A stretch of 38,162 nt of DNA from positions 1 through 38,162 of IMG/VR virus record IMGVR_UViG_3300039180_001510. One strand, 5' to 3'. Origin of the DNA: a virus (Duplodnaviria; Caudoviricetes). Positions 1 through 38,162 of the stretch are shown one piece after another; position 1 is the stretch's first letter, and every line of letters starts with the position of its first letter. The notes beneath the pieces are model-generated. The model was not told where the DNA came from. It searched no databases and saw only the letters and a list, made by a program, of their open reading frames with translations. A program made the translations under genes and the position numbers.

Positions 1-2
1 AA

Positions 3-983
3 TGTTCAAATCCTATAGCAGAACCAGAATTCATTAAACCATATTTTGGTTTACGTTTATTCCCAGTATGGCATGTTGGTACAGATTATTTACATGAAAT
101 AGGTAAAAATTGGTATGACTTTTTAGTAGAGGGGGGTGTTGAATTTATTTGGGAAACTAGAGTTACTAACCTTGATTTTGAAAACCAATTAGTAACCTTA
201 GGTGTTGTAGATGAAATTTCATATGACACACTTATATTTGGTGTAGGTAAATCAGGTATTGACTTTGGTAAACAATTAGCTGAAAAGTATGATTTACCAA
301 CGGAACCAAAACCAGTACAAATAGGTGTTCGATTTGAAGCACCACAGAAACATTTCCAAAAATTAATTGATGTATCTTACGATTTCAAATTATATAGAAA
401 ATATGAAGACAAAGGAGTATCATTACGTTCTTTCTGTACAAACAACAATGCAGCATATGTTGCCGTTGAAGAAACGTATGGAGATCATTCATATAATGGG
501 CACGCTAAAAAAGATGAAGCGTTTAGAAATAATATGACCAATTTTGGTATATTAATGGAGGTTCAAGGAATTGATAAACCATTTGAATGGTCAAGAGATG
601 TAGTTAAAAAATTACAAATAGATGGCACAGGATTATATTATAGTCCAACACGTAAACCATCTACAACATCAGAAGGTGAAAATGTATCCGCTATCCAAGT
701 AGATACATTACATAAAATAGCAAAATCAATGCAACCATACTTTATGTATGTATATGATTTTATTGAGGACATGAAAAAAGTGTTCCCAACATTAAAAGAC
801 GATTGGGGTATTTATGTACCTGAAGTAAAATATCTATCACCTGAGCCACTTGTCGATTATACTAATCTAGCTCTCACCAAATATAGTAATGTCCACTTCG
901 TTGGAGATGCTTTATCAGCTAGGGGTATAACGGTAAGTGGTGCACAAGGGACTTATGTTGCAGAACATATATTAAAAAATTAG
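3..983 (+). CDS. FAD-dependent oxidoreductase/dehydrogenase (COG2509-like), 5'-truncated by window edge
   Basis: Frame of ORF 534..983 is open from base 3 (CSNPIAEPEF...WHVGTD...LIFGVGKSG...QIGVRFE...RSFCTN...YNGH...); C-terminal FAD motif HFVGDALSARGITVSGAQG. Confidence 0.8.
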   Translation, partial: CSNPIAEPEFIKPYFGLRLFPVWHVGTDYLHEIGKNWYDFLVEGGVEFIWETRVTNLDFENQLVTLGVVDEISYDTLIFGVGKSGIDFGKQLAEKYDLPTEPKPVQIGVRFEAPQKHFQKLIDVSYDFKLYRKYEDKGVSLRSFCTNNNAAYVAVEETYGDHSYNGHAKKDEAFRNNMTNFGILMEVQGIDKPFEWSRDVVKKLQIDGTGLYYSPTRKPSTTSEGENVSAIQVDTLHKIAKSMQPYFMYVYDFIEDMKKVFPTLKDDWGIYVPEVKYLSPEPLVDYTNLALTKYSNVHFVGDALSARGITVSGAQGTYVAEHILKN

Positions 984-1011
984 GATAACACGTATAAATT
1001 TCGTATATTTA
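980..1011 (+). promoter_or_regulatory. Putative early/middle promoter, Bacteroidota sigma70-like (TTAGG-N16-TCGTATATTTA)
   Basis: Same two boxes with identical 16-nt spacing at 31385-31416 and 33522-33553; resembles the Bacteroidota -33 TTTG / -7 TAnnTTTG promoter. Confidence 0.7.
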
Positions 1012-1028
1012 CGATAAATAATAATATT

Positions 1029-1295
1029 ATGGCTAAAACAACTAAAACACCATTCCCACAAAGTAGAAAATTAAAACAAGCAGATGGTACTATTGCCTAT
1101 GTTTGGGACGGAAAACTTCACAACTGGGAGGGTCCCGCTCTTTTACCTGAAGGTAAGAGAAAGAACGCAGAATATCATTTATATGGTATCAAACATAGTA
1201 AAGACGAATGGAACGAGATTAGACAACAGAGAGAGGGTTTACCTTATTATAAAAATCAATCAATGAAAGCATCACTTTCAGATTATAGAAACTAA
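1029..1295 (+). CDS. Hypothetical protein with a single GKLHxxxGPA motif
   Basis: 88-aa ORF after promoter; DGKLHNWEGPA resembles the GKLHREDGPA repeat unit common in phage proteins. Confidence 0.65.
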   Translation: MAKTTKTPFPQSRKLKQADGTIAYVWDGKLHNWEGPALLPEGKRKNAEYHLYGIKHSKDEWNEIRQQREGLPYYKNQSMKASLSDYRN

Positions 1296-1298
1296 AAT

Positions 1299-1829
1299 AT
1301 GAAAATAGGTTTATGTGGTACAATGAGTGTAGGTAAAACTACATTAGTAAATGCTTTAAAAGAGTTAGATCAATTTAAGGGTTATAAATTTGCAACAGAA
1401 CGTAGCCAACATTTAATGTCTTTAGGCATTCCTTTAAATACCGATTCAACATTAAAGGGACAAACAGTGTTTTTAGCTGAACGTTGTGGTGAATTAATGC
1501 ACGATAACATAATTACAGATAGAACTATACTTGATGTAATGGCGTTTACAATGAATGCTAAATCTATACCTTATCAAGATAAAGAAGCATTTGAAATATA
1601 TGCTAGTGAATTCATTAGGGAATATGATTACATATTTTATATATCTCCTCATGGGTTAGAAATTGAAGATAATGGGGTACGTGAAACAGATGAGCATTAT
1701 AGAGACTTAATTGATTTTACAATTACCACATTAATTAAAAGACACGGACATAAAGCGGGCGCAATAGAAAAAATATCGGGTTCAACAGAAGAACGTATTC
1801 AACAAATATTGAATGTTACTAAACTTTAA
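1299..1829 (+). CDS. P-loop NTPase / nucleotide kinase-like protein (NadR/AAA_28 type)
   Basis: N-terminal Walker A GTMSVGKTT, ITDRT, YDYIFY and DNGVRE motifs. Confidence 0.75.
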   Translation: MKIGLCGTMSVGKTTLVNALKELDQFKGYKFATERSQHLMSLGIPLNTDSTLKGQTVFLAERCGELMHDNIITDRTILDVMAFTMNAKSIPYQDKEAFEIYASEFIREYDYIFYISPHGLEIEDNGVRETDEHYRDLIDFTITTLIKRHGHKAGAIEKISGSTEERIQQILNVTKL

Positions 1830-1830
1830 C

Positions 1831-1844
1831 ATATTTATAATAAA
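1831..1844 (+). promoter_or_regulatory. Putative late promoter ATATTTATAA(TAAA)
   Basis: Motif recurs in intergenic gaps upstream of structural genes throughout the window. Confidence 0.75.
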
Positions 1845-1855
1845 ATACCTTTATA

Positions 1856-2548
1856 ATGAAAAAATCTGAATTAAAAAAATACATTAGAGAAAATATAATC
1901 TCCGAATTATCTGAATCTACAGAGGATGAAATTAACAAAACCAAAGAACTAACACAAGCAGTTCAAGATCTGGAATCAGCTAAAAAAGAAGCTGGTATAG
2001 AAGAAGATGCAACCTCAAAAAGAGAAGATTTTTGGGCTGATTATCAAGATATAGGTCAATTTTACTTAGAAGGATTTGGTAGGGAACATACTTTAACAGA
2101 CAGCCAGTTAGAAAAACTAGGTAAAAAAATAGTGGATCAATTATATAAAGGTGATGTTGGTAAAGCATATGATGCCATTGTTAAAAGAGGCTCAATGAAA
2201 GAAGCATCATACTCCAATCAATATGTAGATAAAAATAGGATTGCAAGTAATAAGTATAAACAAGCTAATGATTATAAAGCATCTTATGATGGTATTGGAC
2301 AAGTTTCTTCTGAAAAACAATTTGATGATGATAATATAGATAAAAAAGCAGTTAAAGGGGCTAAAAAAAATAAGGGTTTATCTAAAGCAGCTGAAGAATT
2401 AGCTTTATTAACTCGTGAAATGAAGTCATTAGCTAAGAAATATTCTAAAGCTGAAGGTGCTGACAAAGAAAAATTAGTTAAAATCTTAAAAGATAAAACT
2501 AAATTAAAAAAAGAATTAGAAAGTATATTAGATAATAAAAAGATATAA
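1856..2548 (+). CDS. Putative internal head/virion protein (Glu/Lys-rich, modular)
   Basis: Follows late motif; N-terminus MKKSELKKYIRENIISELSE rich in hydrophobic-X-E sites like gp21 substrates; shares AGIEEDA with ORF 8776. Confidence 0.5.
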   Translation: MKKSELKKYIRENIISELSESTEDEINKTKELTQAVQDLESAKKEAGIEEDATSKREDFWADYQDIGQFYLEGFGREHTLTDSQLEKLGKKIVDQLYKGDVGKAYDAIVKRGSMKEASYSNQYVDKNRIASNKYKQANDYKASYDGIGQVSSEKQFDDDNIDKKAVKGAKKNKGLSKAAEELALLTREMKSLAKKYSKAEGADKEKLVKILKDKTKLKKELESILDNKKI

Positions 2549-2931
2549 TGTCATCTAAAGAAAGGTTTTTATATTTTGCTATAATATTTTTTAGTGTTTA
2601 TTATTTGGTTAATATGTACTCCTCAAATGAGGAAGAATATATTACTGAATATAACAGTAAAATAGAAGCCTTGAATGATAAAATTAATTCTTTACATGAT
2701 GTAAATGAGAACTTAACATTAGAAATTGATGTGTTAACTACTCAAATATCAGTATTAGACCAAGAAATTAGTAAGCAAGATAGTAAAATAGTTATATTAA
2801 AAAAACAAACAAATGAGAAAGTTAATAATGTTGATTCTTATAGGGATGATGAGCTTGAACAGTTTTTCACAGAACGTTATAGACAGTACCTCGATTCAAT
2901 TAAAAAAACCAATAGTTCGATTAGTAATTAA
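2548..2931 (+). CDS. Membrane-anchored coiled-coil protein (inner-spanin-like)
   Basis: N-terminal TM FLYFAIIFFSVYYLV followed by heptad coiled coil; 3' end overlaps next gene by 119 nt. Confidence 0.55.
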   Translation: MSSKERFLYFAIIFFSVYYLVNMYSSNEEEYITEYNSKIEALNDKINSLHDVNENLTLEIDVLTTQISVLDQEISKQDSKIVILKKQTNEKVNNVDSYRDDELEQFFTERYRQYLDSIKKTNSSISN

Positions 2932-3217
2932 GGATTTAATAATCGGGGATAGTTTTAAAAAAGAATTAAGTTTAATAACAACCAAATATTCACTATTAGA
3001 AAATAAGGTAGTATTAAAAGATAGCGTTATTAATAATCTTAACTTTCAAATTAATAATTTTAATTCTATATTAAATACAAAAGGGTCTCAACTAGAATTT
3101 ACTAAACAATTAAATGATAAATTAAGACTTGAAATTAAAAAACAAAGGATTAAAAATAAAATTTTGGGGGGTGCTGGTTTAATAGCACTTGGTGGTGTAA
3201 TACTTATATTAAAATAA
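2813..3217 (+). CDS. Secreted coiled-coil protein with C-terminal hydrophobic tail (spanin-partner-like)
   Basis: Signal peptide MRKLIMLILIGMMSLNSFS|Q, coiled coil, C-terminal ILGGAGLIALGGVILILK; no Cys, so no lipobox. Confidence 0.5.
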   Translation: MRKLIMLILIGMMSLNSFSQNVIDSTSIQLKKPIVRLVIKDLIIGDSFKKELSLITTKYSLLENKVVLKDSVINNLNFQINNFNSILNTKGSQLEFTKQLNDKLRLEIKKQRIKNKILGGAGLIALGGVILILK

Positions 3218-3221
3218 CTGC

Positions 3222-4793
3222 ATGTCAGACTTAAAAAAAGTAATTCGCCAAGAATATCTTAAATGTGCCCAGGACCCGATACATTTTATGCGTAAATACT
3301 GTTATATACAGCATCCACAACGCGGCCGCATACAATTCAACCTGTACCCCTTTCAAGAAAAAGTATTAACGTTATTTCAAAACAACGATTATAGTGCTAT
3401 ATTAAAATCTAGACAATTAGGTATATCCACTTTAGCAGCAGGTTATTCATTATGGTTAATGACATTTCATAAAGATCGAAATGTACTAGCATTAGCAACT
3501 ACACAGTCAACAGCAAGAAATTTAGTAACAAAAGTACAATTCATGTGGGAGAATTTACCCTCATGGCTTAAAGTAGATTCTGCCGAAAATAATAAGTTAT
3601 CTTTAAGATTAACTAATGGTTCAAAAATACAAGCTAAATCTTCAAACGCTGATGCTGCACGTTCAGAAGCAGTATCTTTACTAATTATTGATGAAGCAGC
3701 CTTTATTGATAATATTGCTGAGACATGGGCATCTGCTCAACAAACATTAGCAACGGGTGGTGGTGCTATTGTATTATCAACTCCTTATGGTACAGGTAAT
3801 TGGTTTCATCAAACGTGGGTTAAAGCTGAAAGTGGAGAAAATGATTTTTTACCAATCAAACTACCATGGTATGTACACCCAGAAAGAGATCAAAAATGGA
3901 GAGATGCTCAAGATGTTTTATTAGGTGATCCTAGACTAGCGGCACAAGAATGTGATTGTGATTTTAGTACATCAGGTGATATTGTATTTTATAACGAGTA
4001 TTTAGAATATTACGAAAAAAGTTTTATTAAAGATCCCTTAGAGCGTAGAGGGGCAGACCAAAACCTTTGGGTGTGGGAAAATGCTGATTACACTAGATCT
4101 TATATGGTAGTAGCCGATGTTGCTCGTGGTGATGGGAAAGATTTTTCTACTTGTCATGTAATGGATGTTGAAACTAATGTTCAAGTAGCTGAATATAAAG
4201 GACAAATTGGTACAAAAGAATTTGGTCATTTGCTAGTAGGCTTAGCTACAGAATATAATGAAGCATTGCTTGTAATAGAAAATGCTAATATAGGGTGGGC
4301 AACAATACAAGTAGCTATTGATAGACAATATTCTAACCTTTACTATTCACAACGGGGTGGAGAGGCCAATGCTAATTCGTATTTTGATAAATATCAGGAC
4401 CACTCAAAAATGGTAGCTGGTTTTACTATGTCATCTAGAACCCGACCTATGGTTATAGGAAAGTTTCAAGAATATATAGCAGATAAAAGTGTAACCATTC
4501 ATTCAAAAAGGTTAGTAGAAGAAATGAAGGTGTTTATTTGGAAAAACGGTAGAGCAGAAGCACAAACTGGGTATAATGATGATTTAGTTATAGCTTTTGG
4601 TACCGCTATGTACATTAGAGATACGGCATTAAAATTTAAACAAAGAGGATTAGATTTAACAAAATCTGCATTAAGTAACATGAAAGTTAATAGAACACCC
4701 TATCAAGGTAGTTATGGTTTTTCAAAAGGAGCAGATAATCCTTACCATATGGATACTAAAGGTGGTAAAGAAAACATTGATTGGTTACTATAG
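3222..4793 (+). CDS. terL: Terminase large subunit (T4 gp17-like)
   Basis: LYPFQ, Walker A KSRQLGIST, Walker B LLIIDEAAF, coupling motif LSTPYG, nuclease VADVARG...D and NDDLV. Confidence 0.95.
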   Translation: MSDLKKVIRQEYLKCAQDPIHFMRKYCYIQHPQRGRIQFNLYPFQEKVLTLFQNNDYSAILKSRQLGISTLAAGYSLWLMTFHKDRNVLALATTQSTARNLVTKVQFMWENLPSWLKVDSAENNKLSLRLTNGSKIQAKSSNADAARSEAVSLLIIDEAAFIDNIAETWASAQQTLATGGGAIVLSTPYGTGNWFHQTWVKAESGENDFLPIKLPWYVHPERDQKWRDAQDVLLGDPRLAAQECDCDFSTSGDIVFYNEYLEYYEKSFIKDPLERRGADQNLWVWENADYTRSYMVVADVARGDGKDFSTCHVMDVETNVQVAEYKGQIGTKEFGHLLVGLATEYNEALLVIENANIGWATIQVAIDRQYSNLYYSQRGGEANANSYFDKYQDHSKMVAGFTMSSRTRPMVIGKFQEYIADKSVTIHSKRLVEEMKVFIWKNGRAEAQTGYNDDLVIAFGTAMYIRDTALKFKQRGLDLTKSALSNMKVNRTPYQGSYGFSKGADNPYHMDTKGGKENIDWLL

Positions 4794-4795
4794 TA

Positions 4796-4805
4796 ATATT
4801 TATAA
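4796..4805 (+). promoter_or_regulatory. Putative late promoter ATATTTATAA
   Basis: Exact motif 15 nt upstream of portal ATG. Confidence 0.75.
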
Positions 4806-4820
4806 CAATAATAATAAATT

Positions 4821-6731
4821 ATGGCTGATAAAAGCGTATTTACAAGATTAAAAAGATTATTTTCAACAGATGTAATAATCAGAAATGTTGGTGGAGACCA
4901 AATTAAAACTATTGACTCAGGTCATGTTCAGTCTAGTGGTGAATATGAAACCAACGCTTTAGTAGATAGATACAATAGGATATATTCTACAGCTCCTTCA
5001 TCTTTGTATGGAGCACAGTTTAATCTAAACTATCAGTACATGCGTACATTCATCTATTCAGAATATGATGTGATGGATCAAGATGCTATTATAGCTTCAG
5101 CTTTAGACATATTAGCTGATGAATCTACTCTTAAAAATGATATGGGTGAAGTATTATCTATACGAAGTGCTAATGAGGACATTCAAAAAATATTATATAA
5201 TCTATTTTATGATGTATTAAATATTGAATTTAATATGTGGATGTGGATACGTCAAATGTGTAAGTATGGGGATTTTTTCTTAAAACTAGAAATTGCAGAA
5301 AAATTCGGTGTATATAATGTTATACCTTATACTGCTTACCATATGGAAAGACAAGAAGGATATGACCCAGAAAACCCTGCAGCAATTCGTTATAGATATA
5401 ATCCAGAGGGTGTAAATGGTGGAGGAAATGCAGGTTCCGGTTATTATACAGTAAATCAAAACGAAGATAATGAGACAGGTATAGTATTTGACAATTATGA
5501 AATGGCTCACTTTAGATTAATAGGAGATGTTAATTATCTTCCTTATGGTAGAGCTTATATTGAACCCGCAAGAAAATTATACAAACAATATTCATTAATG
5601 GAGGATGCAATGTTAATTCATAGAATTGCTCGTGCACCAGAAAAAAGAGTATTTTATGTAAATGTTGGAGCCATTCCACCTAATGAAATAGAGGCATTTA
5701 TGCAAAAAACTATTTCAAGTATGAAACGTACTCCAATGATGGATGAAAAAACGGGTGAATACAATTTAAAATATAACATGCAGAATATGTTAGAAGACTT
5801 TTACATCCCAGTAAGAGGTAATGATAACACAACTAAAATTGATACTTCACCAGGATTACAATATGATGGTATACAAGATGTAGAATATTTAAGAGGTAAA
5901 CTGTTTGCTGCCCTTAAAATACCAAAAGCATTTTTGGGGTATGAAGAAGGTGTAGAAGGTAAAGCTACCTTAGCCCAACAAGATATTAGATTTGCACGTA
6001 CTATTGATAGAATACAAAGAATTATATTATCTGAACTTAATAAAATTGCCTTAGTCCATTTATACACACAAGGATATACAGACGAATCATTAACTAATTT
6101 TACATTAGACATGACAACTCCTTCTATCATTTATGATCAAGAAAGAATTGAATTAATGAAATCTAAAGCTGAATTATCTGGTACATTATTAGAGCAAGGT
6201 TTAGTACCATCTGATTGGATATATGATCACATTTATCACTTTAGTGAAGATCAATATGAGGAATACAGAGAATTAGCTAGAGAAGATGCTAAACGTAAAT
6301 TTAGACTTAAACAAATAGAGGAAGAAGGTAATGACCCACAAGAAACAGGTCAATCATATGGAACCCCTCATGATTTAGCTTCATTATATGGTAAGGGTAG
6401 AACAATGTCTGACCCGGGCAATGTACCTGATGGGTATGATGAAAAAGCTGAGTTAGGCCGTCCTAAAAATTCGATTACTAAAAGAAATACCCAAGCGGAT
6501 AATTTTGGTAAAGATAGATTAGGTACTAAACGTATGAAAGATAAAGATAATAATGGTGGTGATTCAATAAACCCTAAATTTAAAGGTGGTCCTTTAGCCC
6601 TTGAAAATGCCAATACCGTTTACTTACAAAATAAGCAAATATTTGAAGCTATGGATAAGAAAAAATTGGTATTCCAATCCGATAAAGATGATACTACTTT
6701 ATTAGATGAATCTCAGTTGAAGGAACAATAA
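4821..6731 (+). CDS. Portal protein (T4 gp20-like)
   Basis: LMEDAMLIHRIARAPEKRVFYVNVG, MLEDFYIPVRG, ALKIPK and DIRFAR motifs typical of gp20; follows terminase. Confidence 0.95.
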   Translation: MADKSVFTRLKRLFSTDVIIRNVGGDQIKTIDSGHVQSSGEYETNALVDRYNRIYSTAPSSLYGAQFNLNYQYMRTFIYSEYDVMDQDAIIASALDILADESTLKNDMGEVLSIRSANEDIQKILYNLFYDVLNIEFNMWMWIRQMCKYGDFFLKLEIAEKFGVYNVIPYTAYHMERQEGYDPENPAAIRYRYNPEGVNGGGNAGSGYYTVNQNEDNETGIVFDNYEMAHFRLIGDVNYLPYGRAYIEPARKLYKQYSLMEDAMLIHRIARAPEKRVFYVNVGAIPPNEIEAFMQKTISSMKRTPMMDEKTGEYNLKYNMQNMLEDFYIPVRGNDNTTKIDTSPGLQYDGIQDVEYLRGKLFAALKIPKAFLGYEEGVEGKATLAQQDIRFARTIDRIQRIILSELNKIALVHLYTQGYTDESLTNFTLDMTTPSIIYDQERIELMKSKAELSGTLLEQGLVPSDWIYDHIYHFSEDQYEEYRELAREDAKRKFRLKQIEEEGNDPQETGQSYGTPHDLASLYGKGRTMSDPGNVPDGYDEKAELGRPKNSITKRNTQADNFGKDRLGTKRMKDKDNNGGDSINPKFKGGPLALENANTVYLQNKQIFEAMDKKKLVFQSDKDDTTLLDESQLKEQ

Positions 6732-6738
6732 TTTTTAT

Positions 6739-6752
6739 ATATTTATAATAAA
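6739..6752 (+). promoter_or_regulatory. Putative late promoter ATATTTATAATAAA
   Basis: Exact motif upstream of ATG at 6763. Confidence 0.75.
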
Positions 6753-6762
6753 ATATTTTTTG

Positions 6763-7626
6763 ATGAATATTAAACACTCAAAATACAAAAATACAGGAAT
6801 TCTATTTGAATTGCTAGTACGCCAAATAACGGCAGATACATTAAAGGGGGGTGATTCACCTGCTATTGATATTTTAAAAGAATATTTTGTAAAAACCGAA
6901 TTAGGAAGAGAATATAAATTATATGAATCCATAGTTAAATCTAAGGTATTATCCGAAGTTAAAGCTATTATAGTCATTAATTCTATTTTAGAGATTAATA
7001 ATAACCTAAATAGAAAAGCAATTAAGAGACAAAAATATAATTTAATAAATGAAATCAAAACCCATTACAACTTAGAATCCTTTTTTGGTTATAAGATAAA
7101 GGGTTATAAGGAATTAGCTTCATTATATACTTTGATTGAATCCTTTAATTCTAATAGTAAGGTAGCTACAAAACAGATAATAGATAGTAAAATTACCTTA
7201 TTAGAATATTTGACTAAAAATAAAATTGAACCTAAGTCTCAAAATACAGTATTAGAAGAATTTTCTGGGTATGATAAGGATGTAAGAACTTTAACTTACA
7301 AAATCCTTCTAGAAAAATTTAATGATAAGTATGATTTATTAACAAAAGACCAAAAACAAGTCCTTAAAGAATATATTACGGCCGTAGATTCAACCCCAGA
7401 TTTAAGAAATTTTTACAACAGTAAAATTTTAGATTTAAAATCTACATTAACCGAAATTACTAAAAATATTAAGGATAAAGCTACTCAAATAAAAATTACT
7501 GAAGTAACTAAATTTTTAACTGAATTAAAGAAAACTGATAAAGTTGGAGATGATAATTTAGTGGATTTGTTACGTTATTATCAATTAGTAAGCGAAATAA
7601 AAACAGCAAATGGCGTACAAATATAA
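6763..7626 (+). CDS. Hypothetical head-module protein (possible prohead core)
   Basis: ORF between portal and protease; ATG at 6763 preferred to TTG at 6760; helical, KHSKYKNTGILFELLVRQIT N-terminus. Confidence 0.65.
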   Translation: MNIKHSKYKNTGILFELLVRQITADTLKGGDSPAIDILKEYFVKTELGREYKLYESIVKSKVLSEVKAIIVINSILEINNNLNRKAIKRQKYNLINEIKTHYNLESFFGYKIKGYKELASLYTLIESFNSNSKVATKQIIDSKITLLEYLTKNKIEPKSQNTVLEEFSGYDKDVRTLTYKILLEKFNDKYDLLTKDQKQVLKEYITAVDSTPDLRNFYNSKILDLKSTLTEITKNIKDKATQIKITEVTKFLTELKKTDKVGDDNLVDLLRYYQLVSEIKTANGVQI

Positions 7627-8533
7627 ACTTAAAGAATTTGAAATAGGAGATGTAAAAGTTGATAACGGTACTAAATCTACTGTTACAGATATTGACTCTA
7701 CTACAGGTGCTATTTCTTGGTCTATTCAACAAATACCTAATATAGACAAATTAGTTGAAGATGTAGATGAATTAACAGCTACAGCTAAAAAAGTGTATCA
7801 AAAAGCAAAAGATGATAAGAAGTTCTTAGACATCTATGAGCAAGCTAGATCATTAAGAAATGTAATTCGTACCCATGTTAGAAATAACTACCCAGATGAC
7901 TATAAAAAGGCAATGAGGGAAAATATGAACGAAGAAAGTTCTTCTGTTTATAAAATGATTGTTGATTTAATATTAAATGCAAAATCCAAATATCCCGTCT
8001 ATTATAATACATCAAGAGGGTGGGTTAATGTAGGTGGAACAGGGTATCAAGGTGGAGATTTAGTTACTATATTTAAGGCAAAACAAGGACAATCAACAGG
8101 TATTAAAAACGTATTTTATAAAGCAGCACAAACACCTGATGAAACTAAAAAAGAAGTTGAAAGATTATCAAAAGGTAAGATTTCAGTTGATTTAGAAGGT
8201 AAAGGGTCTTCTGCAATTTTAAAATATAATTTAAGAGAAGAAGAAGAAGTAGAAGAAATGTCTACAACTGGTGGTGGAGCAGGATCCGCTACTTTTAGTG
8301 CTGGTACTGGAATGCAATATGCTACTCCTTACGCATTTAAAAAGAAAAAGAAAAAAGTAAAAGAAGACTCAAATAACCCCGGTAAAGATTTAGGACCAGG
8401 TCCTAAGGCATCAGAAGATGGTGTTAAAGATAATGCATACGTAAAACAATTTAAATATAAAATAGTCCCTAAAACTAAAGATGGTACTTATGTACAAAAA
8501 GGATCAGGACTCGACGTAAACAAATTATTTTAA
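7610..8533 (+). CDS. Putative internal head/prohead protein containing a capsid N-terminus-like peptide
   Basis: Head-module position; many hydrophobic-X-E sites; residues 216-238 match major capsid residues 58-80 at 17/23. Confidence 0.6.
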   Translation: MAYKYKLKEFEIGDVKVDNGTKSTVTDIDSTTGAISWSIQQIPNIDKLVEDVDELTATAKKVYQKAKDDKKFLDIYEQARSLRNVIRTHVRNNYPDDYKKAMRENMNEESSSVYKMIVDLILNAKSKYPVYYNTSRGWVNVGGTGYQGGDLVTIFKAKQGQSTGIKNVFYKAAQTPDETKKEVERLSKGKISVDLEGKGSSAILKYNLREEEEVEEMSTTGGGAGSATFSAGTGMQYATPYAFKKKKKKVKEDSNNPGKDLGPGPKASEDGVKDNAYVKQFKYKIVPKTKDGTYVQKGSGLDVNKLF

Positions 8534-8534
8534 T

Positions 8535-8768
8535 ATGTATAAGGGTAATATAAAAGAACAAGAAGATAAAGCATCTAAATTCCATAAGGAACGTGTAGAA
8601 GCTTTTGATAAACTAGAAGCCAGATTTGAAGATATTAAAAAATCAATTAAATTAGGTAAAATAGAAACAATAAAATACTATAGGGATAATCCAGATAGTT
8701 TTTCAGTCGTTATAGGCACAGATATGTTAAATGATTATTTCAACGATATAGAAACATTATTACAATAA
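8535..8768 (+). CDS. Small hypothetical head-module protein
   Basis: 77-aa ORF tightly packed between neighbours; MYKGNIKE leader. Confidence 0.65.
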   Translation: MYKGNIKEQEDKASKFHKERVEAFDKLEARFEDIKKSIKLGKIETIKYYRDNPDSFSVVIGTDMLNDYFNDIETLLQ

Positions 8769-8775
8769 AAACACC

Positions 8776-10371
8776 ATGAAAAAAACAGCAAACCAATTAC
8801 ATAAGGAATTAACAGAAAAGTTAATCACAGAAAACTATGTAGATTTACACCCTATTTCTACTTTCGAAGCAACTCCCAAACTAGATTTTGAAACTAAATT
8901 TGCAAATTTTATAAATGAGAAAAAAGGAGACTTATCTTCATTAAAACCTATTGTTAATAATGATGAAGTAACAAACACTCAAAAAGAATCAGATAGTATA
9001 TCTGCTGATTCAAAAGCTAAATTTGAAGGTAAAGGATTTCAAGCTTCTTACAAAGTAGACAAAACCATAGAAAATATTGATTCTCATAATTACGATTACA
9101 ATACTACAGTAGAAAACATTAATAATGTTAATGGTGAAGAATTACTAAAAGGTGTACAATTAGAAAGTAGCTACAATAGTGAATTAACTTTAGATGAAGC
9201 TAAAGAACTAGTAATTAACAACTTAGCTAAAGACCCTTTACATTATGTAAAAGAAGGACAATTTGGAATTAAGGGTGTAGGTTATACACAACCTAAATCA
9301 CAAAGAGCTGATGGTAAAAATGCAGGTAGTGGGTATGGTGAAAAATTAAAAGATAGTGATAATACTTGGGATTTAGTAAAAGAAAGTATTGGTGGTGTAG
9401 TAACATCAGGTAATAATCCATGGAAAAAAGTAATGGAAAACTGGATGACTGAAAACTCATTTGATGAAGCTAGAGATAAAGCAATTAATGCCTCTCAAGA
9501 AAAAGCAGGCATTGAAGAAGATGCAAAACCCGATTTCGCTGATATTGATGGAGATGGAGATAAGGAAGAATCAATGAAAAAGGCAGCATCTGATAAAAAG
9601 AAAAAACCTAAAAAGGAATCAATTGATGCTAAATTAGCCGAAATAGGAAAAGAAGCTGAAGAGGTTAAAATGGAAGCTCAATTAGACTTCTTACATGATC
9701 ATATCCAAGAAAAAGTAGACAGAGTTAGTTCAATCCAAGAAGATGAAAATCTTAGTGAATTAATTGACAAGGCGAAAATGAAACAAATGCAGAGAGAAAT
9801 CAAAGATTTGGAAAGAAAGAAAATGAAAATGGAAAGAATCTATGAAAAATCTTGTGGAAAGAAATATTCCAAAAAAGAAATGGTAGATGAAACTGAAGAA
9901 TTAGATGAAATGGATGCTGTAAGTTGGAATGATAAAAACAACCCAACACGTGGTGCTGCTGGAGAAAGAGATCCTAAAAAAGTAGGTACATCAACATCTG
10001 ACTATGCCGTAAATGAATCAAAAGGTAGATTAAACGAGGGTATAACAGAAGACTTATACGAGATACCAAAAGACACAGACCATGTAGGGTTAGAAGATTA
10101 TAAAGGTAAATTTCTAAGCCCGGCTAGTGCAGTTGATAATATGGTTAGTTCTGCTTTCGAATACAAAAAAGAAGGAGGACTTTATAAATATTTATCTAAA
10201 AGAATCAAATTTTCTACAAGCGTTCCACTAAATAAATTTGGAAAATCTTTAGGTAAAATCGAAAAAGCAAAGGATGAAAATGAAAAACCTGCTGAATACC
10301 GAGATGAATCTAATAGAAAAATAAAAAATAAGGATTTCGATCTTAATAAAGTATTTTATAAAACTGTTTAA
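8776..10371 (+). CDS. Putative prohead core/internal head protein, acidic, with DxDxDG motif
   Basis: Directly upstream of prohead protease; Glu/Lys-rich with many hydrophobic-X-E sites; DIDGDGDKEE motif. Confidence 0.6.
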   Translation: MKKTANQLHKELTEKLITENYVDLHPISTFEATPKLDFETKFANFINEKKGDLSSLKPIVNNDEVTNTQKESDSISADSKAKFEGKGFQASYKVDKTIENIDSHNYDYNTTVENINNVNGEELLKGVQLESSYNSELTLDEAKELVINNLAKDPLHYVKEGQFGIKGVGYTQPKSQRADGKNAGSGYGEKLKDSDNTWDLVKESIGGVVTSGNNPWKKVMENWMTENSFDEARDKAINASQEKAGIEEDAKPDFADIDGDGDKEESMKKAASDKKKKPKKESIDAKLAEIGKEAEEVKMEAQLDFLHDHIQEKVDRVSSIQEDENLSELIDKAKMKQMQREIKDLERKKMKMERIYEKSCGKKYSKKEMVDETEELDEMDAVSWNDKNNPTRGAAGERDPKKVGTSTSDYAVNESKGRLNEGITEDLYEIPKDTDHVGLEDYKGKFLSPASAVDNMVSSAFEYKKEGGLYKYLSKRIKFSTSVPLNKFGKSLGKIEKAKDENEKPAEYRDESNRKIKNKDFDLNKVFYKTV

Positions 10372-10376
10372 TAAAA

Positions 10377-10979
10377 ATGAAAAAATTATTAATAGAAACC
10401 CATACTGTAAGAATATCACCAACACAATTAACTGAAAATGTTAGTGAAGCAAGTGGTAATCTTTTTGTTGAAGGTATTTTAGCCACCGCTGAAGTAAAAA
10501 ATGGTAATGGTCGCTATTATTCTAAACAACTATGGGACAGAGAAATGGAAAAATATAATGAACTAGTTGAACAAAGACGTTCAATGGGAGAATTAGATCA
10601 TCCTGAATCTACTGTTATAAATCTAAAAAATGTATCTCACCTAATATCAGAATACTGGTGGGACGGGGATAATGTAATGGGTAAAATAGAAGTATTACCA
10701 ACACCCTCAGGAAATATACTAAAAGAATTAATTAAAAGTGGTGTTACCGTAGGTGTATCATCTCGTGGAATGGGTTCATTAGAAGATAGAGGTGGAGTAA
10801 TGGAAGTACAAGATGATTTCGAACTATTGTGTTGGGATTTTGTTTCAACTCCATCAAATCCAGGATCATATATGACTACCTTAAATGAAGGAAAAAACAC
10901 AGTTACATATGATTATTCAAATGTAAATAAAACAATACATGAAATCCTTTGTTCTAAGGGTTCATGTCCTATAGTATAA
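10377..10979 (+). CDS. Prohead maturation protease (T4 gp21-like)
   Basis: NGNGRYY, GELDHP, VSH, TPSGNI, GVSSRGMGS and DFVSTPS motifs. Confidence 0.95.
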   Translation: MKKLLIETHTVRISPTQLTENVSEASGNLFVEGILATAEVKNGNGRYYSKQLWDREMEKYNELVEQRRSMGELDHPESTVINLKNVSHLISEYWWDGDNVMGKIEVLPTPSGNILKELIKSGVTVGVSSRGMGSLEDRGGVMEVQDDFELLCWDFVSTPSNPGSYMTTLNEGKNTVTYDYSNVNKTIHEILCSKGSCPIV

Positions 10980-11018
10980 TAATATTTCTTCGGACGCTAC
11001 CGACGGATTTAAAGCATG

Positions 11019-11041
11019 GAGCGCTCATTTGAGCGCTTTTT
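11019..11041 (+). terminator. Rho-independent terminator
   Basis: AGCGCTC-ATTT-GAGCGCT stem followed by T run. Confidence 0.75.
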
Positions 11042-11062
11042 GTATTCTTAAAACCCCCCCAT

Positions 11063-11073
11063 ATACGTATAAT
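11063..11073 (+). promoter_or_regulatory. Putative late promoter variant ATACGTATAAT
   Basis: Two-base variant of ATATTTATAAT; also at 14025 and 32719; lies after terminator, before scaffold/capsid genes. Confidence 0.6.
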
Positions 11074-11172
11074 TGTAATGTGTCATGAGTATCTTATATG
11101 ACACCGATATAAAAAATATTTCCTATTACGATTCCTAATAATCGTATTTCACAAAAAAAAAATTTTGAGATT

Positions 11173-12264
11173 ATGGCAAACACAGATTTGTTAAAAGAAG
11201 CAATTGCCGATGCTAAGTCCGTTAAGGAAACTGCAATCGCAAACGCTAAACTTGCTCTTGAAGAGGCTTTTACACCTCATTTAAAAAGTATGTTATCCGC
11301 AAAATTAGAAGAAATGGACAAGGACGAAGTTGAAGAAACTGAAATCCAAGAAGTTGAAGCTGATTTAGAAGAAGCATATGATGACGTAAAAGAAGAAAAA
11401 GAAGAAGTTGAAGAAATCAATCTTGATGAGTTATTAGCTGAGTTAGAGTTAGATGAAAACGCTCGTACAGACGCTGAAGAGGAAGGCTACAAAGATGGTA
11501 TTAAGGACGAAAAAGAGGACTTGAAAGAGGACGAACGTACTGATGCTGAGGAAGAAGGCTACCTTGACGGAGAAAAGGACGAGAAAGAGGACGAAGACGG
11601 CAAATTGGAAGATGAAGAAATTGATCTAGAAGATATGTCAGAAGACGACCTTAAAGGTTTCATTGAGGATGTTATTAAAGATTTAGTAGCAGACGGAACT
11701 ATCGAACCAGGTGATGAATTTATTGAAGATGAAGAAGATATTGAAGACGTTGTAGACGTTGACAGTATTGAAGATGTTGAAGATGTTGATATTGATGTAG
11801 AAATCGATGAAGCAAAAGTAGAAGATTTAGACGAAATGTCTAAAAAAGAAAAAGCTGAAGGTGACGATCGTAAAAAAGACGATAAAATCGAAGCTGAAAC
11901 TGAAAAAATGAGATTTAAAGAAGCATTAGATGAAATTAATGCCCTTAAAGTTGAATTAAACGAAGTTAATTTACTTAATGCTAAGTTACTTTACACAAAC
12001 AAGATTTTCAAATCGAAAAACTTATCTGAAGACAAAAAAGTTAAAGTGTTAAAGGCATTTGACAAAGCGACTTCAGTAAAAGAGGCAAAAGTTGTCTTTG
12101 AAACTTTAAATGAAGGAATAGCTTCTAAAGCAACTCCAACATTTAATAGTATTAAGGGTAGTGCTTCAAAAGCGACAGGAACAATTACTGAAGCTAAAAA
12201 ACAACCAATAATTGAATCAAACGATGTTTACGATAGAATGCGTAAACTAGCAGGTTTAATTTAA
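11173..12264 (+). CDS. Prohead scaffolding protein (T4 gp22 equivalent)
   Basis: Extremely acidic coiled-coil protein between protease and major capsid; C-terminal RMRKLAGL. Confidence 0.8.
   Translation: MANTDLLKEAIADAKSVKETAIANAKLALEEAFTPHLKSMLSAKLEEMDKDEVEETEIQEVEADLEEAYDDVKEEKEEVEEINLDELLAELELDENARTDAEEEGYKDGIKDEKEDLKEDERTDAEEEGYLDGEKDEKEDEDGKLEDEEIDLEDMSEDDLKGFIEDVIKDLVADGTIEPGDEFIEDEEDIEDVVDVDSIEDVEDVDIDVEIDEAKVEDLDEMSKKEKAEGDDRKKDDKIEAETEKMRFKEALDEINALKVELNEVNLLNAKLLYTNKIFKSKNLSEDKKVKVLKAFDKATSVKEAKVVFETLNEGIASKATPTFNSIKGSASKATGTITEAKKQPIIESNDVYDRMRKLAGLI
11464..11592 (+). repeat. Imperfect direct repeat (2 x 57 bp, 72-bp period) in scaffold
   Basis: RTDAEEEGYKDGIKDEKED (11464-11520) and RTDAEEEGYLDGEKDEKED (11536-11592). 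Confidence 0.9.
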
Positions 12265-12304
12265 ACACAAAAATTAATTTAATTAACCTTAAAAATTTAA
12301 AAAA

Positions 12305-13960
12305 ATGAGCTTAAATACTCTTTTAGAAAGCGCAAACCCATACCACTCAGTACAGAGTGATGCGGCCAGATTGGCAAACAAATGGGAAAAAACAGGTTTG
12401 TTAGAAGGAATGAGTGGTGCTAATAAAAGCAACATGGGAATTATTCTTGAAAACCAAGCTAAACAATTAGTAGTAGAATCATCTAATACAGGTGGAGGTG
12501 CTGGTTCTGGTACTTTTACAGCAGGAACAGGTGCTCAGTGGGCAGGTGTTGCTTTACCATTGGTAAGAAAAGTATTTGGACAGATCGCAGCGAAAGAATT
12601 CGTTAGTGTTCAACCAATGAACTTACCTTCTGGTCTTGTATTTTATCTAGATTTCCAATATGGAACTGACAAAGCACCTTTTGGAAAAGGTGAGTCATTA
12701 TATGGAAATACTGGAACTAACCCATCAACTTTACCTTTTGGAAACACTAATACAGGTGGTCTTTACGGTGCAGGAAGATATGGTTATTCTATTAACTTAA
12801 CATCTTCTGTATTAGCAAATGCTGCTTTATCTTCGGGTTCAGCAACTATGACTGATATCTGTTGGGATTCTTCATTATCTTCTTCTGTAGCTCTTGGGCC
12901 ACAAGCAGTAGGTGGTTTAGCATTATTAACAGTATTAACTTCTTCTATCAATGCAAACTTTGATCAAGAAGCACTTAAGAGTTTTTACTTAATTGGTGCA
13001 AATGCTCCAACAATAGCTAACCAGTACCCACAATTTACTAAATTCGCTTCTAACGGTGCAGATTTAGAATTTGTAGTACCATCTAATTCTGTTATACCAG
13101 GAACTAATTCTGCTTTATCTTATTCATTAGCTCCATTGGACAATGAAAGAGGTGATTTCGAAGACGGAAACAATAACTTAAACGGACAAAATACTCCAAT
13201 TAAAATTCCAGAAATCAACGTACAGATGCAATCATCTGCAATCGTTGCTAAAACTAGAAAATTGAAAGCAGTATGGACGCCAGAATTCGCACAGGATTTA
13301 AATGCATACCATGCATTAGATGCTGAAGCTGAATTAACTTCAATCTTAAGTGAATATATTTCATTAGAAATTGATTTAGAAATTTTAGATATGTTAGTTG
13401 AATCTGCTGCTGCTGGAACAGAAATCTGGTCAGCTGTAAACAACAGAGCGATCTCAGGAACTGGAAACGGTGCTGTATCATCTTTAGGATTCTATAATTC
13501 TCAAGGACAATGGTTCCAAACATTAGGAACTAAAATCCAAAAATTAAGTAACATCATTCACCAGAAAACTCTACGTGGTGGTGCTAACTTTATGGTAATT
13601 TCTCCAACAATCGGTACTATCTTAGAATCAATTCCAGGATATGCTGCTGATGCAGACGGAGATGTAAGTGCAGCTACTTACGCTTTTGGTGTACAAAAAG
13701 TAGGTGCTTTCAACGGAAGATATAAAGTATACAAAAATCCTTACATGACAGACAACTGTATGTTATTAGGATTTAGAGGTGCTCAATTCCTTGAAACTGG
13801 TGCTGTATTTGCTCCATACATTCCATTAATCATGACTCCATTAGTATATGATCCAGAAACTTTTACTCCACGTAAAGGATTGATGACTCGTTATGCTAAG
13901 AAAATGGTTCGTCCTGAATTCTATGGTAAAATTATGATCAACGGTCTTGAAACTCTATAG
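12305..13960 (+). CDS. Major capsid protein (T4 gp23-like)
   Basis: ILENQ, VQPMNLPSGLVFYL, AKTRKLKAVWTPEFAQDLNAYH, DAEAEL, APYIPL and PRKGLMTRY motifs. Confidence 0.97.
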   Translation: MSLNTLLESANPYHSVQSDAARLANKWEKTGLLEGMSGANKSNMGIILENQAKQLVVESSNTGGGAGSGTFTAGTGAQWAGVALPLVRKVFGQIAAKEFVSVQPMNLPSGLVFYLDFQYGTDKAPFGKGESLYGNTGTNPSTLPFGNTNTGGLYGAGRYGYSINLTSSVLANAALSSGSATMTDICWDSSLSSSVALGPQAVGGLALLTVLTSSINANFDQEALKSFYLIGANAPTIANQYPQFTKFASNGADLEFVVPSNSVIPGTNSALSYSLAPLDNERGDFEDGNNNLNGQNTPIKIPEINVQMQSSAIVAKTRKLKAVWTPEFAQDLNAYHALDAEAELTSILSEYISLEIDLEILDMLVESAAAGTEIWSAVNNRAISGTGNGAVSSLGFYNSQGQWFQTLGTKIQKLSNIIHQKTLRGGANFMVISPTIGTILESIPGYAADADGDVSAATYAFGVQKVGAFNGRYKVYKNPYMTDNCMLLGFRGAQFLETGAVFAPYIPLIMTPLVYDPETFTPRKGLMTRYAKKMVRPEFYGKIMINGLETL

Positions 13961-13990
13961 TAGATAGATTAAACATAATTTAGTAAAATT

Positions 13991-14017
13991 AACCCGGCTT
14001 TGGCCGGGTTTTTTTTT
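13991..14017 (+). terminator. Rho-independent terminator after major capsid gene
   Basis: AACCCGGC-TTTG-GCCGGGTT followed by long T run. Confidence 0.9.
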
Positions 14018-14024
14018 ACTTTTC

Positions 14025-14038
14025 ATACGTATAATAAA
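14025..14038 (+). promoter_or_regulatory. Putative late promoter variant ATACGTATAATAAA
   Basis: Immediately after terminator, upstream of phoH. Confidence 0.6.
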
Positions 14039-14157
14039 ATGCGTTATATCCAAACTATATTTATCTCATTATATAGCTACATCAATAATTTACGGTTTGT
14101 TAACGTATTTACAACACTTTTATTCACTAATCGCACAACCCTTAATTTAAACACTTT

Positions 14158-14844
14158 ATGGCAAGTAAACACCACACGGATGATGTATTCGTCCAAAAGA
14201 GAAGACCAAAAAATCCAATCAAATTTAATGTACAGCTTAACGACGAACAGAAGGAAGCTAAAGCAAAAATTATAGATTCACCAATAACGGTAATTAAAGG
14301 AATGGCAGGCTCAGGAAAAACCCTAGTTGCAACACAAGTAGCATTAGATATGCTATTTACAAAACAGGTAGATAAGATTGTTATAACAAGACCTACAGTA
14401 TCTAAAGAGGATATAGGTTTTTTACCAGGAGATATTAAAGAAAAAATGGACCCATGGTTAGCACCAATTTATCACAACCTTAATATGCTCTATAATAAGG
14501 ATAAAATACAGAAATTGCTCGATGACGAAATCATAGAAGTAGTCCCTTTTGCATTCTTAAGAGGTAGAACATTCTTAGATGCATTTGTTATAGTAGATGA
14601 AGCTCAAAATGTTACACATACACAAATGGAAACCGTAATTGGAAGATTAGGTAAAGGTTCTAAAATGGTGATATGTGGTGATATGGCTCAAATCGATTTA
14701 AAAGATAAACGAGAAACTGGTTTTTCATTTCTATCTAGAATAGAAGAAAATGTAGAAGGATTTAGAACCTCTACTCTATTAAAAAACCATAGACATGAAA
14801 TAGTTTCACCTATCCTTAAGGTTTATCAAACCTTTAGAGATTAA
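14158..14844 (+). CDS. phoH: PhoH-family ATPase
   Basis: GMAGSGKT, ITRP, IGFLPGD, FLRGRTF, IVDEAQN, GDMAQID and HRH motifs. Confidence 0.95.
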   Translation: MASKHHTDDVFVQKRRPKNPIKFNVQLNDEQKEAKAKIIDSPITVIKGMAGSGKTLVATQVALDMLFTKQVDKIVITRPTVSKEDIGFLPGDIKEKMDPWLAPIYHNLNMLYNKDKIQKLLDDEIIEVVPFAFLRGRTFLDAFVIVDEAQNVTHTQMETVIGRLGKGSKMVICGDMAQIDLKDKRETGFSFLSRIEENVEGFRTSTLLKNHRHEIVSPILKVYQTFRD

Positions 14845-14856
14845 CGAACTTTTTTC

Positions 14857-14866
14857 ATATTTATAA
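14857..14866 (+). promoter_or_regulatory. Putative late promoter ATATTTATAA
   Basis: Exact motif upstream of neck gene. Confidence 0.7.
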
Positions 14867-14902
14867 ACATATAACACATATCAATAGCTTAAAAAACATA
14901 AT

Positions 14903-16087
14903 ATGAACATACCAATATGGGGCGGGACAAGTACATATACACCAGACTCTGATGAAACCCCCTTTGGGTTTTATGATGCTAACACTAACTTTGTAAGTGA
15001 TGCTCCAAAAGTAGCAGATTTTTGTGCTAGAAGATTAGGTTACCCTTTAGTAGATATCGAACTCCAATCAGGATCGTTTTTTACTGCCTTTGAGGAGGCT
15101 GTAACCACATATGGTAACGAGATTTACGCATATAAAATACGAGATAATCAATTATCCCTTGAGGGACTACCAACCGCATCAAACTTAAATACTGCGCTTA
15201 TAACACCGAGTTTTGAACCAATAGTTAGACTATCAGAACAATATGGAGAAGAAGCAGGTAGTGGGGGTAATGTAACCTATTATTCAGGTTCGTTTGCTTT
15301 AACCTCTAGTATTCAAGATTATTCTTTTGCACAATTTATGGTTGATAATGACCTTACAGGATCTGATTATATTCATGGGTTAGAAGTAAAAAGAGTATTT
15401 TACGAAAATCCTTACCCGGCAGCAGGTCGCATGTTAGGTGCAGGTGATGGTTTTGGTTTTGGTGGAGTAATGGCTGCTGGTATAATGGGTATAGGAGGAT
15501 TTGGTGCTGAAGGAGGATACTTAATGGCTCCTTTAAACTATGAAATTGCAGTTATCCAACAAATTGAAATGAGTGAAACTATTAGAAGAAATAACTACTC
15601 ATTTGAAATTCGAAACGACCAATTAAGGGTATTTCCAATTCCAAACCATACTAATTTTGATGTAAACACACCACCTAGAATATGGTTCGAGTACATCTTA
15701 AGAGATGAAAGAATAGCAAGTTCGGTAATGCAAACACCAGGGAATGTTACTAACGTGTCAAACGCACCTTATGGTAACCCTAATTATAATGAAATTAATA
15801 GTGTAGGACGTCAATGGATATTTGAATACACATTATCATTATCTAAAGAGATGCTAGGATATGTAAGGGGTAAATATGGTAGTATACCAATCCCAAATGC
15901 TGATGTTGTTCTAAATCAATCAGATTTAATAGCAGCAGCAACAGCAGAAAAAACATCATTGATAGAAAGATTAAGAACTTATTTAGATGAAACCTCAAGA
16001 ATGTCTGCTTTAGAAAGAAGAGCTAAAGAAGGAGAATCCAAAATGCAGGAACTACAGAAGGTTCCATATACAATTTATATCGCGTAA
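14903..16087 (+). CDS. Neck/head-tail adaptor protein (T4 gp13-like)
   Basis: RRLGYPLVDIEL and C-terminal KEMLGYVRGKY..IPIPNADVVLN resemble gp13; synteny. Confidence 0.75.
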   Translation: MNIPIWGGTSTYTPDSDETPFGFYDANTNFVSDAPKVADFCARRLGYPLVDIELQSGSFFTAFEEAVTTYGNEIYAYKIRDNQLSLEGLPTASNLNTALITPSFEPIVRLSEQYGEEAGSGGNVTYYSGSFALTSSIQDYSFAQFMVDNDLTGSDYIHGLEVKRVFYENPYPAAGRMLGAGDGFGFGGVMAAGIMGIGGFGAEGGYLMAPLNYEIAVIQQIEMSETIRRNNYSFEIRNDQLRVFPIPNHTNFDVNTPPRIWFEYILRDERIASSVMQTPGNVTNVSNAPYGNPNYNEINSVGRQWIFEYTLSLSKEMLGYVRGKYGSIPIPNADVVLNQSDLIAAATAEKTSLIERLRTYLDETSRMSALERRAKEGESKMQELQKVPYTIYIA

Positions 16088-16088
16088 T

Positions 16089-16619
16089 ATGGCAATGTAC
16101 ACTAGACAAAGGGATGTTTCTCTTATGCGAAAGTTTAATAGAGAATTGATGGGTAATATTATTACCCAACAGTGTGCCTTATACCAATTTAAATTAGAAG
16201 AAACTAAAGTAAACATCTATGGCGAAGCAGCTGAAGAAAAATACTACAATGGTCCTTTTTTATTCAATGTTTTGATAGATAGGGGTGACCAACAGTATGC
16301 TGAAAGTGGAGAAGGGGTACAATTTGAACAGGGCATTAACTTTAATTTCTTTAGAGATGATTTAGTTGAAAAAGACGTAGTCCCCCGAGTAGGTGATATC
16401 GTTTTATATGAAGCTAAATATTATGGGGTACAGAGCACAATTGCCAACCAATATTGGGGTGGTAAAAATCCTGATTACCCTAATAATGATTCAGATGGTA
16501 CACCAAACCCACTAAATCCTGGATTACATCAATTTGGTAACAATATTTCAATATTAGTATCAACGTATTATATTCCTGCAGATAAAGCAGCAATCTCACC
16601 ATATATAGAAAGAATGTAA
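16089..16619 (+). CDS. Head closure/neck protein (T4 gp14-like)
   Basis: NIYGE and PRVGDIV motifs; follows gp13-like gene. Confidence 0.65.
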   Translation: MAMYTRQRDVSLMRKFNRELMGNIITQQCALYQFKLEETKVNIYGEAAEEKYYNGPFLFNVLIDRGDQQYAESGEGVQFEQGINFNFFRDDLVEKDVVPRVGDIVLYEAKYYGVQSTIANQYWGGKNPDYPNNDSDGTPNPLNPGLHQFGNNISILVSTYYIPADKAAISPYIERM

Positions 16620-17563
16620 TGGCAAAACCTAGAAAACCAGTACCAAAAACCCAACGTGCAATTAGTAAGGGGGAACAAACTGCCTTTGAAGGCATAGAAG
16701 GCAGAGGAGAACAAGGTAACCCTAATTCTGCAATTGTACCATCAAATCCAAATTACACAGAAACGGGCATTGACTTTAATAGGTCTAAGCAGATGAGTTT
16801 TAAAGGTGATGATACAAAACAATATTCTGTCGGCATACAGGATTTAGATGAAGCGGTATTTTATTATTTTAACAATATGATAAAACCTTTTGTTTATCAA
16901 AATGGTGAACGAAGAGAAGTACCCGTAATATATGGTGCACCTGAAAGATGGAAATCTTTCCAACGTGATGGGTATTATAGAGATAAAGCAGGAGCAATTA
17001 TGCTTCCTATTATAGTAATTAAGAGGGACTCGTTAACAAAAGACAGGTCAGTAGCAAATAAATTAGATGCAAACCAACCTAACTTATATGGGGTTTGGTC
17101 TAAACAATTTAGCCCAAAAAACTTCTATAGTAACTTTGGAACTTTAAATAACAGGAAACCAGTTGAAAAATATCATGTAGTAGCCCAACCAGACTATGTT
17201 AATTTAGAATATAGTGTATTAGTTCAAACTTACTATATGGAACAATTAAATAAAATAATTGAATCATGTGAATACGCTTCAGATGCATATTGGGGTAATC
17301 CTGAAAGATTCCAATTTAGGGCTTTTATAGATAGTTTTAGTACATCAACTGAACTAACACAGGGTAAGGATCGATTAGTAAAAGGAACATTTAATATTAG
17401 AATGAGAGGGTACATACTACCCGACACAATTCAAAAAGAATTAAATTCTACTAAAATATACAATTCCAAAGCAAAAATAAGTATTACTACAGAGGCAGTT
17501 GTTAATTTAAACGATACTGAAACAATATCAAATCCTACAAACGATGGACGTACAAGAATGTAA
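16619..17563 (+). CDS. Tail terminator/sheath stabiliser (T4 gp15-like)
   Basis: VPVIYGAPERW and LPIIVI motifs; position before sheath. Confidence 0.65.
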   Translation: MAKPRKPVPKTQRAISKGEQTAFEGIEGRGEQGNPNSAIVPSNPNYTETGIDFNRSKQMSFKGDDTKQYSVGIQDLDEAVFYYFNNMIKPFVYQNGERREVPVIYGAPERWKSFQRDGYYRDKAGAIMLPIIVIKRDSLTKDRSVANKLDANQPNLYGVWSKQFSPKNFYSNFGTLNNRKPVEKYHVVAQPDYVNLEYSVLVQTYYMEQLNKIIESCEYASDAYWGNPERFQFRAFIDSFSTSTELTQGKDRLVKGTFNIRMRGYILPDTIQKELNSTKIYNSKAKISITTEAVVNLNDTETISNPTNDGRTRM

Positions 17564-17581
17564 TTTTGATAATTTTTCTAC

Positions 17582-17595
17582 ATATTTATAATAAA
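17582..17595 (+). promoter_or_regulatory. Putative late promoter ATATTTATAATAAA
   Basis: Exact motif upstream of 17610. Confidence 0.75.
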
Positions 17596-17609
17596 TTAAA
17601 AATTTAAAT

Positions 17610-17861
17610 ATGGAAGTTAAAAAGTTATTAAATAAAGAAGTAAGTACTCTTCAAGAATTTCAAGTAAAAAACAACGAAATAATTGGTGGGTTAGGAACAA
17701 TAGAAATAAGGATTAATGCCTTAAAAATACAAAAAAGAGAGTTGTTGGAGGAATTCGATAAATTATCTAAAGATCAAAATCAAACTGCTAAAGAATTAGA
17801 AGATAAGTATGGTAATGGTAACATAGATTTAGATAAAGGTGAATTTACACCAATAGCTTAA
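17610..17861 (+). CDS. Small coiled-coil hypothetical protein
   Basis: 83-aa ORF with own late motif; ends KYGNGNIDLDKGEF. Confidence 0.7.
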   Translation: MEVKKLLNKEVSTLQEFQVKNNEIIGGLGTIEIRINALKIQKRELLEEFDKLSKDQNQTAKELEDKYGNGNIDLDKGEFTPIA

Positions 17862-17879
17862 TTTTTGAAATAATTTTTA

Positions 17880-17893
17880 ATATTTATAATAAA
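17880..17893 (+). promoter_or_regulatory. Putative late promoter ATATTTATAATAAA
   Basis: Exact motif upstream of sheath gene. Confidence 0.75.
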
Positions 17894-17916
17894 ACAATAT
17901 AACAAATACTTAGACA

Positions 17917-19956
17917 ATGGCAGAAACATTATTATCTCCAGGTGTATTAGCAAGGGAAAATGACCAATCGTTTATTGGCGCTAGACCTGTTACTTTTGGT
18001 GCCGCTATTATTGGCCCAGCAACAAAAGGACCAGTTGGAATACCAACAGCGGTGTCTACTTTTTCTCAATATGAAGCAATTTTTGGTTCATCAGTAGAAA
18101 GTGGATCTCAATTTTACACATATTTAAATTCTATCTCAGCAAGAAATTATTTTGCACAAGGTGGAGAATCATTACTAGTAACACGTGTTGTTACCGGTTC
18201 TTTCCTTTCAGCAAATTCAGCAATTCCTAGTAGCTTAACTGATGGTACATTAGCAATAGGTGAAAACGTATTATTATCTTCTTTTACAAATGCAGCTGCT
18301 TTTAATGCTACGGGTAGTACAGGTAATGTAGTAATACCAAACCTATCACCTGCAACAGATGGCGCAGGTGCCTCTGCAGTATTTACAGTTAAATTAGCTA
18401 CACAAACAGTAGCACAAACTTCTAGTGCTATATCTTCAATTGAAGTTACAACTATAGGTACTGGTTATGAAGTAGGAGATACATTAACTTTTACATCACA
18501 ATCTTTAGGAGCAACAGTTCCTGCCGGAACAGACGCAACTTTTACACTTACAGCTTCTGATTTAAATGCAACCGCTTCATTTACAATTAAAACAATATCT
18601 GAAGGTGCTAACATGAATAACTACCAGGCAGTTGATTCAGCTAATGGTACTTTAAATGAAGGAACAGCAGAAAATATTAGATGGGAAGTAGCATCTGTAA
18701 ACACAGCATCAGGTCAATTTTCATTATTAGTAAGAAGAGGAAATGATACTGCAACTTCAAGAGCAGTATTAGAAACATATAATAACTTATCTTTAGACCC
18801 AACTGCAGTAAACTATGTATCAAAAGTTATTGGTGACACGTATTATACAGTAGAAGAGGATGGAACAGATTCCTTTGTTAAAACCAATGGTAATTACCCA
18901 CAAAGAAGTGCTTATATTTATGTAGAATCAGTAACATTACCTACACCACAATATTTTGACAATAACGGAACTGCAAAATCTATATATACCGGTAGTTTAC
19001 CAGTAATACAATCAGGTTCATTTGCAAATGCTGCAGGTGTTAATTATGGAACTAGAACAGCATTATTTAACGAAAATATTTCATCAGTTGATGTACAAGG
19101 TTTATCCCCAAGCAATTATACAGAATCAATTAATCTTTTGAGCAACTCAGATGATTACCAATTTAATGTAATTACAGCACCAGGATTAAATTCTCAAGAC
19201 CATTCAAGTACTGTTACAAAATTAGTAACACTTGCACAAGGTAGAACTGATTGTATAGCAGTAATTGATGTTGCAGCGTTTAACGCATCAATTGGTACAG
19301 TTACAACACAAGCAACAGCTTATGATAGCTCATATGCAGCAACTTATTGGCCGTGGTTACAAACGGTAGATGCCGGAACCGGACAAACAGTTTGGGCACC
19401 CGCTTCAACATATATTCCTGCAGTTTACGCATTTACAGATGCTTCATCAGATCCATGGTTTGCACCAGCAGGTTTGCTTAGAGGAGCTTTAGGAAGTGTA
19501 GTAAGAGCAGAAAGAAAATTAACATCAGGTAATAGAGATACTTTATACGAAGCAAATGTAAACCCAATTGCAACATTCCCAGGAAGTGGAGTTGTAGTAT
19601 TTGGACAAAAAACATTACAGAAAAGAGCAAGTGCTTTAGATAGAGTAAATGTGCGTAGATTATTAATTGCACTTAAAGGATATATAACACAAGTATCAGA
19701 TAACTTAGTATTTGAACAAAATACAAATGCAACAAGAAACAACTTCTTAGCAAATGTAAACCCATACTTAGAATCAGTACAACAAAGACAAGGATTATAT
19801 GCTTTTAAAGTAGTAATGGATGCTACAAACAATACACCGGATGTAATTGATAGAAATGAGCTAGTAGGTCAGATTTACTTACAACCAACCAAAACAGCAG
19901 AATTCGTTATTTTAGATTTCAATGTTTTACCAACTGGAGCAACATTTCCTGAATAA
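17917..19956 (+). CDS. Contractile tail sheath protein (gp18-like)
   Basis: LSPGV, YWPW, PWFAPAG, LYEANVNPI, FGQKTL, DRVNVRRL and PTKTAEF motifs. Confidence 0.95.
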   Translation: MAETLLSPGVLARENDQSFIGARPVTFGAAIIGPATKGPVGIPTAVSTFSQYEAIFGSSVESGSQFYTYLNSISARNYFAQGGESLLVTRVVTGSFLSANSAIPSSLTDGTLAIGENVLLSSFTNAAAFNATGSTGNVVIPNLSPATDGAGASAVFTVKLATQTVAQTSSAISSIEVTTIGTGYEVGDTLTFTSQSLGATVPAGTDATFTLTASDLNATASFTIKTISEGANMNNYQAVDSANGTLNEGTAENIRWEVASVNTASGQFSLLVRRGNDTATSRAVLETYNNLSLDPTAVNYVSKVIGDTYYTVEEDGTDSFVKTNGNYPQRSAYIYVESVTLPTPQYFDNNGTAKSIYTGSLPVIQSGSFANAAGVNYGTRTALFNENISSVDVQGLSPSNYTESINLLSNSDDYQFNVITAPGLNSQDHSSTVTKLVTLAQGRTDCIAVIDVAAFNASIGTVTTQATAYDSSYAATYWPWLQTVDAGTGQTVWAPASTYIPAVYAFTDASSDPWFAPAGLLRGALGSVVRAERKLTSGNRDTLYEANVNPIATFPGSGVVVFGQKTLQKRASALDRVNVRRLLIALKGYITQVSDNLVFEQNTNATRNNFLANVNPYLESVQQRQGLYAFKVVMDATNNTPDVIDRNELVGQIYLQPTKTAEFVILDFNVLPTGATFPE

Positions 19957-19970
19957 AAAAAATAATTACA

Positions 19971-19984
19971 ATATTTATAATAAA
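19971..19984 (+). promoter_or_regulatory. Putative late promoter ATATTTATAATAAA
   Basis: Exact motif upstream of tube gene. Confidence 0.75.
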
Positions 19985-19995
19985 AATATATAACA

Positions 19996-20484
19996 ATGGC
20001 AGTATTAGACCCAAACGAAATATTTTACACAGCATTCGAACCTAAACAAAAGAACAGGTTTATACTGTATGTAGATGGAATTCCTTCATACCAAATTAAA
20101 GGTATGGGAGCAGTTTCATTAACCCAAGGTACAGTTCAATTGAACCATATCAACGTTGCAAGATACGTAAAAGGTAAAACACTTTGGAACACGATTCAAA
20201 TGACATTATTTGATCCAATTACTCCAAGTGGTGCTCAGGCATGTATGGAATGGGTTAGATTACACCATGAATCAGTAACAGGTAGAGATGGTTATAGTGA
20301 TTTCTATAAAAAGGATTTAACTATGAACGTATTAGGACCTGTAGGTGATATCGTTTCAGAATGGATTATCAAAGGAGCTATGATTACTGATGCTAATTTC
20401 GGAGATTATAGTTGGGATGATGAAAGTGCAGCAGTAGAACTACAATTAACAGTTCAACCTGATTACTGTATCTTAAATTTCTAA
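19996..20484 (+). CDS. Tail tube protein (gp19-like)
   Basis: 162 aa directly after sheath; NRF...W...YKKD...W..KGA pattern. Confidence 0.88.
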   Translation: MAVLDPNEIFYTAFEPKQKNRFILYVDGIPSYQIKGMGAVSLTQGTVQLNHINVARYVKGKTLWNTIQMTLFDPITPSGAQACMEWVRLHHESVTGRDGYSDFYKKDLTMNVLGPVGDIVSEWIIKGAMITDANFGDYSWDDESAAVELQLTVQPDYCILNF

Positions 20485-20512
20485 GAAAACAATTAAATAA
20501 TTTATCAAAATT

Positions 20513-20536
20513 GCTTGGCTCACGCCAAGCTTTTTT
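20513..20536 (+). terminator. Rho-independent terminator after tube gene
   Basis: GCTTGGC-TCAC-GCCAAGC followed by TTTTTT. Confidence 0.88.
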
Positions 20537-20545
20537 GTATTTTAC

Positions 20546-20555
20546 ATATGTATGA
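20546..20555 (+). promoter_or_regulatory. Possible degenerate late promoter ATATGTATGA
   Basis: Two mismatches to ATATTTATAA; placed just after a terminator like the variants at 11063 and 14025. Confidence 0.4.
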
Positions 20556-20588
20556 GTGATAACAAAGTTTTAATTAAATAAAGATTAT

Positions 20589-21320
20589 ATGAGTGAATTT
20601 AAATTCCCAACGGAAGAAATCGAATTACCGTCTAAAGGATTAATTTATCCTAAAGACAATCCACTATCTAGTGGTAAGGTAGAAGTAAAATATATGACTG
20701 CGAAGGAAGAAGATATCCTATCAAACCAATCCTTTATCCAAAAGGGTGTCGTGTTAGATAAACTATTAAAGTCCGTGATAATAAATAAAGACATAAACAT
20801 TGACGATTTAATCGTAGGTGACAAAAATTCATTATTAATAGCCACTAGAATTTTAGGGTATGGTAAGGAATACAACATAACAGTTAAAGGAGTTGATTAT
20901 GTTATAGATATGACAACTTTAGAACATAAGGACATTGATAAGTCAACATTCGTAAGAGGTGAAAACGAATTCCCCTTTACTTGCCCTTCAACGGGCACAG
21001 TATTAACATACAAACTAGCCACGGGTAAAATTGAAAAAAATATAGATAGAGAAATAGCAGGTCTTAAAAAAATCAACAAAGAAAATTCATCTGAATTAAC
21101 TACTAGATTAAAATATTTAATATCTTCTGTAGATGGAGATAGTGAAACAAAAACAATTAGAGAATTTGTAGACTATAGATTCTTAGCAAGGGACTCAAGG
21201 TCATTCAGAGAACACGTAAATAAAACTCAACCAGATGTAAACTTATCTTATATTTTAGATAATGGAGAGGAGGCTTTAATCCCTATTGGGATTAACTTTT
21301 TTTGGCCTGACTACAACTAA
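20589..21320 (+). CDS. Baseplate hub assembly/tail assembly chaperone (T4 gp26-like)
   Basis: IELPSKG, MTAKEEDIL and C-terminal FFWP; between tube and tape measure. Confidence 0.7.
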   Translation: MSEFKFPTEEIELPSKGLIYPKDNPLSSGKVEVKYMTAKEEDILSNQSFIQKGVVLDKLLKSVIINKDINIDDLIVGDKNSLLIATRILGYGKEYNITVKGVDYVIDMTTLEHKDIDKSTFVRGENEFPFTCPSTGTVLTYKLATGKIEKNIDREIAGLKKINKENSSELTTRLKYLISSVDGDSETKTIREFVDYRFLARDSRSFREHVNKTQPDVNLSYILDNGEEALIPIGINFFWPDYN

Positions 21321-21603
21321 CTCTCCTCAGGTTAGAATTAACCTCTTCAACATAATTCATCAAATTATCTTCCACGGTAAGGGTGGGTATGATTTCTATA
21401 CAGTGTATAATATGCCTATATGGTTAAGAAAATACACATTCAATGAGATAAAAAACTTTTATTCCGAGGAAAAGAAAGCCACCGAAAGTGCATCTAGTGG
21501 TGGTAAGGGTGCAAAAAATCTAGTTAACCCCGATGGTAAGGTAAACACACCTGCATTTTCCGAAGCAAGTAAACCATACAAGGGGCAAACAAGTTATAAT
21601 TAG
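21286..21603 (+). CDS. Second tail chaperone ORF (gp51/GT-like), probably reached by frameshift
   Basis: Overlaps upstream gene in +1 frame across a T7 run; only TTG start near 5' end; YNMPIWLR motif. Confidence 0.6.
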   Translation: MGLTFFGLTTTNSPQVRINLFNIIHQIIFHGKGGYDFYTVYNMPIWLRKYTFNEIKNFYSEEKKATESASSGGKGAKNLVNPDGKVNTPAFSEASKPYKGQTSYN

Positions 21604-21605
21604 TA

Positions 21606-21619
21606 ATATTTATAATAAA
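21606..21619 (+). promoter_or_regulatory. Putative late promoter ATATTTATAATAAA
   Basis: Exact motif upstream of tape measure gene. Confidence 0.75.
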
Positions 21620-21628
21620 ATCACCTAG

Positions 21629-24166
21629 ATGTCAAAAGAGCAAGAAAAAAATGCTATAAGTATAAAACAGTTAATGGCCGATCAAAATCGGTTATTAGCT
21701 GAGCAAAATAAACTAGCAAAGGATAGATTAGGCACAGATAAAGATACACTAACAAATAGCCAAGACATATCCAACGTACTAAAGGATCAAACAAAACTAT
21801 TAACCTTCCAAAAGGCAGAGAAAAGTGCCATATTAAGATCCACTAACTCTATAACAAAACTATCAGAAAAACTTACTTCTTTAAGTAAAAAAGAGTTGGG
21901 TGATAGTAAGGCGATATCAAACTTAGCAAAAGACAGAGCTAAGATAAATAAGGATATAATTTTACTAAAGAATACTCAAAGAAATCTTACTAAAAACACA
22001 AAAGGCCTTACCGAAGACCAGTACAAGTTAAACGTTAACTTAGCAGATAGTATAGAGGATCAAATAAACAATGCAATAGCCTTAAAGGTTGAATTGCAAA
22101 CTATTGAAAATGTAGCAGGTAAAATATCAGAGTCCTCAGGTGTTAAAAATTTCCAAGGAATTACTGAATTTGTAAAATCAGTCCCAGGGTTATCAGGATT
22201 TTCAAGTACTTTCGAAGCAGCAGCCGACGCCTCTAAGGATATAGCCGCCGAAATGGAGGGTACTAATTTTGGTATTGAGAAATTTAAACTTTTAAGAGAT
22301 GAAGGTGTAGGAATGCAAGATGCTTTAGAACAGGCAGGTATTTCTGCTAGTGATCTAAAAATTAATGGGGGGAAAGGATTCTCACAAGGTGCCATAGATA
22401 TAGCATCAATGGACGCAGGGGCTGCAAAATTAAAATCATCATTTAAAAAGGCACTGGGTCCTATAGCTATATTAGCCTTTATTGCCAATGAGATGTTTGC
22501 GGCTTTAAAGGCATCAGATGCCTCAACCGGTGAATTAGCTAAGAATATGAATATGTCATATTCCGAGGCCAGTTCATTACGTTCCGAACTCCAATCAATT
22601 TCAAATCTTTCAGGTGATGTACTAATAAACTCAAAAGGATTACAAGAATCCCTCATAGCGGTTAATGCCGAATTAGGAACTAATGTAATGCTTAACTCAG
22701 AAAACCTAAAGACTTATACCCTACTAAGGGAGGCATCAGGACTTTCAATGGAAGACCAAAAGGGTATAGTTGCCTTAACAAACGCCACTAAAGGTAACGC
22801 CGAAGATATTACAAAAGAAATTTTAGGCCAAGCAAAAATAACAGCAACTAATAATAAAGCAGTCTTAAATGAAAAAACACTATTAAAAGACATCTCAAAT
22901 ATATCAGCGGCAACAACATTATCCTTTGGTAAAGATGCTGGTTTAATAGGAGAAACAGTAGCTACTGTAAAATCTTTAGGTATGGAAATGAGTAAAGTAA
23001 ACGCAATAGCGGATAGTTTACTTGATTTTGAGTCCTCTATAGAAAACGAACTGTCAGCAGAATTGTTATTAAACAAGGATTTAAATTTAGAAAAAGCAAG
23101 ACAATATGCGCTAAATAATGATTTAGCAGGGGTAGCTAGAGAGATAGCAGAACAAGCAGGAACATCTGCCGAGTTTGGGGAAATGAATAGAATCAAACAG
23201 GAATCATTAGCCAAAGCTGTTGGTATGGGTAGAGAAGAACTAGCAAAGACCTTATTTGTCCAAGAGCAAATAGGAAATTTATCAAAAGAAGAAGCAGACT
23301 TAAGGGAACAAAGGATAAATAAATTACAAGAAGAAGGTTTATCCAATGAGCAAATTAAAAAGAAACTTGGGGAAGAATCTTTTAAGGATTTACAAAACCA
23401 AGCATCCGTACAAGAGAGACTAAATAAATCAGTTGAAAAGTTAAGGGAAGTATTTATATCCATAGCGGGCCCAGTAATGCAATTAGTCTCTCCAATCATC
23501 GACTTACTCATCCCGGCTATAACATCTATAGTTTGGCTACTCGAACCCGTCTTTACCATGTTTAGAGGTATATCTGAAATATTAACAGGTAGCTTTGATA
23601 CCCTTTCAGGGTGGGAGTTAGCACTAGGGGGTATGGCAGTAACCGTAGGTGTATTTTATGCTACTATGAAGGGAATAGCAGCAGTCCAAGGGGTTATAAA
23701 CGTATTAAAAGCCTCAGAGAATAGCCTAAGTTTAAAAGGTATTGCAATAGCAATAAGAGAAAAAGCAATAAAATACAGTTCGGCTATAGTAGAGGTTGTT
23801 AAGGGTGCGTGGTCAAGTTTTGGACCAATCCCTATTGTTGGTGGTATTTTAGCCGCGGGGGCGGCTATTGCTGGTATCGCGTATTTAGCATCAAATTCTA
23901 AAAAAGCAGGTGACGTTAACTCCCCAGCGGATGGTAAAACACAAATATCTACCAAAGAAGGGGGATTATTTGAGTTATCCAAAAATGACGATATAGTAGC
24001 ATTCCCGGGAGCATCAAAAATGGCGGCAAACGCACAAGGTGGTAGTAACACAACCGTTGTTCAAGCACCTGAAAATAAGAAAACAAACGAACTTTTAGAG
24101 GCTATATTTAAAGTACAAAATAAACAACCTCAATTATCATCAATAGGTTTATACGAAGTACAATAA
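21629..24166 (+). CDS. Tail tape measure protein
   Basis: 845-aa helical Ala/Leu/Ser-rich protein with C-terminal hydrophobic segments, after chaperones. Confidence 0.82.
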   Translation: MSKEQEKNAISIKQLMADQNRLLAEQNKLAKDRLGTDKDTLTNSQDISNVLKDQTKLLTFQKAEKSAILRSTNSITKLSEKLTSLSKKELGDSKAISNLAKDRAKINKDIILLKNTQRNLTKNTKGLTEDQYKLNVNLADSIEDQINNAIALKVELQTIENVAGKISESSGVKNFQGITEFVKSVPGLSGFSSTFEAAADASKDIAAEMEGTNFGIEKFKLLRDEGVGMQDALEQAGISASDLKINGGKGFSQGAIDIASMDAGAAKLKSSFKKALGPIAILAFIANEMFAALKASDASTGELAKNMNMSYSEASSLRSELQSISNLSGDVLINSKGLQESLIAVNAELGTNVMLNSENLKTYTLLREASGLSMEDQKGIVALTNATKGNAEDITKEILGQAKITATNNKAVLNEKTLLKDISNISAATTLSFGKDAGLIGETVATVKSLGMEMSKVNAIADSLLDFESSIENELSAELLLNKDLNLEKARQYALNNDLAGVAREIAEQAGTSAEFGEMNRIKQESLAKAVGMGREELAKTLFVQEQIGNLSKEEADLREQRINKLQEEGLSNEQIKKKLGEESFKDLQNQASVQERLNKSVEKLREVFISIAGPVMQLVSPIIDLLIPAITSIVWLLEPVFTMFRGISEILTGSFDTLSGWELALGGMAVTVGVFYATMKGIAAVQGVINVLKASENSLSLKGIAIAIREKAIKYSSAIVEVVKGAWSSFGPIPIVGGILAAGAAIAGIAYLASNSKKAGDVNSPADGKTQISTKEGGLFELSKNDDIVAFPGASKMAANAQGGSNTTVVQAPENKKTNELLEAIFKVQNKQPQLSSIGLYEVQ

Positions 24167-24170
24167 TTTA

Positions 24171-24184
24171 ATATTTATAATAAA
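24171..24184 (+). promoter_or_regulatory. Putative late promoter ATATTTATAATAAA
   Basis: Exact motif upstream of 24195. Confidence 0.75.
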
Positions 24185-24194
24185 ACACACAATT

Positions 24195-24422
24195 ATGAGC
24201 TTATTAGACAAATTAATATCGGGCCAAGCGGCGGCAACAAGTTTGAGTGGTACAACACCAAACACACCAGAATTCCAAATGTCTACTCTACATAAAGAGT
24301 ATTCTACTATAGGAAATCCTGCGGCTAACGCAGTAACTCCTTTAAACGGAGTTCTACCCCAACCTTCAAATTTAGAATCACCAACAGCACCTACAAGATA
24401 TTTGGATAACCTCCCAGGTTAA
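24195..24422 (+). CDS. Small hypothetical tail/virion protein
   Basis: 75-aa Pro/Thr-rich ORF after late motif; ends YLDNLPG. Confidence 0.65.
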   Translation: MSLLDKLISGQAAATSLSGTTPNTPEFQMSTLHKEYSTIGNPAANAVTPLNGVLPQPSNLESPTAPTRYLDNLPG

Positions 24423-24431
24423 TAGTAGGAT

Positions 24432-26636
24432 ATGGCGTTAGTTAACATGACCACCAACCTTAAATCATTAAGGTATGGCAAAGATACAGTTGGAGGAGGA
24501 AATAGTAACCAACCTTATGTAAAAGCACAAATCCCAGACGATCTTTCTGATGTAGGAAGAACAGGTGGTCCAGATTTTTTACTACGAGGAGGTACACTAT
24601 TACCTAAGATTATTATTAAGGATGTTTCGAGAATGGCTCAAATGTTCTTTGACTTTAAATCACCTAAGGGTCCTTTATTTATAGCAAAACAAAATTTACT
24701 ATCTTTAACTAATGTTAATTCAAGTGCTGGTTACGAACCTTTCGTAGAAAAAAAAGGTGAAGGATTTTTAGGTCAAATAGGAGCATTTATTAAAAACAAT
24801 ATTTCTATAAACCAAGGTATCTACACACCTCTATCTACATTAGGTCAAACTGCTGGTAATGCTTTAGGAATTCATTTAAATAAACAAGGATTAAACCCCC
24901 TTGCAAAAACCTCTATAGGATCCAAAGACGGAAACACCCTTTTGGGCCTACCTACATATTTAAACACTATTTATACCCCGGGTATTAACGGTAATAAAAG
25001 TAGATTATTACCTCTGGTGGATAAAATTAACACGAACACTACAGATAACGTATTATACACATATAGTGGCGGGCCTGGTGCTACCTTAGGGGTAGGTAAG
25101 ACTAATATTATGATGGTTGGAGACCAAAGAACGGGTGTCAACAATATTTATACTATAAGACAACAACCTAAAGTAACATGGGGGTCTCCTCAGGACTTTT
25201 CATTTACTTCATCACCTTTCACACCACCTTCATTCTCATATTCATTATCACCTCCACCTGTCTCTAATTTTGGTCTTAGCACCTTTAACCCTTCCCTAAA
25301 TACTAACAGTATTGGAAGTGGAGGAAAAACTTCTTATACTATAGGAGGTAGGAATATTAGCCCAACAGTAAATGATGATAGTCTAAGTAATGACATTACA
25401 AATGATCAATTTCTTAGAGTAGGAGCTAGTGCTGCTTATTTAGGAAATAATTTTATATTACAAAATGCAAACACTTCAATTAAGGAGGCGTTTTTAGGAA
25501 ATGGTAGAGCAAAAACTTTTAGTGTTTATGAGACCAGTATTAACCCCTTTTCTTTAGTTACAAAAACTGATGAAGGAGCGTTCAAGAGTGGTATACAAAA
25601 TATAATTTCAAGACAAGTTCTCACACAAGAACAAATATCATCCTATGTACCAACAAGTAAGGATAACCTATCAAAACCATCATTTACGACTGTAATTGCA
25701 CCTAGTGGTTCTCAAGAAATCCCTGCTACTTTAGATTATACAAGAAAAAACATTGAATCCCGAGTAAATCTAGGTGATCCTGGTAAGCGTGGGAATTTAA
25801 GTAGCTACACTATTGGTAAAAGATTAGAGGGTACAAACACACCAGACTCTGCTTTATTAAATGAAAGAGGAGCATTAGATAAAATTACTGCTCTTCCTAT
25901 ATACCAATCAAGTGGTGTAACTGGTAATACAGTTAAAAATGATTTAGTAAAATTCAGAATTGGTGTTATAGATAACGATAACCCATCTTTAAAAACTTAT
26001 GTTCATTTTAGAGCATTTATTGATAGCTTCTCAGATTCGTATTCTGCAGATTGGAAAGCCAACTCTTACATGGGTAGAGGAGAAAAATTTTACAAATATA
26101 GTGGGTTTGATAGAACAGTAAGCATGGCTTGGACGGTAGCTGCTCAATCTAAACAAGAACTTATACCAATGTACCAAAAATTAAATTACCTAGCATCAGT
26201 ATGTGCACCTGACTATTCAGATGCCGGATATATGAGGGGTAATTTAGTAACTTTAACTGTAGGTGGTTATTTCCAGGAACAGGTAGGTATTATGACTGGT
26301 CTTAACTTTGATATACCACAAGAATCCCCTTGGGAAATAGCAATACCTGATAATAATAATATTTTAACAACAGGTGCAGAGGGTAATGAAATTTTCACTG
26401 ACCCCTCAGTTAAAGAAATGCCCTTAATTGTTAAAGTAACAGGGTTTAATTTTATTCCAATTCACGATTTTGTTCCTAGAGTACAACAAAATTCCTTTGC
26501 TAATGGGAAACCAGTAGGATCAGGAGGAACATTTGTTGGAAAATATGGAAAAGAGCATTACATTAACCTAGCAGCGGGTTCAGGAAATAACTATGACGGT
26601 CAAGGTGATAATTTAAATTATATTCCTAAAAAATAA
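24432..26636 (+). CDS. Baseplate/tail-tube initiator protein (gp48/gp54-like C-terminal domain)
   Basis: C-terminal FRAFIDSFSDSYSADW...MGRGE..YKYSGFDRTVS resembles tube-fold initiator; synteny after tape measure. Confidence 0.6.
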   Translation: MALVNMTTNLKSLRYGKDTVGGGNSNQPYVKAQIPDDLSDVGRTGGPDFLLRGGTLLPKIIIKDVSRMAQMFFDFKSPKGPLFIAKQNLLSLTNVNSSAGYEPFVEKKGEGFLGQIGAFIKNNISINQGIYTPLSTLGQTAGNALGIHLNKQGLNPLAKTSIGSKDGNTLLGLPTYLNTIYTPGINGNKSRLLPLVDKINTNTTDNVLYTYSGGPGATLGVGKTNIMMVGDQRTGVNNIYTIRQQPKVTWGSPQDFSFTSSPFTPPSFSYSLSPPPVSNFGLSTFNPSLNTNSIGSGGKTSYTIGGRNISPTVNDDSLSNDITNDQFLRVGASAAYLGNNFILQNANTSIKEAFLGNGRAKTFSVYETSINPFSLVTKTDEGAFKSGIQNIISRQVLTQEQISSYVPTSKDNLSKPSFTTVIAPSGSQEIPATLDYTRKNIESRVNLGDPGKRGNLSSYTIGKRLEGTNTPDSALLNERGALDKITALPIYQSSGVTGNTVKNDLVKFRIGVIDNDNPSLKTYVHFRAFIDSFSDSYSADWKANSYMGRGEKFYKYSGFDRTVSMAWTVAAQSKQELIPMYQKLNYLASVCAPDYSDAGYMRGNLVTLTVGGYFQEQVGIMTGLNFDIPQESPWEIAIPDNNNILTTGAEGNEIFTDPSVKEMPLIVKVTGFNFIPIHDFVPRVQQNSFANGKPVGSGGTFVGKYGKEHYINLAAGSGNNYDGQGDNLNYIPKK

Positions 26637-26638
26637 TA

Positions 26639-26959
26639 ATGAGCAGATATACAAAAATAAAAACTACCTCAATAGAAACCAAAAAGGGTTTAAGGGGCAC
26701 TCCATATTATAGAGGTGTTAAATATCCTGCAATTCCTTTAGAATTTTCGGATATATATGTTTATGCTGAAGAGGGGGATAGGTTTGATATTTTAGCTCAA
26801 CAATACTATGGCAATTCATCACTTTGGTGGATTATTACAACAGCAAACGATTTTTTAAAACAAGATTCCTATTTCTTACCTTTAGGGGTTCAAATAAGAA
26901 TCCCTACATCAATAGGAGCGATACAAGCAGAATATGATTTATTAAATCAAAGAAGATAA
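26639..26959 (+). CDS. LysM-like baseplate wedge protein (gp53/tail X-like)
   Basis: EGDRFDILAQQYYGNSSLWWII...QIRIP pattern. Confidence 0.75.
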   Translation: MSRYTKIKTTSIETKKGLRGTPYYRGVKYPAIPLEFSDIYVYAEEGDRFDILAQQYYGNSSLWWIITTANDFLKQDSYFLPLGVQIRIPTSIGAIQAEYDLLNQRR

Positions 26960-26965
26960 AAGGTT

Positions 26966-29900
26966 ATGGGACAATTAGTAGGAGAAGCTTTTGACGATTT
27001 TGTAAAAAACCAAATAACTATCCGCCAACAAACTGCTGGTAGTGGTTTTGATGGTAGTAGGACACCTGAGCAACTCCAGATCCAAAATAACCAAAATTCT
27101 TTTTTAAAATTAGGTTCATCAGTTAGATTCCTAACTACCCCTGAAATTGTAGCAGAACTTAAACTTACCGCCCCAAATCTTACAGAAGAAGAATATAAAA
27201 ATAGTGACAGAAGAAATGGTGCCGATAGAATAGAAGCTATAGGATTAACAAACCCTGAGAATTTTATGGGGAATAAGTTAGCGAAAAAAACAGTATTGTT
27301 TAACTCAACCTCTGAAGTAATATCTTCTGTAAAAGACAGAGAAGGAAAAGGCACACACGGGACTTACAACTTTAGATCAGGAGTAAGCCAAACAGGTGAC
27401 ATATGGAATAATTCAAATGCATACGGTTTAGGAGGAAGTCAACAAGGTTTAACTCCACCCCCAGGTCTAATAGATGCTAAAGTAGAAGCCTTAAACAGGG
27501 GTTCAATTAGAAAAGCTACAGTTAATATTAAGGCACACAACAAATTTCAATTTGAATTAATCGAGTTACTGTACTTACGACTAGGGTATACCATGTTGTT
27601 AGAATGGGGTAATGATAAGTTCATTAACAATGAAGGAAACCTCCAACAAATGGGTAATACCTTAATGGAAGATATTTGGTTTCAAGATTTTAAAACTTAC
27701 AATTTTACTAAATTAATTAAGGATGTAGGTAAGTATAGAGAGACATATAGTGGTAATTATGATGGGTTTATAGGTAAGGTATCTAATTTTTCTTGGGATT
27801 TTGATCGAGATGGTACTTATAATATCACCCTAAACTTGATATCAGTAGGGGATGTAATAGAATCAATAAAAGTTAACAATCCTGCAGATATTAAAACAGA
27901 AAAGGAAATAGAGGAAATTCTAAATGGGTACAATACAGGAATTAGTGGTCTAGAAACTACATTAACTAAATCTTCCCTTGTTACAAATGCAGGTACCTCT
28001 CCCCTGGCATATGATTTATTTACCGATATTGTAGATAGTAAAGGAAGTTTAAAATGGTGGGGATACAAATACCCTTACTTAAACTTGTATTGGAGTTTAA
28101 ACCTCCCTGAAGAAAAAGCAGGTGGGGATATGTTAGCCCAAATAAAATCATTAAATGATGGTGAGGGAGTAGATATTGACCGATTTGGTTATTATTTAAC
28201 ACTAGGAGAATTATTACAAAAGATAAAAACATTTTGTATTCCTAAATTGTCAAATGGTTATATGTTAGACATAGATACAAATGTAGATGAGACTATAATG
28301 TCTGCCTATCCTAACCAAATATCTTTAAACCCCAAAATTGCTCTAGTAAAACCAAAATTTCTGGATGATCTTTCCTTAAACAATTATAATGAATTTTCTG
28401 CTAACAAAACTGGTATAAAATCATATTGGGACTTTGCTAAGAGAATGAATGATTGGATGGTAACTGAAAATGATGGAAGTATAATATATGGAAAAACTCT
28501 AAATGTTTACTTAAATTATGACTTTATATCTAATGCTTTAGACAAAGTAACTAAAAAGGGGGAAATATACTTATTTAAATTTCTACAAGAAATATGTGAT
28601 GGTATTAACAGTGCACTAGGTGGGGTACCAAATTTAGAACCTATTATAAGCGATGATAACGTTATAACCATTCAAGACCAAAATAGAATTAGAGGGATTG
28701 AAAATAGTTCTTTTAAAAGTAAATTTGACACTACTTCAAGTTTTGAGCTTTATGGTTATAATCTTAAAGGTAGAGGCGAAGGAAATAAACTAATACCTAC
28801 CTCTAATATTGTTAGAGAGTTTGGATTTAAAACAAAGATAGGACCAGACTTAGCATCTATGATATCTATTGGGGCTACAGCTAATGGAACTTCAACTAAA
28901 AACTATGATGCAACCGCTTTTTCAAGTTGGAATACTGGGTTAAGGGACCAATATCAATACGGTCTTAAAGATCCCCCACAAATGAACAAGGATAAAATAA
29001 CCAATTTAGATAATATTTACGCTCCTCTTACCTTAAAACAAGTTAATGAGTTGTATGTCCACTTTACTACAAAGGGAGTATTAGATAAGAGGAGCTTTTT
29101 AGGGATTTTCGCGAGAGCCTCTAATGACACTGTATCTACAATATTTGGAAAGTCTTCAACAGGTAAAAGAGATGTAGATGACTCACCAGTTACTAATAAA
29201 AACTATAATAATGTTTTTTGGGCTAAATATATAGAGGAAGTAATAGAAGATGTAGAAAATAACAATACTCCCCCTGAACCTGAAGAATTACAAAAATTCG
29301 CAGATGGTTACATCAGATACCTAATTCAAGGTTTTAGAGGAAAAATACAAGGACAAACAGAACTTAAAGGTTATTATTTTCATTTAAATGACGAATACAT
29401 AAAACAAGGAAAACAATCCTTTAAAGGGTATGTTAATATTCTTGATAATGCTTTATACGCGGCTACAGGAACACCCTCTACTAAAATAGGATTTATACCT
29501 TTAAACTTAGATTTAACTTGTGATGGGATTTCTGGAGTAAAAATGTATCAAAAACTAAATATTAGACAAGAATTTTTACCACAACAATATCCGGATGCTT
29601 TAGAATTTTTAATATCTAAAGTCAACCATACTATTTCAAATAATGATTGGACTACCTCCTTAACTACAATATCTACTCCTAAAACAAAAGAACAAAATAT
29701 AGGGGCATTTATTAATACTGAAATTAGTAAAATCACAAAACAAGCATCAGATAATTATGTAGTATATAAAGGAGATGCCCCTCAAGTAACACTTACCACA
29801 GGGTATAGTGTAGTAAATGATAAAACAAAATCCGGCCTAATTTACTACCCAACAGGTTCAGGTAAAAACCAAATAGTATTACACCATACTGCTGGAAGTA

Positions 29901-30511
29901 GTGATGCTAAACAGGAAATTGGCACAAACTGGACTAGTAAAACATATCCAATAGCAACCCATTACATTATAGAAAGAAAAGGACATTCAGAGCATGTTTT
30001 TCCTGATGTATATTGGTCTAACCATTTAGGTATAAGTAGAAAAAGTGGTAATCCTTATAGCCATAACAATTTTCAATTAAACAAACAGTCTTTATCTATT
30101 GAGTTAGAATCATTAGGATTTTTAACGGAAAGAGATGGTAAGTGGTATAGTTATGTTGGTTCTGAAATTCCCCTTAGTGATACTAGTGAACCTTATATGT
30201 TAGACGATAATAATAATGTTGTAAAGATGCCAGGGGGATATAAAGGATATGAAAGGTACCAGTCATATACACCTGCGATGTTATCTGAATTAGAAAAAGT
30301 TCTAGTAAATTGGAAATCTACCTATAACATTTCAATTTATTTAAATAATAAAAACTTTGATGATGTTTTCCCTAAAGAAGGTAAATATTCTAAATCTGCA
30401 AGTACTTTCGTTGGTGGTATTTATACCCACAACTCATACAGACCAGATAAAGCAGATGTTTTCCCACAAAAGGAATTATTAGAATTATTAATGAAAATAG
30501 GAAACTTATAG
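26966..30511 (+). CDS. Baseplate hub protein with C-terminal N-acetylmuramoyl-L-alanine amidase domain
   Basis: Hub-like N-terminal region (LEWG, FIGKVSNFSW, VNHTISNNDWTT); Amidase_2 motifs IVLHHTAG, HYII, SIELE and THNSYRPDKAD. Confidence 0.75.
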   Translation: MGQLVGEAFDDFVKNQITIRQQTAGSGFDGSRTPEQLQIQNNQNSFLKLGSSVRFLTTPEIVAELKLTAPNLTEEEYKNSDRRNGADRIEAIGLTNPENFMGNKLAKKTVLFNSTSEVISSVKDREGKGTHGTYNFRSGVSQTGDIWNNSNAYGLGGSQQGLTPPPGLIDAKVEALNRGSIRKATVNIKAHNKFQFELIELLYLRLGYTMLLEWGNDKFINNEGNLQQMGNTLMEDIWFQDFKTYNFTKLIKDVGKYRETYSGNYDGFIGKVSNFSWDFDRDGTYNITLNLISVGDVIESIKVNNPADIKTEKEIEEILNGYNTGISGLETTLTKSSLVTNAGTSPLAYDLFTDIVDSKGSLKWWGYKYPYLNLYWSLNLPEEKAGGDMLAQIKSLNDGEGVDIDRFGYYLTLGELLQKIKTFCIPKLSNGYMLDIDTNVDETIMSAYPNQISLNPKIALVKPKFLDDLSLNNYNEFSANKTGIKSYWDFAKRMNDWMVTENDGSIIYGKTLNVYLNYDFISNALDKVTKKGEIYLFKFLQEICDGINSALGGVPNLEPIISDDNVITIQDQNRIRGIENSSFKSKFDTTSSFELYGYNLKGRGEGNKLIPTSNIVREFGFKTKIGPDLASMISIGATANGTSTKNYDATAFSSWNTGLRDQYQYGLKDPPQMNKDKITNLDNIYAPLTLKQVNELYVHFTTKGVLDKRSFLGIFARASNDTVSTIFGKSSTGKRDVDDSPVTNKNYNNVFWAKYIEEVIEDVENNNTPPEPEELQKFADGYIRYLIQGFRGKIQGQTELKGYYFHLNDEYIKQGKQSFKGYVNILDNALYAATGTPSTKIGFIPLNLDLTCDGISGVKMYQKLNIRQEFLPQQYPDALEFLISKVNHTISNNDWTTSLTTISTPKTKEQNIGAFINTEISKITKQASDNYVVYKGDAPQVTLTTGYSVVNDKTKSGLIYYPTGSGKNQIVLHHTAGSSDAKQEIGTNWTSKTYPIATHYIIERKGHSEHVFPDVYWSNHLGISRKSGNPYSHNNFQLNKQSLSIELESLGFLTERDGKWYSYVGSEIPLSDTSEPYMLDDNNNVVKMPGGYKGYERYQSYTPAMLSELEKVLVNWKSTYNISIYLNNKNFDDVFPKEGKYSKSASTFVGGIYTHNSYRPDKADVFPQKELLELLMKIGNL

Positions 30512-31396
30512 ATGTACTATCCACTATCACAATTAACAACAAACTTATCCACTTCTAATGAAGAATTTATCTTATTAGACACTGGGGAGGCTTATACTGG
30601 AAATTACTATTCTACATCTGACGGTAATTACTTTACGGGTAATACCCCACAAGATGGTCCTAATTTAATGTTAGTTCAAGATGTAGCTAACAACGCACAA
30701 AAGGACGTAGAAGCAGGTCTTGAAGGTTCATTTACAACTACTAACCTTGATTTAATCCCAAACACAACAATAAACCTACTCCCTCCAACATACCAATCAG
30801 CAATGTCTGTCCCGGTAAATAATGCACCTCCTCCAATTTCAAGTATTCAATTCCCAACAGAAGAAGAATATAATACAGGGGAATTTGTAAGGTATTTCCT
30901 AAAAAAATCTAATACCTCCCAATATATGGAGGTAAATAACCAAACCTATACTAACTATAGTAATACAAACCCAAACACACAGCACCAACTATATACACCA
31001 ATTAAAATAAATTGGGACCTTACAGGCGACCCAATTGATACTTACATTGTAAATAGAAATATAGTTTTATTAAACCAAAAATCACAAAACTTACTTGGTT
31101 TTGAATTTTCATTTAGGGGTAAATTTGTAAAATACTATAAACCAACCACTCAAAACTTCTTTAATACTAGTGGTGGAGAATTAAAAGTAGAAATTGATAG
31201 TGAAAACTACTCGGGTTTCTACCATGTTAATTCAAATCGTGGTGTACTAATGGAGGGTAAATTTCATAAACCAACATTTCATAGAGTACTAGTACCCTTT
31301 AAGACGGATGAGATAAAACAAGATGTTAAAGTAAAGATTAACAACGAGGTAGGAACATCAATAAGAAAAAACATCCAAAGAAAGAGTGGCTATTAG
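30512..31396 (+). CDS. Hypothetical protein (probably baseplate-associated)
   Basis: 294-aa ORF abutting hub gene; YTGNYY and YSGFYH segments. Confidence 0.65.
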   Translation: MYYPLSQLTTNLSTSNEEFILLDTGEAYTGNYYSTSDGNYFTGNTPQDGPNLMLVQDVANNAQKDVEAGLEGSFTTTNLDLIPNTTINLLPPTYQSAMSVPVNNAPPPISSIQFPTEEEYNTGEFVRYFLKKSNTSQYMEVNNQTYTNYSNTNPNTQHQLYTPIKINWDLTGDPIDTYIVNRNIVLLNQKSQNLLGFEFSFRGKFVKYYKPTTQNFFNTSGGELKVEIDSENYSGFYHVNSNRGVLMEGKFHKPTFHRVLVPFKTDEIKQDVKVKINNEVGTSIRKNIQRKSGY

Positions 31397-31416
31397 ATAA
31401 ATCTGTCGTATATTTA
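31385..31416 (+). promoter_or_regulatory. Putative early/middle promoter (AGTGG-N16-TCGTATATTTA)
   Basis: Matches motif and spacing at 980 and 33522; marks switch from structural to replication genes. Confidence 0.7.
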
Positions 31417-31432
31417 GGTAAAATAAAGGTAT

Positions 31433-32710
31433 ATGTATTGGCTTATAGAAGATAAAGAACAGTTAGATGTTCTAATTAATAGTAGTTATAAGGAGGCTTT
31501 CATCGAAGTAATCCCTTATAATGATACAATACACCCATCACAAACATATGTAAGTTTAGTGTATATTAGACCACTTGAAGCAACTAAAGGTTTTATGGTA
31601 GGTATACATCATAGTGAAGTCACTAATGAGTTAATCACGTATAAGACAAGCGTTGAAAAGTTGATAAACAAGTTTGAAAAATTGTATTGTCGAGATAAAA
31701 AAGAAACATTACATTATTTTCCAAACAAAACTCTTTATGACATAACACCACCACCTCATACGTATATACGTCCCACAACCAAAGTACACGAAATATTCTA
31801 TAGTAAACACACGGATAACCATGAGTTAAACCTAATTATCCCTATTGTTAAACACTATGAATTATGCGAACACATTTTTGAAGATCTAAAAGCGAATATT
31901 AACAGAACTAAAACTAAATATGATGAATTCTTTAACAATAAAGTATCCATGGTTTTCAACTACCTCGAACGAAGTGGAATACGAGTACACAAGGAAACCT
32001 TCGAGGAACACTTCCACCCCATTGATGGTGAACGAGTTTACACTCAATACAACCTTAGGACAACCACAACACGCCCTTCAAACAAATTTAAAAACGTAAA
32101 TTATGCAGCATTATCACATAAGAATGGGTGTAGAAAAAGTTTTATCCCAAGCAATGATAGGTTTATTGACATTGATATTAGTGCTTATCATCCTAGTCTG
32201 TCTTGTATGCTCATTAATTATGATTTCCCCTCTATTGATATCCATAGCCATCTACAAGAGTTATATCAAGTTGACTACGCAAAGTCTAAGGAATTAACAT
32301 TTAAACAACTATACGGAGGAGTATTCAAAGAATACGAACACCTAGAATTTTTTAGTAAAATTAATATATACGTAAAAGAACTCTGGGAAGACTTTGAAAG
32401 AGAGGGTAAAATTACTTGTCCAATTTCTAACTATGTGTATAAAAAAGAGAACCTGGATAAAATGAACCCACAAAAACTCTTTAATTACTTGCTACAAAAT
32501 TTGGAGACGTCAATGAACGTTCGTATATTATGGGATATGATATCAGTACTAAAAGGTAAAAAAACAAAATTAGTACTATACACATATGATAGTTTCTTAT
32601 TGGATGCTGATGATAGTGAACAATATTTAATAGAAGATGTAAAAAAAATATTTACTAAATATAAATTAAACACAAAAACAAAAGAAGGTTATGACTATGA
32701 TTTTAAATAA
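31433..32710 (+). CDS. Divergent, short family-A polymerase-like protein
   Basis: PolA motifs TTTTRPSN, motif A DISAYHP, DIH, motif B KELTFKQLYG, NYLLQ, motif C YTYDSF; no recognisable proofreading motif. Confidence 0.8.
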   Translation: MYWLIEDKEQLDVLINSSYKEAFIEVIPYNDTIHPSQTYVSLVYIRPLEATKGFMVGIHHSEVTNELITYKTSVEKLINKFEKLYCRDKKETLHYFPNKTLYDITPPPHTYIRPTTKVHEIFYSKHTDNHELNLIIPIVKHYELCEHIFEDLKANINRTKTKYDEFFNNKVSMVFNYLERSGIRVHKETFEEHFHPIDGERVYTQYNLRTTTTRPSNKFKNVNYAALSHKNGCRKSFIPSNDRFIDIDISAYHPSLSCMLINYDFPSIDIHSHLQELYQVDYAKSKELTFKQLYGGVFKEYEHLEFFSKINIYVKELWEDFEREGKITCPISNYVYKKENLDKMNPQKLFNYLLQNLETSMNVRILWDMISVLKGKKTKLVLYTYDSFLLDADDSEQYLIEDVKKIFTKYKLNTKTKEGYDYDFK

Positions 32711-33158
32711 TTCTCCGAATACGTATAACACGAACTATGATGTTATAACGTCATTCCAAAACATAGGAGATTTGAACAATAAGTTATTTTGTACCTTCAC
32801 AAATTTAGAGAATTTAGATTCTTTATTAGAAGAGATTACAAGCAGATACACCATTATATACAATAAAATGTTTGTCCTCGAGATCGTGGGCAAAGATGAA
32901 TACGTTGTAACTTATAATGTAGACCAAGGAAATGTACAAACAATCCCAGAAAATACTATTTTAGTACATAGGAAGAAAGAATCTAATACTTTATACACAA
33001 TAAACGCCCTTAATGAGTTAATTAAGAAGTTAAATGGTGGTGTAGTAGATACTAAATTCCAAATAGACTGGCAACATTATAGAAATAGTGTTTTACTTAC
33101 ACAACATAATGATTTAAGTCAATTAAAGACTAAAATTTATAAAATAATAGACATATAA
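32691..33158 (+). CDS. Hypothetical protein (true start may be TTG at 32772)
   Basis: NNKLFCTF...LVHRKKESNTLYTINALN; promoter-like motif within first 27 codons suggests later start. Confidence 0.7.
   Translation: MTMILNNSPNTYNTNYDVITSFQNIGDLNNKLFCTFTNLENLDSLLEEITSRYTIIYNKMFVLEIVGKDEYVVTYNVDQGNVQTIPENTILVHRKKESNTLYTINALNELIKKLNGGVVDTKFQIDWQHYRNSVLLTQHNDLSQLKTKIYKIIDI
32719..32728 (+). promoter_or_regulatory. Putative late promoter variant ATACGTATAA
   Basis: Same variant as 11063 and 14025, just after polymerase-like stop. Confidence 0.5.
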
Positions 33159-33493
33159 TGGAAGAATTAAACACTTTTAGAAAATATTTAAAGGAAGGAT
33201 ACAGTCAATCCGACTTTGATAAATTAGAGGATGCATTATATCATGGTGATATACCAGGACAATTAATCTTACAAGGAGATGGAGCATTAGATTTATTATT
33301 AGGCCGTGACTATCCAGATTCATTAGCTGATAAAGCAGATGGTTTTGCTAGAAAATTAGGGATTAATATGGGAATAATGGCTCAAGGTTCATTTAGAGTT
33401 CCAAATTTAGATTCATCAATGATTAATGGTGGTCCTGAAGAATGGGATGGAGATGAAGATGATGATGAAGACGATGAAGATTACGAGTATTAA
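33158..33493 (+). CDS. Hypothetical protein with acidic tail; possible internal head protein
   Basis: Leader MEELNTFRKYLKE ends in L-X-E; C-terminal Asp/Glu run. Confidence 0.6.
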   Translation: MEELNTFRKYLKEGYSQSDFDKLEDALYHGDIPGQLILQGDGALDLLLGRDYPDSLADKADGFARKLGINMGIMAQGSFRVPNLDSSMINGGPEEWDGDEDDDEDDEDYEY

Positions 33494-33521
33494 AAAGTAA
33501 ATTAAAGTATATTAAAATAAA

Positions 33522-33553
33522 TTAGGAGTCCCGGAAGGGGCTTCGTATATTTA
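33522..33553 (+). promoter_or_regulatory. Putative early/middle promoter (TTAGG-N16-TCGTATATTTA) overlapping a hairpin
   Basis: Motif as at 980 and 31385; GGAGTCCC-GGAA-GGGGCTTC stem-loop spans the spacer. Confidence 0.7.
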
Positions 33554-33593
33554 CGTTACATATAAACAGTTATAATTAAAATAAAGTTATCTT

Positions 33594-34424
33594 ATGGATT
33601 TAAATGCGATTAAACAAAAATTGGATGGGTTACAATCAAAACAAGCCCAAGGACCGAAGAAAGACTACAGTCTAATATTTTGGAGACCAACAATTGGTAA
33701 ACAACAAATTAGAATTGTACCATCAGCGTTCAACACTAGCAACCCTTTTACGGAATTGAAGTTCTACTACGGTATTACTAATAAAGTGATGCTTTCACCC
33801 CAAAATTATGGAGAGAAAGATCCTATTGCTTTATTTGCAGGTAAACTTAGAGAGGAGTACAACAAAGAAAATTACTTATTAGCTAAAAGTTTAGATGCTA
33901 AGAACCGTATTTTTGTTCCTGTAGTAGTTAGAGGAGAAGAAGAAAAAGGTGTTAGACTATGGCAATTTGGTAAACAAGTATATGAAGAATTACTTTCACT
34001 TGCTATTGATGATGAAATTGGTGATTATACTGATGTAGCATCAGGTAGAGATCTTACTATTGAAACGGTAGGACCAGAATCTACAGGTACTCCTTATAAC
34101 AAGTCATCAGTACGTGTTAGATTAAAATCAACACCAATTAGTGAAGATACTGCTCAAGTAGAGTTATGGTCAGGGACACAACCAAACCCTATGGATGAAT
34201 TTAAAAGATTTACATTCGATGAAATGAAATCAGCATTAGAAAAGTGGTTATCACCTGAATCAGATGCAACTACTGAAAATGCATTTCCAACACCCGCAGC
34301 AGCCGCACCAAAAACTAATAATTTTAGTTTAGACACTAGTAATGTAAAAAAAACTAAGAATGACCAATTCGACACCTTATTTGGTGATGAAAAAGATGGT
34401 GAATCAGATGACCTTCCTTTCTAA
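33594..34424 (+). CDS. Single-stranded DNA-binding protein (T4 gp32-like)
   Basis: FWRP..GKQQIRIVP, VRLWQFGKQVY, GRDL and acidic C-terminus ending DDLPF. Confidence 0.82.
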   Translation: MDLNAIKQKLDGLQSKQAQGPKKDYSLIFWRPTIGKQQIRIVPSAFNTSNPFTELKFYYGITNKVMLSPQNYGEKDPIALFAGKLREEYNKENYLLAKSLDAKNRIFVPVVVRGEEEKGVRLWQFGKQVYEELLSLAIDDEIGDYTDVASGRDLTIETVGPESTGTPYNKSSVRVRLKSTPISEDTAQVELWSGTQPNPMDEFKRFTFDEMKSALEKWLSPESDATTENAFPTPAAAAPKTNNFSLDTSNVKKTKNDQFDTLFGDEKDGESDDLPF

Positions 34425-34426
34425 AT

Positions 34427-35500
34427 ATGGCTAAAAAAATAAAGAAGTCTCTCTCGGCGGCAGTGTCTGCCGAGATTAAGAGCAAATTTGACTTAAATAA
34501 GTTCAAAAACGCTAAAGGTTTAGATAAAAACGTCAAATTTAAGGAACAACAATGGATTCCATTATCACCAGCATTTACTGAAGTATCAGGAGTACCGGGT
34601 ATCCCAATGGGTCATATCTCATTACTTAGAGGACATTCAGATACTGGTAAAACCACCGCTTTATTAGAAGCAGCAGTCTCAGCACAAAAAATGGGTATAT
34701 TACCTGTTTTTATTATTACAGAGATGAAATGGAATTGGGAACACGCATCTCAAATGGGCTTACAAGTTAATCTAATTAAAGATGAAGAGGGTGAAGTAGT
34801 AGATTACGATGGTAATTTTATTTACGTAGATAGAGAAACAGTACATACTATTGAAGATGTAGCTGCCTTTATTATGGATTTACAAAATGAACAGAAAAAT
34901 GGTAACTTACCATATGACTTAGCTTTCTTTTGGGATTCAATTGGTTCTATTCCTTGTGCAATGTCAGTTGAGAAATTGAAAAATAACAATGAATGGAATG
35001 CAGGAGCAATGTCAACACAATTTGGTAATACTGTAAATCAAAGTATTGTAATGTCTCGTAAAGAATCAGCACCATACACTAATACATTAATTGCTATTAA
35101 CAAAGTTTGGACGGCTAAAGCTGAATCACCTATGGGCCAACCAAAGATGATGAACAAAGGTGGAATGGCTATGTGGTACGATGCAACGTTTGTAGCTACG
35201 TTTGGTAATGTTTCAAATGCTGGTACATCTAAAATTAAAGCAATTAAAGGTGGTAAGCAAGTAGAATGGGGGAAACGTACCAACTTGCAAATTGATAAGA
35301 ACCATGTTAATGGTATTCAATCAAGAGGTAAAATTGTTATGACAAACCACGGGTTTATTCAAGATACAGATAAGGATAAAAACAACTATAAAAAAGATCA
35401 TTCTGACGAATGGGCTAAAATATTAGGTGGTGGGAAATTCGAAATTGTAGAAGACCAAGAAGACGTATCACCAGTACTCTTCGATTCACAAGATTTATAA
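34427..35500 (+). CDS. recA: RecA/UvsX-like recombinase
   Basis: GIPMGHI, Walker A GHSDTGKTT, Walker B FFWDSIGS, INK and KGG motifs. Confidence 0.88.
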   Translation: MAKKIKKSLSAAVSAEIKSKFDLNKFKNAKGLDKNVKFKEQQWIPLSPAFTEVSGVPGIPMGHISLLRGHSDTGKTTALLEAAVSAQKMGILPVFIITEMKWNWEHASQMGLQVNLIKDEEGEVVDYDGNFIYVDRETVHTIEDVAAFIMDLQNEQKNGNLPYDLAFFWDSIGSIPCAMSVEKLKNNNEWNAGAMSTQFGNTVNQSIVMSRKESAPYTNTLIAINKVWTAKAESPMGQPKMMNKGGMAMWYDATFVATFGNVSNAGTSKIKAIKGGKQVEWGKRTNLQIDKNHVNGIQSRGKIVMTNHGFIQDTDKDKNNYKKDHSDEWAKILGGGKFEIVEDQEDVSPVLFDSQDL

Positions 35501-35510
35501 AAACAAGAAC

Positions 35511-36551
35511 ATGAAGCAAAAAGAATTATTTGCGTTGCTGGATGAAGTCCAGGAGCAAGGGAAGGAAACTGTAGTTAGAAAACACGATAAAGTGTTATTA
35601 ATAGATGGTTTAAATCTATTCTTTAGAAACTTTGCAGTGATGAACCAAGTTAATACTGATGGAGTCCATGTTGGAGGGTTGGGTGGATTCTTTCGTTCTT
35701 TAGGTGCCATGATTCGACAAACCAACCCTACCTCTGTTTATGTAGTATTTGACGGTGCAGGTTCTACTGTTAGTAGAAAGAACCTGCTCGCCGAATATAA
35801 AGGGGGTAGAAATATTAAAAGAATTACCAATTGGGACGCTTTTGATAATATGGAAGAGGAACATGATTCTAAAATTGATCAAATTGTACGTATAATTCAA
35901 TACTTAAAAACATTACCTGTTAAAACTACTATTATAGATAAAGTAGAAGCAGATGATGTAATAGCGGTATTAGCTGAAAAATTTGTAGAAAAATATAATT
36001 CAACCTGTTTTATAGTATCATCCGATAAGGATTTTGTTCAATTAGTAACAGATAATATTATTTTATATCGTCCAATGGAAAAGGAGTTTTATACTCCAAA
36101 AGTAGTAAGAGAAAAGTTTGGTGTTTCACCAAATAACTTTATTCTAATTAAAACCCTACTAGGTGATAGTTCAGATAACATCCCAGGTATAAAAGGTTTA
36201 GGTGAGAAAGGAATATTTAAAAAATTCCCAGAACTAAAAACCCAAGAATTAACTTTAGATGACATTTTTGACATCTCTGCTAGGAAATTCAAGGAACATA
36301 TTGTATATTCACGGATAATTCAAGATAAAATAAAGCTAGAAAATAGTTTTAAGGTAATGGATTTGAGTAAACCAATGATAGGAGAGAGAGATATAAATTT
36401 CCTTGAAGGAGTTATTAATGAACCATTTCCTAAACTTGAAGCAGAATTATTTATGCAATTATATAACATAGATAAATTAGGGGGAATGATTAGAAACTTA
36501 GAGACATGGGTAACAGATATCTTCTCTCAATTTGGTAGTTATAAAGATTAA
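35511..36551 (+). CDS. 5'-3' exonuclease / flap endonuclease (T4 RNase H / Pol I N-domain-like)
   Basis: LLIDGLN, VVFDG, YKGGR, EADDVI, SSDKDF and GDSSDNIPGIKGLGEK motifs. Confidence 0.92.
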   Translation: MKQKELFALLDEVQEQGKETVVRKHDKVLLIDGLNLFFRNFAVMNQVNTDGVHVGGLGGFFRSLGAMIRQTNPTSVYVVFDGAGSTVSRKNLLAEYKGGRNIKRITNWDAFDNMEEEHDSKIDQIVRIIQYLKTLPVKTTIIDKVEADDVIAVLAEKFVEKYNSTCFIVSSDKDFVQLVTDNIILYRPMEKEFYTPKVVREKFGVSPNNFILIKTLLGDSSDNIPGIKGLGEKGIFKKFPELKTQELTLDDIFDISARKFKEHIVYSRIIQDKIKLENSFKVMDLSKPMIGERDINFLEGVINEPFPKLEAELFMQLYNIDKLGGMIRNLETWVTDIFSQFGSYKD

Positions 36552-36570
36552 TAAAACAAAAAGGTTATAA

Positions 36571-37968
36571 ATGACATTAAATAGTATAAATCAATACGGA
36601 CACGAATTCCAGATTAAGGTGTTATCTTCATTGTTAACCCATAAGGAATTTTTAGTAAATATCCATGATATAATATCAGAAGAATATTTTGAGAATAGTT
36701 CTCAGAAATGGATTATTAAAGAGATTTTAAACTATTATGACAAATACCACACAACACCCTCTTTAGATGTTATTAAAGTGGAATTGCAGAAATTAGACAA
36801 TGATGTCTTAAAAATTTCTTTAAAAGACCAACTAAAACAAGCATACATATCCTCAGATGAAGACTTAGAATACGTACAAGAAGAATTTACAAATTTTTGT
36901 AAAAACCAACAATTGAAGAAGGCCTTAATGTCGTCTGTGGACTTATTGAAAGCAGGCGATTTTGATGGTATTAGGTCTTTAGTTGATAGTGCTTTAAAAG
37001 CAGGACAAGATAAAAATCTAGGACATGAATATATTAAAGACATTGAAGAACGTTATAAGGAAGAATCTAGAATTACTATACCAACACCTTGGCCTAAAAT
37101 TAATGAATTACTACAAGGTGGACTGGGAAATGGAGATTTTGGTCTTATATTTGGTAGTCCGGGAGGTGGTAAATCTTGGTCGTTAGTTGCAATGGGGGGG
37201 AGAGCCGTTAGGTTAGGTTATAACGTAATACATTACACTTTAGAATTAGGTGAAAATTATGTTGGTAAAAGGTATGATGCATTTTTTACCGAAATAGATG
37301 TTCGTGATTTACACTTACATAAAGACAAAGTTGAAGAAACTATTCCACAATTACCTGGTAAACTAATTATTAAAGAATTCCCAACAGGACGTGCTACTAT
37401 ATCAACAATAGAGTCTCATATTAAAAAAGTAGAAAGTCTAGGTATTAAAGCAGATTTAATAATTATTGACTATGTTGACTTACTTTCATCAGGACGTCAA
37501 AGTAGAGAGCGTAAAGATGAAATTGATGATATTTATACTAGTACCAAAGGATTAGCAAAACAGTTAGACATACCAATATGGTCAGTTTCACAAGTTAATC
37601 GTGCCGGTGCAAATGACGACATTATTGAAGGGGATAAAGCAGCAGGGTCATATGATAAAATTATGATAACTGACTTTTGTATGTCTCTTTCACGTAAGAA
37701 GGAAGATAAAGTAGGGGGTACTGGGAGATTACATATTATGAAAAATAGATATGGAATGGATGGTCATACCTTCTCTTTGACTGCTAATACAGCAACGGGA
37801 CATTTTGAAGTATTCCCATACAATGCAGACTTAAGTGGAGATGAGGAAACTTTTGCTCCTAAATCAAAGTCTAACAGTTATGATAATGTAGATGCACATC
37901 AAAAAAGACAAATAGCAGCAGCATACAGTAATGTAAAGGATGATGTATTCAGTTTCGAAAAAAAATAA
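36571..37968 (+). CDS. dnaB: Replicative DNA helicase (DnaB/T4 gp41-like)
   Basis: Walker A GSPGGGKS, YTLEL, IIIDYVDL, SQVNR and KNRYG motifs. Confidence 0.92.
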   Translation: MTLNSINQYGHEFQIKVLSSLLTHKEFLVNIHDIISEEYFENSSQKWIIKEILNYYDKYHTTPSLDVIKVELQKLDNDVLKISLKDQLKQAYISSDEDLEYVQEEFTNFCKNQQLKKALMSSVDLLKAGDFDGIRSLVDSALKAGQDKNLGHEYIKDIEERYKEESRITIPTPWPKINELLQGGLGNGDFGLIFGSPGGGKSWSLVAMGGRAVRLGYNVIHYTLELGENYVGKRYDAFFTEIDVRDLHLHKDKVEETIPQLPGKLIIKEFPTGRATISTIESHIKKVESLGIKADLIIIDYVDLLSSGRQSRERKDEIDDIYTSTKGLAKQLDIPIWSVSQVNRAGANDDIIEGDKAAGSYDKIMITDFCMSLSRKKEDKVGGTGRLHIMKNRYGMDGHTFSLTANTATGHFEVFPYNADLSGDEETFAPKSKSNSYDNVDAHQKRQIAAAYSNVKDDVFSFEKK

Positions 37969-37996
37969 TAATTTAAACTTTTAACAAATTAAGTAA

Positions 37997-38162
37997 ATGG
38001 CGAAAAGAGACATTACAAAAGAAAGAATTGTTTACAAACCTTTTGAATACCAGGAGGCATCAGATTATTGGTTAAAACAACACCAAGCTCATTGGTTACA
38101 TACAGAAGTACCTATGATGTCAGATGTTACAGATTGGAAACGAAATTTAACAGAATCTGAAA
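37997..38162 (+). CDS. nrdB: Class I ribonucleotide reductase beta subunit, 3'-truncated by window edge
   Basis: Translated by hand: MAKRDITKERIVYKPFEYQEASDYWLKQHQAHWLHTEVPMMSDVTDWKRNLTESE, typical R2 N-terminus. Confidence 0.85.
   Translation, partial: MAKRDITKERIVYKPFEYQEASDYWLKQHQAHWLHTEVPMMSDVTDWKRNLTESE

What the first reader, a model, noticed from the sequence alone, without database searches (positions are those of the whole stretch)
31433..32710. Minimal PolA-fold enzyme with remodelled nucleotide-selection residues: candidate RNA polymerase or primase derived from a DNA polymerase
Seen: a 425-aa protein keeps both catalytic aspartates (D248 in DISAYHP, D386 in YTYDSF), motif B K286/F290/Y294/G295, DIH, the T.T.R motif and NxxxQ. 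Aligned by eye to E. coli Pol I, the steric-gate Glu710 (DYSQIE) is His253, the triphosphate-binding Arg754 is Tyr282, and motif C HDE is YDS(F). The N-terminal region lacks the Exo I DxE (AFIEVIP). Established: Glu710 excludes rNTPs in Pol I; T7 RNA polymerase, the same fold, has HDSF in motif C; T4-like phages replicate with a family-B polymerase. Inference: this is a poor fit for a proofreading replicase and may make RNA, either as the late transcriptase for the ATATTTATAA promoters or as a primase (no primase lies in the visible part of the replication block). It has an early-type promoter, which fits either role. Handling a modified base is another option.
Basis: partly seen in the sequence, partly recalled or inferred. 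Interest (0 to 1): 0.85.

Follow-up and report, generated by a model that had tools for sequence, protein, structure and literature searches.

The report
Thumbless second phage polymerase (divPolA1)
This marine phage gene encodes a stripped-down relative of DNA polymerase I from a family described by computation in 2024 (divPolA1); its odd active-site residues are real and conserved, and it likely makes short stretches of nucleic acid during replication rather than transcribing late genes, because related phages carry their own sigma factor, primase and main polymerase.

Summary
The 425-aa ORF is a family A polymerase with both catalytic aspartates. His253 (133/135), Tyr282 (87/135) and YD[S/A] are family-wide; the thumb is collapsed and the exonuclease site is gone. 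It is a member of divPolA1 (Yutin et al. 2024), found in Immutovirus-like phages. This scan has reported the family at least five times on other genomes.

The late-transcriptase idea is poorly supported. Five of five near-complete relatives also encode a sigma-70-like factor, a DnaG primase and a regular PolA or PolB. The fold is Klenow-like (Z 21-24, against 7-11 for RNA polymerases). Rhodothermus phage RM378 has a related TATTTAA promoter and a sigma homologue but no detectable divPolA1.

Best reading (0.42): an accessory, non-processive DNA polymerase for gaps in recombination-driven replication. Strongest rival (0.30): de novo primer synthesis. It is favoured by the remodelled gate and by a last thumb helix about one turn short, as in CcPol and T7 RNA polymerase.

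Side result: the linked small gene has its own late-type promoter and a likely second TTG start.

The parts
31433..32710 (+). divPolA1 gene, 425 aa: dead 3'-5' exonuclease fold (about residues 1-180), collapsed thumb, palm and fingers
31407..31416 (+). CGTATATTTA element, inferred host-RNA-polymerase (early-type) promoter of divPolA1; seen upstream of most homologues
   Evidence: class inferred, no transcript mapping
31976..32074 (+). G182-R214, the remnant of the thumb (32 aa against about 200 in replicative PolA)
32174..32191 (+). Motif A, D248 to H253; His replaces the steric-gate Glu710
32276..32317 (+). Motif B, Y282 (for Arg754), K286, F290, Y294, G295
32504..32506 (+). E358, an invariant family-specific acidic residue on helix Q
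   Evidence: 135/135
32585..32593 (+). Motif C, Y385-D386-S387
32691..33158 (+). Linked small gene: 155-aa long form overlapping the polymerase stop, and a likely 128-aa core from TTG at 32772; ACT/RRM-like N-terminal domain; function unknown
32719..32727 (+). ATACGTATA, late-type promoter motif inside the small gene's 5' extension; divPolA1 lies upstream of it
   Evidence: 119 of 125 distinct loci
33594..37968 (+). Downstream block: gp32-like SSB, UvsX/RecA, 5'-3' (FEN) exonuclease, DnaB helicase, in conserved order

Best explanation
The gene encodes divPolA1, a family A polymerase with intact catalytic aspartates, a collapsed thumb and no exonuclease site, which likely serves as an accessory, non-processive DNA polymerase filling short gaps during recombination-driven replication. 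In this model it would extend 3' ends by a few bases at D-loops or at gaps left after the neighbouring 5'-3' exonuclease removes primers, so that the pair acts like a split Pol I beside SSB, UvsX and DnaB. Bulk synthesis would be done by the separately encoded PolA, PolB or PolC, lagging-strand priming by DnaG, and late transcription by host RNA polymerase with the phage sigma factor. His253, possibly with the invariant Glu358, would still exclude the 2'-OH. Shown: residues, fold prediction, gene order, co-occurrence. Inferred: substrate, timing, partners.
For: Fold closest to DNA polymerases: Z 23.9/23.6/23.4 with 398-412 residues aligned, against mitochondrial RNAP 11.4, T7 RNAP 11.0 and N4 RNAPII 7.5. 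The profile search of solved structures gave 55 hits, all DNA polymerases. DNA-polymerase-type T-x-[G/T]-R hairpin, NxxxQ, and Phe at Lys+4; the gate is a bulky His, never Gly. Fixed position at the head of the SSB-RecA-FEN-DnaB block. A regular polymerase, DnaG and sigma factor are present in 5 of 5 near-complete relatives. Clamp-loader subunits lie near PolB in G003 and G010. A 240-aa gene follows PolB in 7 of 7 PolB records and is absent from 4 of 4 PolA records, which fits the regular enzyme being the processive replicase. Yutin et al. also infer DNA polymerase activity.
Against: A plain gap filler does not obviously need a new and nearly invariant active-site set (H253 + E358 + Y/F385 + S/A/G387 in 133 of 135). 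Loss of Arg754 and Glu710 should cost catalytic efficiency (general knowledge of Pol I). The segment forming the last thumb helix is short, a feature linked to de novo initiation. Host Pol I could do the same job. No biochemical data exist in the papers found.
Confidence: 0.42

Rival explanations
1. A second, specialised primase: it starts short RNA or DNA chains de novo (origin or restart priming) on ssDNA at the helicase, perhaps helped by the small protein or the SSB, in the manner of CcPol-MP.
For: No thumb, so products would be short. From the conserved Asn to the conserved Arg of the last thumb helix there are 11 residues in 129 of 135 sequences, against 15 in Klenow (counted) and 16 in T7 DNA polymerase; the model has only a 4-residue helix there, 233-236. 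The CcPol papers link this one-turn shortening to room for the initiating triphosphate. The gate Glu is gone and motif C has RNAP-like D-S-F. A small gene is always adjacent, in an operon with a helicase.
Against: DnaG with intact-looking TOPRIM motifs is present in 5 of 5 near-complete relatives. The small protein gives ACT/RRM-type matches only (Z up to 6.7), not the OB/SSB type of MP. It has its own late-type promoter and second start, so it may not be a stoichiometric subunit. CcPol keeps the gate Glu, so its analogy does not explain His253.
Confidence: 0.3
2. It handles an unusual nucleotide or reaction, for example copying past or inserting a modified base, or template-poor nucleotidyl transfer.
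For: Three substitutions are unlike both DNA and RNA polymerases (H253, Y282, Y385), plus the invariant E358. 7-deazaguanine pathway genes (queC, D, E, F, folE, dpdA) are annotated in Immuto, and a queC-like gene was confirmed in G001.
Against: Those genes flank the regular polymerase, not divPolA1. DpdA-type modification is post-replicative (recalled). The minor-groove residues R214 and Q355 point to ordinary templated pairing.
Confidence: 0.13
3. It is the main or a co-replicase, with a partner replacing the thumb, and the 'regular' polymerase is the accessory one.
For: It sits in the invariant replication block while the regular polymerase is swapped among families.
Against: No proofreading and no thumb. 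PolB travels with clamp-loader subunits.
Confidence: 0.07
4. It is the late RNA polymerase for the ATATTTATAA promoters, a minimal enzyme like N4 RNAPII with the small protein as cofactor.
For: Motif C D-S-F and an early-type promoter fit. N4 RNAPII shows that a small, thumb-truncated enzyme with an AT-rich promoter and a cofactor is possible. No T7-type or multisubunit RNAP was found in 5 records (the T7-type search had no ringing control).
Against: A sigma-70-like gene is in 5 of 5 near-complete relatives: 44 of 44 members match a SigI model at E<=0.1, best 5.7e-6; the Atlas gives a sigma cluster at 0.97; a distant member passes Pfam Sigma70_r2. RM378 has TATTTAA before 37 of 61 occurrences' ORF starts (controls 6 of 44 and 1 of 35) and a sigma homologue, but no divPolA1 or small-gene hit. 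DxRGR, the Gly gate and NxxHSxD are absent, and the fold is Klenow-like.
Confidence: 0.05

Closest known systems
divPolA1 (Yutin et al. 2024, Virol J 21:200, PMC11348598); type member Flavobacterium phage vB_FspM_immuto gp1
   Same: 35% identity over 96% of the length to Immuto gp1 (E 3e-71). Same palm, truncated thumb, dead exonuclease, downstream replication block and second regular polymerase.
   Different: The section I read does not discuss the His gate, the Arg-to-Tyr change, YDS, Glu358, the small gene or the sigma factor (its figure alignments and supplements were not visible to me). The family is far larger than the 14 genomes listed: 1075 clusters at 50% identity with E<=0.001.
E. 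coli Pol I Klenow fragment and bacterial Pol I
   Same: Exo-palm-fingers architecture (Z 23.4, 412 aligned); D705, D882, K758, F762, Y766, R668 and Q849 equivalents kept.
   Different: Thumb reduced to about 30 aa, exonuclease acids lost, Glu710 to His, Arg754 to Tyr, HDE to YDS; the 5' nuclease is a separate gene.
CcPol-MP and PolA-SSB primases; TV-Pols
   Same: Reduced PolA beside a small gene and a helicase; shortened last thumb helix.
   Different: CcPol keeps the gate Glu and makes DNA primers; MP is an OB fold; here the exonuclease fold is kept whole, the thumb is lost and DnaG is also encoded.
T7 RNA polymerase and N4 RNAPII
   Same: Same superfamily; D-[S/C]-F in motif C; non-Glu gate.
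   Different: They have a Gly gate, DxRGR, NxxHSxD, RxxxK and promoter-recognition elements; structural match is only Z 7.5-11.4.
divPolA2 (barbaviruses; same paper)
   Same: Second divergent PolA lacking a normal thumb; RNA polymerase role was suggested for it.
   Different: It has a different N-terminal domain and variable context according to the paper; not compared by sequence here.

Membership tests
divPolA1 | Full-length homology to a named member | tested here: met
   35% identity, 96% coverage, E 3e-71 to Immuto gp1; those genomes are named in the paper
divPolA1 | Palm with catalytic residues conserved | tested here: met
   D248, D386 and K286 135/135
divPolA1 | Truncated thumb | tested here: met
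   32 aa against 198-214; model
divPolA1 | Exonuclease fold present but inactivated | tested here: met
   Residues 1-180 match DnaQ-type exonucleases, Z up to 12.6; Exo I acids not conserved
divPolA1 | Replication genes downstream | tested here: met
   SSB, UvsX, 5'-3' exonuclease, DnaB
divPolA1 | A regular DNA polymerase in the same genome | tested here: inconclusive
   Own record is a 23%-complete fragment; met in 5 of 5 near-complete relatives; not seen in G002, 74% complete
T7/N4-type single-subunit RNA polymerase | DxRGR hairpin, Gly at Asp+5, NxxHSxD | tested here: not met
   Compared with fetched T7 gp1 and N4 gp15/gp16; Gly 0 of 135 at the gate
T7/N4-type single-subunit RNA polymerase | Motif C HD[S/C]F | tested here: inconclusive
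   D-[S/A]-[F/I] matches, His is Tyr
T7/N4-type single-subunit RNA polymerase | Promoter-specific rNTP synthesis | not testable with these tools
   needs biochemistry
PolA-SSB primase (CcPol-MP type) | Last thumb helix one turn shorter | tested here: met
   11 against 15-16 residues; by sequence count and secondary structure only, no superposition
PolA-SSB primase (CcPol-MP type) | OB-fold SSB partner from the next gene | tested here: inconclusive
   Model pLDDT 76; listed matches are ACT/RRM-like, Z<=6.7, over residues 24-99 only
PolA-SSB primase (CcPol-MP type) | De novo synthesis on ssDNA | not testable with these tools
   needs biochemistry
Canonical replicative PolA | Gate Glu, RxxxK, active exonuclease, full thumb | tested here: not met

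The most novel reading that the evidence does not exclude
divPolA1 is a DNA-polymerase-derived primase or short-RNA synthase that evolved ribonucleotide use independently of the T7 lineage, through a His-Glu rebuilt sugar gate, loss of the thumb and a shortened initiation helix. It would start replication in a very abundant group of aquatic phages alongside DnaG.
Probability: 0.22. Interest if true: 0.8.

Novelty: new member of a known kind. Interest (0 to 1): 0.4.

Why it matters
The family is abundant (3937 near-length homologues among 5806 candidates) and untested in the papers found. It is a natural experiment on the Pol I active site: His for the steric-gate Glu, Tyr for Arg754, no thumb. 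One assay would show whether sugar choice and primer independence can be rewired this way. A cultured host system exists (Immuto phages on Flavobacterium sp. LMO8). If it is only a gap filler, the value is modest: it settles the annotation of a common hypothetical gene and of this group's late sigma factor.

Tried and rejected
Single-sequence Pfam, PHROG and PDB searches of the window protein gave nothing. A three-way MAFFT alignment with the regular Immuto PolA misaligned the motifs and was not used. hhalign of the family against single T7 RNAP, T7 DNAP and Immuto PolA sequences was not significant (probability 0.1, 4.1 and 0.5).

Complex prediction of the polymerase with the small protein gave no verdict (score 0.00); this is no evidence either way. 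The small protein had no usable Atlas hit, no Foldseek PDB match at E<=0.001 and only an uncharacterised homologue in BFVD. No OB-fold chain is among the listed rows, which does not exclude one.

The sigma candidate had no PHROG, Pfam or PDB hit of note as a single sequence or as a profile. The 240-aa gene after PolB looks like a sliding clamp by size and position, but no search confirmed it; the gp45 family search had no ringing control.

RNA-library contigs from marine metatranscriptomes cover parts of the gene in some runs, but contigs cannot show level, strand or start. A scan of prokaryote genomes with the family alignment could not run and was not repeated, so cellular occurrence is untested. 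The second outgroup, LR756511, was rejected as a clean control because it encodes a different thumbless PolA. Two papers on the steric gate (PMC3040255, PMC19848) are not held.

Full report
Observation. The window is a 23%-complete T4-like phage record: head and tail genes, then this gene, a small gene, SSB, UvsX, a 5'-3' exonuclease and DnaB. I aligned the protein with 4 close homologues and 130 of the 150 listed 50%-identity representatives; 20 partial matches were left out. D248, K286, D386, R214 and E358 are invariant; H253 is 133/135, Y385 132/135, S/A387 134/135, Y282 87/135. The substitutions are therefore family traits, not decay.

Identity. tblastn of the phage collection gave 6 records: four Immutovirus records (35% identity), LR756508 and Mel-JY01. 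Yutin et al. 2024 (PMC11348598; passages and section 13 read in full, figures and supplements not seen) describe this family as divPolA1: active palm, truncated thumb, dead exonuclease, a regular PolA, B or C in the same genome, probably involved in replication. They raise an RNA polymerase role only for divPolA2. A search for divPolA1, divPolA and 'divergent PolA' listed 20 of 154 papers; only that paper and its preprint used the name among those listed. Iyer 2021 (PMC7824862) and the marine jumbo-phage paper PMC9123017, seen as passages, showed nothing on this family. Earlier notes of this scan reached divPolA1 on five other genomes, after I had identified it.

Structure. The AlphaFold2 model (pLDDT 95.9) matches family A DNA polymerases at Z 21-24 over about 370-410 residues; yeast mitochondrial RNAP gives 11.4, T7 RNAP 11.0 and N4 RNAPII 7.5. 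The thumb is 32 aa (family 20-40) against 198 and 214 in two replicative PolAs. Against fetched T7 and N4 enzymes, three features are DNA-polymerase-type (hairpin, NxxxQ, Phe at Lys+4), one is RNAP-like (D-S-F), and three are unique (His gate where RNAPs have Gly; Tyr for an Arg that both classes keep; Tyr in motif C). The stretch that forms the last thumb helix is 11 residues in 129 of 135 sequences, against 15 in Klenow (counted) and 16 in T7 DNA polymerase. Bebel 2020 (PMC7581432, passages) and the bioRxiv follow-up 2022.12.02.518924 (passages and Discussion) tie a one-turn shortening there to de novo initiation. This is the best new support for a primer-making role; it rests on residue counts, not on a superposition.

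Genome context. Immuto encodes a 777-aa PolA and a DnaG primase. Of 14 large records searched, five are near-complete (G001, G005, G006, W01, W02). All five hold divPolA1, DnaG, a sigma-like gene and a regular polymerase: PolA in three, PolB in two. The partial records miss various genes; G002 (74% complete) shows sigma and primase but no regular polymerase. LR756508 holds PolB and PolC. Clamp-loader subunits lie near PolB in the two regions where I scanned them. A 240-aa gene follows PolB in 7 of 7 PolB records and in 0 of 4 PolA records; that it is a clamp is inferred only.

Late transcription. ATATTTATAA is far above chance and sits before structural genes; a wider form, ATA[C/T][G/T]TATA, also lies before the scaffold-capsid operon. 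Immuto gp153 defines a sigma-like family: 44 of 44 members match a SigI model, weakly and far below its cut-off; the Atlas names sigma clusters at 0.97 and 0.93; a distant member found by the profile passes Pfam Sigma70_r2. The next capsid relative, RM378, has TATTTAA 7-45 nt before an ORF start in 37 of 61 cases (controls 6 of 44 and 1 of 35), including 7 of 7 genes I chose to inspect, among them sheath, tube and portal. It has a homologue of the sigma (E 1.8e-4) and a second, ECF-type sigma, but no convincing divPolA1 or small-gene hit among 436 ORFs (best E 0.042 and 0.013). Caveat: the same profile scores other PolAs poorly (T7 DNA polymerase E 0.07), so a very remote PolA fold could be missed. 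The promoter class thus follows the sigma factor, not divPolA1. N4 RNAPII (PMC4496689, passages) is the precedent that keeps the RNA polymerase idea above zero.

Small gene. It follows the polymerase closely in 61 of 63 loci, the other two about 250 nt away, and is present in all 79 loci printed; it is more conserved than the polymerase. The codon three before its first conserved strand is TTG, ATG or GTG in 120 of 125 distinct loci, and a late-type motif lies upstream in 119 of 125, nearly always at frame-keeping distances. So a 128-aa form probably starts at 32772 from an internal late promoter, while the 155-aa form would be coupled to divPolA1. divPolA1 itself would be early only. The 'early' label for CGTATATT rests on its place in Immuto and on the recalled Bacteroidota promoter consensus. 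The model has an ACT/RRM-like domain with no specific match.

Mechanism and verdict. Shown: intact catalytic set, lost thumb and exonuclease site, fixed place in the SSB-RecA-FEN-DnaB block, and separate replicase, primase and sigma in relatives. Inferred: short products, early expression, accessory role. I put short-patch DNA synthesis at 0.42, de novo priming at 0.30, unusual-nucleotide chemistry at 0.13, main replicase at 0.07 and late RNA polymerase at 0.05. Other papers seen: PMC2579912 (parts 1-2 of 3), PMC10201439 and PMC13369328 (passages; the last names Glu710 as the canonical steric gate). It is a new member of a published but untested family; interest 0.40.

Noticed in passing
window 32719-32774: Late-type promoter motif inside the small gene's 5' extension and a conserved TTG/ATG/GTG codon at 32772: two likely isoforms. 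The apparently invariant Tyr12 is explained by the DNA motif.
   Followed up: yes
L003:28174-28872 (Immuto gp153) and relatives L086-L165: Unannotated sigma-70-like gene, followed directly by a TATTTAT motif in nearly all loci printed; candidate late sigma factor of this phage group.
   Followed up: yes
L270:5924-7207 (-) (LR756511): A different 428-aa thumbless PolA with canonical gate Glu and RxxxK (Pfam DNA_pol_A, E 1.2e-19). Beside it is a 387-aa ORF with polymerase-like motifs by eye and no Pfam hit.
   Followed up: partly
L263:13948-14679, L264:12461-13198, L265:12138-12857, L266:15281-16000: About 240-aa gene directly after a split PolB, present only with PolB; probable divergent sliding clamp that no library recognised.
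   Followed up: partly
window 8533, 11063, 14025, 20546: ATA[C/T]GTAT[A/G] variants of the late motif before genes lacking ATATTTATAA, including the scaffold-capsid operon. The G variant alone is only marginally above chance (6 matches, 1 of 100 shuffles).
   Followed up: partly
window 33158-33493: 111-aa ORF with an acidic tail between the small gene and SSB; no family hit, and absent at this place from the more distant loci, a variable insertion site.
   Followed up: no
NC_004735 (RM378), L267, L269, L272: TATTTAA precedes tail, portal and other genes; Rm378p020 is a likely unannotated late sigma factor besides the annotated ECF-type sigma.
   Followed up: partly
window 26966-30511: 1181-aa baseplate-region protein with a C-terminal amidase domain (Pfam Amidase_2, E 7.1e-7).
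   Followed up: no
PP395634 (Mel-JY01), L166: Recorded host is a cyanobacterium, yet its divPolA1 block, sigma-like gene and capsid protein resemble the Flavobacterium phage; the host record may merit a check.
   Followed up: no
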